Positions 1-64,000 are shown, numbered from the stretch's first letter. The stretch is DNA of 64,000 bases from Tetramitus jugosus (GCA_937625935.1 OW569379.1:124001-188000); one strand, 5' to 3'. A program made the numbers and translations. The notes: generated by a model not told the origin, from the letters alone.

Positions 1-1436
1 CTAGCGTGTTGACCATGTTCTGCAACACCACTGTTCGAACTCAACTTCTCATAGAAATCATCTCTCTGATTCCGACTTGAAAAATCAATGTTACTTGCGC
101 TGTTCAACGAACCTCCCACAGTGTTCGTTGTTGCTGCCAACACATGTGAATGCTGTTCTGCATCTTCCACCATGACAGATGGATGAGTACCATCATTGTG
201 ATGATTACTAATTAAAACTTGAGAAGATGCAGAATGGATACTACTACTGCTATTGCTTGTTGTTTTGGTTGGATTGTCTTGCATAGATGCACTCTGATGA
301 TGGTGATAACCACCATTGGTACTATTGCCACTACCACTTGTCAATTGATGTTGTTGATTCCTAGGTGTCAACAATCCACCCATTCTTCTGGGAGTCAACG
401 CTTGAATCAATCGCACAGCTCTACTGTTTGATGAGTTTTGCTTGTTGGAAGGGGAAGTGGACAGGGATGGCATATTCTCTGGTTGATAGTGAACAGAGTC
501 CAGTGGTATCCGATCCAACTCGATGGCACTCTCCATGTGATGACTATTGCTCTTGCGTTTCCTGTTGTTAGAGGCACTAAAAATAGAACGACGGTTCTTG
601 CCAATGGTAATGCTTGGTGATGTGGTGTTGCTATTGTTGCTATTGTTGTTGTTGTTGTGATAGCTATCATTTTTGATGGGTTGATAGCTTTGATGGCTGA
701 GCTGTTCAACAACTGCTTTTGAGCTATCATGTTGAGTCAACGCAAAAATGTTGTGCAGCGATGTGCTTCTTCTCTGGGTTTTTGAGAGTGACGCATGATC
801 GTCATTGAAATCTTGTACTGCACTGATACCAGAGCTACTATTGTTGCTATTGTTGTTGTTGCTTAGAAAGCTACTCTTGGATGGCGAACTGCTAAACTGT
901 AGACTGCTTCGCTTGTTCCGCGTGTTCGTATGATTGTAATGTTTGAGCGGAGAATCAAGGTCGTCCAACGTCGTTTTTTTTAGTTTGGCGGGAGCGGACT
1001 TGACATCCACGTCGGATTGTGCATTGCTGCTCAGCGTGTCTGTGTCATTATTGTTGTGTGCGCTATAGTACGAAGAAGTATTGTTATTATGATGATTCGA
1101 GCTCGAGTTTGCATCATCGTCATTCATCATACTGTGATGATGATGATGATTAGTGCCGTGATGTGGTCCAACATCGGACGAATGACGCTTAATTTTACTC
1201 GGGTGATGCAATGAAGTTGGCGCTGGTTTGTTGTTGTTGGACTTTTCGGTCGATGACTTACTCGTACTACTGCTACTGCTACTGCCATTGGATTTACTTT
1301 GTTTTCGGATGCGAGAGAATGCAGAGCCCAATCGTTTTTTGAGGGATGGTGAGGAAGTTGTTGATGATGAAGATGGGCTGCTCAGCAAGTGATCATGATG
1401 CTGATGATGGTTCAATAGTACAGTTTGTTGTGACAT
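1..1436 (-). CDS. Low-complexity (Ser/His/Asn/Gln-rich) protein, N-terminal part; runs off the window start
   Basis: ATG at 1436 (MSQQTVLLNHHQHH...). The same frame is open in the segments I translated by hand (start, 181-240, 1-60). It is absent from the ORF track, consistent with the stop lying outside the window. No recognisable domain. Confidence 0.65.
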   Translation of the reverse strand, partial: MSQQTVLLNHHQHHDHLLSSPSSSSTTSSPSLKKRLGSAFSRIRKQSKSNGSSSSSSTSKSSTEKSNNNKPAPTSLHHPSKIKRHSSDVGPHHGTNHHHHHSMMNDDDANSSSNHHNNNTSSYYSAHNNNDTDTLSSNAQSDVDVKSAPAKLKKTTLDDLDSPLKHYNHTNTRNKRSSLQFSSSPSKSSFLSNNNNSNNSSSGISAVQDFNDDHASLSKTQRRSTSLHNIFALTQHDSSKAVVEQLSHQSYQPIKNDSYHNNNNNSNNSNTTSPSITIGKNRRSIFSASNNRKRKSNSHHMESAIELDRIPLDSVHYQPENMPSLSTSPSNKQNSSNSRAVRLIQALTPRRMGGLLTPRNQQHQLTSGSGNSTNGGYHHHQSASMQDNPTKTTSNSSSSIHSASSQVLISNHHNDGTHPSVMVEDAEQHSHVLAATTNTVGGSLNSASNIDFSSRNQRDDFYEKLSSNSGVAEHGQHA

Positions 1437-1814
1437 GTTTCAATAGAAGAGAGATGGATATGCTTTTTCTGATTTGTGCTCACCTAAACTTGGATGGACA
1501 AGTTGGCAACAATGGAAGGAGGAGTAACGGTGGTGCTAGAATCGATGGTTTTTCGGTTTGTTTGTTTCTGGATGTTTGATGCTTTGAAGGTTGAAATGGG
1601 TGTTTCTGGGTGCGTTTCGACAAAGGTTTCAAACGTCAACGGTAAAGAAAATCGCCGCTGTACGTCAAGGCCTTTGTGATGCGAGTTCCTCCGACGTTTG
1701 AAACTCAGCTCAAGTCAGAAAAAGCCATGCCGCGCCTAGAAAGGATGAGAAAAGCCAAAGTGGTGCCCTTACAATGGAGTTCGTCTATATCACATTCCGA
1801 AAATCGATTGTTTT

Positions 1815-3968
1815 TTACAGGGATGCCAGAGATGTCCTATTCCTAATATTTATCATTTGGATAAATCCATTCGACTGAAGCAGGCATGCCAAACTAACTC
1901 GCAAAAGCATATGAAGGGATGATTGCTTGCTCCGGAGAGCTGAGGATGTAACTGTTGAAGGTATAGTTCTGTGTTTCACCATCCATGCATAACGATCCAA
2001 CTGTTGCGAGCTACTTAGCAGTTGTTCCAATATTCGATTGACTTTGAATTGAGATCCTCTGTAGCGAGAAATGAGGTGACACAAGGAAACAGTTTGCATG
2101 ATATATTTCCGTGTGGCATATGTTAGAACGGAGCGTAAGCTCTTATCATTTCTTTCCAGGAGCAAGTTTTTGCGTTTGTCAATCTCACTGGCGAGCATGT
2201 GAGCAGCATCGACTAATGTGTATTTGATGATACCATTAATTACAAGTTCATCAAACGTACGGTCAGAGATCGTGGCCATCAGAGGATAGTGCACATCTGA
2301 TCGCTCGATAAAGCGTGATATGACAGTAGCGAGAATGCTGTTACTACTGTTTGACATTGAGATATTGTTCAGTGTGTCCAATGAACCATTCGTCTTCAAC
2401 AAGATTTGATAGAAAGAATCCATAAGTCTAACTTGTGTGCGAATCAAAGACTCTTGACTCTCATATTCTTCGTCTGTGTCGTACAAGACGATTTGCAAGT
2501 TGGAAATATTGGATTTTATCGATATGGCGATCGTGGACATGTACGATAGTATATCTTTCCTAACAAATGATTCATATAGTGCGGGAGAGCTAGATTGAAT
2601 TTGAGGCAGTACCAGTGCAGACATATTCGCTAGATGTCTCATCATTTGGTACAATCTCTTCATCGTTCGTACGTCCGATTGTGTAGCAGTATGTTCGGTC
2701 AATATTCGTATCGACGCAAACATATCACTTATCAACTCTAATAGTTGCTCAGACTCCTCCTGCTTCATCAAAGAATCCAAACTAAATATCGATTTCCTAC
2801 TTTTCTTGTTCTTCTTTTTCTTCTTGTTCTTCTTTCCTTTCGTGTCTGTTGTAGCTTTGCTCGCTTGTTCTCGCATAATTCTCAACTTCTTCGCAAAAGA
2901 TTTCACATCTCCATCATTAAATAGTTCATGCGTCATTACTAATGTTCCATAAACATTCGATATAATTCTGCTAATATTACCCGCTTCGCTCACATTCGTC
3001 ACTTTCTTAATCAAACTTGTAATACACCTCGAGCAAGAACGTACGCTGTTGATGCACAACATGACTCCAATGGATGCATCTTCGGCCCTCGAAGGTATCT
3101 GCTCCTCAATTTGTGGCATTTCACTTCGGGTTAAGAATTCCACTGGCTCCAACAGTGCCACCCACTCATAATCCTTTGACCAATCTTGCTTGTACTTGAT
3201 CATTGTCTTTTTGGCTATTTTCCTCTTTTCTGTATCGAAACTGTCATTTAACACTGGTAAATAAAAGGCACGGATGGCCCATAACCTCACACTCGTATTC
3301 AACAAGGGGAAAACCTTCTCCAGTGCTTCTAGAATAAACTTTTGTAACTTGGTTACCAACGATGCAAAATAACAATTAAAAAACACTTGGAGCGAGTACA
3401 AGTTTGAAGTCGCTTGAATCGAACTACCTCCACTCTCCCACTCTCCATTCCTTCTCTTCTTGTAACTATCGTCATCGTCTCCATTCCCATGTTCACTATC
3501 CATACTCTGCATCTGACATATCGGAATCACAATTCTGTTCAAAAACTCAAACAACTCACTGCCTGACTGTGCAAACGACAAGGACGACGATTTGGAGGCC
3601 ACAGCAGAAGCAAAATGCTCTTGCAACAACTGAATAAACTCCATTGTAAATGAACTGCACGGTTCCACATCCTCCTTCATTTCCATAAACGGTAAAACTA
3701 ACTGTTCAATCATAATTTGTTGAGTCACTGGATCCACTCTCTCTCGCATCAACAAAAAATCATCTTCGCTCTCTTCATCTGCACCCTTACGGTTATTTTC
3801 ATCCAAAGTCATCTCTCGATCATGAGTCATTTGCATGACGAGTTGCATTTGAATTTGAGCAACAAGAGATTGAAACGGAATGGCCAAGCACTTCTCACAT
3901 AGCTTATCACATTGAACAAACAATTGTTTGATCTCTTTGGGTAATACTAATTTGGAGTCGGATGACAT
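1815..3968 (-). CDS. Hypothetical protein (~717 aa, probably helical, internal Lys-rich NLS-like patch)
   Basis: Long ORF; first ATG at 3968 (MSSDSK); no family motif recognised. Confidence 0.75.
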   Translation of the reverse strand: MSSDSKLVLPKEIKQLFVQCDKLCEKCLAIPFQSLVAQIQMQLVMQMTHDREMTLDENNRKGADEESEDDFLLMRERVDPVTQQIMIEQLVLPFMEMKEDVEPCSSFTMEFIQLLQEHFASAVASKSSSLSFAQSGSELFEFLNRIVIPICQMQSMDSEHGNGDDDDSYKKRRNGEWESGGSSIQATSNLYSLQVFFNCYFASLVTKLQKFILEALEKVFPLLNTSVRLWAIRAFYLPVLNDSFDTEKRKIAKKTMIKYKQDWSKDYEWVALLEPVEFLTRSEMPQIEEQIPSRAEDASIGVMLCINSVRSCSRCITSLIKKVTNVSEAGNISRIISNVYGTLVMTHELFNDGDVKSFAKKLRIMREQASKATTDTKGKKNKKKKKNKKSRKSIFSLDSLMKQEESEQLLELISDMFASIRILTEHTATQSDVRTMKRLYQMMRHLANMSALVLPQIQSSSPALYESFVRKDILSYMSTIAISIKSNISNLQIVLYDTDEEYESQESLIRTQVRLMDSFYQILLKTNGSLDTLNNISMSNSSNSILATVISRFIERSDVHYPLMATISDRTFDELVINGIIKYTLVDAAHMLASEIDKRKNLLLERNDKSLRSVLTYATRKYIMQTVSLCHLISRYRGSQFKVNRILEQLLSSSQQLDRYAWMVKHRTIPSTVTSSALRSKQSSLHMLLRVSLACLLQSNGFIQMINIRNRTSLASL

Positions 3969-4066
3969 GTTGAGCACATCAAAATGAAGAATGATCGATT
4001 TGTGTGTTTGAAAAGTTGTGAATTCAAGTTTTGAAAGGAAGGATTTATTTCTTTGCCGAGAGCCGA

Positions 4067-7000
4067 TCAGAAGAAAACAGATTCATCCACGACTTTGAGT
4101 CTTGTGTCCTTTTTGAACTGGTCGTGAATCAACCAGTCTCTCGGGTATAAGACAGTGTGTCCAATGATCTGATTCATGCGCTTTTTGTCCTCTTCTGTTG
4201 CTTTGAAAGTTCCCTCTTTTACACCCTTCACGTAATTCTCCATGTCGTGTTTGTACTCTGCCAGTGTCACATGTCTCTTGGATGGATAGTGAGGAAATAT
4301 TTGTTCATAGAGAGCTGAATTTTGTTTTGCTCTCTCCACCGCTGCGTGAAACACTGCATTCGATGTTGGATCCTTGGATTGAGCGTAGAACATGTCCGTT
4401 TTCGATATGTTTTTGTGGGCAGGTGCTGCAATACGAAGAGCTGCCAACCGATTCAATGTTGGATCCCCCATAAAGTGCTCTCTCCATAGCTTCTTACGCA
4501 TTCTCTTTATACTTTTGCCTGTTTTGACTCGATGACCGTTGAAAATGGACATTGTGGTGTCGAGATCCTCGACTATAACCGCAATTTCACTGTCTCGACT
4601 TCCAATGAGAGATCTGTCATTGATATTGGCAGAACCAATGACTAAAGTACGGTCATCAGTAATCAATACTTTTGCATGAACATAAATTTGACTAAAGTGA
4701 GGAACGCCATGGATGAATCCTTTCTGTGCGAGAGAAAAGAAGACAATATAATCTCCAATATTGGCATGAGGGAATTGTTGCTGCAAAGTGGCAAATATTC
4801 CTTCGATCGTTGCTCGTTGCCATTTCATCACTTGGTGCGTCGATGGATCATAAATATCTCCACTGTGATGCATGGGAAGAACAACAATAACTCTGAAAAC
4901 TTCATTGTTGGTAATGGCTTTTGAGATACGGGCTATGATAGCCTCAGCCACACCATTTTCGACCTTATCACTATACATGGTTTTGCTAATAAAGTACTGA
5001 TTTTCAATATAAACGTAGTATTGTGCGTTACGAATGACCTCAACAATGGCTCTATGTATACTCTGTTCTGTTCTCAATGAACCTGACCAGAGAGACAAGG
5101 AACGGAGCGCTTGAACTCTCACGTGGGTCATTGGAACATCTTCGAGATAAAACTGCAGATTGGGCAAGGGTTCGCTCAGTGTTAGAGACTTGCGGTAGTA
5201 ATTGACTTCCTCAATGGCTTGGTCTCCACGATCGACTCGATTGTGATGATTCCAGCGAGAAATAAAATTAGAGGCAACATCGGATGCAATCGTACCTGCC
5301 AATACACAGTGAACATCATGCCATGGCAAACGGGGAAACATGTCTCGATCTAGCTGGTCACGAAATGCATCAGTCTTCAGTTTCATTGGCTTACCGGAGC
5401 CCAATCTAGCCAAAGTATCGTTTGTATAATCCATTCCAGGCCACTTGGTATGCAAGTGATTGTAGTCCGATAATGAATGATTGTGATTGTCCCACCTGCC
5501 CAATGCAATATCTAACCCTCCAACAAAAGCAATGGTTTGATCCACGACAATGATTTTTTGATGGTGAGACCACGAGAAGGGAAGATTTCTCGGATGGACA
5601 ATACATCTAATGTTTGGATGCAAATCAACTAGATGCTGCCGAATCATGTTTGTACTGAGATTCATTCCAGCCATGGCAAACTCGTGCCACATGATGATGT
5701 ATATCTCAACATTTTGTTTTGCAATTGCTAATAATATGTTGTCCAATCGGTAATCTGCCATATCTTCGTCGGAATGACTGTCTCGTCTCAGATATATAAA
5801 TGGATTGACTGACCACCCAGCAATAAACACTTGTTTCTTGGCTTTGAGTAACATCTTGGACATCATGGCATATGTTTCCTCTCCGTCAATCAGTGGATGG
5901 AACCATGTTTGATCAGCGGACCTCATTGGAGAGAACGCATCAAATCGATTATCAATCTGTGAAACAAAGTACAAGAGAAGGCACATTAAACAAAGACGAC
6001 AAACGTCGATATTCTCTGCCATATACCGTGTACACTTGGATCCGAGTTGTATAGTGAACGTGTTGCCCTCTGTAAAAATATTCTTGATTTTGTTGATGGG
6101 AATTTCTCGTTGGATGTGTCTTGTGTTTGGATCACAGTGGAAGATACTACCATCCCTGATCTCGACCCATGCCACCTTAGAATCACATTGCATGATTGCA
6201 CCTTGGTGGAATCGATCTGGTCTGTGCAGAAACTCGGAGACATCTTGAGCCACATTCTGATAAAAAATGTAGTCATAGAGACCCAATCCCTCAGCCAAGT
6301 GCCGGTTCATTTTGGAAACGGCCACATAGTTCTCAAAGTTCATTTCAGGTACGTGGAAGAAGAATCGTTCCAATAGCGCCTCGATATCCATATCAGACAA
6401 TGTGATACATGGGTTATTGTCGACAGCACCAGGGTCAAACACTGGTGCATTCTGGTCTTGGTATGTTGGTGCTGCCATCATTTGTTGTTGAGCAGCTCCT
6501 GATCCATTGATTTCAATGTCTGGATTGTCTCTTCTCACATTGACCAAGCTTCGCATCTTTACCAGGCTCACCTCCTCACTGACCACATCACCTCGTGTTC
6601 TCAGTGTCTGCAACGGTGTGCTCAATCTGAGGACACCAATGCTGTTCAAGATGCGAATGTACTGTCGCATTTCATCCTTGGTCAACACGCCGTCTCCATT
6701 CAGGTCATACAGCCGAAAAGACAGAGCCAACTTTTCTTCAAAGGTACCATGCACCGCACAGCTCGTTGCTAAAGCTAATTCAGTGAAACTAACGTAGCCA
6801 TCACCATCTGTGTTGACAGCATTGAACACGGCATCCAAAATGAATTCATGTGCCGGTGTGAATTGAAATTGAGGATTGTTCATGAGCAATTTTCGGAAGA
6901 AAATGTGTCTACAATCCTCTCTGGTGGCCACCAAGCGATTTGGATCGGAACAGTGACCCGCAAACAGAATCTTCATAATTTTCAGCTCCACTGGTGAAAA

Positions 7001-7180
7001 ATGAGTCTGGGAAGTCAATAACTGCAGATCAAACTCACCTTGTTTTTTGCTGTCCTCTGGATAGGCAACAACAAGGCGTTGTTTGGAACTTTTTCGACGA
7101 TGGAGGTGATGGTGGACTGATACTTTGTTTCGAACCGTTCGTTTCGTTCTCTTTAGCTCATAGGTAATTTTGTTGCCCAT
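4067..7180 (-). CDS. Phospholipase D (PLD1/2 type) with N-terminal EF-hand (NCS/recoverin-like) module and PH-like domain
   Basis: Two HKD motifs (HHQKIIVVD; HAKVLITDD...GSANIN), PWHD and YIENQYF motifs. EF-hands NTDGDGYVSFTE and DLNGDGVLTKDE. MGNK start. Confidence 0.92.
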   Translation of the reverse strand: MGNKITYELKRTKRTVRNKVSVHHHLHRRKSSKQRLVVAYPEDSKKQGEFDLQLLTSQTHFSPVELKIMKILFAGHCSDPNRLVATREDCRHIFFRKLLMNNPQFQFTPAHEFILDAVFNAVNTDGDGYVSFTELALATSCAVHGTFEEKLALSFRLYDLNGDGVLTKDEMRQYIRILNSIGVLRLSTPLQTLRTRGDVVSEEVSLVKMRSLVNVRRDNPDIEINGSGAAQQQMMAAPTYQDQNAPVFDPGAVDNNPCITLSDMDIEALLERFFFHVPEMNFENYVAVSKMNRHLAEGLGLYDYIFYQNVAQDVSEFLHRPDRFHQGAIMQCDSKVAWVEIRDGSIFHCDPNTRHIQREIPINKIKNIFTEGNTFTIQLGSKCTRYMAENIDVCRLCLMCLLLYFVSQIDNRFDAFSPMRSADQTWFHPLIDGEETYAMMSKMLLKAKKQVFIAGWSVNPFIYLRRDSHSDEDMADYRLDNILLAIAKQNVEIYIIMWHEFAMAGMNLSTNMIRQHLVDLHPNIRCIVHPRNLPFSWSHHQKIIVVDQTIAFVGGLDIALGRWDNHNHSLSDYNHLHTKWPGMDYTNDTLARLGSGKPMKLKTDAFRDQLDRDMFPRLPWHDVHCVLAGTIASDVASNFISRWNHHNRVDRGDQAIEEVNYYRKSLTLSEPLPNLQFYLEDVPMTHVRVQALRSLSLWSGSLRTEQSIHRAIVEVIRNAQYYVYIENQYFISKTMYSDKVENGVAEAIIARISKAITNNEVFRVIVVLPMHHSGDIYDPSTHQVMKWQRATIEGIFATLQQQFPHANIGDYIVFFSLAQKGFIHGVPHFSQIYVHAKVLITDDRTLVIGSANINDRSLIGSRDSEIAVIVEDLDTTMSIFNGHRVKTGKSIKRMRKKLWREHFMGDPTLNRLAALRIAAPAHKNISKTDMFYAQSKDPTSNAVFHAAVERAKQNSALYEQIFPHYPSKRHVTLAEYKHDMENYVKGVKEGTFKATEEDKKRMNQIIGHTVLYPRDWLIHDQFKKDTRLKVVDESVFF

Positions 7181-7447
7181 TTTCAAGTGTCACCTCTTCT
7201 TGTTCTTCTTTGTTGTCTTCTGGTTGCTTGCTGGAACAGAACAGAAGTGAAATCAACGACCCGATCATTGAATCAGCAGATCTCTCCTCTTTCGGTTGAT
7301 GTGTCGACTGTTCCTCGGAATATTTACTAAATTTATCCAAGGCCGGATCCGATAAAAAAATACGCGTATTTTGTTCCGATCCTGATGTCTTACAATGGTA
7401 CCATAAAAATGACCTTGCCAAAAGTCTGATACTGAGAGATAGATTTC

Positions 7448-8488
7448 TCATAGTATCGTACAACCACCTCTCTTTGTTGGTATAATGTATTCTGCAGCAG
7501 GACGTCGATTCCTTATTTGAATCACAGCACATTGAAATGTTTCAGTGACATTTCGTTTCTCCCGCACCGAAAGATCAATCCACGGTACACTCCACTTTTT
7601 TGCAAAGGACTCAATGTGTTCATATGGTGTTGTCACACTACACTCACTACTGTCATCCACACTCACACAACTGTCATCGACTGCACCATGGTAAGAAGAT
7701 GAATAGTGATAATCACTGGTGGTGTGTTCAGATGACTTGTTTGCAGCCAACACAATCGCAGGTCTCATCATATCTCTCTTCACAGAACTCATTAACCAGT
7801 GCATTGTTTGTTCAACTTGATGAAACGATTGTTCAAAATCTGTAATGTCAAACATGATGATAAAACCGTCGGCTTCTCTCAGTGCTCTATCTCTAATCTC
7901 TGCATATTGACTGTCATCTTCACCACTCGTATTGGGAGCATGATGATGATGGTGATGATGATGAATATTATTATTAGAATTGTCTTGTTGGATGACAAGA
8001 CCACATAAATCAATCAACTCCAAGTGACATATTCCCTCTTCCATTCTCATTCGCGTCCGGAACCGATTCATCATATTTCTCTTCTTTTTACTACCATTCA
8101 CTCCATTCTTCCTCTTGTTGTTATTCAACTGTTGTTGTTGTTGTTGTAATGATGATGATGAATAATTTCTCATTCTTGCACCACCACTACCACCACCATC
8201 CATCATCAAAATATTAGATGTCGTAGTAGTTGTTGGACTAGTGGCAGCACTCGTACTCGCCGCATAAAAATCACTTACAAATCGATTACAAACAAACTGA
8301 TAACAGAGACTTGTTTTGCCAGAGTAACATGGACCGAGTATGACAATACGATAATCTTCTACTTGGTCGAATATGGGTTCAGGACCGAGACATGTCGTTA
8401 CACATGGACTATGATGGTGGTGATGACGATGATGATGGTGATGGTGATGGGTGTTGTTGCTATGGTTGGACATGAATGGTGTTTCCAT
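7448..8488 (-). CDS. Divergent Ras-family small GTPase with low-complexity insertions and CaaX box
   Basis: G1 GPCYSGKT, G3-like DLCG, DGFIIMFDIT, G4-like ANKS, C-terminal GGCTIL. ATG at 8488. Confidence 0.8.
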   Translation of the reverse strand: METPFMSNHSNNTHHHHHHHRHHHHHSPCVTTCLGPEPIFDQVEDYRIVILGPCYSGKTSLCYQFVCNRFVSDFYAASTSAATSPTTTTTSNILMMDGGGSGGARMRNYSSSSLQQQQQQLNNNKRKNGVNGSKKKRNMMNRFRTRMRMEEGICHLELIDLCGLVIQQDNSNNNIHHHHHHHHAPNTSGEDDSQYAEIRDRALREADGFIIMFDITDFEQSFHQVEQTMHWLMSSVKRDMMRPAIVLAANKSSEHTTSDYHYSSSYHGAVDDSCVSVDDSSECSVTTPYEHIESFAKKWSVPWIDLSVREKRNVTETFQCAVIQIRNRRPAAEYIIPTKRGGCTIL

Positions 8489-8839
8489 TGTTATTTGAAT
8501 ATCTGATGTTTTTTTGTTTTTGGGATTACACGTGTTGTTGTGTTTCACACCAGACGGACGACAATATTCGCTGTTGGGACAAATTTATTGTTTGGTGATT
8601 ATATTTATTGGAGTGAGGAATGGACGGACAGTCCAACCGGGTTGCTGGAACTTTTTTCTGGAAGTGTTTTTTCGATCGGGGAAACATTGCAGCAAAAGAA
8701 ACGCGACATTCAACAAGCATGAAGAGCTTCAATCTCACTTGAAGAATTTTTTTCACGTGCGGAGAAAACTTTAACCACACAGAAACCATAACAACAGCAA
8801 CAGCAACAACACTTTACACAACAACAACAACTATAACAA

Positions 8840-10150
8840 ATGCCAAACAAAAGAAGCCGTAGAAAGTCATCCAACAGACAAAAGAGAGATAGAATCAATC
8901 AAGCTATTGCCGACACATCTCGTCTCGCTTCCGTCAAAAGAGGCATTGCTCTCGCCTCCAACAAAACACTGTTTATGGATGACAAGATTCTCGAAAAGCC
9001 AAAGAATGTAGAAGACTTGTCCAACTACAAGAAGGAAAAACGGAAGTTTATGACTGAGAATTTTAAGGATGGACTCGATCGATTGAACGAAAGAGTCATG
9101 AGACCAGATTTGACGGAGATTTGTGTAAAGCCTTCATTTATTCCGACAAAATCCTTGGAGGAGAAAAATGTGGATGCCATGGTGCGTGAGCTACAAAAGC
9201 TAAAGGAACAAGAAGCTTTAACGTCATCAAACAAGAAGAATAACAATAACACAAAACAACAACAACAACCATCACAAAAACAACAAGATGTCAATCCAAA
9301 GAAACGAAAGGCCTCCACAGCTCTCCTCTCCTTCTGGGACGACAATCAAGTCAAGAAGAAGAAGCAAGAAGATGAAGAGTTGCTCAAGACATCATTCATA
9401 TCTGATCTATTGGTTCAACAAGGCAAGGTTGAGACTCTGAAGAAGAGTGCAATTGCAAAGCGATGCAAGAAGCCATTGAACAGAGCAAAGGTGATTCTAC
9501 CATTGGCTGGTCAATCGTATAACCCTGATCCAAAGGCACTTGAATCTGCATTGGAATTGGCTCATTTGCAAGAAGCAAGATTGGCACTCAAGGCTGAACA
9601 AATTACAGAGTCATTGACTGTGAGAGATGAAGAGGCGTTGGCTGCCGTAGGTAATGATGAATTGGATGGTTTGTTGGCACGTGAGAGACCAGTGGAAGAA
9701 CAAGATCCATCCACGATTCAATACCCACAACAAACATCAAGAAACAGAAAGCAAAAGTTGAACAAGAAGAAGTCTGTGCACAAGGCACTTGAAAGATTGA
9801 ACCAGAACCGTAGAGAAATGAGAAAGCAAGCCATGGAAGAGACAAAGACGATCAAACAAGTCGCTGAGCGAATTGCTGCCAGACAAAAGAGAAGAGAACA
9901 GTTGAGAGGCATGAAGAAGTCCATTAGACAAGAAAAGATTCGATTGCAAAAGCAAATGGAAGAAATGCCTGTCAAGAGTGTCATGGATGTTCAATTGCCT
10001 GACCAAATTACTGGAAGTCTCAGAAAGCAACAAGGTAATTCCTGGGCATTGTGGTATGATCGTTTGGGTGCTCACCATCGATCAAAGGTTATCGAAATTA
10101 ATTCATTGAAGAAGGGTAACATTCGTGTCAATTCATTGGTTGTTGAATAA
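8840..10150 (+). CDS. NOP53: Ribosome biogenesis protein Nop53/GLTSCR2
   Basis: LFMDD (AIM-like) motif, GQSYNPD, VQLPDQITGSLR; basic nucleolar composition. Confidence 0.85.
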   Translation: MPNKRSRRKSSNRQKRDRINQAIADTSRLASVKRGIALASNKTLFMDDKILEKPKNVEDLSNYKKEKRKFMTENFKDGLDRLNERVMRPDLTEICVKPSFIPTKSLEEKNVDAMVRELQKLKEQEALTSSNKKNNNNTKQQQQPSQKQQDVNPKKRKASTALLSFWDDNQVKKKKQEDEELLKTSFISDLLVQQGKVETLKKSAIAKRCKKPLNRAKVILPLAGQSYNPDPKALESALELAHLQEARLALKAEQITESLTVRDEEALAAVGNDELDGLLARERPVEEQDPSTIQYPQQTSRNRKQKLNKKKSVHKALERLNQNRREMRKQAMEETKTIKQVAERIAARQKRREQLRGMKKSIRQEKIRLQKQMEEMPVKSVMDVQLPDQITGSLRKQQGNSWALWYDRLGAHHRSKVIEINSLKKGNIRVNSLVVE

Positions 10151-10213
10151 ACATTTGACTACTACTACTTTACAAAATGCAAGAGCCTGTTATTTGTTAT
10201 GAATGATTGTTTT

Positions 10214-11821
10214 TCAGTGCAGGCAAATGACATCGACATCCTTGAATCCAGAGGAAGCATTGGATGAATGCTTGGATATGGTTGATTTCATGCAAGAGAA
10301 ATGTCTCGAGATTGAACTTTCCTCCCGATGTAAGTAAATCACAGTAAAGGCCTCTCCACAAGCTACCGATAGACGCTTGCCAGTTCTTCTCTTTTCTTCA
10401 AGTAGCCAATCTGGCAGAGGTACATGTCTCAGTTGCGACACTGACGCGCTCGATTCATAACCACACTGACAGTCCGTGTTCGATCCAGATGAATAAACAC
10501 TATCATTTAGTATACAAATGGTGTGCCAGCTACCACAGATCACATCTCTCACTGGCGTCTCAGGCAATTGTATTTCAGTGAATTGATTCCTATCTACACT
10601 GTCTCCCAATGCTAATCTTCCGTCACTGTTGCATCCAACACTATACAAACGACCACTGCTCGTTTGCACAATCGTATGATTATTACCTGTCCACACTCCA
10701 TTAAACGTTGGTGTCTGTGGGAGCGATGAAACATCAAACACAATCTTTGTCGGTATTGTGTTGACAGAATTGGACGATCCCGTTCCATTCTGTCCCAAGT
10801 TATTACCACCAAAGGACCACAATTCTCCACTCTCCGTTATCGCTAGACTGTGATTGTATCCCGCCGATATCGAAGCAACTCTCTGATTAGAGCCGATAGT
10901 GACTCTCCTTGGAACGTACCGCACTTGATCTTCGATGCCATACCCCAGTTGACCATAGTCATTCGAACCGCAACTCCACAAAGCACCACTCACAGTCAAA
11001 ATGAGCGAATGACTGGCACCACACGAAACATCTCTCACCGGTTCATTACTCGGCAATTGAAGCCTTGTCGGAACACGCACATGATGCCTATCACCACTAC
11101 TACCACTACTACCACCACCACCAAAACCACTCTTGATTTTCGCTAATCCACACGCACCTCCCGTATTATCACCCGTGACAAACACATTACCGCACCTTGT
11201 CAACCAATAGGCACTCAAATAGCCCGCTCGAACACAAACAACAGGATCTCTCAACCGTTCGTAATCTCTTGTAAAATAGGGAACAATGGACAAAAAGTGA
11301 TCCACATGAGACGACAATGTTACTTCTTCTTCTTCTTGCGCTTCTACTATACTATTGTTGGCACGATCATTTGTGGTTGTATCATTCGAATCATCATCTC
11401 TCTGCTGTTGTTCTTGTTGTTCTCTTTTTCGTTCTTCACCAAATGGATCATCAATACCCAAGATACCTCGTTCATTGTTACCACATGCGAAAATGACATT
11501 ATCATATTGATCAAATCGATGACTACCATTACTACTACTATTATTACTCAAGTTCAAATGGTGATGATGATGATGATTAGAGTATGTCATGAGTTGAGTG
11601 TCCATGATGAACCAGACTTGTTCCGGACCACAATGCACTGATTTCACTGGAAACGCAGTATTATTGGTGTTGTTATGGATGCTACTAGTACTGTTAGTTG
11701 TAGTAGTAGTAGTGCTTGATGTTGTTGCTGTTGCTGTGAATGGTTTCCATTGAGTAATGGATGATTCGTCTAGTGGGGATATAGAATTCTTTAGATTGCG
11801 ACCAATGACAACAATGGACAT
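10214..11821 (-). CDS. RCC1-repeat (beta-propeller) protein
   Basis: Repeated VSCGASHSLIL..SGALWSCGSNDYGQLG and ISAGYNHSLAITESGELWSFGGNNLGQ units. Confidence 0.9.
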   Translation of the reverse strand: MSIVVIGRNLKNSISPLDESSITQWKPFTATATTSSTTTTTTNSTSSIHNNTNNTAFPVKSVHCGPEQVWFIMDTQLMTYSNHHHHHHLNLSNNSSSNGSHRFDQYDNVIFACGNNERGILGIDDPFGEERKREQQEQQQRDDDSNDTTTNDRANNSIVEAQEEEEVTLSSHVDHFLSIVPYFTRDYERLRDPVVCVRAGYLSAYWLTRCGNVFVTGDNTGGACGLAKIKSGFGGGGSSGSSGDRHHVRVPTRLQLPSNEPVRDVSCGASHSLILTVSGALWSCGSNDYGQLGYGIEDQVRYVPRRVTIGSNQRVASISAGYNHSLAITESGELWSFGGNNLGQNGTGSSNSVNTIPTKIVFDVSSLPQTPTFNGVWTGNNHTIVQTSSGRLYSVGCNSDGRLALGDSVDRNQFTEIQLPETPVRDVICGSWHTICILNDSVYSSGSNTDCQCGYESSASVSQLRHVPLPDWLLEEKRRTGKRLSVACGEAFTVIYLHREESSISRHFSCMKSTISKHSSNASSGFKDVDVICLH

Positions 11822-12077
11822 GATTCATATAGTAATATTGTTGTTGACGATGATTGATATTTCAAGTTTTCTCAGTTGATTGGTTGTTTTCTGGTGCATT
11901 GCGGCCAATCTTGGGAACTTTCATCTAAGAATAGAACAGCAATTCTTCGATACCGACTACAGTAGCTCTGACGGTTAACTTTCACGGGAAAAAGCTTGAG
12001 CAGCAAAATAAGAATCAATCACATAATCTGCGTAAAAATCAACTCACACGAATCAGTATTTGTTTTTGGAAGAGAAA

Positions 12078-14102
12078 ATGGATGACAAAACAATTGCAAC
12101 AAGCGACAAAGCAATGATTGACGAAGAAGAAGAATTTGATCAAACAATCAATGGTCGTGTTGGTAGTGATCACATGATGTCATCATCATCGTCATCTCAT
12201 GATGATGAAAGCTTTTCAGAGTCGAACAATCACAATAAGCGCAGAAGAAGAAGAAGAACATTTGATCAGTTCATGAACACTGATGACTCATTGTCATCTG
12301 ATGATAATGATGATGATGATTTGTATGATGATGATGATGACGCATACTGGAACACAATGAGTGATGATGATGATGCGAGAAACAAGTTGAGAGTGAAACG
12401 ACACAAATTTGACAATGATGATTTTCGATTGAAAAAGAAGAGAAGATTTTTGAGTCATAATGGGTATGATGATACTCGTGGTTCATCATCACCGATTATG
12501 GTCCAGAAAAACCCTATCAAGTTGAGTAATAATGAAACAATGGATAATGTTGATGGATATGGGAGTGAAGAAACAGTGGATCATCGCCATTTTGATGATA
12601 GTGAAATGAATGATGAGTCCTATGATGAAAATGATCGTTATGAGAAGAGACCGAGTCGCACGCGAGTTGATAATGATCGTTTGGAAGAGACCAATCGTGC
12701 AAATGTGAAAAAATGGGCAAATAACGACAGTGGCACGTCCTCCATGATGGATTCCTCGTCACACAGGAGTAATACTCGCGGCCGGGCGAATAGACATCTT
12801 CGTTCCATTAATCATGCGAAAAATGACCAATATGATGCCCAACCAGGAAGAAACAGAGATCAAAGAAATCCACATCTAGGCCGAGAGCCTATTACTTTGT
12901 CTGGTGCTGATTTCTCCATCACAGTGTCACAAGGTCCTCAACCTGCAAGTTCTCAGCTTCCTGTCTCACCATCACGCAGCGCGCATCGGATGAGAAGGAG
13001 GAAGAGTAAGCAGTCACCCATCATTGATGATGAGGAGCAACCAAATGATTCATCGAATCGCTCATTGATCAGTAAAATAGGATTGGAACTTGTGAGAATT
13101 ATTTTGGTCGCTCTATCAGTAGCAGTGTTGCTAATTGGTGTATCTAGGCTTCATACACATGAAAAAGAAAGAGTGGAACAAATCTCTACATCGAATGATG
13201 GACAAGCGAACTCTACTCTGATCCCTTCCTCAAGAAATTCCAACAAAAGTGTCTCTGATTTGATTCCTCTCTTATTGAAAAAGAACACTGATCCCATACT
13301 TCCTGTACGTGAGAACACTACCGAGATATTCGAACAGCTGTTGAGAGCTCATGGCATTCTTGGAGTAAAGGATGAGATGGAGCTTTTGAGGAATCAGATT
13401 GAAGGTCAGACAAAGGTCTATACACAACTCCAGCAACATTTAACTCAATTGTTTCAAAACCAGAAGGAGCTTAATGACTACATAAGTAAGAATGATGCAT
13501 CAAACCAACCACTCTTGGAGACAGATGTGCAGAAAATGATTGATCACTCACTCAACATCTACTCTGCAGATAGGATTAGCAAAGTAGATTTTGCTCAAAA
13601 GGGACTTGGATCTCTTGTTGTGTCTCATTCACCTAGCTATGATTGCTTGCATTGCAACTGGAGAACCTTCCCAACAAATGTTCACCGATATCTCTTCCAA
13701 AAGTTTACTTCACCAGACATTCTATTGGATCCTGATGTCACACTAGGTAAATGCTGGGCCATGAGAGGTCAATCTGGATACGTAACAATCAAATTGCCGT
13801 ATGAGATTATTCCGAATGGCTTCTCAATTGAGCACGTATCACAATCCGTCACACCAGACATTTCCTCTGCTCCCAAAAACATTACTGTGTATGTCCACCG
13901 TTCCGAAGAGCAACAAGAGAAGATTGCAGAGTACATTTATGACAGAGAAAGGGAAGGTGTACAAACATTCCCATTGATCCAGGCTTATCAAGGTACGCTA
14001 GAATCATTCCAGTTCTACACTCTTCGAGTGAATGACAACTACGGTAATCAAAACTTCACATGTCTGTATCGATTTAGAATTCACGGTAAGAAAACAGAAT
14101 AA
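12078..14102 (+). CDS. SUN-domain (Sad1/UNC-84) inner nuclear membrane protein
   Basis: Acidic/basic N-terminus, one TM helix, coiled coil, and a C-terminal SUN domain (GKCWAM, FSIEHV, SSAPK, NYGNQNFTCLYRFRIHG). Confidence 0.92.
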   Translation: MDDKTIATSDKAMIDEEEEFDQTINGRVGSDHMMSSSSSSHDDESFSESNNHNKRRRRRRTFDQFMNTDDSLSSDDNDDDDLYDDDDDAYWNTMSDDDDARNKLRVKRHKFDNDDFRLKKKRRFLSHNGYDDTRGSSSPIMVQKNPIKLSNNETMDNVDGYGSEETVDHRHFDDSEMNDESYDENDRYEKRPSRTRVDNDRLEETNRANVKKWANNDSGTSSMMDSSSHRSNTRGRANRHLRSINHAKNDQYDAQPGRNRDQRNPHLGREPITLSGADFSITVSQGPQPASSQLPVSPSRSAHRMRRRKSKQSPIIDDEEQPNDSSNRSLISKIGLELVRIILVALSVAVLLIGVSRLHTHEKERVEQISTSNDGQANSTLIPSSRNSNKSVSDLIPLLLKKNTDPILPVRENTTEIFEQLLRAHGILGVKDEMELLRNQIEGQTKVYTQLQQHLTQLFQNQKELNDYISKNDASNQPLLETDVQKMIDHSLNIYSADRISKVDFAQKGLGSLVVSHSPSYDCLHCNWRTFPTNVHRYLFQKFTSPDILLDPDVTLGKCWAMRGQSGYVTIKLPYEIIPNGFSIEHVSQSVTPDISSAPKNITVYVHRSEEQQEKIAEYIYDREREGVQTFPLIQAYQGTLESFQFYTLRVNDNYGNQNFTCLYRFRIHGKKTE

Positions 14103-14819
14103 AAACTTGCAATACCTCAAATGGTCAAGAGATTCGATCCTTTTTCAAGTGGCTGATATCAAACTCATTTCTCAACTCTTCCTTAGCCCAAAATTATGGG
14201 ATCTTTTAGACCTGGACACAGTGTTGTCTTGAACTTCGACATCAAAAATAAAAAGAAAGAAAGAAAATGAAGAATATTTGTGATACGGATATGGCCATCG
14301 CAACTGCTATCGATTTTCCTTGCTATGGAGAAGAAGGCCTTAAAGGTCCACAGAAGTTTCAGAGAATGAAATGCAAAGAGACGAGGAATTATCAAGAACC
14401 GAGAAGAACATGGTTGACTGTGATGTTACAAGTTTCTTGACAGACGACAAAGATGAAGGAGATGAAGAAGACGATGATGCATGAAAAATTCTACGTTGCA
14501 AACGAAGAAAGAAACACAATTCTTCTTCATTTTGGTGGTTTGATCCACAGCTACTTTCGATCAAGCCTCAAGTCTAGATAGAGAACAATGTGTCATCTAC
14601 TGCTCCAGCTCTACTCCGTTCAGAAAAGCCACTGCTCTCATGAACTCGCCGGTTGGAAAAAAAAGAACGAAAGGGTTTTTAGTTTTGGTTGACCAAAAAT
14701 ACACGATATTTGAGAGAATGAAAATTAATACCTTCGCAAAACGAATGCTTTGGCTTCCAACAAACATAAAACTTGATCACGGACAACCTCAACCAAGGGT
14801 AGTTCTTTTTTCCTTGTCA

Positions 14820-16868
14820 ATGAGTAACAATTCAATTTTTGTAATCGGCTTAGTTTTAATGCTGGGTGTGGTAATACTCGCAGCAGACAATTTCAACTAT
14901 CAACCCCATCACCACCCTGCAAACTCAGGACGGAATTTGAATGAACGTCAAAATTCCTTTGATTTTTCTGCTACTCAAGGGGTTCCATTCGAGCCCAACA
15001 TCAACCCAATGAATCGCGAACGACCAAGAATGAGAGAAAGAGAAACTGGGCAGGACTCTCAGTTTTCCAATGCTCGATTCAAGGACAGGAACGTTCCCCT
15101 TGCAGACTCACCAATGGCCACTGAAAGCATGTGGACACGAATGTTGCGTCACTTGCCTGAAAATCAACTCATGAAACTGCATGAAACAAAGTGTCTCCTC
15201 GAGTCAATTGATCAATTGGAACGCGAAGGTTTCTTGTTCATGACTCCAGAAGCTACGAAATGGAGAAGAAAGCAAGCTCTCAGGGAATTGGAGTATATTC
15301 TCTCACAACCCATGTCGGCTCGAGGAAATGACAACTTCAATACAAGAACCGTTGTAACGGAGGATATGCTTAGAGAATTGGAACTATCGGACTTTTTTTT
15401 CAGATTTAAAGGAGTTGAGCCTTCATTCGAATCAAACTTTCCAGGAGATTTATCTCCTACTTCTCCCTCATTTCGGACCAATGGCGTCATTCCTGGAACC
15501 AGAGCATCCGTTGAAATGGAAGCAGAGTTTCAAAACAGAAGAAATACGAGCGAAGACTCCTTTGTTGTACAGGCACAATTCTCTGACGGATCCTTTGTTA
15601 CCTTCCTTAACACCAAATGGATTGAGGCAATGATGATTTTCATTGTCATCATGACAACAATTGCAAACAATTTACTACTACCGAAACTGTCACTGGGAGA
15701 GTGGGACAGTAAGAGGATCAAATCATTTGTTTTCACTTCGTCATTCGTCTGCCCAGTGGTAATGAGAATCATATTGCCCAATCAGACTGAAAGAGGAGTG
15801 AGCGAACTCTTCACCATCATCTCTATTATTGGTATGCTTCAGGTGTATGTCCAGACAGCTGCACCTCTGCCACGAAACACTTCTGATCGAGGAATGTGGG
15901 AACGCTGGAAAGGCCGAGGTCTATCTGAAACCTTGCACTATTGTTCATGTATATGGACATGGGTAGCAGTGCTGTTTCACTCGTACTTGATTGGTTCTGC
16001 AGCGGTTCTCTCCATCGCAACGACCATGGTTTCAGATGATGTCGGTCTCATTGATAGTTTACTATCAACCAAGTTGCGACAACTGACCCGCATTGAACCC
16101 CAGTTGTTCCAACTCATTTATCCCAGAAAGTCGGTGATGGCCAATGAGGGAGAGCGAGATGTTGTACCTAATCTGTTGGTTTCATCTCTAAACTTGCTCC
16201 TCATGTACACGGTATGCATTCTCGTTCGAAAGGTATTGGGTGTTCCATACTTGTTGGTTCTCGAGAGACCCTTCATTTTCTTCTGTTGTGTCTTGTACTA
16301 TGGAACCGCTTTAGTAGCATCGACAAAGTGGTACATGCACAGAAAAGCGTCCGTAAGACCAAAGGGTCCACCTGTTCATTCTGAGGAACAGGTTACCCAG
16401 ATGAGTGAACAAGGACTGTCAACAAAGAAAGAAGAAACAACTCTGAGACATACTGTCAAAGACACTCCGCCTACAGCATCCACTTCTCGAACAGCAGCGA
16501 GCGCAGCTTCAAGTTTTTCAGAAGAAACTCGTGCACACACTGGTCGCACTAAGAAGAGTGGCAAAGAGAATTGGAATGAGATCTACATGAGAACGAACCT
16601 GGTTGCCGTCGGTTCCAGTTCATTCTTCCTCCTGATCGCCTACTTTTTCCATGTCAACTTCCTATTCACTCTCACTGGTTACTTCATCATTCTCCTTATT
16701 CATACCAAGTATTTGGAAACCTTCTGGAAGAGAGAGAACATGGTCTGGGTTATGTTGGGATGGGTTGCAATTATGTATGGCTCTTATCTGATTATTCGAT
16801 CTCTTCCTGCTCTGTACAATCCAGTTGAGAAATTGATTGAGTATAGTTGGATCTTGCTGAACTGGTAA
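14820..16868 (+). CDS. Multi-pass membrane protein of unknown function with N-terminal signal/anchor
   Basis: Long ORF. The ATG at 14820 precedes a hydrophobic segment, and there are many C-terminal TM stretches. The ORF track start at 14640 is also possible. Confidence 0.75.
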   Translation: MSNNSIFVIGLVLMLGVVILAADNFNYQPHHHPANSGRNLNERQNSFDFSATQGVPFEPNINPMNRERPRMRERETGQDSQFSNARFKDRNVPLADSPMATESMWTRMLRHLPENQLMKLHETKCLLESIDQLEREGFLFMTPEATKWRRKQALRELEYILSQPMSARGNDNFNTRTVVTEDMLRELELSDFFFRFKGVEPSFESNFPGDLSPTSPSFRTNGVIPGTRASVEMEAEFQNRRNTSEDSFVVQAQFSDGSFVTFLNTKWIEAMMIFIVIMTTIANNLLLPKLSLGEWDSKRIKSFVFTSSFVCPVVMRIILPNQTERGVSELFTIISIIGMLQVYVQTAAPLPRNTSDRGMWERWKGRGLSETLHYCSCIWTWVAVLFHSYLIGSAAVLSIATTMVSDDVGLIDSLLSTKLRQLTRIEPQLFQLIYPRKSVMANEGERDVVPNLLVSSLNLLLMYTVCILVRKVLGVPYLLVLERPFIFFCCVLYYGTALVASTKWYMHRKASVRPKGPPVHSEEQVTQMSEQGLSTKKEETTLRHTVKDTPPTASTSRTAASAASSFSEETRAHTGRTKKSGKENWNEIYMRTNLVAVGSSSFFLLIAYFFHVNFLFTLTGYFIILLIHTKYLETFWKRENMVWVMLGWVAIMYGSYLIIRSLPALYNPVEKLIEYSWILLNW

Positions 16869-16947
16869 CGCAGTATCATTTTGTAAACAATATGTTTATT
16901 ATTATACACATACCCTACCGACTCTTCAGTGAAGAGAAAACCGTTCT

Positions 16948-17778
16948 CTATTCTTCTAATTCTTTTTCAACCTTTTGCCAAGATGGCATGTAACTGAAGA
17001 CATACTGAGCTCCACCAACAATCGCCCCACTTCCCTTGACGCTATAATCTTTACAAGTGTCCCAACAATATGATGAGCCATCTTTTAGTTTCTCATAAGG
17101 GATTGGAATCACAGGAACATAGCGATATGTACTCTTTGCAGCATCAACCACTGCCGTACCTCCTCCTACAACCAGGTCTTTGCTAACATTCCAAGAATAC
17201 CAGGCTGCATTGGCTGTTATATTGCCTCCTTTAATTGCCACGTCTTTGCCAACATCGGCAACGGACAAAGCTCCTGGAACGATAGATACAAGGTAGTAGG
17301 GATCATAGAAGTTAAAGAGACCCGTTGTGGATTTTGCTCCCGTACTCTGGAACCACGAGAGCCAAGAATTAGCTTGGACCGTTCCTTTATAGCTCCTCAT
17401 CCACTCTGCAGCAGGTGAGTTTTTCTCAATCCCCAAAACCGAAAATCCTATTTGCCCTATCAAGTACACAGCACCTTTCTCAACAATCAGTGGAAGTCCA
17501 AGCACAAGTAAACTCTTTCCTAGTGGTGTGTGTAGAAAGGCGTAGGTATTCCACATGATGTTCTTCAGAGCATTCATACCTTGAGATGATTGGTCCTCTT
17601 GAGAATCAGACAAATCAACCAGGTACACTCGGTCAAAACCAAACTTTGCTTCACTGGTAACCAATGAGCGTAACACACCGGACGGGGCGACCAAGGAAGG
17701 AGTGACAGGATCTGCTAACTGAGTATTTGTCGCTAACTGGCCGAGAACAGAGGAACTGGGGTCATGGAAGATGCTCAT
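16948..17778 (-). CDS. Protein with IFI6/IFI27 (ISG12, Ifi-6-16)-like motif
   Basis: IGFSVLGIEKNSPAAEWMRSYKGTVQANSWLSWFQSTGA matches the GF...GI...S.AA..M....G.V...S.....QS.GA pattern. Start is uncertain (17778 or 17922). Confidence 0.7.
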   Translation of the reverse strand: MSIFHDPSSSVLGQLATNTQLADPVTPSLVAPSGVLRSLVTSEAKFGFDRVYLVDLSDSQEDQSSQGMNALKNIMWNTYAFLHTPLGKSLLVLGLPLIVEKGAVYLIGQIGFSVLGIEKNSPAAEWMRSYKGTVQANSWLSWFQSTGAKSTTGLFNFYDPYYLVSIVPGALSVADVGKDVAIKGGNITANAAWYSWNVSKDLVVGGGTAVVDAAKSTYRYVPVIPIPYEKLKDGSSYCWDTCKDYSVKGSGAIVGGAQYVFSYMPSWQKVEKELEE

Positions 17779-17950
17779 TTCCTGTGATCTTGGAATGAAC
17801 TCTTTTTTACAACTTTTGTTTTGGTTTTCGGGATTTCGTGCAAATCTATTCTTGGGAATAAAAAGGAGGCATTTCTTGCCGTTAGGCATCGCAGACACCA
17901 TCCTGAGTATCGAGTGTCTCATCTTTCAGTGAAGGGATAAGGTAGTGTCT

Positions 17951-18247
17951 CTATTCCTGTGATTCTTTTTTCTCTAATTCTTTCCCGTCTGTTTGCCAAG
18001 ATGGAATGTAGTTCATGACATATTGAGCCCCACCAACAATCGCCTCACTTCCTTTGTTGCTATAGTCCTTACAAGAGTCCCAACAATACGACGTGCCCTC
18101 TTTCAATCCTTCTACAGACAATTTCTCAGGGATTAGAATCACAGGAATATAACGAGTTGGAGACCATTTAACTTTTGTCGGGTGAGTGTTGGGCAACAAC
18201 AAGCCGAGAGCAGAAGAACTAGAGGAGTTTCGTGGGATTGAGCTCAT
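17951..18247 (-). CDS. Short paralogue or partial tandem duplicate of the C-terminus of the neighbouring IFI27-like gene
   Basis: RYIPVILIP..LKEGTSYCWDSCKDYSNKGSEAIVGGAQYVMNYIPSWQ closely matches RYVPVIPIP..LKDGSSYCWDTCKDYSVKGSGAIVGGAQYVFSYMPSWQ. Confidence 0.6.
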   Translation of the reverse strand: MSSIPRNSSSSSALGLLLPNTHPTKVKWSPTRYIPVILIPEKLSVEGLKEGTSYCWDSCKDYSNKGSEAIVGGAQYVMNYIPSWQTDGKELEKKESQE

Positions 18248-18373
18248 CCTTGTTTTCTTGTTTTTACAAAATGATTTTTTTTATTTTGACGGGGTTGTCT
18301 TCTATTCTTAGGAATGAGAAAACTCGTGCTGTTGGTGGAACTTTTTTCTCTCTTCACACAGAATTCAAAAAAA

Positions 18374-19631
18374 ATGGAAGCAAGCAATGATCAATGGACA
18401 AACGAAGAAGCACCATCACTTCAAAAAGAAAATGAGGAGAGTGATGATTTGAATCAACCTGGATTCAAGTCGTGTGACTCTGTTGAAAACTACGAGTTCT
18501 TGAATCAAATTGGCCAAGGAGTCTACGGTGTCGTATGTAAGTATCGGTCGCTTTCGAAAGCTTTGCGAAAAAAGTTGCTTGTTTTTATAGTGTGAACTTG
18601 TTTTTGTTTGATTTCCGTTGTTCTTTTATACACACAACAATCTAAAACTTTACAATAAAAATTTGACATGCACACGCGCAGCAAGGGCACAATGCAAGAG
18701 AACCAATGAAATTGTAGCTCTAAAGAGAGTAAAGCTAAACAAGGAATTGGTGAGAGAAGGATTTCCCACAAGTGCACTCAGAGAAGTATCACTCTTGTTG
18801 CAACTCAAGCATGAAAATATTGTCAATGTGAGAGAAGTGGTCATGGGTAGTGACTTGAACAAGATTTTTGTAGTTATGGACTACATGGACCATACACTGT
18901 ATGATTTGAATGAACAGAGACCGAGACCATTCTCCATCTCGGAAGTCAAGTGCCTGATGATTCAAATTCTGAGTGGAATCATGTATTTGCACCGTAATTG
19001 GGTGATTCATCGAGATTTGAAAACATCAAACATTCTCATGGACAATAGAGGCAATTTGAAGCTTTGTGATTTTGGTATGGCGCGAAAGTATGGCTCTCCT
19101 TTGCGGCCATACACTCCTGTCGTAGTTACACTATGGTACAGAGCACCGGAAGTGCTTCTGGGATCGACAACTTATGGTCCACCTCTCGATATGTGGTCCG
19201 TCGGTTGTATATTTGCAGAATTGTTGACAAAACAAGTTCTGTTCCCTGGTGAAGGTGAGATTGATCAACTCAGACGTATATTTCAAGAGTTGGGCGTGCC
19301 AGATGACAAGAAATGGAAAGGATATTCCAAATTGCCTGCCGTACAGCGTTTCAAGTTCTCTGGACCTCCTCACAGCAGTCTCGCTGATCGATTCCAAAAA
19401 GTTTCTGCTGTGAATCCTGAGCCTCTCTTGTCAGATCTAGGTATGGATCTCCTGAGTCGAATGTTAGAGTACGATCCAGAACAGAGAATAACAGCGGAAG
19501 AAGCATTGGAACATCCTTACTTTTCAGAGTGTCCTTTACCAAAAAATAGACATGCAATGCCAACATTTCCCAGTGACATCCATGAAACAGGCAACCGGAA
19601 GAGACGGAGATTAAATGAAGGAGATTCTTAA
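18374..19631 (+). CDS. CDK11: Cyclin-dependent kinase, CDK11/CDK10 (PITSLRE) group; 2 exons (18374-18536, 18682-19631)
   Basis: GFPTSALRE, HRDLKTSN, DFGMARKYGSPLRPYTPVVVTLWYRAPE. Intron GTAAGT...GCAG at 18537-18681 joins GQGVYGVV-SRAQ in frame. Confidence 0.9.
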
Positions 19632-20006
19632 TAACATATGACATCTTAGTTTTGAAGTTCATTGTATTTGATCAAGTATTTATTTTTTTTGTTTTATTTA
19701 TTTGAGAATTAAGGTTGTTGTTGTTGTACAATATTGACGTGCGTGTGTGGTAGCGATTGTAACCATCCACTCTCTTGTGTATGTGCATGTAGCTAGCGTG
19801 TACCCAAAAGGCTCATCATCGTCATTGACATTTGCCGCACCAAATGAAAAATATTCTTTGCATGCGTGCGCACAATCATGCGTAAGTGTGGTGAGTGGGT
19901 AGTTGGTTGGTTGGTTGGTACAATCAATTGGGATGAATAACAAAAAAGATGGGGCATGCCCTGTAGGAGGAGGTGTGATGATTGATGAACCTGCCTGCCT
20001 ACCCTC

Positions 20007-20954
20007 CTACTTTTCATAGTCCACGAGAACACTAGGATCCAAAATGTTCTTCTTCATCTCCAAAAAGGCCCAAACAATCATCAAATTGTTAAATGAGACA
20101 AAGAGAGCCAATGGCACAGAAGGGAGCAACAATCCAGAGAACATGAGCCAAACAGTCAAGCAAACCCAAACAATTCTACCCAACATCTCATGAGCATACA
20201 CAATCATGTGGCAATTCTTGCTTCTGGCTTGCTTGTACACGAAAAAGAGTGTCAATAGCTGAAGGAAGCCATACCAACGAATGTATAGCTCAACGAGTGG
20301 AGGTGATCTCTGATTGAGCAGGGAGCACCACATGTTGGGCACCAAGAGACATCCAATCGCCTCTGCCAATCCCACAGAGACACTCAATGTCGAAAATACA
20401 ATGCTCAACGGCTTCACGTTAGACAATTGAATTTTCTTTGGTAGCGGCTCGCCTTGTGCTCTCGCGCCAAAATAACCGTTTTTGTAAAGTACCATGAACA
20501 GCGCCAAAATACACCATAGCACTTCGAAGAGACCAAGAGTCAAAACCAAGGTGAAGCTCGCATGTCTCAAAACGAACACAACTAGCGCATAAAATGCCAC
20601 ACCAACCAATCTACTGAAAATAATGGACCTATACATCATGTCATACTTTAACACGTATGTAATCACATAGGGAATGCCTTGAATCATGAGAGCTACACCA
20701 ACCATGTGTGGCCAAGGACCACCATGGTCCTTGATACGATCATAACGATCATGGAAGGAAGTCAATCGAAGGAACCAACTTGGACTGATTGCTAACAGCA
20801 GACCCATACTGAACTGGTACAATGCAAAGATGAGTAACAATGGTTGACGACTCAGTAAATCAAACCGTGAAATCAAGCGTTGAACATCTGTCGTTCCTGC
20901 TCCATTCTTTAGAGAAAATGATTTTAATTGTTGTTGTTTGTTGTTATTGGTCAT
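20007..20954 (-). CDS. Membrane protein, ~8 TM, apparent internal 4-TM duplication
   Basis: ATG at 20954 (MTNNN). Two similar halves, each opening with hydrophobic helix-P-x-W. Confidence 0.7.
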   Translation of the reverse strand: MTNNNKQQQLKSFSLKNGAGTTDVQRLISRFDLLSRQPLLLIFALYQFSMGLLLAISPSWFLRLTSFHDRYDRIKDHGGPWPHMVGVALMIQGIPYVITYVLKYDMMYRSIIFSRLVGVAFYALVVFVLRHASFTLVLTLGLFEVLWCILALFMVLYKNGYFGARAQGEPLPKKIQLSNVKPLSIVFSTLSVSVGLAEAIGCLLVPNMWCSLLNQRSPPLVELYIRWYGFLQLLTLFFVYKQARSKNCHMIVYAHEMLGRIVWVCLTVWLMFSGLLLPSVPLALFVSFNNLMIVWAFLEMKKNILDPSVLVDYEK

Positions 20955-21459
20955 TTCTCTCTCTTCTCTTGTTGTTGTATGAGTGATGATGACGGTTGTT
21001 GTTTGTTGTTGAGTGTTGTTTGCTTTGAGGTGATTGTGTTTTGAGGTGTCTGGAATTTGACATGTGGCGAAAAACAACAATTTTGTGTGAAGCGGCCCAA
21101 CAGACATGTTGTGTATATTTTGACATGCGAGCCTTTGGGGACTTTTGACATGTGACGGGAAGTGAAGTGTGAAGAGAAAATGACGAGAGAAATGGGCAGG
21201 TGCAAAGATTGGTGAATTCCTCGTAACCCCTCAATCTCACATATGGAAATGTCGGACACCTGTTTAGAATGACTACAGAGATTTCTTTGGTGTCAAACAC
21301 TACGACCGTCATTATGCCTAGAGGTGTGTATGAAGTTCTCCGTGGTTGGTTGAAATTCGAAAGGAAATGGCAAAACAATCCACCATGCAAACGACAATAG
21401 TTATACCAAAAAACGTTTCTCACACATCACCAATAAAATAGTAGAATTATTTTTGCAGT

Positions 21460-22839
21460 TTATTTGTTGATTGCAGTGAGAGAGTTGACACCGTCATCCA
21501 TGTTCAAATAAGCCTTGTCAAACTTGTGTAATCGCACATAACCGTCCTCACCACCAGATGCGAAACCAAGACCATCAGGAGTGTAGGCCAAAATGTGAAT
21601 AGGACCAAAATGACCTCTCACCTTACCAATCTCCTCCTCAAACACCATGTGGAAGAATCGTATATCGAAATAAGTACTCTTACCAAGTGTAGTGGTCACA
21701 TCTCTCGAGTCTGTACCTCCTCCAAGAATGACATGCATCTTATTTGGTGAGATGGCTGCGCTGTTCACTGGTTCAGTAGACTTGTAAGTCTTGATCAATT
21801 CCAATGTTGTGGTGTGGAACAATTTTGCAGTGTTATCAGTGGATGAACTGATAAAGAGCAACTTGTCCTTGGAGAGAGAAATCTTTGTGACAGCCAATCT
21901 GTGTTCCTTGACTTGACCCAAGCATTGACCAGAGTTGGTATCGTAGAGACGAACGGAACCGTCGTCACAACCGCAGACAATCTTTTCGTTCAATGGACCC
22001 CACATGGCACATGTAATCTTTTCATTTTGTTGTATCTTAAGAGAGGCAATGTGGCCTATTGTTGGTTATTGTTATTATTAGTATTAGTATTAGTATTATT
22101 GGTGATTATGATATTATTGATGATTAATTCATTTGTTTTCACACGCAATGCGTCCAAAAAAAAGCATTTTTAAATCGATTGATCAATGAAAAAACATGTT
22201 AGCTCTTGTTGTCAATAATCACATAAAAACAACATAATCATTCTGAAAACATACGTTTTCCACGATCATCATAATCATTGTCTTCCATGGCAGCTTGTGG
22301 AATATTGAAAATGTGAATAGCAGGAGTGTTTCTATAGGAAGAATCAGTGACGCACAAAAATTGACGATCGCCTTCAGCAAATTGAATGGCTCTCACAGGT
22401 GTATCCAATTGAAATTCAGTAATCTTCTTTCCAGACATCACATCCCATAGTACACACTTGTGATCTGCATTGGCAGAGATCATTCTAGTAGAGTCAGCTA
22501 TAAGTATATATACATATGATCGTGTGGTGTTTCATTTTGAAAGAGATCAACTTGAGTCAGTCTTCATGTTCAACAAGTTGCACTGTAGAGTGCGAAAAAA
22601 AAGGCGCGAAAAAAAGCTTTTTGATTGAAACATGAAATAAACAAAAATCAAAGCATACCTGAAACGTCCAGGCATGTGACAGCACCAGAGTTTTTGTATG
22701 ATCCCAACAATTGACCATCAGAGACTCTCCAAACGGTGCAGAGGGAATCCTTTGAGGAAACAAAGAGCAAATCACCCTCTCTGTTAAATTTCAACCACGT
22801 GATTGGGTTCATGTGGGCGTGCAATAAGAATGGCTTCAT
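21460..22839 (-). CDS. EIF3I: Eukaryotic translation initiation factor 3 subunit I (WD40); 3 exons (22839-22659, 22497-22255, 22055-21460)
   Basis: MKPFLLHAH..ITWLKFNREGDLLF and VRGHFGPIH..FASGGEDGYVRLHKFD. Two GTATG..TAG introns restore the frame. Confidence 0.93.
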
Positions 22840-23403
22840 TTTTTCGTATTAATTCGTGTAAGTGTTGTTGATGTTGATGATGTTTTTGTTGTTCTTTGAT
22901 TTTTTGTGTGTAAAAAGAAATTTTTTTCTTCTTCAACAAAGGCGGGGAAAAAGAGGGACAATCTCGCATGCCAGTTTCACGTCTGAGATTGAGAGTTAGA
23001 TCTCAGAAAAGTTGGTGGTGAATTTTCATCTTTGATTCTCTTTAGCTCTTTATTCGTGTCGCATCAGAATCTTTGGATCTTTCTTTTCTGGATCGAAGTA
23101 GTTGAAGAGCTGTGCTCGAATTCAAACCATCTTGGAGGCGATACAGTCGTATGATTTGCACCTTCTCCTTGTGTTCCGGAAGCAATCGGAATTCACCATT
23201 GGTCAGATCAGATGAACAGCTGCAAAATGCCACCAGGCTTTCTCTTTGGAGTGATGACGTCAGCCCATTTTCCGCCTTACAATGAAAAAAAACTAAATTT
23301 TACCTCTTGTGAAATTCTCCTCTCTGCTTTGGTGGCATGAACATAAGAAACTCTTCCAACACATAGTTCACACAAAAAACAAAACAACAACAACCGAACA
23401 ACA

Positions 23404-25386
23404 ATGATTGATAACGTGACAATTGTGACCAAGGGTGGTCTCGTACTCTGGAGTCACACAACTCATCCATTGACTGGCAACCCAGTGAACGCACTCATTA
23501 GAAACGTGTTGCTCGAATCAAGATCCTCCGAAAAGAGCTACAACTATGACAAGTACGTTCTGAAATGGTCACTCGAAAATGACCTCGATCTCCTGTTTAT
23601 CGTCGCTTATCAAAAAATGATTCCATTGCTCTATGTCGATGAATTGTTGGCACTTGTCAAGCAACAATTTTTGAACAATTTTAAAGATGTGTTGAGTGGT
23701 GCCAAAAAGTCATCTTCATCTTCACAACAATCATCAAACAATAGCAATGGTAGCTCAACAACACAAACACTCAGTCATTATAATTTCTCCGAATTTACGG
23801 AAGAGTACAAGAATATTTTGAGAGCAGTAGAAATGAGAGACAGAGAGAATCGAGCACTCAAGAAACAAGGCGCTTTCCAAAAGCAAACCGTGTCGGAGCG
23901 ATTGAGAAGTGAAAAACAAATTCAAAAAGAAAAGGAAAAAAAATTGGCGCGAGATCAGAGACGACGAACAAACAACAATAATAGTGAAGAAGAAGAAGAA
24001 GAGGAGAATAGTGATGAAGACAATGATAGTGACAATAGCAATTCGGATAGTGAGTCACCAACGACGCCTACTCATCAACAAACAAACAATAGAGACAGTT
24101 TGGATGCACAGTCATTGTCTCCATCTGTTCGTAGATCAGGCAGCAAGAGAGAAATGAAAACATTTTCGAAAAAGGATAGTCCAGCGACTGGTAGCAACAG
24201 CAGTGGTAGTAAACCAGTGAAAAAGGCAACCAAGTGGGACGATATGAAGTATACAAAGGCAGCTGCAGATGCGTTGAATGCAAACAAGAAGAATACCAGT
24301 TCGGAGGATGATCAAGTCAATGCATTCATGAATCGATACATGCCAGATCGCAATGCAAGAACCAATATCGATGATGATGATGATGAAAGCAGTTTCAATG
24401 CCAATGATTACAAGTTGCAGGAGAAGGAGGAGAAGAAGACTGGAATCTTTGGATCGTTCTTCAACAATTTGGCCAACGGAAAAACCATTGAAAAGGAAGA
24501 GTTGGGGCCTCTCATGCAAAAGTTTAAGGAGTCATTGATATCAAAGAATGTGGCTGCTGAGATTGCAGAAAAGATTTGTGAGTCTGTTGCTGAAGATTTG
24601 CAGGGAAAGAAGATTGGTGCATTTACGCGATTGCAATCCGAAGTGATACGATCACTGGAGGAGACAATGACTCGAATTCTCACACCAAAGCGCAACATTG
24701 ACATGCTGCGTGATATTATGGCAGCTAGAGAACAGAATAGACCGTATGTGATCACGTTCTGCGGTGTTAACGGTGTCGGCAAGTCAACCAGTCTTTCCAA
24801 GATTTGCTTCTGGTTATTGCAAAACAATCTCAAGTGTCTGATTGCTGCTTGTGATACGTTCCGTTCGGGCGCTGTCGAACAATTGAATGTTCATGCCAAG
24901 TGTCTCAATGTACCAGTATATGATCGCGGTTACGGCAAGGATATCTCTATCGTGGCCAAGGAGGCAATCAACGAAGCAAAACGAAAGAATTATGACGTAG
25001 TGTTGGTTGATACTGCAGGAAGAATGCAAGACAATGAACCACTCATGAAATCATTAACCAAATTAATTTATTTGAACAATCCTGACATGGTATTGTTCGT
25101 AGGTGAAGCTCTCGTTGGTAACGACGGCATCGATCAACTAATGAAATTCAATGATGCACTAAAAAACATTTCCATGGGTGAGAATGCCGCAGCTGTGGCA
25201 CCTGCTAGAGATTTGATCGATGGTATCGTGCTCACAAAGTTTGATACGATTGATGACAAGGTGGGAGCTGCTATATCCATGGTGTACAAGACTGGACATC
25301 CAATCGTGTTTGTTGGTGTTGGTCAGACATATACCGATCTCAAGAAACTGTCCATCAAGTCTGTCGTGAGGTCACTGCTCAACTAA
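23404..25386 (+). CDS. SRPRA: Signal recognition particle receptor alpha subunit
   Basis: SRX N-terminus (TKGGLVLW, NALIRNVLLE), GVNGVGKST, DTFRSGAVEQL, DTAGRMQD, TKFDTIDDKVGAA. Confidence 0.96.
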   Translation: MIDNVTIVTKGGLVLWSHTTHPLTGNPVNALIRNVLLESRSSEKSYNYDKYVLKWSLENDLDLLFIVAYQKMIPLLYVDELLALVKQQFLNNFKDVLSGAKKSSSSSQQSSNNSNGSSTTQTLSHYNFSEFTEEYKNILRAVEMRDRENRALKKQGAFQKQTVSERLRSEKQIQKEKEKKLARDQRRRTNNNNSEEEEEEENSDEDNDSDNSNSDSESPTTPTHQQTNNRDSLDAQSLSPSVRRSGSKREMKTFSKKDSPATGSNSSGSKPVKKATKWDDMKYTKAAADALNANKKNTSSEDDQVNAFMNRYMPDRNARTNIDDDDDESSFNANDYKLQEKEEKKTGIFGSFFNNLANGKTIEKEELGPLMQKFKESLISKNVAAEIAEKICESVAEDLQGKKIGAFTRLQSEVIRSLEETMTRILTPKRNIDMLRDIMAAREQNRPYVITFCGVNGVGKSTSLSKICFWLLQNNLKCLIAACDTFRSGAVEQLNVHAKCLNVPVYDRGYGKDISIVAKEAINEAKRKNYDVVLVDTAGRMQDNEPLMKSLTKLIYLNNPDMVLFVGEALVGNDGIDQLMKFNDALKNISMGENAAAVAPARDLIDGIVLTKFDTIDDKVGAAISMVYKTGHPIVFVGVGQTYTDLKKLSIKSVVRSLLN

Positions 25387-25561
25387 GTCTCTGTAGATAA
25401 AAAATAAAACTGTATTCTCCTTCGTATTCTGATTACTTCATGAGGAACCATCACCCTCCAAACATCCGACATCCAGATTGGCTACCGTCAAAATCAATCA
25501 ACAACAAGAAACAGAAAAAGAATTCAAAAACAACCAACCCAAAAACAAACTCCACCCTCTC

Positions 25562-26899
25562 ATGTCATCCAATCATAACAGACCTTATCGTCTCCTCATT
25601 GAACAAGCATCCCAACTGGTTACCATTACCTCGGATCCCTCTCTACGCTTGAAAAAAGGCAAAGATCAAAATTCGATTCAAATCATTGAGAATGGATCGA
25701 TGATTGTAGGTCAGAATGGAACCATTGTAGCGATTGGTACACATGAGGATCTCCTTCAAGAACATCCGTTCATTAAGGATCACTCTCAGTTCGAAACAGT
25801 GATCAATGCACGTGGCAAGAGTGTGGTGCCTGGATTGGTCGATGGTCACACACATCCAGTGTGGTCCGGTGATCGAACACACGAGTTTAGTATGAAGTTG
25901 AGTGGTGCAACGTACATGGACATTCATAAGATGGGTGGTGGAATTGCGTTTACGGTGAGACACACGAGACAGTCGTCCGAAGAGGAGTTGAGTCACTTGT
26001 TGCAAAAGAGGTTGAGAACCATGTTGCGCAACGGTTCTACTGTTGTGGAAGCCAAGAGTGGTTATGGATTGAATACGGAGACTGAGATGAAAATGCTAAA
26101 GGTAATCCATGCGGTCAACCAAAAGTATGCTGATCGTTTGCCGCACATGATTGCCAATTATTTGGGTGCTCATTCGGTTCCCAAGGCAGACAGTGTGACA
26201 ATGACCGAATATACTCAAATGGTTATTGAAGAACAGATACCAGAGTTGATTCGGTTGAGAGATCAGGGCTTGATTGATCCCAAGTTTATTGACGTGTTCC
26301 ATGAGGAAGGTGTCTTCGATACGGAGAGCACAAGACAGATTCTGTTAGCCGGTAGAGAAAAGGCCAACCTCAAGATTAATTTCCATGGTGACGAGTTGCA
26401 CGCAATGAAGAGTGCAGAGTTGGGTGCTGAGATTGGTGCACTCGGAATCAGTCACTTGGAGATGATTAGTGAAGAGGGAACCAGGCTCATGGCAGAGAAG
26501 GAAATTTGTGCTGTTCTGTTGCCAACAACTGCCTATGTTTTGAGAATTGAATACCCTCCTGCACGTAAGCTCATTGACAGCGGTGTTCCTGTTGTTGTGG
26601 CATCTGATTTCAATCCAAATGCCCATTGCATGAGTTTGCCATTTGTCATGAATCTCAGTTGTGTCAACATGAGAATGACCATGCAAGAGGCATTGGTTGC
26701 TTGTACACTGAATGCTGCTGCCTCCTTGGACTGTAGCGACAAGTATGGCTCACTCACTCGTGGTAAATTTGGAGATTGTGTCATTGTGAACTCTGCCAAC
26801 TGGGAGCACTTGATTTATGAGATTGGAAATTCATCAGACTCTGTCATTAGCAAAGTGATCAAGCATGGCTGTGTTGTCGTCGATAATCCAGAGCTCTAA
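25562..26899 (+). CDS. AMDHD1: Imidazolonepropionase (HutI/AMDHD1)
   Basis: PGLVDGHTHPVW.GDR..EF, GATYMDIHKMGGGI, EAKSGYGL, HGDEL, SHLE, SDFNPNA. ATG at 25562. Confidence 0.95.
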   Translation: MSSNHNRPYRLLIEQASQLVTITSDPSLRLKKGKDQNSIQIIENGSMIVGQNGTIVAIGTHEDLLQEHPFIKDHSQFETVINARGKSVVPGLVDGHTHPVWSGDRTHEFSMKLSGATYMDIHKMGGGIAFTVRHTRQSSEEELSHLLQKRLRTMLRNGSTVVEAKSGYGLNTETEMKMLKVIHAVNQKYADRLPHMIANYLGAHSVPKADSVTMTEYTQMVIEEQIPELIRLRDQGLIDPKFIDVFHEEGVFDTESTRQILLAGREKANLKINFHGDELHAMKSAELGAEIGALGISHLEMISEEGTRLMAEKEICAVLLPTTAYVLRIEYPPARKLIDSGVPVVVASDFNPNAHCMSLPFVMNLSCVNMRMTMQEALVACTLNAAASLDCSDKYGSLTRGKFGDCVIVNSANWEHLIYEIGNSSDSVISKVIKHGCVVVDNPEL

Positions 26900-26995
26900 C
26901 ACTTCATTTCGTAAAATTAAAGTCATTGTTTTTTGTGCTCACTCATCATCTCTTCACACAATAATAATCAAACATTTTTCTCCAAGAACTAAAGA

Positions 26996-27892
26996 CTACT
27001 TTGTGAACCATGAAGGTTCCAACACTGGTGTCTTTGGTTTCATATCAGTCAACGGAGGGCTCACCAATCCGTCCACATGATGAAAATCATACACATCGTC
27101 CACTCTCTTCAACAATCCATCTCTCTCCCACTTGCGCAACTCGTGATCCTTTGTCGCATTCATCGTAATCATCAACTGATTTCGTTCCGCATTCGAATAA
27201 ACTGTTCTAAATCTCTCCTCTAACTGAGTCAATGGAACTTCCAACTTTGCTCCCGTTCTCAAATTGGTTCGTTGAACAGGATCCACCGAAGCAATATACA
27301 CTTGCTTCACGTGCTTTGGTTTTTTTGTAAAGATGGCGCGCGCTTTTATGGCGGGAAACGTATAAGGTGCATCATTGGGATAAGGAATGTAGTGATGCTG
27401 ATAGGACATGGTTCGATCATCACCACTCAAAATCCTTGAGCCAACCATCTTTGATGATGAGCTTTGTGCAGAGGCAGCAGTCACAGATCTCAATCGATAC
27501 TGCTCCATATCACTGGGAGGAGTGAAATAATGAGGTCTTTCACCAAAGTAGGGACTATGGCTCGTAGCAAACGACGTTGGCAGTGAATCACCACGACTTT
27601 TTGTTGATTCACTGATTGTGGATCCTTCATCTGCTGCCAGCAGTTGTTTGCTCTCTGGTGATGATGGTAAGCTACGTGCTTGTGATAGCTTCTTTCGTCT
27701 TGTTGCTTCATTTTGTCGTTGCTTGGCAACGGACCATTGAGCTACAATGTCCCAGACGAGCATGGGTAGAGGCCTGTTGCTCAAGCTACGTTGTCTGTTG
27801 TGCCATTGAGCGCCAAGAAGAGCAGCGATTGCCAACAAGATTGTTTGACCGATCATCTCATACTTCTGTGGATCAAGACACAACAATGACAA
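26996..27892 (-). CDS. Hypothetical protein with N-terminal membrane anchor
   Basis: 298-aa ORF with hydrophobic N-terminus; no known domain recognised. Confidence 0.65.
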   Translation of the reverse strand: MSLLCLDPQKYEMIGQTILLAIAALLGAQWHNRQRSLSNRPLPMLVWDIVAQWSVAKQRQNEATRRKKLSQARSLPSSPESKQLLAADEGSTISESTKSRGDSLPTSFATSHSPYFGERPHYFTPPSDMEQYRLRSVTAASAQSSSSKMVGSRILSGDDRTMSYQHHYIPYPNDAPYTFPAIKARAIFTKKPKHVKQVYIASVDPVQRTNLRTGAKLEVPLTQLEERFRTVYSNAERNQLMITMNATKDHELRKWERDGLLKRVDDVYDFHHVDGLVSPPLTDMKPKTPVLEPSWFTK

Positions 27893-28075
27893 GAGAAAAG
27901 TTTTTGGTCTCGTCGGTGTATTAGCAAGTTCATTGAAAAATCTGAAGCTTTAATTTTTTTGTTGAACCCAACCATTTTTCGGGTCAACCAGGTAAAAAGT
28001 CACAAATTTTTGACAAACAAAAAATCAATCACAAACCTCATTACCCATAACAGCCATAACACTTTTATATTCAAA

Positions 28076-28822
28076 ATGGTAAAGACAGTCGCCGATGTTA
28101 CACCAGTCGTCAAGGCTCCAGAAACCTTGTTGAACAGAAGAAACAGAAACGCCGAAGCTGCAAAGCAAAGAGCTGAGAAGGAAGCTTCCATCAAGAAGAA
28201 GACTAGACAAAACAGAAAGGTTATCGCCAAGCGTGCTGAAAAGTATGCCAAGGAATACCAAACTGAACAAAACAGAGTTGCTCAATTCAAGAGACAAGCT
28301 GCTGCTCACGGAAACATCTTTGTTGAGGGTGAAGCTAAGCTCGCTTTCGTCATCAGAACTAGAGGTTTGAAGAGTGTCAGCCCAAAGGCTAGAAAGGCTC
28401 TTCAATTGTTGAGACTCAGACAAATCAACAACGGTGTCTTCGTTAGATTGAACAAGGCTACCATCAACATGTTGAGACTTGTCGAACCATACATCTCATA
28501 CGGTTACCCAGACCAAAAGTCTGTCTCCGACTTGGTTTACAAGAGAGGTTATGCTAAGGTCAACGGCCAAAGAATCCCAATCACAAGCAATGCTATCATT
28601 GAAGAACAACTCGGCAAATTCGACATTTTGTGCGTTGAAGATTTGATTCACGAAATCTACACTGTCGGTCCACACTTCAAGGAAGCCTCCAACTTCTTGT
28701 GGCCATTCAAGCTGACTCACCCAACTGGTGGTTATGAGTCAATCAAGAAGCACTTTGTTTTGGGTGGTTCTTTCGGTAACCGTGAACAATACATGGTCGA
28801 CCTCATCCAAAAGATGCTCTAA
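28076..28822 (+). CDS. RPL7: 60S ribosomal protein L7 (uL30)
   Basis: APETLL, LQLLRLRQINNGVFV, VEDLIHEIYTVGPHFKEASNFLWPFKL. Highly biased codon usage. Confidence 0.97.
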   Translation: MVKTVADVTPVVKAPETLLNRRNRNAEAAKQRAEKEASIKKKTRQNRKVIAKRAEKYAKEYQTEQNRVAQFKRQAAAHGNIFVEGEAKLAFVIRTRGLKSVSPKARKALQLLRLRQINNGVFVRLNKATINMLRLVEPYISYGYPDQKSVSDLVYKRGYAKVNGQRIPITSNAIIEEQLGKFDILCVEDLIHEIYTVGPHFKEASNFLWPFKLTHPTGGYESIKKHFVLGGSFGNREQYMVDLIQKML

Positions 28823-28884
28823 ATTTGAAGTCTATAAAATGTCATGTTTGTTCTTTCAGTTTTTCGCTCTTTTGACAAATTTAT

Positions 28885-31063
28885 TCAATTTTCATGCAAA
28901 ACAAAAGGTAATTCGCACAATGGCTTGAGGTTTTGGAAGAGATGGGTAGTAATGGACGGCTTGACTAACACAGCATCCTGCTTGTAATACTTTGAGATGA
29001 TTGGCATAAATCTGCGCGAGAATAGTACTGCCAAACTCCTGTGTAGAATCTTGTAGCTGCATGATTCACCAAATCAGTGAGTGGAAAGGAACAATCAAAT
29101 GACAAACAAAAAAAATTCACAAGCATCCACATACTTGAGACAGTAGCACACAAAACTGTTAAACTTTTTTGTACTCAACTCGTCCTTGCTCAAAATCGAG
29201 TACCTCCTTGAATTCACAAGTTCATTGATCGTTTGTACCATACCACTCAGATCATAACTATTTGTTATACTCTGTTGGATATCTGTTGCATTAGCACAGA
29301 ACTCAATGACACTCCAGAAGTGAGAAACACAGCCAGGTGTGAATCTGACGAACCATCCATCGTTTTGATTGAGACCGCAAGATAGCATTTTGAGTAGAAG
29401 GGGACAGAGTATATTCCTGATCAATTGACCTATTCCTGGATTTTGTAATTCATCTCCAATGTCCTCCTATGTCAGCGAAAGTTGGGTTAGTGCCATGACA
29501 TACTTCAAGTACATGTTAGTGCTTGTTACTTACTGCGTCACAACCCATGGAGTCTGTTTTCGAGGCAAAGTAATCCGTAATTGTCTTGACCTGTTTGGTG
29601 AGATCAAGGTTGAGCTTTGCTATCTCCGGACTAAGAAGATTCTCCAAACCAACTGAGTTAGTTCGTGATTTTGAGAAACCAAAATCAAATGAAAAGGAGT
29701 GTTGAATGAATGTGAGGATAGAGAGAATAGAGTCCTTGTGTTGATGAGAGAGCATGAGGGATCCTTCTTCATAACATTCCTCTCGATACAGATCACAACT
29801 TAGTAAGTCTGCGGTCAACTTATGCAAGTATCTCATTTCAAGCAAAAATTTTAGAAACAGTGTACACTTGTGCTCCGTAGAGTGATTTTTGTTTGATAAG
29901 AGTAATCTAACCTCTATTGTAACATGTTAAGAATAAGATATGAGATACAAGAACATACACCGATTGGACATACCCTCTGTGGATTCAAATTCATTGATGA
30001 TGTCCATTCTTTCTATAATTTCAAGGGACTCAAATATTGAATAGAGATTCTTCTGACCTCCCATAAAAGAAGAAACGGGTCTGTTTACGAGTATTGCCTT
30101 GATTCCATACAAGATGGTGTCTACATCGGGAGTTTCTCTACTGAGAATCAATATATGATGATCTAGGGGATTGTCTGGAAACTGGATACATAGTTGATGT
30201 TGCATTAGCTTTAGTAAGTCTTTTCTAAATTCCTTCAGTAGTGGATGATCCATTAATGGAATTCTAGACTCAATGATCTCCAACTGATGAATTTTGTGGA
30301 TACTAGTAGACTCTTGGACTTCGTTTGCTACTGCTTTTGTTGAAGAACAAGTTTCATTAACAAAGTCATTTTCATCGCCAGAACTGGCTTCATTCGATAC
30401 TTGTACGGAGGGAACGCTAAGGTTATTGCTTACAAGATCATCTGTATGACTATCTTCGTGATACTCATCGTACTCTTCGTGGTCATCGGTTCTCAGAGGA
30501 GGTTCAATCTTATTACTATCATGTAAAGAAGTTCTATCAAATTTGTTGTTTTCTTCATACTCTTCATTTTTATCGGGACTGTCACTTGGTACAATCCGAT
30601 CAGATACATCATCCTCGTCGTCATACTCTTCGTACTCTTCCACCTCATCGACATGAACAACATCATCTGTAGTAATATTAGACTTCATTGGAATTTCTTT
30701 CACTATTTCTGCATTCAAAATATGATTGAGTTCATTTCTCTCTACTCGAAACATTGTTTCACCCTCGATGGAACTCAAATTGTTCATGGCCATGGTTTCT
30801 ACATCAATGATCTTAGAATATTTAGCTCTAAATTTCTCAGAGTTGTATCCGACACGAAGTTGATACATAAATTTTAGATAACTCTCTGATTCTTTCCACC
30901 TCTTCAAGTGTTCCGCTTTGTCTTTCAACTCATGTTCCATATTGAACATGTAGTAACCAAGTTCCGAACAATCTTTGAAAGTTTCCATCTTCTCAACCCA
31001 AGAGTTGACACTACCAGGATGCAGCACATCAACAGATCGAAGTCTCGAACTCTTAATCGTCAT
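28885..31063 (-). CDS. Hypothetical protein, 4 exons (31063-29974, 29913-29534, 29466-29135, 29056-28885), acidic middle region
   Basis: Three GT(A)-AG introns (29973-29914, 29533-29467, 29134-29057) join the adjacent ORF fragments in frame. The first two have (C/T)TAAC branch-like motifs. Confidence 0.7.
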
Positions 31064-31172
31064 CACTTTATCCCGTTTTTTCTGTAAATCCTTCCCGATT
31101 TCCCGCTAATTCACACCGATTGAACCTTCTTCAAAAAATCAAACAAAGCAAAAACAATAACAACAAAAAATC

Positions 31173-32603
31173 ATGTTTCATCACTTGATGCGATGCAACA
31201 ACAAGAGCATCATCCACACTCACTCCAAACTATTTCCATTCCTGAATCGATACATTGACTTTTCCTATGCCACTCGCATCTCCAATGCATCTGCAACAAC
31301 AACAATAACGAAAGCGAACATTGATGAAAGTAGTGAAAAGATCTTCAAGCAACAGGTAGGTGCAAAAATGACTCGTTCATCATCATCATCAGAAGAAGAA
31401 GCTCAATCTATAACAAGAGTGAATGTGCTTACTGCAGTAAGCAAAGAAGCAGAAGAAAAGAAGAAGAATACGATGAGGAGGAGGAATATGGTTGGTGGTC
31501 AGGAGGAGTTGAATACTGGGGGAGAAACGAAATCGTTTGATGATTATTTTCAACTCAGTGAAAAAGACCGCCAAAAAGAAATTTCCCGATTGAAGAAACA
31601 AACTCCGACACGCACTACGGAAAATGAAGATGGCGTGATTGAAAATGGTTCTCTTGTGGAAAATGAAGATGGCGAAGAAGAAGACAGTGCTGGTGACAAG
31701 ATACGACTCAATAGGTACTTGGCTCGAATGGGCATGTGCTCCAGGAGACAAGCTGATGAATTGATACAGAATGGTGCAATCAAAGTGAATCAAAAGCCAA
31801 TGACTAACATTGGATGCAAGGTTTCTTCCACTGATATCATCCATATCAACGGTCAATTGATTTCAAGTGAAAAAATGCATGAAAAGCTATTGGAACCAAA
31901 GCTCTATGCATTCAACAAGCCACGTGGGATGCTGTGCAGTCGTATCGATGAAACAAACACCAATCGATTGACCATGTATGATCAATTGTATCGAATGGGA
32001 TTTGGTCATTTGATGAGTGTAGGTCGGTTGGATTACAATAGTGAAGGGCTTCTCCTGTTGACCAATGATGGTGATTTGAAGAGGTATTTGGAGTTGCCTG
32101 ATTCTCACTTGGAGAGAGAGTATTTGGTGCGTGTGCATGGCTATGTGACGCAAGAGCACTTGGATCAGTTTAGGAGAGGTGCATTCAATGTGGATGGAAG
32201 GACCTATGGTGCAATCAAGGCTGAGATTCGATCGCAGACCAATGATCGAACCACGTGGTTGCGTGTCAGCATGTTTGAAGGAAAGAATCGTGAGATTAGA
32301 AAAGTGTTTCAACACTTTAATATGGCGGTGAGTCGGTTGATTCGAATTCGATATGGTCCCTATGATCTAGGTGACATGCAGAAGAGTACATTGAAGACTC
32401 TAAAGGTGAAGCCAGAGTTTGTGAGACACTGCAGCAAGCAGTTTGCTAACATTTTTGAAAAGAAAGAGCAAACAGTGGAAGATGATTCTCGTAGTGATAG
32501 TGGCGAGTTCCAAGAATATTCCACAAGGAAGACAAAGAGTTCATCTCCACCAAGGAATGATAACAACAAAACCTATGATCGAAGGAATAAACGATCACGT
32601 TAA
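31173..32603 (+). CDS. RsuA/RluB-family pseudouridine synthase with S4 domain, probably mitochondrial
   Basis: RLNRYLARMGMCSRRQAD (S4), NKPRG, VGRLDYNSEGLLLLTNDG, EGKNREIR. Transit-peptide-like N-terminus. Confidence 0.92.
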   Translation: MFHHLMRCNNKSIIHTHSKLFPFLNRYIDFSYATRISNASATTTITKANIDESSEKIFKQQVGAKMTRSSSSSEEEAQSITRVNVLTAVSKEAEEKKKNTMRRRNMVGGQEELNTGGETKSFDDYFQLSEKDRQKEISRLKKQTPTRTTENEDGVIENGSLVENEDGEEEDSAGDKIRLNRYLARMGMCSRRQADELIQNGAIKVNQKPMTNIGCKVSSTDIIHINGQLISSEKMHEKLLEPKLYAFNKPRGMLCSRIDETNTNRLTMYDQLYRMGFGHLMSVGRLDYNSEGLLLLTNDGDLKRYLELPDSHLEREYLVRVHGYVTQEHLDQFRRGAFNVDGRTYGAIKAEIRSQTNDRTTWLRVSMFEGKNREIRKVFQHFNMAVSRLIRIRYGPYDLGDMQKSTLKTLKVKPEFVRHCSKQFANIFEKKEQTVEDDSRSDSGEFQEYSTRKTKSSSPPRNDNNKTYDRRNKRSR

Positions 32604-32843
32604 ATTATCTTGAACCATAATTCAGTGTTCGTTTTTTTAAGTCCATCTTATTTAGTTGCTGTCTCGCTAACGAAGTCAATTTGAGCATTTCATGTCACTT
32701 CTTGTGACTCAAGTTTTTGGTGAAAGTTGTAACACCTCCAACGAAAGAAGACAACTGCTCACAGGAAAGCTACGTTCTTATGACCCTAACGAAACAAGCA
32801 GTCATTCTTAGGGACAGATACGCGTAGGACATTCACTGTTTTA

Positions 32844-35800
32844 TTATTGCAAAATACAAACTTTTGACTCAGACTGAGACACATCTGCAGAGCTGGCCTT
32901 CTTTTTCTTCTTGTCTATAGACTTAGTTTCTTCATCATGCTTGGGCTCGTGACTCTTCTCCTTCTTGGCGTTCTTGTCTTTACGGTCCTTCTCCTTTTTA
33001 TCCTTCTTGTCCTTCTTTTCTTTCTTATCCTTCTCTTTCTTTTCTTTCTTGTCCTTTGTTGTCGTTCCAGCAATTCTCAATATCCATTGATGATTAGGAG
33101 CGGAAGGTGAGGGAGTCCATAAGAAAGGTGATTGAAACTTTTCATCTAGATGCGTCGTGGCACCAACATTCGAGTCCAATGCAAGAGAATTGTGAACGTT
33201 AACAATGACGAATTCTCCAGGTGTTCCAGTAGGGTCCAATCTCCATTGATGATTGGGTTGATTTGTGGGAGTCCATAGAAATGGAACAGGATACGCATTA
33301 TGGTGCTGCAACACGAAGGTATTCCCATCAAGACACATTTCAGAGCCCAAATATTTCGTCTGAATAGAATAATTACCAGTTGATTGTCCTTTGAACATCC
33401 ATCTTTGACTAGGGGATGTTTCAGACAATGTGTTCAGGAACACACGTGGATGATTGTCGGATAGTTGGGCGATCGTCTTCGCATCAGCATCGAGAGCTTG
33501 ACCAGAACTCTTACTGATGATAAAGTATTCAACATGAGCAATGGGGAACTTATTCATAAGTCTTTCTCTCTTAAATTTTTTCCTCTGAGCGTTTAGATGA
33601 CCATCAAAGTCATCTTCATCTTCAGAGTCCGAGTCATCAGATGGAATATACACCAAACCCTTCTTCTCATATCGCAGTCTTCTTTCCTCGCGCAGTGCCT
33701 GCTTTTTCTCCTTTTTCTTCTGATTCATTTCAATCTTTCTCTGTCTCATATCTTCCAACTCAATCTTCAATCGGTTGTTCTCTTCAACGAGGTTGGCATT
33801 CTCAGCCAAGAGATGCTCTGTTTGTATTTGAGTCTCATGTGATTGTTGGAGGGTATAGGGATTGGATCCAAAGCCTGCAAAATCAGAGGATAGAGGAAAT
33901 GATGTGGATTGAGTAAGTGATGTTGATGTTTGACTGGGTTGATAAGACTTTCCTGCTCGATTAGCAGCTTCTCGATCAAAGAAAGGATCATTGTTCTCGT
34001 TCAAGACGAAGAAGGGATCAACTCTGGATAATTCATATACTTCTCTCATACGATGCACAGAACTAGCAAATGTGTCTTCAGACCACTCAGTCTCCCAACC
34101 AACAGATTCGTTACGCACCAAGACAGTCACAATATGGGTTATTGGATCAAACTTGAGCTCAAAGTCTGTGTCTACCTTCATCTGATTACTAATAAAGTTG
34201 ACCTCATTAATGAGGGGAATAAGTCGGATGAAGACATCGTTGATATTGATAGCACCCATGGACTTCTGTACGACATCATTCAATACTCTTTTCTCTTCTT
34301 CCAACTCTGCCTGGTGTTGCTGTCCTCTCAAAGAATACTTTTCTATCTTGGCTACTTCTCTCTTTTTAGCCGCTTCAACTTCAGCTACTAAGAGCTTCAT
34401 TTGTTCTTCCAGTCTCTGTTTTTCGGCTGCATCTTGTTCGTTGAGTTCAGCCATTCTCTTCGTAATCTCAGCTTCCTTCTTCTTCATTTCTTCTTCCTTT
34501 AATCTAACAGCATCTTTTTCTAGTTGGAGCTTTTGTTCCATCTCAAGTTTCTGTTGTGCAATTCTCTTTTCGAATTCCTCAACCTTAAGTTGCTGATCTT
34601 GTTCCATTCGAGCCTTTTGTTGTTGAAGTTCTTGATATTTCAATCTCTCTTCTTCGAGTTTCTTCTTATAGTCATCTTCCTTGAGTTTCATTTCTTCAGC
34701 ATTCCTCTGTTCTCTGAGGGACAGTTCTTCCTTTCGAGATTTAATGAATTCTAATTCATTCTCTAACTTCAATCGTACGGGGGTATCTTGTTGTGGTAAT
34801 TGTTGAATGTGACGTTGAAGTTCTGCTTCCTTGTTTTTCAACACTTCTCTTTCCTTTTGTATTGTTGAGTCTAACTCCGCCTTTTGTTGAGCCAGTTTAT
34901 CTTCAAATTCCTTCAACTGCTTCTGTTGCTCTTGTTCTTCATGCTCCTTCTCCATAGTTCTAATTTTGAATGCCTTTTCTTGAGCTAAATTCTCAGCTAA
35001 TTCTTGTATTGCCATTCGCCAGTCAATTTGCTGAGCCGTGTCCGAAAGATTAGAAGGATCAGGAATAACGATTCTAAAAAAGTGATTCATTCCTAGTACT
35101 ACTCTATCTGCATGTTTCACTTCTGTCTTACCCGAGATAAGAGCACCATTAATATACACTGTAAACTCAGGTCCAGCAGGTTCGATGAATAATTGTACTC
35201 CCTTGTTGTCTTTTTCTTTCTCATAGTACTCGAAGTTTGTGATGAAGAAAGTGGCGTGAAGTTTTCCAATACCGAGTCCTGATAGAGGAACATCTGGGTT
35301 ATTTTCTTCATTCGTCGCAGCTCCTACAGTTGTTTTCTCTTTGAGCAATGGATAGATAAGCTGATCACACATCTGAGGATCTTCATTCAAATTTACAATG
35401 TGAATATGTTTCAACCTATCGAGCTTGGCTGCGGTTGAATCAGATCCGAGACCATATTTCTTCAAAGCGTCATTTCTTTCTTGTTCGAGTTGTAGTGTTC
35501 TCTTTTCTTTCTCTTCGACTGTCATACTCAATTCTGCAATAATCTTCTGTGATTGATCTAGAGAGAGGTGTAACCGTTTTGTTTCTTCGTCACTCACACC
35601 AGTGCTAGGTCCAGATGCAGGTGATTCCCCATCTAATTGAATCTTTAGCTTCTCGATTTCTGCTTTGAGTTCCTTGATCAATTTCACATTTGGGTCTTCG
35701 TTTACAATAGCAACATTTTGAATCTTCTTTGCTCTGTCAGCATACCTGAGTGTACTCAAACTTTCATCATAGTTGATGGATGCCGGTGAAATAGCAGCAA

Positions 35801-36831
35801 TCATAATGGTTTTAGAATTACCTCCTAAACTTTCCTTCATAATAAAGGTCAGTACAGAGTTTCTGTATGGTACAAACACACCAGATTTACCAGAGGACTT
35901 GTCTGCCAGAGCAGATATAACATTTCCTAGACTTGTCAAAGACAAGTTAATATTAATTCCTTCTTTCATTGTTTGTCCCTTGGCACCTGTTGCAGAGAGT
36001 TTTTCACTACCAGCCAAATCGACAAGATTGATTCTACTGACTCTGTCATGCTTATTTCCATTGGTTTCATTGACAGTTGATTGAGTAAAAATGAGAGTAA
36101 ACAACGTGTGGGCTCTGGAGCTAGTTTTGTTCATGTTGGTTGAGGCTACAGTTCTAGCAGCGGTACCCTTTGCCATTAAGCTGTCCACTTCCTGATAGTT
36201 GTTGACAAGGATTGGTGTTAGTCCTTCGACATAGGGTCCTGTCTTGGGATGATCTCTCACTTTTAAGCCACCAGGAGGATTCTTTTGAGGATTGAACAAA
36301 TCTCTGACTTCCTCATTATAAATTTCCATCATTGTACACTCGACTTGGTATTGGATCGTTGATCCAGCAGTCTTTGCTGCCTCAATTCTTTGGAAAATGG
36401 TGTCACAAACCTTTGGAATGATACCTTTATCCTCTCCATAACCAACCATACTATAACTCTTGCCACTACCCGTTTGGCCATATGCGAACAAGGAAGTATT
36501 GTATCCCTCGAATGCATTGTCCAAAACAAGAACTCCCAAGTCATTAAACACCTTATTGTTGTCCTGTTCGTTTCAACATAAAATGAGTTACTAACTGTGC
36601 GTAAAATTAAGGTAAATTTCGAATTAGTCAACATACAGCAAAATGGGCATCTTCACTATTGTGAGACCAATAACTGTAATCAAAGGTGAAAGTTTGTGGC
36701 TTATCTGAGGCAGAAGCACCTTGAAGGGTGGTGCCTGCACCCTGCATCGTAACAATACATGTAGAATTAGCTGTCTTCTCACGGTCGTTGAATGGACGTA
36801 CTCTTACTGCAACCTTGACTGCGCTCGACAT
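32844..36831 (-). CDS. Kinesin-3 motor with FHA, coiled coil, C-terminal ricin-B-like beta-trefoil and polybasic CaaX tail; 2 exons (36831-36637, 36563-32844)
   Basis: VKVAVRVRPFN, GQTGSGKS, SSRAH, LVDLAGSE, LNEDPQM plus FHA. Intron GTATGT...CAG at 36636-36564. QRW/HQW/HQW repeats; ends KKKK...VCILQ. Confidence 0.93.
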
Positions 36832-37009
36832 TGTGTTGGTTTTATTAATGTTTGTGGTTGTTGATTGTTCTGCGAGTGGAAAAAATCAAAGTTGTAGAAC
36901 CATCATTTCCATAACCGTCACACAACCAAGTTGTAGATCAAACTTGGCTAACCGATGATGGTTTGTCGGAGTTAAATAATTAGCAGTACTGTTCGCGAAA
37001 GAACAGTAA

Positions 37010-37966
37010 TCAGAGAGTTCCATGTGTAGTTCCGTCAGATAGCAGAGCGCGTTTCCTATACCGCTCTTGAACTTCTTCTTGTTGCGCATGTTCTTCGTCC
37101 AATTGCTTCGTCCGATTGTAGAAGTCACGAGCATTGAACGAGTCAGAGGATGATGACATATCCCACAATGACGCTTTCGAGCTAGAGTTCAGGTTTTCAT
37201 AGCCACAAGTTTGCTTGTAGCTATTGAATTCCTCTACTCCTTCTCTGCCTGCCTCAAAAACCAACAATTCCGTGGTTGTCAATCTCTTTGTAGCTTCTGA
37301 GTAGTTGTGAGAAGTGGCATTCTGTGCCTCATTCAGAATCTTCAAGAATCGTTTCTTGAATGCAGGTGTCAACACTTGACTCATTCGTTCACCAAATTGA
37401 CGATACTTGGCTGATGATCCAGCAACAGTCAACAACTCTGACACTTGCGAACCAAACACAAAGTAATACTTGTTCATTCCTCTGGCATTGCACGTTGTTG
37501 CCTCAGCTTCCAATTGCTCCAATGTTGAGAAGCATTTGGGTGGCATGACAGAGACGTGACCCTGTTGTGTCAGCACTGCACTCAGCCACAATGGAAGCTC
37601 CATTCTCGAGTTTTTCTTGATGCGATCAAACTTTTGCTTGTCTGGAACAGACCCTTGTTGCTGTTGACCATTGCCATTCAACACTGAACTCTCAACAGAA
37701 AATTCCGAGTTGGAAGTTTGACTCACAGAGTCATCGTCATACATGGAAGACGATGGTTGACTCATCGATGAGGTTTGCGACTGTGAGTCCGGTATGAACA
37801 GAGGCACTTGACCAGCAGAGAAGAAGGGATTGACAAAGTAGACGTTGCTTTGGAAGGAGACTGGCATTAGCTCCTGTTCAGAAATAATGTCATCAATGTT
37901 AAAGTAGTCACTTGAGAAGAAGGATTGTTCCTCTTGTTGTTGTTCGTCTTCTTCCGTCCCTGACAT
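37010..37966 (-). CDS. GINS3: GINS complex subunit Psf3
   Basis: DYFNIDDIISEQE, MELPLWL, NKYYFVFG. ATG at 37966. Confidence 0.85.
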   Translation of the reverse strand: MSGTEEDEQQQEEQSFFSSDYFNIDDIISEQELMPVSFQSNVYFVNPFFSAGQVPLFIPDSQSQTSSMSQPSSSMYDDDSVSQTSNSEFSVESSVLNGNGQQQQGSVPDKQKFDRIKKNSRMELPLWLSAVLTQQGHVSVMPPKCFSTLEQLEAEATTCNARGMNKYYFVFGSQVSELLTVAGSSAKYRQFGERMSQVLTPAFKKRFLKILNEAQNATSHNYSEATKRLTTTELLVFEAGREGVEEFNSYKQTCGYENLNSSSKASLWDMSSSSDSFNARDFYNRTKQLDEEHAQQEEVQERYRKRALLSDGTTHGTL

Positions 37967-38202
37967 GTTGGTTTTTGTTGCGATATTTTTTGGCGCGAAA
38001 GAAGAAAACGATAAAATTTGGAGGGAAAAAGTGTTGTCAATATTGTCTGTTTGATTCAATCATACCCTTTGTTCGTTGGGACTGTTGAAGGAGTTGATTC
38101 AAATTTGGAAGAAAACTCCGAAAAGGAATCGAGCTATACCTATCAATACAATGAAAGGAGGTTGTTTGTTGTATAAAAAGTGACAATCTCAAGTACCTGG
38201 AA

Positions 38203-38439
38203 ATGAAACAATCAAACACAGGAACCTTCCAATGCGCCTCTTCTGATGCATGTTGCCACAACATTATTGGCGCGTATTGGGATGTCTGTTATTCCACCGC
38301 CACTCACGTTTGCAACGCAGATCTATACAATCCATCGTATAATTGTCTCTGCGGGATTCGCGATGCTTGCTGCAATGGTGTTTGCTTCGACAAGTATCTC
38401 TACAAGTGCAGTTATGGAAAAGTTGTTCAATTGAAGTAA
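38203..38439 (+). CDS. Small cysteine-rich protein (78 aa, 10 Cys, two DACC..C(Y/F)..C repeats; CBM52-like pattern)
   Basis: DACC occurs twice; TATAAAA lies ~30 bp upstream; no signal peptide seen. Confidence 0.5.
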   Translation: MKQSNTGTFQCASSDACCHNIIGAYWDVCYSTATHVCNADLYNPSYNCLCGIRDACCNGVCFDKYLYKCSYGKVVQLK

Positions 38440-38525
38440 TTCTCGTATAAATCAAATAAGTGTCTTCAAAGGGAATATTTGACTAGTTGGCAACGTTTTG
38501 TTTGGTTCAGAAGTAAGAGTGCAAA

Positions 38526-38645
38526 AGCCTACATTACTGAGGGTTCTCGAGTAGTCTCCTATCTCAATACTAACTCAGCCAGATGGTGCTTAACTTCTCT
38601 ATTCGAAATGGGAAGAGGTGGTTCCACCATTGTATGAACGTAGAC
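38526..38645 (-). rRNA. 5S rRNA gene, copy 1
   Basis: Minus strand reads GTCTACGTTCATAC...CGAATAGAGAAGTTAAGC...AGTATTGAGATAGGAGACT...TGTAGGC followed by TTTT. Terminal helix I, box A/C-like motifs, ~120 nt, Pol III terminator. Confidence 0.93.
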
Positions 38646-39348
38646 ATTCTTTATGAAAATTGGAGCAATCTCCGCGTTTTGGTGCTGAGCGGAATGTGCC
38701 CTCGAGGTGCATGATCGGTTCGAAGTCGCATCATATGTTGAGCATCATGATTGCCAGATGAGAAACTGTCAAAGTAATCTGATTGGAGAGCATAGAACCT
38801 GGTGGTTAATGGACTCAGGGGCAGAAAAGAAAGCAAGAACATATGTGAACAGTGTGAAACAACAGCAATGACGCTCTGCGTGAATTAAAGAGGTGACCTA
38901 GAGCCACCGCTCTGCGAGCGATGGCAGAAGAAAACAACAGACAATAAGTGAGCAACCGAAATGGTTGTATTAAAAAAAAATGTTGCTTAACGGAATCCTG
39001 ACCCGCAGCAGTGTACTGAATTATTATTCAAGGCAACAATTGTTGTATGGAAAACAAAATCCGGTTTTGAGGATTCAGGTGTTGAAACAGGTGGCCTAGT
39101 CTTCTCAAACTCAAAGGTGACGATGTCCCGTTCGTGACCCAAAAAAAGAGGGAGCATGAGAGACTACAAGGGTGAACAAGTTTCAGCATATAAAGTGACC
39201 TTCGGGTTGCAATGATTTGAAGATGGAGAGTACTGGAATAAGGTGATCTTGTCCGCTGAAACAATCGGGAAAATTCGAACTGTTGTGCCAAGTTCTGATC
39301 GCTGGGACCATCACAAAAGCCAAGAAACTTGCTCAAGGACCAACAACA

Positions 39349-39903
39349 ATGGGAAATTTTATCACATCTCTTTTTAGTGGCATGTGGGAGAACAAGAAGG
39401 CAAGAATCCTTGTTCTGGGGTTAGATGCAGCAGGCAAGACAACCATACTTTATATGCTGAAACTTGGTGAGGATGTGGTGACTATCCCGACCATCGGATT
39501 CAATGTTGAAACTGTTAAATACAAGAATATTGACTTTACCATGTGGGATGTAGGTTGTAATGAGCGAATTCGCTCTCTGTGTTTTAAACATTACCTTGAG
39601 GGTACAGATGCTCTAATTTATGTCGTAGATAGCGATGATCGGGACAGAATATCTGAAGCCAGAGATGAACTGCATAAGTATTTATCTAATGAACTGTTAA
39701 CCAATGTTCCAGTATTGATCTTAGCAAACAAACAAGATCTCCCACACTCGTTGTGTGCCGCGGAGGTTCGGCAGCAAATGAACATGCACGAACTTTTACA
39801 AAAGAACTGGATTGTTCAACCCACGTGTGCAAAGTCTGGAGAGGGATTAACTCAAGGGTTAGACTGGTTGGCAAATCAACTGCATGATAATTCTGTTGTT
39901 TAG
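39349..39903 (+). CDS. ADP-ribosylation factor family GTPase (divergent switch II)
   Basis: MGNF myristoylation start, [31 protein letters not shown]. Confidence 0.93.
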
Positions 39904-40174
39904 GATAAAGGAAATGGGACAGCAACTCGGAATAGAGCGCGATCCCACGAGCCACTTTGTGACTCTGAACTGTGAAGGCTTAAAACGATATGCTTGGAAG
40001 TGTTTGGAATAAAATTCTTGCTCCATTCACAACATCTTAAATCCTTGACAAACACCAACTTCCCCCACAAAGCGAGTATGGGTTTTATGATTTTTCACCA
40101 TTGAATCAAACCGCGCCAAAAAGAGTTCCAGAATTTCGGAGAACAACCACCAGCAACCCAAATCCAAAAAAATT

Positions 40175-41077
40175 ATGAAGAGGAGAAGAACAAGTTCCTT
40201 GGTGGCACCAACACAAACTCCAAATGGCAGACACAAATTTCAAACCTTTCCAAGTGAATTAATCGGCGCCATCATGGACTACATCCCAGAATACGAGGAG
40301 GAAGAAGTCAATAATGATGATGATGATGATGAGGAAAATGTTGAATCTACCACTGCCACTACTGTGCTTTCACCCATTGTCAGTTTTGGAGTCACCTGCC
40401 AAGCGTTTTACAAGGTTTTTCAGAATCATCCCAGAAGCTTTTATTTCCAGTTGAGGAACCGTTTGCCAGAAGTGATCGAGTATCACCAAAATTCGATCAC
40501 CTATGTCAAATCACTAAAAAAACTGATCAAGAAACATGAGAATCAACTGTTTTTACAGAGTGAACTCGATAAGAAGAGAGAGGAATGGAATGAATGGATG
40601 AACGTGCTTGGTGAGGAGGATAGGAGCAGAAGAATTGTTCTTTGTGACATTGATATGAAGAGATTGAATCAATCAGTGAGACAACTCGTATGGGACCAGG
40701 TGTTCCAAAAGGTGAGCTACAGCTGTATCAAGATCAGTAGAGCGGATTATCACTGCAATTATGATGCAACTGTTGAGGTTGGAGGCCTTGTGATCACACA
40801 TTGGTCCTATGATGACCAAGGATGCAGTACTCAATGGAATGTATCGGTTCGAAGTAGAACACAACAAGATATCAAGCGTGTCCTTAGTTTTGAAGATGAT
40901 GTTCTTTCATACTCTAGGAACGCATTGCAATTCATTCGATCTCATTTGGAGTTGGACAAATGTAAGCTATCAGATAAAGAGCTCCTGAAAATAGTGGTAT
41001 TGGCTCTTCCTTGGAAGTGGGGAAGAAACTGTGTTTTTATGACTGATGAAATGGAAGCATACGACGAATTACCATAA
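40175..41077 (+). CDS. Hypothetical protein with N-terminal F-box-like motif
   Basis: FQTFPSELIGAIMDYI ... SFGVTCQAFY. Confidence 0.65.
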   Translation: MKRRRTSSLVAPTQTPNGRHKFQTFPSELIGAIMDYIPEYEEEEVNNDDDDDEENVESTTATTVLSPIVSFGVTCQAFYKVFQNHPRSFYFQLRNRLPEVIEYHQNSITYVKSLKKLIKKHENQLFLQSELDKKREEWNEWMNVLGEEDRSRRIVLCDIDMKRLNQSVRQLVWDQVFQKVSYSCIKISRADYHCNYDATVEVGGLVITHWSYDDQGCSTQWNVSVRSRTQQDIKRVLSFEDDVLSYSRNALQFIRSHLELDKCKLSDKELLKIVVLALPWKWGRNCVFMTDEMEAYDELP

Positions 41078-41179
41078 ATACAATCAAAATACGAACACTC
41101 CCCACAATCAAACTAGAACACCACTCCCAAACATATCACACTCGCACATGCAGAGACAAACGACAACAAGACTGGCAAA

Positions 41180-41299
41180 AGCCTACATTACTGAGGGTTC
41201 TCGAGTAGTCTCCTATCTCAATACTAACTCAGCCAGATGGTGCTTAACTTCTCTATTCGAAATGGGAAGAGGTGGTTCCACCATTGTATGAACGTAGAC
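41180..41299 (-). rRNA. 5S rRNA gene, copy 2 (identical to copy 1)
   Basis: 126-bp exact match of 41175-41300 to 38521-38646; flanks unrelated. Confidence 0.93.
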
Positions 41300-41452
41300 A
41301 GTCATGACGTATTCTTGCAATTTTTGGCGCCGGTGCGCCCGTCATTTGTTGGCCCTAGACGCTCTGTTCGACGAATTGCGCTATTACTTGGTTTGTGATA
41401 AAAGCAATAGACTCTTGCGTTTAAGTCGCGTTGCTTATTTGTTCCGATTTAT

Positions 41453-41845
41453 TCAGAAAACATTCATACTTTGTCTCAATCGCTCTTGAGCCGTATGACA
41501 ATACTCTTGCTTAAAAAAATTGTATCCTTCTGGCATCAATTCATTCATCTTGTTTTTTGCGTCTTCCACAGTCATAGTTCCACTGTATGACTTTCCAGTT
41601 TTCTGCTTTGTCCAAGTATGACCATTGCACCAAATGTCCTCATAGCCATCATAAGTTTTGAGTACAGTGTATGTTACTGGAATTGCATGTGCTCCACCTC
41701 CAGTAATCTTCTTTGTGTACTCAATAAGGTAGTAGTGTTGGTCTCTAGTTCGAACGAGAATACCAGAGTGAGCAAAGTGACCCAGGTGATGCGGAGACAT
41801 GTCCAAATCTCTTCGGATTACGTAAACGTGTTCAATTTGACTCAT
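41453..41845 (-). CDS. Small permuted papain-like (PPPDE/LRAT-like) peptidase/amidase
   Basis: AHSGILV...YLIEY ... YNFFKQEYCH, with His before Cys as in permuted papain folds. Start uncertain. Confidence 0.55.
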   Translation of the reverse strand: MSQIEHVYVIRRDLDMSPHHLGHFAHSGILVRTRDQHYYLIEYTKKITGGGAHAIPVTYTVLKTYDGYEDIWCNGHTWTKQKTGKSYSGTMTVEDAKNKMNELMPEGYNFFKQEYCHTAQERLRQSMNVF

Positions 41846-42124
41846 AAATGCGGAAACGACGAGTATCATCGCTTTGACTTGTATGTTGCTTTGTTGGTGT
41901 AAGCCCGAAGCCGATAGATCACTTGGCACTGTCGTCAATTCTAAAAATTACGATACAAAGAGATCCTGGTATACTGCGGACACACAACAAAACAAAGTTT
42001 GTATGAGAAAGGACTCATTGCGGAGATCCTGGTTGTATTTCCACAAACATCAAGTTTTAATTCTCCTTAGTAAACAAAGTTCCACAAAGAAGAAACAAGA
42101 AGAAATTTCGATTGTACAACAAGA

Positions 42125-42355
42125 ATGACGAAGAAAAAACCAAGTACGGCTCATGTGGAATCATCAAAGGCTGAACCAGGAAGTGAACCTGTTTATTGTT
42201 TTTGCAGACAGGTGTCATACGGTCAAATGATTGCCTGTGATCATGAGAGTTGCGAAAGAGAATGGTTTCATTTTGGTTGTGTTGGGTTGACTGATGCACC
42301 CAAGGGCAAATGGTACTGTCCTGATTGTTGCAAACTCATGACGGACAAGAAATAG
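42125..42355 (+). CDS. Stand-alone ING-type PHD finger protein (76 aa)
   Basis: [35 protein letters not shown]...[10 protein letters not shown]. Confidence 0.85.
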
Positions 42356-42712
42356 GTAGATGAAAATGTGTTGCATGTAACTATCATCTTGTACGTAAAG
42401 CAATTCCGCCAGAAATTATTCGCCATAGTTCTTTTGTTCACAGCGTCCTTGTTCGTTTCTGATGGGAAACTGTAGTGGATGACTTCCACAACTAATCTGA
42501 GCGTGGTAACCAGAATCAGGTTCAACTTCTAACAAATCAGATGTTTTAATCCATTTGGGAACCGGAACGAGCACGTGGTCCTAAACATCTGGGACACGTG
42601 GTTGAACTCCCGACCCGAGGACAATCAGAACATCTGAACTTTAGCCGTGGGACAAATCGAAAAGACAGAAAACCAACAAAATCAAAGTTGTATCCCTTCC
42701 CTCTACACAACA

Positions 42713-43888
42713 ATGATGAAAGCTCAAATAATTGAAGACTACTGCGAAACCCCAAATTTCATACTCAAAGATGTCGAAAAGCCAACTGAACTGGATGAGA
42801 ATCAAATTCTCGTAAATATGAAAGTAGCTGCACTGAACCAAGGTGATGCCATCATTAGAAAAGGAAATGCAAAGCTGATTTTCAAATTAAAAATGCCATG
42901 TATACTAGGTTTGGAAGGTAGTGGTACAGTGGAGATGATTGGATCCAAAGTGACAAAGTTCAAAGTCGGTGACGATGTCATTGGGCTCTATCAGAACAAT
43001 AAGACCGGCACATGTGCGGAATATGCGGTGTTTGAAGAAGAGGAAGTTGTGTTGAAGCCAAGCGAAATGTCATATCAACAAGCGAGTGTGATACCAACAG
43101 TTGGATGCACAGCCTTGACTATGTTTAGAAAACATGCTCTAATCAAAGAGGTCATAGATAGAGAAGTTGAACATTCATTGCAGCATGGCAAGTTAACAGA
43201 TGGACTTGCAGAGAATGATCGTCCAAATTTGAAGATTCTTGTCATTGGAGCATCTGGAGGATGTGGAACTGCTGCAATTGTATTTGCCAAGGGATTTCTA
43301 ACTCGATACTTTAACGTCAAAGTTTATGCAGTTTGTTCAGAAAGAAATACCCAGGTAGTTTCGTCCCTTGGTGCGGATGTAGTAATTGACTATACCAAAA
43401 CGACCGCAAACTCTGGTGCACACACAATGCATCCCAAAGACGATCCATCAAGTGGTCCAAGCATCTGTGAAGTCGTCAAAGAGCATGGCGACAATTATGT
43501 AGATATTGTTCTAGATTGTGTTGGAGGATACTACTTCTATGACGATGTTTGTAGGAACCTATGTACAGAAGGAGTAAATCAAGTAGTATACTCTTGCATA
43601 GCTCCACCAGGTCCTTTAGAAGTGAATCTGAAGACACTTGTGCAATTGGGATCATACATTGTATATAACAAAGTGAAGTCATACTTTTCTGGATACCCGA
43701 GTTACTATTTTGCGGAAATGAAGCCTAATGGAAAGGATTTGTATTTTGTAACTCATCATGCTCTGATGGAAAAGAATTGTTATGAAATGATTCCTATAGT
43801 TCCTTTCTCATTCACGGATATTAATGGAGCACATTTGCTTCTGGAATCAAAACGAACTGTTGGAAAGATTGCTCTCGATATTCAATAA
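42713..43888 (+). CDS. NADPH:quinone reductase-like medium-chain dehydrogenase (MDR, RTN4IP1/AST1-like)
   Basis: AALNQGD, ILGLEGSGTV, GTCAEY, IGASGGCG, LGADVVIDY, TVGKI. Confidence 0.85.
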   Translation: MMKAQIIEDYCETPNFILKDVEKPTELDENQILVNMKVAALNQGDAIIRKGNAKLIFKLKMPCILGLEGSGTVEMIGSKVTKFKVGDDVIGLYQNNKTGTCAEYAVFEEEEVVLKPSEMSYQQASVIPTVGCTALTMFRKHALIKEVIDREVEHSLQHGKLTDGLAENDRPNLKILVIGASGGCGTAAIVFAKGFLTRYFNVKVYAVCSERNTQVVSSLGADVVIDYTKTTANSGAHTMHPKDDPSSGPSICEVVKEHGDNYVDIVLDCVGGYYFYDDVCRNLCTEGVNQVVYSCIAPPGPLEVNLKTLVQLGSYIVYNKVKSYFSGYPSYYFAEMKPNGKDLYFVTHHALMEKNCYEMIPIVPFSFTDINGAHLLLESKRTVGKIALDIQ

Positions 43889-43983
43889 ATCCTGATTTGC
43901 CCAGATCGTAAGCAGTTTTTTGAATGATCTTTCATCTTTTCCTAAAGTAAAAACTCAACACTGAAGGAATGGATACTGTAGAT

Positions 43984-46452
43984 TTATTGAATGGATGCTG
44001 GCTTCAAATCTTGATATTGCAACAGGGTTGGAATGACAGTATCAGCATTTAAGCTGAGAGAGTCAATTCCTTCCTTGATCAAGAATTCTGCAAGATCTGG
44101 GAAATCACTTGGTCCCTGACCACAGATACCAATCTTCCTCTTGTTTCTCTTAGCACCTCGAATTGCGAGTTCTAGCATCTTTAACACAGCCTCATTTCTC
44201 TCATCGAACAGTGGAGCTACCAGATGCGAGTCTCTGTCGACAGCGAGGGTTGTTTGAGTCAAATCGTTGGAACCGATAGAGAATCCATCGAAGATGGCAG
44301 CAAAACTATCAATCAGAATGACATTTGATGGAATTTCAACCATCATATACAATTCGAGATCGTGTTCACCCTGTTTCAACCCACATTCTCTCATTATCTG
44401 AACAACCTTTCTTCCCTCTTCTACTGTTCTGACAAATGGAATCATGAGTTTCGTGTTCGTTAAACCATACTCTTCGCGAATCTTCTTCATCGCTAGACAT
44501 TCTAATACAAACGCTTCCTTGTACATTTCATGATAGTATCTAGATGCTCCTCTGAACCCAATCATAGCATTTGATTCATGTGGTTCAAAATACTTTCCAC
44601 AAAGAAGAGATCTGTACTCTGAACTCTTGAAATCAGACATTCTGATGATAACTGGCTTTGGATAGAAAGCAGCAGCGATAGTACCAGCTTCCTGTGCCAA
44701 CTTGTCAACGAAGAATTGCTTTGGATCGTTGATGTACTTATCTCCATTGTAGCATAGCAATGATCGAACAGCCTCCTGATCCTTCTTCTCAGTCACTCTT
44801 TCTGGATGAATGAGTGCCATTGGATGTACTTGAATGGCATTGTTAATAATAAACTCCATACGAGCCAAACCAACACCATCGTTTGGTATTCTAGCAGTTG
44901 CAAAAGCTTCATCTGGATTGGCAATGTTAATCATCACACCAAAGGCCCGATTCTCATGAATGTCAATTTCTTGTCTTGTAACAGTGAAATTAAGTTCTCC
45001 TTCAAAAATGTACCCAATATCACCATTGTGACAATCAACTGTCACTGGTGAATTGTCAGGAATGAGTTGAACAGCTCTTTCTGCTCCCACTATGGCTGGA
45101 ATTCCTAATTCTCTACAAATGATTGCAGCGTGACAAGTTCTACCACCTTTTTGGGTGACAATAGCAGAAGCCATACACATAAAAGGTTCCATATCCGGAT
45201 CTGTGCTGTCTGTAACCAGAACCAATCCCTTCTTCATCTTCTTTTTCATCTCATCCAAATTTTTGCACACGCAGGCAACACCAGATGCAATCTTGCTTCC
45301 AATGCTCTTTCCTTGTGCCAGCACAGTGGCACCTCCACATTTCAAGTGATAGGTTTCCAGAACATTTGATGATTTCCTGTTGCTTTGAACTGTCTCTGGT
45401 CTAGCTTGAACAATGTACAATTCTCCAGTCTTGCCACACTTGGCCCATTCGATATCCATTGGACAGGATGAGCCCTTGATCTTGCTGTAATGCTCTTCGA
45501 TCAACACAGCATGTCTGGCCAATTGTAAAATTTCATCGTCAGAGAGCGAATATTGTGATCTCAATACTTCGTCTGTATCCATGTTTGTAGTCTGAACAAC
45601 CTTGCTAACAGTTGGCTCGATCATACCTGCACCATTGTTCTTGTACCCCATGGTCAACTCCTTGCTACCTAATCTCTTCTTCAACAAGGGCTTGAATCCC
45701 TGCTTGAGCGTTGGCTTATGTACATAGAACTCATCGGGATTCACTGTACCCTGTACCACATTCTCACCGAGACCATAGGAAGATGTAATAAAGATTGCTT
45801 CATCGAATCCAGACTCAGTGTCCAAAGTAAACATGACACCGGAGCATGCAAGGTCGGAACGAACCATTTTCTGTACACCAATCGAAAGTGCAATCTGTAC
45901 ATGATCATAATTCTTGTCCATTCGATAACTGATGGCTCTATTGGTGAACAAGGAGGCATATGTGTGCAGAATTGCTTCGAGCAACTGCTCCACACCACAA
46001 ATGTTCAAGTAAGTGTCTTGTTGACCTGCAAAACTGGCATCAGGCAAGTCTTCTGCGGTAGCAGAGCTTCTCACTGCAACATCAATATCCTGTTGCTTGT
46101 ATTCTCTCTCCATGGAGTGATAGGAGTCAACGATTGCCCGATTCAAATCAGAAGGAATCTTGGATTGAATAATTGAGGAACGAATTTCTTGACCAATCTC
46201 TTCCAAATTCTCCTTTTCATGTGTGACTCGATTGACCTTGATCTTGGACAAGAGCTGTTCAATCTTCTCTGTGAGATGGTTCTGTCTCATAAAGTGAAAG
46301 TACGCATCAGATGTGATGGCAAATCCGCCCGGGACGTTGCAACCTGGTAAGTTGGAAATCATTTCACCCAGAGAGGCGTTCTTTCCTCCTACAGAGTCGA
46401 TATCTTTAATTCCTACAGTGTTTAATGGCTTGACAAAAGTTACGGCTTGCAT
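43984..46452 (-). CDS. ppsA: Phosphoenolpyruvate synthase (pyruvate,water dikinase)
   Basis: VGGKNASLGEM, VAVRSSATAEDLPDASFAGQQ, GGRTCHAAI (phospho-His), GFSIGSNDLTQ, GICGQGPSD. Confidence 0.96.
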   Translation of the reverse strand: MQAVTFVKPLNTVGIKDIDSVGGKNASLGEMISNLPGCNVPGGFAITSDAYFHFMRQNHLTEKIEQLLSKIKVNRVTHEKENLEEIGQEIRSSIIQSKIPSDLNRAIVDSYHSMEREYKQQDIDVAVRSSATAEDLPDASFAGQQDTYLNICGVEQLLEAILHTYASLFTNRAISYRMDKNYDHVQIALSIGVQKMVRSDLACSGVMFTLDTESGFDEAIFITSSYGLGENVVQGTVNPDEFYVHKPTLKQGFKPLLKKRLGSKELTMGYKNNGAGMIEPTVSKVVQTTNMDTDEVLRSQYSLSDDEILQLARHAVLIEEHYSKIKGSSCPMDIEWAKCGKTGELYIVQARPETVQSNRKSSNVLETYHLKCGGATVLAQGKSIGSKIASGVACVCKNLDEMKKKMKKGLVLVTDSTDPDMEPFMCMASAIVTQKGGRTCHAAIICRELGIPAIVGAERAVQLIPDNSPVTVDCHNGDIGYIFEGELNFTVTRQEIDIHENRAFGVMINIANPDEAFATARIPNDGVGLARMEFIINNAIQVHPMALIHPERVTEKKDQEAVRSLLCYNGDKYINDPKQFFVDKLAQEAGTIAAAFYPKPVIIRMSDFKSSEYRSLLCGKYFEPHESNAMIGFRGASRYYHEMYKEAFVLECLAMKKIREEYGLTNTKLMIPFVRTVEEGRKVVQIMRECGLKQGEHDLELYMMVEIPSNVILIDSFAAIFDGFSIGSNDLTQTTLAVDRDSHLVAPLFDERNEAVLKMLELAIRGAKRNKRKIGICGQGPSDFPDLAEFLIKEGIDSLSLNADTVIPTLLQYQDLKPASIQ

Positions 46453-47042
46453 TCTCTCTTGAAACTATGGTATGAGGTGTATATTTACGGACTTGTATAT
46501 AAATTACTTGCTTATTGTTTGGTACAATGGTATGATATGATACAAATTACAAGAGGAAGTTATAAGGAGAGCAGCGTATTGGAGAAGCAAGACCAGAGTT
46601 ATCCTTCGTAAGGTAGTATTCTTTGTTGTTTTGTTGTTGTTGTAGTTGCCAAGAGACACAAGCTCCTGAATTTAAAGGCTCGTAGCAGAGATCTCGCTAA
46701 TCCGCAGAAGATCAATCAAAATACCAGCCCCACAAAAGTAATGATTCAACTCATACTCTGCCCAGACCTCATTTTAGTCCTCACTTGCCAGCTTGTTGAT
46801 TGAACCAGATTGCGCACCTGGTGGTCGTTCCGCAAGTGAACAAAAATAAAACACTACAGTGGCGCATACTCAAGTTTCCGCAGCGATTCTCAGAAACAGC
46901 ATGAACGGGTAACCCAACAGCAACAACGACTTCCAAACGCTAAATTCTCCACCAAAGATGCCTCTTTTTGATTGCTCAGTCAAAAGGAGATTATCTTGAT
47001 TGCTCGGCAACTTTTTTTTACAGTTTGAGTTTTTTAGTTTGT

Positions 47043-48383
47043 TTACACTCTCAAAATACCTGCATCCGCGGCGTCATCTTCCATATCCAGATCGAAATCT
47101 TCGAGTTGTTCCATGAAGCCTGAATTTGGTTTGGTTTTTGGCCACTTGGTCTTCACACGATCCATGGCCGTGTCCAGTGTCATTTGATGCTCTCTCATCA
47201 GATATCCAATCATCACAGTTGGAGCCAGAGATGTTCCATTCTTGCAGTACAACAAAATCTTGTTGCTTGGATTCTTTCTGACGACTTGGATATAGTCCGC
47301 AATCGGGTCAAACAGATCATACACTTCAAACTTTGTTGTGTCTTGTGCGGTCCAGACCTTGTAAGTGAAACTGGATCGGAATGGCTCAGAATTGTAATAA
47401 CCAGATTCTGACATACAAATCACATGAGTAATACCAATGGTTTGCTGCTTTTCCAAATTGTGAGACACAAGGTCATCACCCAAGAACACATTGGACACAA
47501 TTTCACTGTAGCTCGTGTCAATGGCTGAACCACCTGTAGTAGGACCTCCTCTGCGTCTTCTTCTTGTACCTGCTTCGACCACAATAGGAACAGCATCAGT
47601 AAAGACAGCTCCTCGAATTGTTCCAGCAGATGATGCTGTAGTTGAACTGCTACTACTGGTGCTACTTGACGAAGAAGACAAGCTCAAATCTCTGGTAGAT
47701 TTGATCAAGTCAGATGTGCTGCGCTCTTCTTCCTTCTTCCACAAGTCTTGTTTCACAGGAGGAGGGGTAGCCGCAGCAGATGAAGAAGAACCATAAGTTG
47801 TCTTTTTAGCTGCAGTCGACGATGAGGATGACGACGATACAGGAGAGGAATAAGAAGAGGAAGTAGTCGTCGTCGTAGTCCTAGCAGTCGAAGTAAGCTT
47901 GGGTTCCGTTTTGGCCGCAGGAGAAGAAACAGCAGGAGAAGAGCTACTCTGTAGCTTTCTGTTCTTTTCCGACGCAGCAATCAACGCATCAATCGAATCC
48001 CCAGAAGAGCTGCTCTGCACCGTAGATTTTGCTCTTCGGTTGCTTGTCCGACCTAATTGTCCGTTATAGTACTTGTACAGTTGAGACATGTACAGGAGAA
48101 CACTCTTGTCATCAGGTCTCTTCTCATTGATGTCCTCTGGTTCTAAATAACGCTCCACACCAAGGTTTTCAGCTGTTGTGAATGCCCAATCGAGTCTGTC
48201 CAATCGATTCATGTCTCTCATGGTCGAATCAAAATCGCCCTCTAATAACTCCGGATTGTGAGAGTGTACGATGGCGGCAAAGCCATAGCCATCGGCGAAA
48301 CTGCCGGAGAAATCAGAAATGCGAACGCTAGAGTAGCTTGCTGTGACGTTTTGTGCCCATGCAAGGATGATTTGCTTTGCCAT
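47043..48383 (-). CDS. Calponin-homology domain + Ser/Thr linker + dual-specificity phosphatase-like domain (probable pseudophosphatase)
   Basis: ISDFSGSFADGYGFAAIVH..PDDKSVLLY (CH domain). SEIVSNVFLG, YCKNGTSLA, PNSGFMEQL (DSP). ATG at 48383. Confidence 0.85.
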   Translation of the reverse strand: MAKQIILAWAQNVTASYSSVRISDFSGSFADGYGFAAIVHSHNPELLEGDFDSTMRDMNRLDRLDWAFTTAENLGVERYLEPEDINEKRPDDKSVLLYMSQLYKYYNGQLGRTSNRRAKSTVQSSSSGDSIDALIAASEKNRKLQSSSSPAVSSPAAKTEPKLTSTARTTTTTTSSSYSSPVSSSSSSSTAAKKTTYGSSSSAAATPPPVKQDLWKKEEERSTSDLIKSTRDLSLSSSSSSTSSSSSTTASSAGTIRGAVFTDAVPIVVEAGTRRRRRGGPTTGGSAIDTSYSEIVSNVFLGDDLVSHNLEKQQTIGITHVICMSESGYYNSEPFRSSFTYKVWTAQDTTKFEVYDLFDPIADYIQVVRKNPSNKILLYCKNGTSLAPTVMIGYLMREHQMTLDTAMDRVKTKWPKTKPNSGFMEQLEDFDLDMEDDAADAGILRV

Positions 48384-48633
48384 ATTTTCTGAGTATGAAT
48401 TGCAATTTGGTGTGTTGTTGTTTTCAAGAAATGGGATGCTGGATTGTTTGTTTTGCTTTTTTGTTTTGGTGGATCCTTCTGTGCCACCAATTTGACAGGT
48501 GACAAGGAGGAATGACAGAAGAAGGACGAATTGCGAGCCGTAGAACATACCGGTGTCGGAGATAAATCACCAATAATTGTGCGCCATTAGAAAGAAGGAA
48601 AAGAAGGTTTTCTTCAGAAAGTACTTTATGAAT

Positions 48634-50103
48634 TTACAACTTAATGCTCTTGTATCTCTCGTCATCAATTGCCTCTCTCAAGATACCATAAGGTGAGAAG
48701 TCTTCTCCGTTGATCACAGCCTTAAGCAGGGATGGAGAGAAGCCAGCCAACATTGCAACACCTTGCTCGTTAGACTTGGCGGCAAAGTCAGTGGTGTTGG
48801 CACGCACATTCCAGTACACGATCTGAGGCATGTCGTATCCAGCCTTTGCAAACTTCTCAACAATCACCTCGTGATTTGTCTTGTAGCCGCGAGCAGCGGA
48901 GTCAAACTGCATATCAGAGATAATGTACAATCTGGTTGGCATGTCTTCTGGACGAACATTGCCTTGCTTGGCTCTGGTCAAGATCAAATCAAATGTCTTT
49001 TGAAGGTTGGTAGATCCACCCCATGGAGCAGCGATCAACTCAGCCACACGAGACTTTAGAGTCTTTCCCTTAAGCTCGAAAAAGTTTGGATTCTCATCAA
49101 AAGTCAACACTTGATTGGTAAATGGTGCCAATGAGAACTTGCTGATCAAGATGCCCAACGCAATACTGACTTCCATTGGTGTTCCACTCATGGAACCAGA
49201 CACATCGCTCACAACAATGGAATGTGACATATTGCCCATCTTTTCGACACGCTTCTCAATCTCCTTCCATTGTTCTTCAATAATGGTGTCCTCAGGAGTG
49301 TTTCCATGCATGTACTGTCTGCACAAGTCATGAGGCTCAACAGTGGTAGCATTGACCTTGACTGTCTTATCACCAGACTTCAACTTGTCTTGATACTCCT
49401 GGAATCTCTCAGGGTCATTCTTGGTGAAAGCCTTCTTGAGCTTGTTCATGGCTTGACCAGGCACCTTGGAGTAATCAATCTTGTCCCATTGCTTGGCACA
49501 CATGAACACTTCAATCACCTTGAGATATGCTCTCAATGGTTGCAAATACTCCTTTCTGTATTGCTTCTTGGCGTCCTTGCCGTCCAATCCCAAGGCCTTG
49601 CAAATCTTCTTGACTGCACTAACCTTCTTGTCAAAGTGGCAGTGTTCAGTTGGGCACCACTTGGCACACAAGGTGACTGGCTTTCCCTCATTCATTGCAC
49701 TCAAGTCCTCCTTCAACTGGTTGGCAATGACTTGAGCAACAGCCTCATCGACTTGATCGTTTCCAGTGGCCAAGAACTGCAAGAGATCACTCCAACGACC
49801 AAAGGTTGGAATCAAGCTCAAATTGCTCAAGAAGCTCTGTGTGTGATTTTCAATCACCCACTTCATTCCTGTAAAGAAAATGGCGCGCTCGCCCTTTCCG
49901 CCGCGGCAATCACGGGTATAAAAGAGGAGTTTTAGGGTGTCGAGCGCATCTTCTGCCCAGGCTTGTTCCAACAATGGAAGCAAGTTTTGTTCAGTGATAC
50001 CTCTGACAGTCTTAAAGAACAAATCAAGTCTCTTGTTGGTGGTTGTTGAGAGACTAGGTGCTCCCTTTTCAGTAGTAGTCATAATGTTGGTATTATCGCT
50101 CAT
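48634..50103 (-). CDS. DUF2828 family protein (TROVE/Ro60-like helical domain + vWA)
   Basis: LDLFF, RDCRGGKGER, FGRWSDL, AKWCPTE, DVSGSM (MIDAS), WGGSTN, ISDMQFD, IVYWNV. Confidence 0.9.
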   Translation of the reverse strand: MSDNTNIMTTTEKGAPSLSTTTNKRLDLFFKTVRGITEQNLLPLLEQAWAEDALDTLKLLFYTRDCRGGKGERAIFFTGMKWVIENHTQSFLSNLSLIPTFGRWSDLLQFLATGNDQVDEAVAQVIANQLKEDLSAMNEGKPVTLCAKWCPTEHCHFDKKVSAVKKICKALGLDGKDAKKQYRKEYLQPLRAYLKVIEVFMCAKQWDKIDYSKVPGQAMNKLKKAFTKNDPERFQEYQDKLKSGDKTVKVNATTVEPHDLCRQYMHGNTPEDTIIEEQWKEIEKRVEKMGNMSHSIVVSDVSGSMSGTPMEVSIALGILISKFSLAPFTNQVLTFDENPNFFELKGKTLKSRVAELIAAPWGGSTNLQKTFDLILTRAKQGNVRPEDMPTRLYIISDMQFDSAARGYKTNHEVIVEKFAKAGYDMPQIVYWNVRANTTDFAAKSNEQGVAMLAGFSPSLLKAVINGEDFSPYGILREAIDDERYKSIKL

Positions 50104-50113
50104 TGTAGATGAC

Positions 50114-50181
50114 AGTGAATTATATGTGTTGGTTTACAAGTAATGGGTTGCTATATTAAAATAGTTGCTGTGGAATTCACT
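50114..50181 (-). promoter_or_regulatory. Putative structured RNA element in the 5' leader of the DUF2828 gene
   Basis: Perfect 8-bp stem AGTGAATT/AATTCACT enclosing CCACAGCAA..ATAGCAA..CTTGTAAACC; ends 10 nt before the ATG. Confidence 0.5.
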
Positions 50182-50451
50182 CAAGTTTCTTTGTTGTTTT
50201 TGTGTAGTTGTGGAACAGCAAAGTGCGTTTTTAAAGGGCCAGGGATGGAGAACTTCACAAAGGAACATGATGCCTCACTAGAAAAAACTAATTCAACTGA
50301 TCGCGTGAGGCTTCAACAAGTTTAGTTACTCCGGTCTTTCAGCTGAAAGGAAGTGGATCACATCTACGGCAGCGAGAGAGTGGTGAAGCGTCAATCACAA
50401 GTGAAACAAATACAAAGACAAAAAGATCTCCAGTTCTATTGTGTTTTTAAT

Positions 50452-51615
50452 TTATCGGTCCATATGATTGCAAAACTCTGAAAGCATTTCATAATATTCA
50501 GCAGTGTACCTCCGTTTCTCAGTCTGTGGTTCCTTTGATCCCTTGGGCACAGGCTTCGTATAGATACTAAACTCTATGCTGCTGTAATCCTCTGATTCTG
50601 CTCCCTTGTCTTCCTGTGTCATCGATGGCAAATCCCCGACCTTGCACTGATAAATATGTCGAATGACATGTGTCTCAGGATTGTCCCTAATGATCATCAA
50701 CTCGACCAAACTCAACCCACAAGCTCTCATATCTCTCATCACCTGCTCATGGTCTCTCGACGGAAAAATAAAACAAAATTTTCCGCCATCGGGATTTAAT
50801 ATCATTCGAACACTCGAAAACAAATCGCTCAGTGTCATACTACAGTCGGAGACCAAATGTCGCGCGACTTTTCTCTTGTGTCCACCCTTGTTCAACATGG
50901 CTTCATGCGTATCTGGAGTCAGAGCTGAAATAAAATACGGCGGCGCACACGTAATGAGATTATACTTGTAAAAACCGTCATCCGTCTCAGTCGGAGAATT
51001 ATTTGCCGCCTCTGAGCTTAGCTGAGAGCTATATTGTTGAATGGGAATGTGATGAACGGTAATACGTTCTCTCCACTCTTCACTAAATTGTTGCAAATTG
51101 ATTTTGCACTGATGAATCGCATCCGAGTCCACATCAATCACATCCAAATGCATCTTCATCATATCACTATTGTTACTATTATTCTCTTGTCCAAGAGGAA
51201 AATAATGTTGGGCGAGCATCATTGAAATGAGTCCACTGCCACAACCAATATCAAGCAAACGATTAGGAATGACATTCAACTGTTTTTTTGTCATATTCTT
51301 TTTTTCTTCTTCATTTTCATTTTCATTGTTATTGTTATTGTTATTATTGGTGGTGGTGGTGGAAGAAGAAGATGATGATGATGATGATGGAGAAAAGAGA
51401 GAAGAGGCGTAACCACCGAGTAAGACACCATCAGTGCCCACTTTCATTGCACACAAGTTGTGATAAATGGTAAAGTGATTGAACACAAAGTAGTCCTTGT
51501 TTCGGCGAGATGATGATTTCTTTGGTTGATTTGGTTCTTGTTCAACTATTGTTGTTGTTGTTGTTGTTGAAGTGAGTGGAGTGATGTCATTGTCGTTTGT
51601 TTGTTGTTGTTGCAT
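50452..51615 (-). CDS. tRNA1(Val) A37 N6-methyltransferase-like (TrmN6/YfiC family)
   Basis: AMKVGTDGVLLG, LDIGCGSGLI, CAPPYF, VARH, YTAEYYEML. ATG at 51615. Confidence 0.85.
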   Translation of the reverse strand: MQQQQTNDNDITPLTSTTTTTTIVEQEPNQPKKSSSRRNKDYFVFNHFTIYHNLCAMKVGTDGVLLGGYASSLFSPSSSSSSSSSTTTTNNNNNNNNENENEEEKKNMTKKQLNVIPNRLLDIGCGSGLISMMLAQHYFPLGQENNSNNSDMMKMHLDVIDVDSDAIHQCKINLQQFSEEWRERITVHHIPIQQYSSQLSSEAANNSPTETDDGFYKYNLITCAPPYFISALTPDTHEAMLNKGGHKRKVARHLVSDCSMTLSDLFSSVRMILNPDGGKFCFIFPSRDHEQVMRDMRACGLSLVELMIIRDNPETHVIRHIYQCKVGDLPSMTQEDKGAESEDYSSIEFSIYTKPVPKGSKEPQTEKRRYTAEYYEMLSEFCNHMDR

Positions 51616-51681
51616 GTTTGTTGGTGGTTTACTTTTTTTCACATACCAAAATCAGTTTTGGGACTTTTGTGCGTGCAATTT

Positions 51682-51697
51682 GGGGGGGGTCACGAGA
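51682..51697 (+). repeat. Left terminal inverted repeat
   Basis: GGGGGGGGTCACGAGA; 14/16 match to the reverse complement of 56653-56668. Confidence 0.85.
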
Positions 51698-51949
51698 TGT
51701 GAATTACTGTGGTTTCTGCGTGAAGAGAAGTGAAGAAAGCAACATACTAGTAATTGTGATTGCATCAACAATAATTAATGGACCGATTGAATTCGCAGCA
51801 CGTAAAGGGTATATGTTACTGTCATTGATTAGTTGCGTGGTCGTACGTGTGGACCGTATCTTCGAATCTAGTCCATTTTCCCGTGAGGTTGTCGTGTTCA
51901 CAGCACTTGACGCTCGTCACGACAAGCGAAAAAACCAAAAACCACAACG

Positions 51950-54900
51950 ATGAGTGATGATGTGCCACAATACATATGTTCAAACCTTTTGCATCACAGT
52001 GACGCGAAGCAGTACTACAGTTTGAACAGAATGGTATGTTTGAAGTGTGAACAAGACCGACTGAAGACAGGAAAGAGCCATCAACCATATGGATTGAAGA
52101 AATATTGTGAGGAGTGCAAGAAGTATATATCTGCATGTAACTTTTCAAGACCTGATCGACACAAGTGCTTCAAGAAGCCAGCAGTTCTTGTTGATGAATC
52201 ATCCAGCATTCCACTTCAGTCAATGGATGACACCACACGACATGAGAACAAGTACGATTACTTGAAAGAATTTCTGCAGCATGTGAAGGATGAGGTATCA
52301 CAGCACCAATTTGTGTTGTGGTCTGGCTTCAAAACCAAGTACATAGATCTGATAACATCACCCATTTGGAATACAACTGACCTGAGAAATACTATAACGA
52401 AGAATACTCTACTAGGAGTTGACATTACATTTCTGCTGTATGACGGAATGTACTATGTGTGTCACAGAACAGTTTCTGCAGAATTTATCTCAGCTGTTGT
52501 CAAGTCTCTCGTAAATATGCCTGCAGTGGGCAGTGGAAGCGATCACAGTCACAACTGTAGTCACACTGATGTAGTACATGTAAAAGTTGATCAGAGTAAC
52601 AGCATAACTCAGAAGGAATGTCCTGGGTTCACACCATCTAAATTTGCCAAACAGTATTGCAGTGTACATAGCTGTTTGGTATTAATGACCGGAGTGATAG
52701 CTACTCAAATAAATAGCACAGATCAGTATAGATCTAAGTGGTGTAAGATGTTCGTGACTGGAAAGCAACAGACTTGTTCAATGTGCTCGAGTGCAAAGAA
52801 GACTCTTGATCAACGCGGTACAAGAGCTCAGAATGCAGTCGACACTGGAAGCATCATGGGACGAAATGCATACTCTACAAACACCACGGCACTGATGCTA
52901 GCTAAGGTTAATGCTTTACAATCAAGTTTGTATAGTGCTAATCGTAAGGTCAAAGAGTTGCAAGATGAGGTTGATCAATTATTTCATCTGAATGCAGATG
53001 GCAAAGATGTTGATCAAAAGAAGCAATTGTTTCTCAAGGTGTGTAAAGCACTACACCAAGCTGATGGATATCCATTCTTCTTCCAGCTGTATGAGAGTCA
53101 AATGGACAACTTTGTCAAGGAGACCCGGTTCCTCCACAGATATGATGATACAATTAAGCACTTCTGGAAACATTTTAGACATGTTGCTGGACCAAAGGCT
53201 ATTGATGTTCTCAGAGGAGTACAGAGTGAGAATGCAGGTTTGGAGTACAATATGTTCATTCCAAGTAATAGTACATTGGATAGAATAGAGGATATTGGAT
53301 CGTATGGAGCTCCTCCTCAACTGAGAGTTGACGAGATACACATTTTATTAGAAGATCACGTGAAACAGACTGGTTGCAAAGAATACATCATCAGCTTTGA
53401 TGGCATTATAGTTATACCTAGGTACAAATACTCTGAAGGTTTAGACAAGGTACTTGGAGGAGAGGTTGCTCTTACCCCAGAAGAATATGTATCGCGGTCA
53501 AAAGAAGATCTGGATGATGATCTTGGGAACGAAGTTATTCAGTTTTTGATTCACAGTATTGACGGAGATGTCACAATACGTGCAGGTCATTGGGTGAAGC
53601 CTGACAAGTCAAATGGTGTGAAGTTTATCACATCAAAACTCAAAACTCTTGTAGAGTTGTTCTATAAGAAGGATGTATGTGAGTTAATTGCATCCTGCAG
53701 TGATGGCGATTTATGTAACGATGCAGTGCAGAGTTATATGGAGAAGTATATGAGAGACAAGTATGGTACTCCGTGGTTTCACTTGTTTGACTTCAGCCAT
53801 CTACTGAAGGCTCTGAGAAATGCCCTGCTGAACAGAGTGCTGGAACCTGGTGGACACCAGATACATATGAATTTACTGATTGATCTGTGTAATAAGAGTC
53901 CTAGTGATGGAGTTTTAAGCTTTATCAAAGACAGTTGGTTGAATCCTCCAGACATCATGAAAATGCTTCCATGTTTAGAGATCACATCAGAGAGAGTGCA
54001 AACAGCACTTAAGAGCTTACCAGAAGATATGTACTCTGAGCAAGAACGCAGCTCAGCGCTCGAGCTATCACAATACTTGGGTCAAATCCGAAGCTTGTAT
54101 GATTGCTTTATGGATGTAGACATGCTTCAAGACAAAGCTCTTACACGATTGTATGGTAAATCCAAACCAAGTGAGACAGTCACAGAGGACAGTCTAATGA
54201 GTTATATATGTGGGTGGAATGCATCAGAAAAATCTGCTCAGTTTAAGCTGGCATCACAGACCAGTCGCCATGTTACCACTACTGTCAATAATTTGTACAA
54301 GCTTGTACAATATCTGAATGAGAGACAGGTATCATACTACCTAAAGAGATCGGCATTGTCAACGCTCGCAGTTGAGCTGACATTTTGTGTCACTCGTGGG
54401 ATGCAAGCGTATGTAACTGCTTGCGAATTTAGTACACTATCTGGTAGATCAGAGTGGGATCAACGTATAATTTGTACAGATCCAACAATTCGTCGATGGT
54501 CTTTACCATCAGATGTCCAACAACCATCCAAGTACTACAACGCTTGTATTATACACTATGATACCATGCCAGCTCTGAAACCAAAGAATGATTCCAAAGA
54601 GAAGAGACTGTTGCATTCCGACGATGTAATGAAGGACATGAGATTGAAACTTGCCTCACAGGGAGAGACTACAGGTCACAAGAAAACCAGATCACACTGC
54701 AACACTAGTCACAAGAAGCACTGGTTTCAGTGTGGACAGTGCAATCGACGACCTTATCATTATCCAACAGCTCTTGAAACTCACCTAGGGAAAGTACATA
54801 AGTTGTCTACAGAAGCAGCTGCAGCAGTAGTTAAAGACATGAAGGTCGCAATTATGAAAGAAATCATTGCAGAGCGATCTACTGAACGTAGACAGGCTGC

Positions 54901-56518
54901 TCAAAATGCAGGGATTAGAGAGCCTGCTATAGAGGATGGTGTCGTCACTGAATGGACAGATGAGCATGAGTTGAACTTATTAGACGCTCTAGTCAGAAGC
55001 CACGAAGAACCTACTGAAGAGAGCGATAAATCCATCAGTAATGCTGCAGGAGACAACATATTTCCCATCAGTGACGAGCTGTTAGACTATGTCAAGGACC
55101 TAGAAGACATATTCCAGTTTGTACAGATGGAGATTACTGGTGAGTTAAGTACTACAGATTCGTCCCAGACAGAATTCGCTTTGGATCAGACAAAGCCAGT
55201 GTTGGTATCTTTTGTAGATTGTGAAACAATCAACCTACAGAAATACCCTCACGGTGGTCCATGTGAGATTGCTGTACGAACGGAAGGTATGCCACCAGGT
55301 ACGATACTTTGTACTAGGTTGAATCCATTCCCATTAAGCACATCTTTCTGGAGTGATGACAGTATTTCGATACATGGTATTACACCAGAAGATGTAATTG
55401 GGCAGCCTTTGCTTGAGAAAGGTATTCAGGCCTTCTACAGATTAGTCACTTGTGACAGGAGATGTAGAGCCATCTGTGTTGCTTTCAACTCAGCATTCGA
55501 TGATTCCAGGATTACAAGTTGTAGTGAACTGGTACCAGAGTTTGATGAGTATGATGTTGTATGGGTGGATGCTAGGAAGCTTATTGGGGAAGAGTTTGTG
55601 TGTGATGATGAAGGTAGGATCATTGACAGGGTTGGCAAGCTTGCGGATATATTCAATCACCGACTAAAGCAGGTAGAACAGATAGATGAGTCAAAGATCC
55701 ATGGTGCTAGGTATGATACACATATGATGTACAGTCTGTTGGTACATAAGTACGGATCTGAAGAGAAGGTCAGAGAAGAAGTGATTAAACTTTCTCGTCA
55801 GAGGAAAGGTGTTGGATGTAACTGTACTGGTGGATGTGTATCATGCTCTTGTACTGTGGAAGGTTCTGCTGGCTGTACATTAGCCTGCGACTGCTTTGGA
55901 TGTGCTAACCCAATTCAACGTCGTGCTGCGTATGATCTTCTAGTGACGTTTGAAGATTTGACGGAAACAGCAATCAATAAGATGAAGAAGAATGAGCTGA
56001 AGATCATGCTGCATCACAGGAATTACGATATTCGTGGTACTAAGGACGATCTGAAATCTAGATTGTTGTCTGTTTTGAAAGGCAGTGGTGACTCAGTTCT
56101 GAAGTTTGGAAATAAGCAACCAGTGATTACAGATGATCAGGAATTGACCAGAGAGATGGTCTTGAAGATGTCTAAAGATGTACTGATTACTCAACTCTCG
56201 AAGAGATATAATGTTAGTGCGAACAAACATTCAACTGTTGGCGCTCTCATATATAAACTGTTGCAGGCAGCAAAGCTTGATCAAGAAGGAGATGAAGTGA
56301 TGACTGCGCCTAGGAAGAAGAAAAGAAACGCAAAGAGCAGCAAGCTGTCTACACAACCTTCTGTCTCTTCCAAGAAGAGAAAGTCTCCACCTGACAAAGA
56401 CTCTCAACAACCAACAAAGAAGAAGAAAGTTTCCACTAGTAAGAAACGTGATGCAGATGTATTAGACAGCTCTCAAGCATCTCCACAGAAACGAACTAAG
56501 AAGCATGATGCTTTATGA
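51950..56518 (+). CDS. P/THAP9-like DDE transposase fused to C2H2 finger, DEDDh 3'-5' exonuclease, CXC (tesmin/CRC-like) and SAP domains
   Basis: Transposase motifs ISFDG, CSDG, FDFSHLLKALRN (DxxH), DIMKM, LSTLAVELTF. Exonuclease motifs FVDCET, AFNSAFD, HGARYD. Also CNCTGGCVSCSC..CTLACDC..CAN and MKKNELKIML..GTKDDLKSRL. Confidence 0.85.
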   Translation: MSDDVPQYICSNLLHHSDAKQYYSLNRMVCLKCEQDRLKTGKSHQPYGLKKYCEECKKYISACNFSRPDRHKCFKKPAVLVDESSSIPLQSMDDTTRHENKYDYLKEFLQHVKDEVSQHQFVLWSGFKTKYIDLITSPIWNTTDLRNTITKNTLLGVDITFLLYDGMYYVCHRTVSAEFISAVVKSLVNMPAVGSGSDHSHNCSHTDVVHVKVDQSNSITQKECPGFTPSKFAKQYCSVHSCLVLMTGVIATQINSTDQYRSKWCKMFVTGKQQTCSMCSSAKKTLDQRGTRAQNAVDTGSIMGRNAYSTNTTALMLAKVNALQSSLYSANRKVKELQDEVDQLFHLNADGKDVDQKKQLFLKVCKALHQADGYPFFFQLYESQMDNFVKETRFLHRYDDTIKHFWKHFRHVAGPKAIDVLRGVQSENAGLEYNMFIPSNSTLDRIEDIGSYGAPPQLRVDEIHILLEDHVKQTGCKEYIISFDGIIVIPRYKYSEGLDKVLGGEVALTPEEYVSRSKEDLDDDLGNEVIQFLIHSIDGDVTIRAGHWVKPDKSNGVKFITSKLKTLVELFYKKDVCELIASCSDGDLCNDAVQSYMEKYMRDKYGTPWFHLFDFSHLLKALRNALLNRVLEPGGHQIHMNLLIDLCNKSPSDGVLSFIKDSWLNPPDIMKMLPCLEITSERVQTALKSLPEDMYSEQERSSALELSQYLGQIRSLYDCFMDVDMLQDKALTRLYGKSKPSETVTEDSLMSYICGWNASEKSAQFKLASQTSRHVTTTVNNLYKLVQYLNERQVSYYLKRSALSTLAVELTFCVTRGMQAYVTACEFSTLSGRSEWDQRIICTDPTIRRWSLPSDVQQPSKYYNACIIHYDTMPALKPKNDSKEKRLLHSDDVMKDMRLKLASQGETTGHKKTRSHCNTSHKKHWFQCGQCNRRPYHYPTALETHLGKVHKLSTEAAAAVVKDMKVAIMKEIIAERSTERRQAAQNAGIREPAIEDGVVTEWTDEHELNLLDALVRSHEEPTEESDKSISNAAGDNIFPISDELLDYVKDLEDIFQFVQMEITGELSTTDSSQTEFALDQTKPVLVSFVDCETINLQKYPHGGPCEIAVRTEGMPPGTILCTRLNPFPLSTSFWSDDSISIHGITPEDVIGQPLLEKGIQAFYRLVTCDRRCRAICVAFNSAFDDSRITSCSELVPEFDEYDVVWVDARKLIGEEFVCDDEGRIIDRVGKLADIFNHRLKQVEQIDESKIHGARYDTHMMYSLLVHKYGSEEKVREEVIKLSRQRKGVGCNCTGGCVSCSCTVEGSAGCTLACDCFGCANPIQRRAAYDLLVTFEDLTETAINKMKKNELKIMLHHRNYDIRGTKDDLKSRLLSVLKGSGDSVLKFGNKQPVITDDQELTREMVLKMSKDVLITQLSKRYNVSANKHSTVGALIYKLLQAAKLDQEGDEVMTAPRKKKRNAKSSKLSTQPSVSSKKRKSPPDKDSQQPTKKKKVSTSKKRDADVLDSSQASPQKRTKKHDAL

Positions 56519-56652
56519 TTAACAAGGTATTGATTATTCGAATCATGCAACAACATGAACCGCTCGCAACACACATATCATAACAATAACAGTAGCATAT
56601 GCTACACAGTCAGTTTCAAGTCATTTGCACAACTTTCCTCACTTCTCTATTG

Positions 56653-56670
56653 TCACATGACCCCCCCCTG
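56653..56670 (-). repeat. Right terminal inverted repeat (plus terminal TG)
   Basis: TCACATGACCCCCCCC-TG followed by GCAATTT. Confidence 0.85.
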
Positions 56671-56828
56671 GCAATTTGCAAGATGATGTTCGTTGAATGC
56701 TCGATTGGTATTGTGCACTCTTGGTCTTATACTTCTGGCAAGCTCAGATGAACATCAAGAAGTTCCAACAAAAGCTCTCAAAAAAAAATATCACAACAGT
56801 TCGCACTAACAAAATTCAAACCAGAACA

Positions 56829-57923
56829 ATGGCAGTGAAAGCCAGCAGAAAGTATAGCCAGACCGCTTTTGAAGAGCCATTACTTCTCAATATTTTTGAT
56901 TTGTTGCCTTGTGATCTACAATTGTACATTGTGACATACTTGGACCTTCAAGATTTGTTTTACATATCATTGAGTTGCCAACATGGTGCCTTCCTGGTGT
57001 TGAGTCCTGAGAATGATGGATATGTTTGGAAGTCCGTGGCTAATCACGTTGTGTTCAACAATAGCCACGAAGCTATTCAGATATTCAAGCAAGAATCGAA
57101 AGAACAGAAGGTCCATAACGAGAAGGAAGACAGGAAATTGTTTCAAGAGATGTCTCTGTTTGAGGGGGATAGTCACTCAACTCTGAATGCGGAGAGCAGT
57201 GGAATTACAGTTGAGCTTCGAGACAAGGATGAAACACTCACTGATGCTTCTTCACCAACCATGTGGAGAGAATTGGTTCGATCGAACTTGATCAGGTGGG
57301 ATCCAGATACAAGAACACCAGATACTGCCATACATATGCGCAACAGTAACAAGACAATATCTTGTGAGATGAGGGACAGGTGGAGCACTATACGAGCTGA
57401 TAGAAAACTTGAGATAGACAGGGTGCATTGTTGGGAGTACATATTCGATCATCATGACAATTTTGGAGATTACAACGCCTATAGAGTATTTGTTGGAATC
57501 GAGAGAAGTACCTATGCATTTACTGAAGTGGGATTCGACAAGATTATTGGTTTGAACAGTCAAGGAATTAGTTACAATGTTGGTGAACACGCGGTTCACA
57601 GAGATCATTCAGAACATCTCAATGACAGATCTATTCTACATGAAAAGAAATTTGTATTTGGCACAGGCGACACGATTGCCATCAAGCTGGATCTGAAAAG
57701 TTTGAGCAGTTCAAACACTGCTTCCATGTATCTCTTCAAGAACAATGAGTATTTCATGACCATCTCGGACATTCCCACACAAGATATCTTGTACTATCCT
57801 GCCATATCAGTCATTGGTTGTCATACGGTGTCCATTCGAATGAAGAACCCGTCTATTCTCCGTATAGATCGAGTAAAGTTGATAACGGACGATGAGGACT
57901 ATACAACGACACAACGACAGTGA
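56829..57923 (+). CDS. F-box + SPRY domain protein
   Basis: FDLLPCDLQLYIVTYLDLQDLFYISLSC; VFVGI..FGTGDTIAIKLD..LFKNNE..YYPAIS. Confidence 0.85.
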   Translation: MAVKASRKYSQTAFEEPLLLNIFDLLPCDLQLYIVTYLDLQDLFYISLSCQHGAFLVLSPENDGYVWKSVANHVVFNNSHEAIQIFKQESKEQKVHNEKEDRKLFQEMSLFEGDSHSTLNAESSGITVELRDKDETLTDASSPTMWRELVRSNLIRWDPDTRTPDTAIHMRNSNKTISCEMRDRWSTIRADRKLEIDRVHCWEYIFDHHDNFGDYNAYRVFVGIERSTYAFTEVGFDKIIGLNSQGISYNVGEHAVHRDHSEHLNDRSILHEKKFVFGTGDTIAIKLDLKSLSSSNTASMYLFKNNEYFMTISDIPTQDILYYPAISVIGCHTVSIRMKNPSILRIDRVKLITDDEDYTTTQRQ

Positions 57924-57995
57924 TATACGTCACATGTGCGAGCGAAACAAAAAGATAATCAAATTCTGGTAAGTGAATGTAATTTAACGTCTCAT

Positions 57996-59457
57996 CTATC
58001 TCAATCTTCGGCTGGTCCTCGAACCAGCTCGTGATTTCTTTCCTTTAGTTTTATTTCCTAGCAGTTCTATGACTGACATCTCTTCGGTTTCATATGATTC
58101 CTTGTGATCAAAGTATGTTTTCGCACGCCCATCTGAGAGATCATAGTCGGGCAGTGGAAGAAATTCTCGTTCTTTCAAGAACTTAATTAGTTGTTTGTTG
58201 ATTTGTTTGGCTCTCTTGAAGACGAGCAGACCGACTAGCTTATTGGCACCAAAGGAGCAGAAGTTATGAATGTGTAGCTGAGAGAAAACAGTTCTTTGAT
58301 CATCCAGTTTCCGAAGAGTTACCGCTGAAATCATGTACATATCTTTGGCATTCCTAGAACCATTGTAATTTAAAGGAGTGGAACATGTTTTCTGGACCAT
58401 GAGAGCTTCTTGCAGTTCGTCATTATATCTTCCTGAGCACACTTGCATGCTCGAACGACTACCGAACGGGAATCCAAGTTTGACGTGATAATCTAGCACT
58501 GCACAGCTCCTGTTATTCGATATCATCTTGTTTGGAAAGCGCTCTTCGAGGGTGGATGGACACAAGTATTCTAGTGTTTCTACTCCATGTACATTGTCAT
58601 CTAGTTTTACTATGTTCTCGCTGTTGAACAAGTATCTCTCACAGAATTCGAAAGAGAATGGCAAGATCCCCACATACTTGCTACAACTCCCTCCATTGTT
58701 CACCCATTCAACTTTTGGAAAGTAATCTATAATCTTTTTCGACGTAAACGCCATAATGTTCTGCTTCTTGTCTGATCCTACAAGCTTCCAATGATAAACA
58801 TCTTCTGTCAGCAGTTTGTAGAAAAATTCAAGTTCAAAATCATCAATGCATGGATCCCTAAAGTCATCATCCGAGAAGTTCATCTCAATTGCCTTTCTGA
58901 GAGTTCCATGTTGCCTCAAGAAGGCTTCTCCATGAGTATCTATCAAGTTCAACCATTCATCTGACCTAAGGAATCTAGGCAATACATCATAACTCATCTC
59001 TTGCTCCACAATATTCTTAATGGTCATAAATGCCTTGTTCACACACTCAAACGTCATCTCTCCACTGCTTGACGACTTCTTGACTGATTCTACACTCTTC
59101 AACACATTGTTCTTGTCGCGAGCAGAAATGTTCAATTCATGGTCTCCCTCACAAAAGTACTTTTCTACCAAGGTGTCCATCATTCTCAGAATTTTCATCG
59201 GGTCTTTCTCTCGGTTCATGAACCGGTTCAATTCCTCTAGCGACTCTAGGAACAGCAATGATTCTTCATTCCTTTGCTTCTTGAGGTGTAATCTTAGGCA
59301 TTCCCTACAGCTTGGACCTAGGTCACAGTAATAATTTAGGATGTCAGGCAGTGAGCAGTTAACACCCTCAGAAAAGCTTAGACATACCGGTTAAAATATC
59401 TTGAATTGTGAAAATGTATTCCTTGCACAATTGTGCAGCAGTTCTCTTCTTACTCAT
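57996..59457 (-). CDS. RGS domain + START-like domain protein; 2 exons (59457-59388, 59317-57996)
   Basis: NEESLLFLE, ELNIS, YDVLPRFLRSDEW (RGS), followed by a START-like region. Intron GTATGT...TAG at 59387-59318. Confidence 0.85.
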
Positions 59458-59789
59458 TGTTTCAATTTTGTTGGGGTTGTTTTTGTCGTTGTGGTTGTTG
59501 AGATGATGGATTCCACGATTTATTGACAGAGGATTGCTCTATCCAAAGGAGAAAGGTTCAAATGGAACCGTGAGCTTTTCGCTTCTTCTTTTTTCGATGC
59601 TCCTCCGGAAAGGCCGAATTCCACATTTTTGAACCGAAGCGCCCGAGCTCCGGAACGAGCGGGCAGAAATCTGTTCAGGCTTTCAGATGGTTGAACTGAA
59701 TTCACATACCACCACGGTTTCCGGCTTTTTTTTCCCACACAACTGTAGTTGCCCCTTTAATCAATACAACTGATTTAGTAAAATGCCGC

Positions 59790-59887
59790 TCTGCGTGGTG
59801 TTTTCTGAGTAGTTCTTTGACACAAAATCTCTTGATATCATCAACCAATCTCCTCAGTTTCTTGATTCCCATCTTGAGCGACACATC
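59790..59887 (-). pseudogene. Probable highly diverged 3'-end relic of a related non-LTR element (relic 3)
   Basis: KKLRRLVDDIKRFCVKELLR aligns without gaps to RKARSFVCWVKSRCITTLHR at the element C-terminus (7/20 identical). Confidence 0.4.
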
Positions 59888-59949
59888 ACTTGTTCACTTC
59901 CTATAAGGAAGACACAACAATGAGGCCATTGTTAGAATTATGAAGTGAT

Positions 59950-60212
59950 GGAGGAGATAACGCTCTTTGAGCGTTATCCATTGTAAATATTTAGAAAACA
60001 AAACAGAGCAACCAGTTGGTTGTATTAAAAAACGCTTGAAAGGATAGGTAAGGAAGGTGATACAAGGGAAAACATTATACATGAAGGGTTTCGGCGCACC
60101 TCCTTTTCACCATGTTCACAAATGTTCTGGCTCTCTTTTCAGCAATATCTTTCTTGATTCCGTTCTTCCTCATCCCTCTCATTATTTGATCCACTGCTTC
60201 ATTCTCTGTCCT
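59950..60212 (-). mobile_element. Short 3'-end relic of a second, diverged non-LTR element (relic 2): last 43 codons plus 3' UTR hairpin
   Basis: 60206-60075 translates ENEAVDQIMRGMRKNGIKKDIAEKRARTFVNMVKRRCAETLHV*, 22/43 identical to the ORF C-terminus. Shared ACGCTC-NNN-GAGCGT hairpin at 59956-59978. Confidence 0.75.
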
Positions 60213-60214
60213 AC

Positions 60215-62355
60215 TTTCTTTTAGTTTCTCGGATCGTCCTTGTGACGCTCGGAGAGCGTCTCCTCTTTCCTGTTAGTAACGCTCGCAGAGCGTTACTACT
60301 GTTTGCAGTCCTTTGATTGCTGGTAGAGTCTGTGAAGCGTTGTGATGCAGCGACTCTTCACCCAGCACACAAAACTACGGGCCTTTCGATGCGCTACTTC
60401 TTGTTTCATCCCATTTTTCATCAGCGCATCTGCCACCTGGTCGACAGCGCCGTTCTCTAATCCCATCATTCCCATGAGGTACTCTCTGCTCGACTTCCTC
60501 GGCATGGGCCACATGAATCCGTTTCTGAACAGCACTTTGTCAAACCATAGGGAGATGGCGGACTCTCGATGTAATGGAAGTTTGAGCAACTTGTTGTAGA
60601 CTTCCAGGACGAGTCTTCTCCTGGCATCAATTGCGTACTGACACCTGACAAGGCAATGGAGGATTGTATCAGGTTCAGTACCGCATCTCGGGCATAGATT
60701 GGACTCGTCATCATCGTACAAATAGTTACATACCACTCTGGTATGCAACGTACCACTACGTACTTGAGCGTGGAACCATTCCAACCGACGATCAACAACA
60801 AACGGATTCTTGAGAAAGTCGAACTGATTCTTATGTTCCATCGCAGCGACCTGCAACCACCATTGCGGATTCCGACAGATGAACGCCTTACGTTCCTGGA
60901 ACAATTCCTTCAGATCTTCTTTTCCCCTCGCATACTTACCATTGAATCTGATGGTATGTATGAACCCCTTTGTTTGATGCAACTCCAAATTCATGCACTC
61001 TGGCATTGCCATCACCGTGAGGGCCACCTCTTGGTAGGTTTTAGGCCCAAACCCCTTGCCAACCTCGGTTTTTAGTGACTCGAAGCTCTTGATTCTTCCC
61101 TCATGAAGTAGTTGTTGTTTCTGATACAGTCCAGCCCTACTGAGCAGTCTGAGGGACCTAGCTGGCAAGTAATTAGATAATTTGCACCCTTCACAGCGGC
61201 TATGGGAGTCATCAGTGATGATGATTCCCTTCTCGTGCAGCCTCATTGCGCACCATTTCATGAAAGAGTGTTTGACTTCCGTAACTCTGTGGTCCGACTG
61301 GAAGATGTTCTCCGACCGGAACGTGTAGTGTTTCTTGATGTACTCAAGAGTGTCCATCCACAGAACGTTACCTTCTTGATCTCTCTTCCCTCTCATCATG
61401 GATTTCACAAAAAGTGCTGTGCGAGTAGCAACTGCTTCCCAGAAGTTGTCTAGACCAATGGATCCCCACTCGGGGCCGATGTATAGTAACTCCGTGGGAT
61501 ATCTCAACATAGCTGTTGAACCATGTTTGATAAGCCTCTTTCCAACCATATTCACATCATCCATCGATTTCATCGTCCATTTTGTGAATTCACTTGCGTA
61601 CAAAAAGATGGGGTGTACACATGCGTTCACGATACGTGCAACTTGCCTGGGACCCAGATTCAAGACTTTGAGACGTTCAATGACTCTTCTGGCTTTAACC
61701 TTTGCTTGAGCAATCTGCTGATCAGTCTTGCCTTGGAGATTGAGGAATAGTCCGAGTGCACGGAAGTGCACCTTTGGCCCTTTGGCAGGCACTCTGGAGT
61801 TAGCTACCATAATGTCGTGCTCTTCAATATCGTCTCCTGGCTGTCTGACAAAGAGTTCGAGTTTGTTTGGGTGCATCTGCATCCGCAACATCTCCAATAC
61901 CCCACTCATATCATTAGCAATGCGTTCTATATCTTCCTTGGATTCTGACACAATGTTGCAGTCATCAACATACGCAATGTTCCAGATCTTTTGAGAGAGC
62001 GCCTGGTAACCAATTGCTCTACGTTGGGACTGTTCGATGTACCAATACATATGTAGTGGGATACAACGAGTCCCCTTGTCTCGTGCCCTTGTTGATTTTG
62101 AAGGGTCTCGAGAGTTGTCCTGCCAAAACTTGTGCCTCATTGTTCGACACCATATCAGTGACTAACTTGGTGATGTTGTCTGGGTAGCCGAAGAAATCGT
62201 ATACTGCATGTATTGCGTTGTGTGGGACTGAGTCAAAAGCCTTCGAGATGTCTGTTAATAAAAGGTATAGTTGTCTCTGCCTCCTATTCGCGTCATCAAC
62301 AATTCCTCTAATTATTGACAACTTTTCCCTAATATCTCTCATGCGTCCACCTCCT
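60215..62355 (-). mobile_element. 5'-truncated L1/Tx1-like non-LTR retrotransposon (RT + CCHC knuckle), frameshifted
   Basis: RT motifs DISKAFDSV, KGTRQGDSL.P and AYVDD; zinc knuckle CPRC..HCLVRC. Frameshift/deletion near 62043 splits ORFs 62019-62342 and 60296-62140. No endonuclease or ORF1. Boundaries approximate. Confidence 0.88.
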
Positions 62356-62400
62356 AGCGCTCTTTGCGGTGAAAAATGCCATAGAAGGCTCTCTTCAAGA

Positions 62401-62471
62401 GCATCTGTAGTGTAGGGGTATCATGCAGCGTTGCCATCGCTGCGACCCGGGTTCGAATCCCGGCAGATGCA
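62401..62471 (+). tRNA. tRNA-Gly(GCC)
   Basis: Acceptor stem GCATCTG/CAGATGC, anticodon arm CAGCG-TTGCCAT-CGCTG, T arm CCGGG-TTCGAAT-CCCGG, followed by TTTTT. Confidence 0.96.
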
Positions 62472-62546
62472 TTTTTGTGTTCGCTTCTCTTATTTTGTTC
62501 CAGGCAGAAGTGGAAATTGGCACCAACCACAACAAAACGATCAGAC

Positions 62547-64000
62547 ATGGACTATGATGAAGGATTGCACGATGTAAACACACATGCAAGCAGCTCTTCA
62601 AGCGCAGCCCTCACTAGTCACCAAAGAGTTATTATATGTTTCGATTTGGATTGTTTTTTCGTTCAAGTCGAACAGCACAGAAATCCATCCTTGCTGAAGA
62701 GCCATTCTCTGATCGCAGTGCAGCAACATGACGATTTGATTGCTATTAGTTATGCTGCAAGAAAACGAGGTGTCCAAAAACATGACACACCACAAATTGC
62801 ACTGCAAAAGTGCCCCGAATTGAAGCTCGTGCATGTTCCCATGTTTCCCTCGACATCTAAAGTGACCTATCAACACTATCGATCTCACAGTCAATCAATC
62901 TTTCAGTTTATTGTGCAATATTTGAAAACAGATGCGTTGTTCAAGCGTTTTCATGCTGGTCCAATGGAAAAGGCCAGCATTGATGAAGCGTTTATCGATG
63001 TGACAAAGTTGAGTCATGGACTAGCATCGTGTGTCGATCAGGTGGACCGTATCGATGAACTTTGCGATAGATTGAATTGTGAGACAGTGCCATTGCCAGG
63101 CGAGAAAAAGATTGATTATTGTGAACTGAAAAGGGCAATCATTGCACGGAATAAGCGAAACGCGAATAAGGATCACACAAAATCAGATGAAAGTAGTAAT
63201 AGTGGAAGTGAGAATGATGATGATGGAATTGACCTGTTGCTATCCTGTCTTGAGAGTTCAAGTGAACCACTAGAGACATCTACCAGTCGTGCAGTACACG
63301 ATAACGATTATTTCGATATTGATACCATCTCAGAACATGATGTTTTACTTTTCATGGGTAATATCGTTGCATTAAAGATCAGAGAAGCTGTTAAAGAGAA
63401 GCTTGATTATGAGGCCACCTGTGGTATAGCACCTAATAAGCTACTTGCGAAGTTGGCTTCATCTCTCCAGAAACCGAATAATCAAACTGTCGTATTTATG
63501 CATCAGATAAATGCGATACTCGAAATTACACCAATAGCCAAAATTCCAAAGCTAGCATCACACTTGGGGAGTCAAGACAATATGTTTCGATTTCTGGACA
63601 AGGTCGGAGAAGGTACAAAGTCAATGGCTGATTTACAAAGGTTAAAATTGAATGAACTTGATGATATGGTTGGAGAGAAGGCCAGTAACTTTTTGTTCAA
63701 CTGTGCAAGAGGAATAGACCGAGAATTAGTTGTGCAAAAAGGACCACCCAAGCAAGTTTCCGTCTCAATGAGTTTAACGCCAATTTCAAACGAACACATG
63801 CACGCTGTGAACAAGATTATTGGATTTTTGGCTTTGGAGATTGTGGAACGATTGAAGGAGGACAGAATTGAGTACCAAAGACATCCTTGCTCTATCCACT
63901 GCAAATATAGGTTGGTAGACTGTAAAGAGATATCGACGAACAGTTCGATTCTAAATTCCAAAATATGTGGAGATAAGAACAAAATACAAGAGATGATCTA
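62547..64000 (+). CDS. POLH: Y-family DNA polymerase, Pol eta-like (5' part; runs off the window end)
   Basis: Manual translation from ATG 62547 gives FDLDCFFVQVE, IAISYAARKRGV, CPELKLVHV, YR, EKASIDEAFIDVT and GIAPNKLLAKLAS..KPNNQT. Confidence 0.88.
   Translation, partial: MDYDEGLHDVNTHASSSSSAALTSHQRVIICFDLDCFFVQVEQHRNPSLLKSHSLIAVQQHDDLIAISYAARKRGVQKHDTPQIALQKCPELKLVHVPMFPSTSKVTYQHYRSHSQSIFQFIVQYLKTDALFKRFHAGPMEKASIDEAFIDVTKLSHGLASCVDQVDRIDELCDRLNCETVPLPGEKKIDYCELKRAIIARNKRNANKDHTKSDESSNSGSENDDDGIDLLLSCLESSSEPLETSTSRAVHDNDYFDIDTISEHDVLLFMGNIVALKIREAVKEKLDYEATCGIAPNKLLAKLASSLQKPNNQTVVFMHQINAILEITPIAKIPKLASHLGSQDNMFRFLDKVGEGTKSMADLQRLKLNELDDMVGEKASNFLFNCARGIDRELVVQKGPPKQVSVSMSLTPISNEHMHAVNKIIGFLALEIVERLKEDRIEYQRHPCSIHCKYRLVDCKEISTNSSILNSKICGDKNKIQEMI

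Follow-up and report, generated by a model that had tools for sequence, protein, structure and literature searches.

P elements typically carry a THAP domain, and the superfamily is defined by its catalytic core. The domain order of the P transposase used here for comparison is that given in PMC7776569. Kolobok, the sister superfamily of P, has the C/DxxH signature in common with it and is characterized by TTAA duplications and 5'-RR...YY-3' termini (PMC9587614). [quoted passage not shown]

Here we present the features of an element at positions 51682-56670 of the window, the 64,000-nucleotide stretch of Tetramitus jugosus DNA that was analyzed (Table 1). The element is 4989 bp long and very probably represents an autonomous cut-and-paste transposon of the P superfamily, belonging to a deep and diverse lineage whose transposase bears a C-terminal DEDDh 3'-5' exonuclease. 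The transposase ORF inside it exceeds every other frame of the region in length and shares over its full length 50-53% identity with a paralogue from the same genome and with three proteins from other organisms. In a preliminary description this ORF had been read as one uninterrupted frame of 1522 aa between TIRs; the frame, which starts with ATG, and both inverted ends were confirmed, and GCAATTT was found on either flank.

Table 1. Features of the element and its transposase, in window coordinates
Feature	Position	Strand	Basis
Target-site duplication, left copy GCAATTT	51675..51681	.	same heptamer directly after the right end
Element 5' end: G8 run, 34-nt spacer, subterminal motif AGAGAAGTGAAGAAAG at 51724-51739	51682..51739	+	
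Transposase ORF, single, uninterrupted, 1522 aa	51950..56518	+	direct translation
N-terminal Cys/His cluster, residues 10-73	51977..52168	+	without Pfam family or THAP match
Second Cys cluster, C224/C237/C265/C276/C279	52619..52786	+	all five invariant in family
Long helix, residues 312-346	52883..52987	+	model helix 93-127
P-element transposase core, residues 359-876: HTH, split RNase H fold, alpha-helical insertion domain	53024..54577	+	profile, predicted structure
C2H2-type zinc finger (plausible), C928/C931/H945/H950	54731..54799	+	four residues invariant
DEDDh (DnaQ/RNase T-type) 3'-5' exonuclease, residues 1085-1270	55202..55759	+	profile, fold, catalytic residues
CXC-like cluster, nine Cys, residues 1290-1321	55817..55912	+	nine invariant Cys
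SAP motif (borderline), residues 1342-1373	55973..56068	+	borderline profile match; helices in model
Second SAP-like helix-extension-helix (putative), residues 1398-1440	56141..56269	+	model helices
Lys/Arg-rich tail, NLS-like runs	56303..56503	+	read from translation
Element 3' end: CA, G8, 12-nt spacer, subterminal motif AGAGAAGTGAGGAAAG (56648-56633)	56633..56670	-	
Target-site duplication, right copy GCAATTT	56671..56677	.	adjoins the right end

CA-poly(G) TIRs bound the element. From 51682 the left end reads G8-TCACGAGA, and the right end is the complement, finishing ...CCCCCCCCTG at 56670; the terminal CA present at other ends is missing from the 5' end of the window element, and in two independent insertions the left end starts without its C or CA. 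The conserved subterminal motif (13-16 nt; 16 nt in both ends here) is placed asymmetrically, about 34 nt from the 5' G run and 12 nt from that of the 3' end, and binding-site-like motifs at unequal distances from the ends are likewise a feature of the P element (PMC7776569). A search for the pattern poly-G plus GAAGTGARGAMAG gave six sites across the 26 Mb of the genome, each of which is an element end, and 0 sites for the reversed control. With the initial G of the run added, the left duplication becomes 8 bp long (GCAATTTG). The target duplication of 7-8 bp expected for the P superfamily was found in the two complete and informative copies, namely the paralogue and the window copy; in the latter its length may be 7 or 8 bp. 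The element has 5'-CA...TG-3' ends and a duplication of about 8 bp in common with the P element, but short CA-poly(G) TIRs instead of TIRs of 31 bp. The insertion site is intergenic and flanked by two protein-coding genes.

The intact paralogue in the genome is 51% identical, with CAG9 TIRs and a perfect 8-bp duplication AGAAATCT; truncated and decayed copies also occur, and the genomic copy number of the element is low. A truncated copy on contig C18 is 94-98% identical, and the alignment stops at the 3' end of the element. In environmental strains, copies with 99.7% identity are located at other sites, and the left flank of one of them corresponds to an empty site in the genome of the window. 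Left junctions in other strains pass from the flank into CA and G7-8. Further left and right junctions were detected in metagenomes, which probably also hold the empty allele of the window site. The flanks of a third complete copy, on contig L035, are unrelated, and this contig was probably assembled as a chimera. The host is a protist of soil and groundwater, and RNA contigs of the element occur in two soil metatranscriptomes, which is not proof of transcription.

The element is a true transposon and was recently mobile. A domesticated, THAP9-like host gene derived from P would also account for the long intact ORF, its full-length conservation in several organisms and the low genomic copy number. 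This reading is highly improbable and is regarded as excluded because of the TIRs and target duplication around the ORF, the multiple copies, among them decayed ones and a second intact subfamily with its own TIRs and duplication, and the insertion polymorphism, in which other strains carry nearly identical copies at different positions and one site is occupied elsewhere and empty here.

The catalytic core contains D484 (nt 53399), D585 (53702), D614xxH617 (53789) and E809 (54374), which are invariant in an alignment of 31 sequences and align to D230, D303, DxxH and E531 of the Drosophila P transposase; these are the residues that had been picked by eye as a P/THAP9 catalytic set. A profile of the 31 family members searched against 177,635 PDB sequences gave the Drosophila P transposase (6p5a, E 3.9e-14) as its sole match. 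The AlphaFold model covering the core (pLDDT 84) was matched by Foldseek to 6pe2 and 6p5a with E 1.8e-12 and a TM by target of 0.70-0.72, the next-best families having E values around 1e-3 and TM of at most 0.3. VIA-align superposed 413/442 residues on 6p5a (model 140-657 versus chain 128-569) with Z 20.8 and an rmsd of 3.4 A; the runner-up reached Z 9.2. The named neighbours in the ESM Atlas are without exception P/THAP9 clusters, and Pfam TNP-like_RNaseH_N is found in 14 of the 31 core homologues. The insertion domain superposes on that of the P transposase, which binds GTP as a cofactor, but Pfam TNP-like_GBD gave only weak matches in single members (E 0.067 and 0.0022). The core is a true P-element transposase by sequence profile, by the Pfam matches of its homologues and by predicted structure; the possibility of a non-transposase fold was checked by profile, Foldseek and VIA-align, all of which returned P transposase.

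The Drosophila P transposase (6p5a, 6pe2) and the window protein share the HTH, a split RNase H fold and, between beta5 and alpha4, an alpha-helical insertion; their DDE triads and DxxH motifs align residue by residue, and upstream of the core each has a coiled coil, a probable one in the window protein. The window protein differs in a core identity of only about 14-15%, in carrying other Cys/His modules in place of THAP, and in about 650 additional C-terminal residues comprising the plausible C2H2 finger, the DEDDh exonuclease, the CXC-like cluster, a borderline SAP motif and a basic tail.

The exonuclease residues D1090/E1092, D1184 and H1251/D1256 span 55217-55717 and correspond to the Exo I DxE, Exo II D and Exo III Hx4D motifs in a DnaQ fold. 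Across 11 distant sequences four of the five are invariant, and D1184 is present in at least 90%. The best profile matches are the PolC exonuclease (E 2.5e-16) and RNase T (1e-10), together with DinG, ExoX and epsilon, while ERI1 and TREX2 gave E values of 0.003-0.06. The predicted fold matches epsilon, RNase T and ExoX with a TM by target of about 0.7, and Pfam RNase_T was found in 5/5 family members. By these profile and model matches the C-terminal region contains a real DEDDh exonuclease domain that looks intact, since none of the catalytic residues is missing. The type to which it comes closest is PolC/epsilon/RNase T/ExoX. The positions given previously for the C2H2 finger and the full DEDDh set were correct, and the exonuclease assignment is now backed by profile and fold.

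The window element was set apart from KolobokD and Dada by the published descriptions of these groups. Membership in KolobokD rather than P would be suggested by the sister relationship of Kolobok to P, the common C/DxxH signature and, shared by KolobokD and the window element, the cut-and-paste DDE mode, the hAT/P/Kolobok/MuDR/Dada group and the DEDDh 3'-5' exonuclease (Kojima and Bao 2022, PMC9587614). It is nevertheless very improbable: the duplications AGAAATCT and GCAATTT(G) and the CA...TG ends are neither TTAA nor RR/YY, no conserved Cys/His column occurs in the two KolobokD finger intervals of the 31-sequence alignment, the exonuclease resembles ERI1 and TREX2 only weakly, and sequence, Pfam and structure are all specific to P/THAP9. 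The Laccaria and Ectocarpus Dada elements with a DnaQ-like exonuclease likewise unite a large DDE transposase, DxxH and a 3'-5' exonuclease within one polypeptide (Kojima and Jurka 2013, PMC3706591). Dada-like as well are the protein size of about 1500 aa, the Cys clusters before and the finger after the core, and the duplication, which may be of 7 bp, yet a placement in Dada is extremely improbable in view of the clear TIRs, the intergenic target, the Z of 20.8 to P transposase and an exonuclease that is DEDDh and C-terminal, with 28 residues only in the D585-D614 gap, where that of Dada would sit.

Outside core and exonuclease the assignments are of varying strength. THAP (PF05485) gave no match in five family members with E 1 as the limit, nor in N-terminal segments with a limit of E 10, while it was matched in the canonical relative P0132; the N-terminal Cys/His modules of the window protein therefore differ from those of canonical P, as previously noted. 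In the model the second Cys cluster forms short strands followed by a helix (pLDDT 74-90); it gave no match in Pfam. Helix 312-346 of the model is probably a coiled coil, located where the P element has its leucine zipper. A C2H2 finger is plausible from its residues, its profile matches being weak (E 0.0012 to 6). The preliminary description had named a tesmin-like Cys cluster and one or more SAP domains, which are visible in the translation; the CXC cluster and the second SAP stand at pattern level, and the first SAP is borderline. The nine invariant Cys have CXC-like spacing in a region modelled with pLDDT below 50, and Pfam TCR and MSL2-CXC matched two relatives only (E 0.3-2.6) and not the window segment. 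The first SAP motif scores 23.5 bits against PF02037 (cut-off 23.9; E 4.3e-5 on the segment), also weakly matches the SAP of 1zrj and is modelled as helix-extension-helix with pLDDT 72-83. For the second SAP-like stretch the helices have pLDDT 83-91, and the profile search gave a weak match to an unrelated family.

By Pfam, 17 of 43 long homologues contain RNase_T, and a custom HMM combined with Pfam detected an exonuclease of this type in about 20 of the 22 C-terminally complete distant homologues. In public collections, P0078, P0057, P0024, P0032 and P0060, for example, show TNP-like_RNaseH_N followed by C-terminal RNase_T; P0060 originates from a transcriptome of the amoebozoan Soliformovum irregulare. 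These proteins share 19-27% core identity with the window transposase, are 800-1200 or 1812 aa long against its 1522 aa, carry no CXC/SAP tail and bear no annotation beyond hypothetical or 'DNA polymerase III epsilon subunit-like'. The catalytic residues of core and exonuclease are conserved across proteins with a core identity of only about 20%, a sign of selection. In a quick-search tree with several long branches, a canonical THAP-HTH-RNaseH-GBD protein falls outside the exonuclease-bearing group (SH-aLRT 97%). From these sequence comparisons the fusion of P core and exonuclease is typical of a large clade and not peculiar to the window element. The architecture had previously not been recognised as that of a described family, and no publication on a fusion of P core and DEDDh was found; the fusion itself is widespread, and analogues of the exonuclease have been published for KolobokD and some Dada elements. 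The exonuclease-bearing P branch is wide and apparently undescribed.

In the proposed mechanism, binding to the subterminal motifs would fall to the N-terminal Cys/His modules and the pairing of two protomers to the coiled coil. The DDE site would make P-type staggered cuts and join the 3'-OH ends to the target 8 bp apart. The tethered exonuclease may then act on the single-stranded 3' tails that such a cut leaves behind. Trimming them, most plausibly at the donor flanks, would render the donor break repairable. The C2H2 finger, the CXC-like cluster, the SAP motifs and the basic tail would serve DNA or chromatin binding and nuclear import. A role of the exonuclease in end processing, raised in the preliminary description as trimming of overhangs, is an inference. 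It is improbable that the domain instead acts on RNA, for example in an ERI1-like degradation of small RNAs against silencing, or in another role away from DNA ends. RNases (RNase T, ERI1) are among the DEDDh matches, and a 3'-5' DNA exonuclease beside the reactive 3'-OH ends of a transposon could damage them; however, the best matches act on DNA in proofreading or repair (PolC, epsilon, ExoX, DinG) and ERI1 is much weaker, the fusion is kept across very deep divergence, and related superfamilies independently carry 3'-5' DNA exonucleases that were read as end processors (PMC3706591, PMC9587614).

Extending the end-processing reading, we tentatively consider, as a possibility that we would not yet favour, that an ancient protist-wide P branch built 3'-end processing into its transposase. 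The P branch, KolobokD and Dada would then be three related superfamilies, each of which independently recruited a 3'-5' exonuclease, and such a threefold recruitment would point to a mechanistic need common to this group of transposases. The exonuclease would resect the long 3' tails and occasionally nibble the element's own 3' ends, which could explain the missing left C or CA in the two independent insertions.

The window is eukaryotic in character and gene-dense, with a GC content of about 41%, and corresponds to positions 124,001-188,000 of contig C36 in a source assembly of 26.35 Mb in 56 contigs. Genes for a kinesin, a PEP-utilizing enzyme, a protein with CH and dual-specificity phosphatase domains and a DUF2828 protein surround the element. 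The uninterrupted ORF named in the preliminary description is present in the translation, with 1522 aa and an ATG start, and every residue singled out there was recovered in place: D484, D585, D614xxH617, E809, the C2H2 ligands and the DxE, D and Hx4D of the exonuclease.

A Pfam scan of the single protein gave sub-threshold SAP and RNase_T matches only, and phmmer against PDB gave nothing useful; homologues and profiles were therefore needed. Only four close relatives were found by a word-indexed search of 5.8 billion proteins, queried with the protein or with a 31-sequence profile: one is 98% identical, and three share 61-62% identity over the core and 53%, 53% and 51% over the full length of the window protein. 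Distant kin were reached by an exhaustive HMMER profile search of 1.84 billion representatives, which delivered 140 proteins at E < 1e-3. D585, D614, H617, R623, N624 and E809 are invariant in the 31-sequence core alignment, and Pfam TNP-like_RNaseH_N is found in 14 of the 31 core homologues (best E 5.6e-14). The sole protein family in PDB matched by the core profile is the Drosophila P transposase (E 3.9e-14), whose FDE (D230), SD (D303), DtpHliKlvRN and vEhfF (E531) motifs are paired with their counterparts in the window protein.

The AlphaFold model of residues 220-1000 (mean pLDDT 84) matched the Drosophila P transposase structures 6pe2 and 6p5a in Foldseek with E 1.8e-12 and a TM score by target of 0.70-0.72, followed by ISCth4, Transib and Hermes with E around 1e-3 and TM 0.3 or less. 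With VIA-align the P transposase scored Z 20.8 (rmsd 3.4 Å, 413 of 442 residues) and the runner-up Z 9.2; residues 359-876 correspond to chain residues 128-569, which comprise the HTH, RNase H and insertion domains. The named structural neighbors in the ESM Atlas are all clusters with TNP-like_RNaseH_N, TNP-like_GBD, TNP-like_RNaseH_C, THAP or Tnp_P_element. Profile and model comparisons bear out the proposed P-superfamily core with D, D, DxxH and E. An assignment to hAT, as suggested by the CAG ends and an 8-bp duplication, was rejected because the structure scores the P transposase far above Hermes (Z at most 8.1 against 20.8). The insertion domain contains an LCNKS stretch that the profile alignment pairs with the identical motif of the Drosophila P transposase; within the family the invariant residues are L, C and K alone, and conserved nucleotide binding is putative.

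No THAP domain was detected by Pfam scans in any of the five family members. Two Cys/His clusters are in place at the N-terminus, in agreement with the earlier reading of a different N-terminal module; they received no Pfam or Atlas assignment, and an ESM Atlas feature search with residues 1-350 produced no usable match. In the AlphaFold model a long helix (residues 312-346) lies at the position of the P-element leucine zipper, following the domain order described for P transposase (PMC7776569).

The Pfam RNase_T match is weak in all five family members and strong in distant homologues, down to E 5.2e-16. Over 11 exonuclease-domain sequences with identities as low as 11-20%, D1090, E1092, T1093, H1251 and D1256 are invariant, and D1184 occurs in at least 90%. 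The exonuclease profile matches the PolC exonuclease domain (2.5e-16), the DinG exonuclease (1e-13) and RNase T (6e-11), also ExoX and the epsilon subunit, with ERI1 and TREX2 at E 0.003-0.06 only. Superposition of the model of residues 1040-1450 gave a TM score by target of about 0.7 with epsilon, RNase T, ExoX and a TREX1 homologue alike. Profile, fold and conserved residues therefore agree on a DEDDh exonuclease with a full catalytic set.

The smaller C-terminal modules of the preliminary description fared unequally. All four ligands of the C2H2 finger are invariant, and C2H2 proteins were matched weakly by profile. In the nine-Cys cluster, taken for tesmin-like CXC, the cysteine spacing resembles that of CXC domains, but no profile matched it significantly and model confidence is low there. 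The first SAP motif scores 0.4 bit under the Pfam threshold, and the second is a SAP-like stretch predicted as helix-extension-helix in the model only. The Lys/Arg-rich tail, described as an NLS, is plain in the translation.

Coordinates of the features discussed in the text. Positions are those of the window unless a contig is named.
Feature	Position	Strand	Sequence or remark
Transposase ORF	51950-56518	+	1522 aa
LCNKS stretch, residues 646-653	53885-53908		insertion domain
Left end	starts 51682	+	G8-TCACGAGA
Right end	stops 56670	-	complement of CA-G8-TCATGTGA
Subterminal motif (16 nt), left copy	51724-51739		AGAGAAGTGA(A/G)GAAAG; 34 nt inside G run
Subterminal motif (16 nt), right copy	56648-56633	-	12 nt inside G run
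Target duplication	51675-51681 and 56671-56677		GCAATTT; both flanks
Flanking gene, left	50452-51642	-
Flanking gene, right	56697-57923	+
ORF with RVT_1 match	60296-62140	-
Paralogous element	C14:16457-21317
Truncated or decayed copy	C18:518245-520483
Truncated or decayed copy	C26:8218-10665
Third P-like lineage	C41:162239-164042	-	842-aa open frame

The target duplication is 7 or 8 bp long, as the next right-hand base is G and the left end itself opens with a G run. The right boundary is confirmed by the truncated copy on C18 (94-98% identical), which ceases aligning at 56666. The subterminal motif can also be written as GAAGTGARGAAAG. A pattern of poly-G plus GAAGTGARGAMAG occurs at six distinct places genome-wide, every one an element end, and the reversed control gave 0.

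A second intact element is located on C14, with a 1536-aa frame coding for a protein 51% identical to that of the window. Its ends are CA-G9-AGC, inverted, and are bounded by a perfect 8-bp duplication, AGAAATCT; the same subterminal motif recurs, again with a longer spacer on the 5' side (about 33 nt) than on the 3' side (12 nt). Truncated or decayed copies were found on C18, C26, C19, C38, C43, C50 and C12, and a solo end on C42. A third, more distant P-like lineage on C41 matches the core profile with E 4.9e-135. The contigs L032 and L034, which carry two distant homologues, showed no convincing TIRs; L036, from a related organism, shows the 3' end only, and L020 begins within the G run.

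The element was also recovered at 99-100% identity from groundwater, soil, hot-spring and hydrocarbon metagenomes. Compared with the window, these contigs contain two further left junctions with differing flanks and the CA intact, another left junction reading ...CTTTTTTA and then directly the G run, and one further right junction. In a contig of a diverged strain the left flank is joined directly to a diverged right flank, probably an empty site. L035, a metagenome contig of 5239 bp, includes a copy that departs from the window copy by 15 differences over 4563 coding bases; pN/pS against the window copy is 0.73, a value uninformative at 15 differences. Its left flank is identical (100%) to C49:58692-58851, where the element is absent in this genome. 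As the site C49:58851/58852 (L037 around 1660) is empty here and, in another strain or sample (L035 and sequencing run X7), occupied by a 99.7% identical copy, it provides direct evidence of recent insertion polymorphism. L035 was rejected as a third complete copy for the duplication length: its two flanks are not neighbors in this genome, so it is regarded as a chimera across copies and its left junction alone was used. The 'joints' in run X3, with skips of 150-796 nt and short sides of 25-30 nt, resemble artefacts of the assembly graph and were likewise set aside. In the 98% identical protein (P0001, L035) a 12-residue tandem duplication, YKLVQYLNERQV twice, lies around residue 788 in the insertion domain, with the frame open.

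The second element with its own TIRs and 8-bp duplication, the decayed copies and the insertion polymorphism uphold the first reading of a transposon between TIRs: the element represents a transposon family and not a domesticated host gene. The window copy looks young and intact because 99.7% identical copies occupy different sites in environmental strains. Fragments of the ORF are present in assemblies of two soil metatranscriptomes, which fits transcription without proving it.

Left ends vary among near-identical copies. The window copy (51675-51690) lacks the CA before the G run; the other ends examined have it, except that of the copy at the C49 site (L035 150-170), where only A, or nothing, stands ahead of the G run. 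Among the loose ends at 51682-51683, two junctions in run X3 read flank-CA-G7/8. Two independent insertions (the window, and the C49 site in another strain) are thus without the terminal CA or C on the left, and two others keep it. As a lead, the loss could reflect nibbling by the exonuclease at the transposon's own 3' ends before integration; a variant master copy would be an equally simple explanation.

RNase_T follows the P-like core C-terminally in 17 of 43 long homologues according to Pfam. A purpose-built exonuclease HMM run over all fetched proteins was positive for 33 of the 66 that cover a substantial part of the core; the remainder derive mostly from truncated contigs, and one homologue, P0081, was missed by this HMM and positive by Pfam. 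In a quick maximum-likelihood tree, about 20 of the 22 C-terminally complete proteins carry the exonuclease, and its bearers are scattered through a 39-member group. A branch with 97% SH-aLRT parts this group from P0130 and P0132, the latter a canonical THAP-HTH-RNaseH_N-GBD-RNaseH_C protein. The domain thus appears common, and probably ancestral, in a large branch set apart from canonical P/THAP9; because its branches are long and no root was inferred, the tree is read no further. One member of the exonuclease group originated from a transcriptome of Soliformovum irregulare (Amoebozoa), and for others the annotation reads hypothetical or 'DNA polymerase III epsilon subunit-like'.

Two sister superfamilies include exonuclease-bearing groups. 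KolobokD comprises Kolobok elements encoding a DEDDh nuclease, and Kolobok is defined by TTAA duplications, RR/YY termini and zinc fingers inside the core (Kojima and Bao, PMC9587614); by that published description the window element differs in all three features. Dada elements of Laccaria and Ectocarpus carry a DEDDy exonuclease between the second D and DxxH, lack TIRs and target small-RNA genes (Kojima and Jurka, PMC3706591), and on the published description none of the exonuclease position and type, the absence of TIRs and the targeting is shared by the window element. Trimming of the 3' ends of intermediates is the role proposed for the exonuclease in both papers (PMC9587614, PMC3706591). 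The preliminary description did not recognize the architecture as a described family. A search of literature short of Repbase Reports and many subscription journals, a coverage for which absence is not proof, yielded no description of a P-type transposase carrying a DEDDh domain, but the fusion is common to a large branch of homologues. The data support the initial interpretation and place the element in a branch of the P superfamily that lacks THAP and bears an exonuclease; this branch is widespread and, as far as could be found, undescribed.

P elements are a classic model, in which the fate of the 17-nt 3' tails is usually credited to host repair. The P-element cut has a 17-nt stagger, and the internal binding sites are spaced unequally relative to the two ends (PMC7776569). 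Beside the architecture, catalytic residues, ends, duplication and recent mobility observed here, this mechanism suggests by analogy that the subterminal motif would be recognized by the N-terminal modules, the protein dimerized by the coiled coil, and cutting and joining performed by the DDE site. The tethered exonuclease may strip 3' single-stranded tails, most plausibly those of the donor flanks. A large natural lineage with a 3'-5' exonuclease fused to the P core offers a direct handle on the handling of 3' tails, and represents a third exonuclease capture, after KolobokD and Dada, in the hAT/P/Kolobok/MuDR/Dada group. That P-type elements can be wholly without THAP matters for annotation pipelines keyed on this domain. 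As it looks young and intact, the window copy could realistically be put to excision and integration assays, and might serve as a genetic tool in amoeboid protists.

The window copy lies in a gene-dense interior between two divergent genes; by contrast, the copies on C18 and C26 and the paralogue on C14 are all about 20 kb or less from contig ends. A further ORF in the window matches reverse transcriptase weakly (RVT_1, E 1.2e-4).
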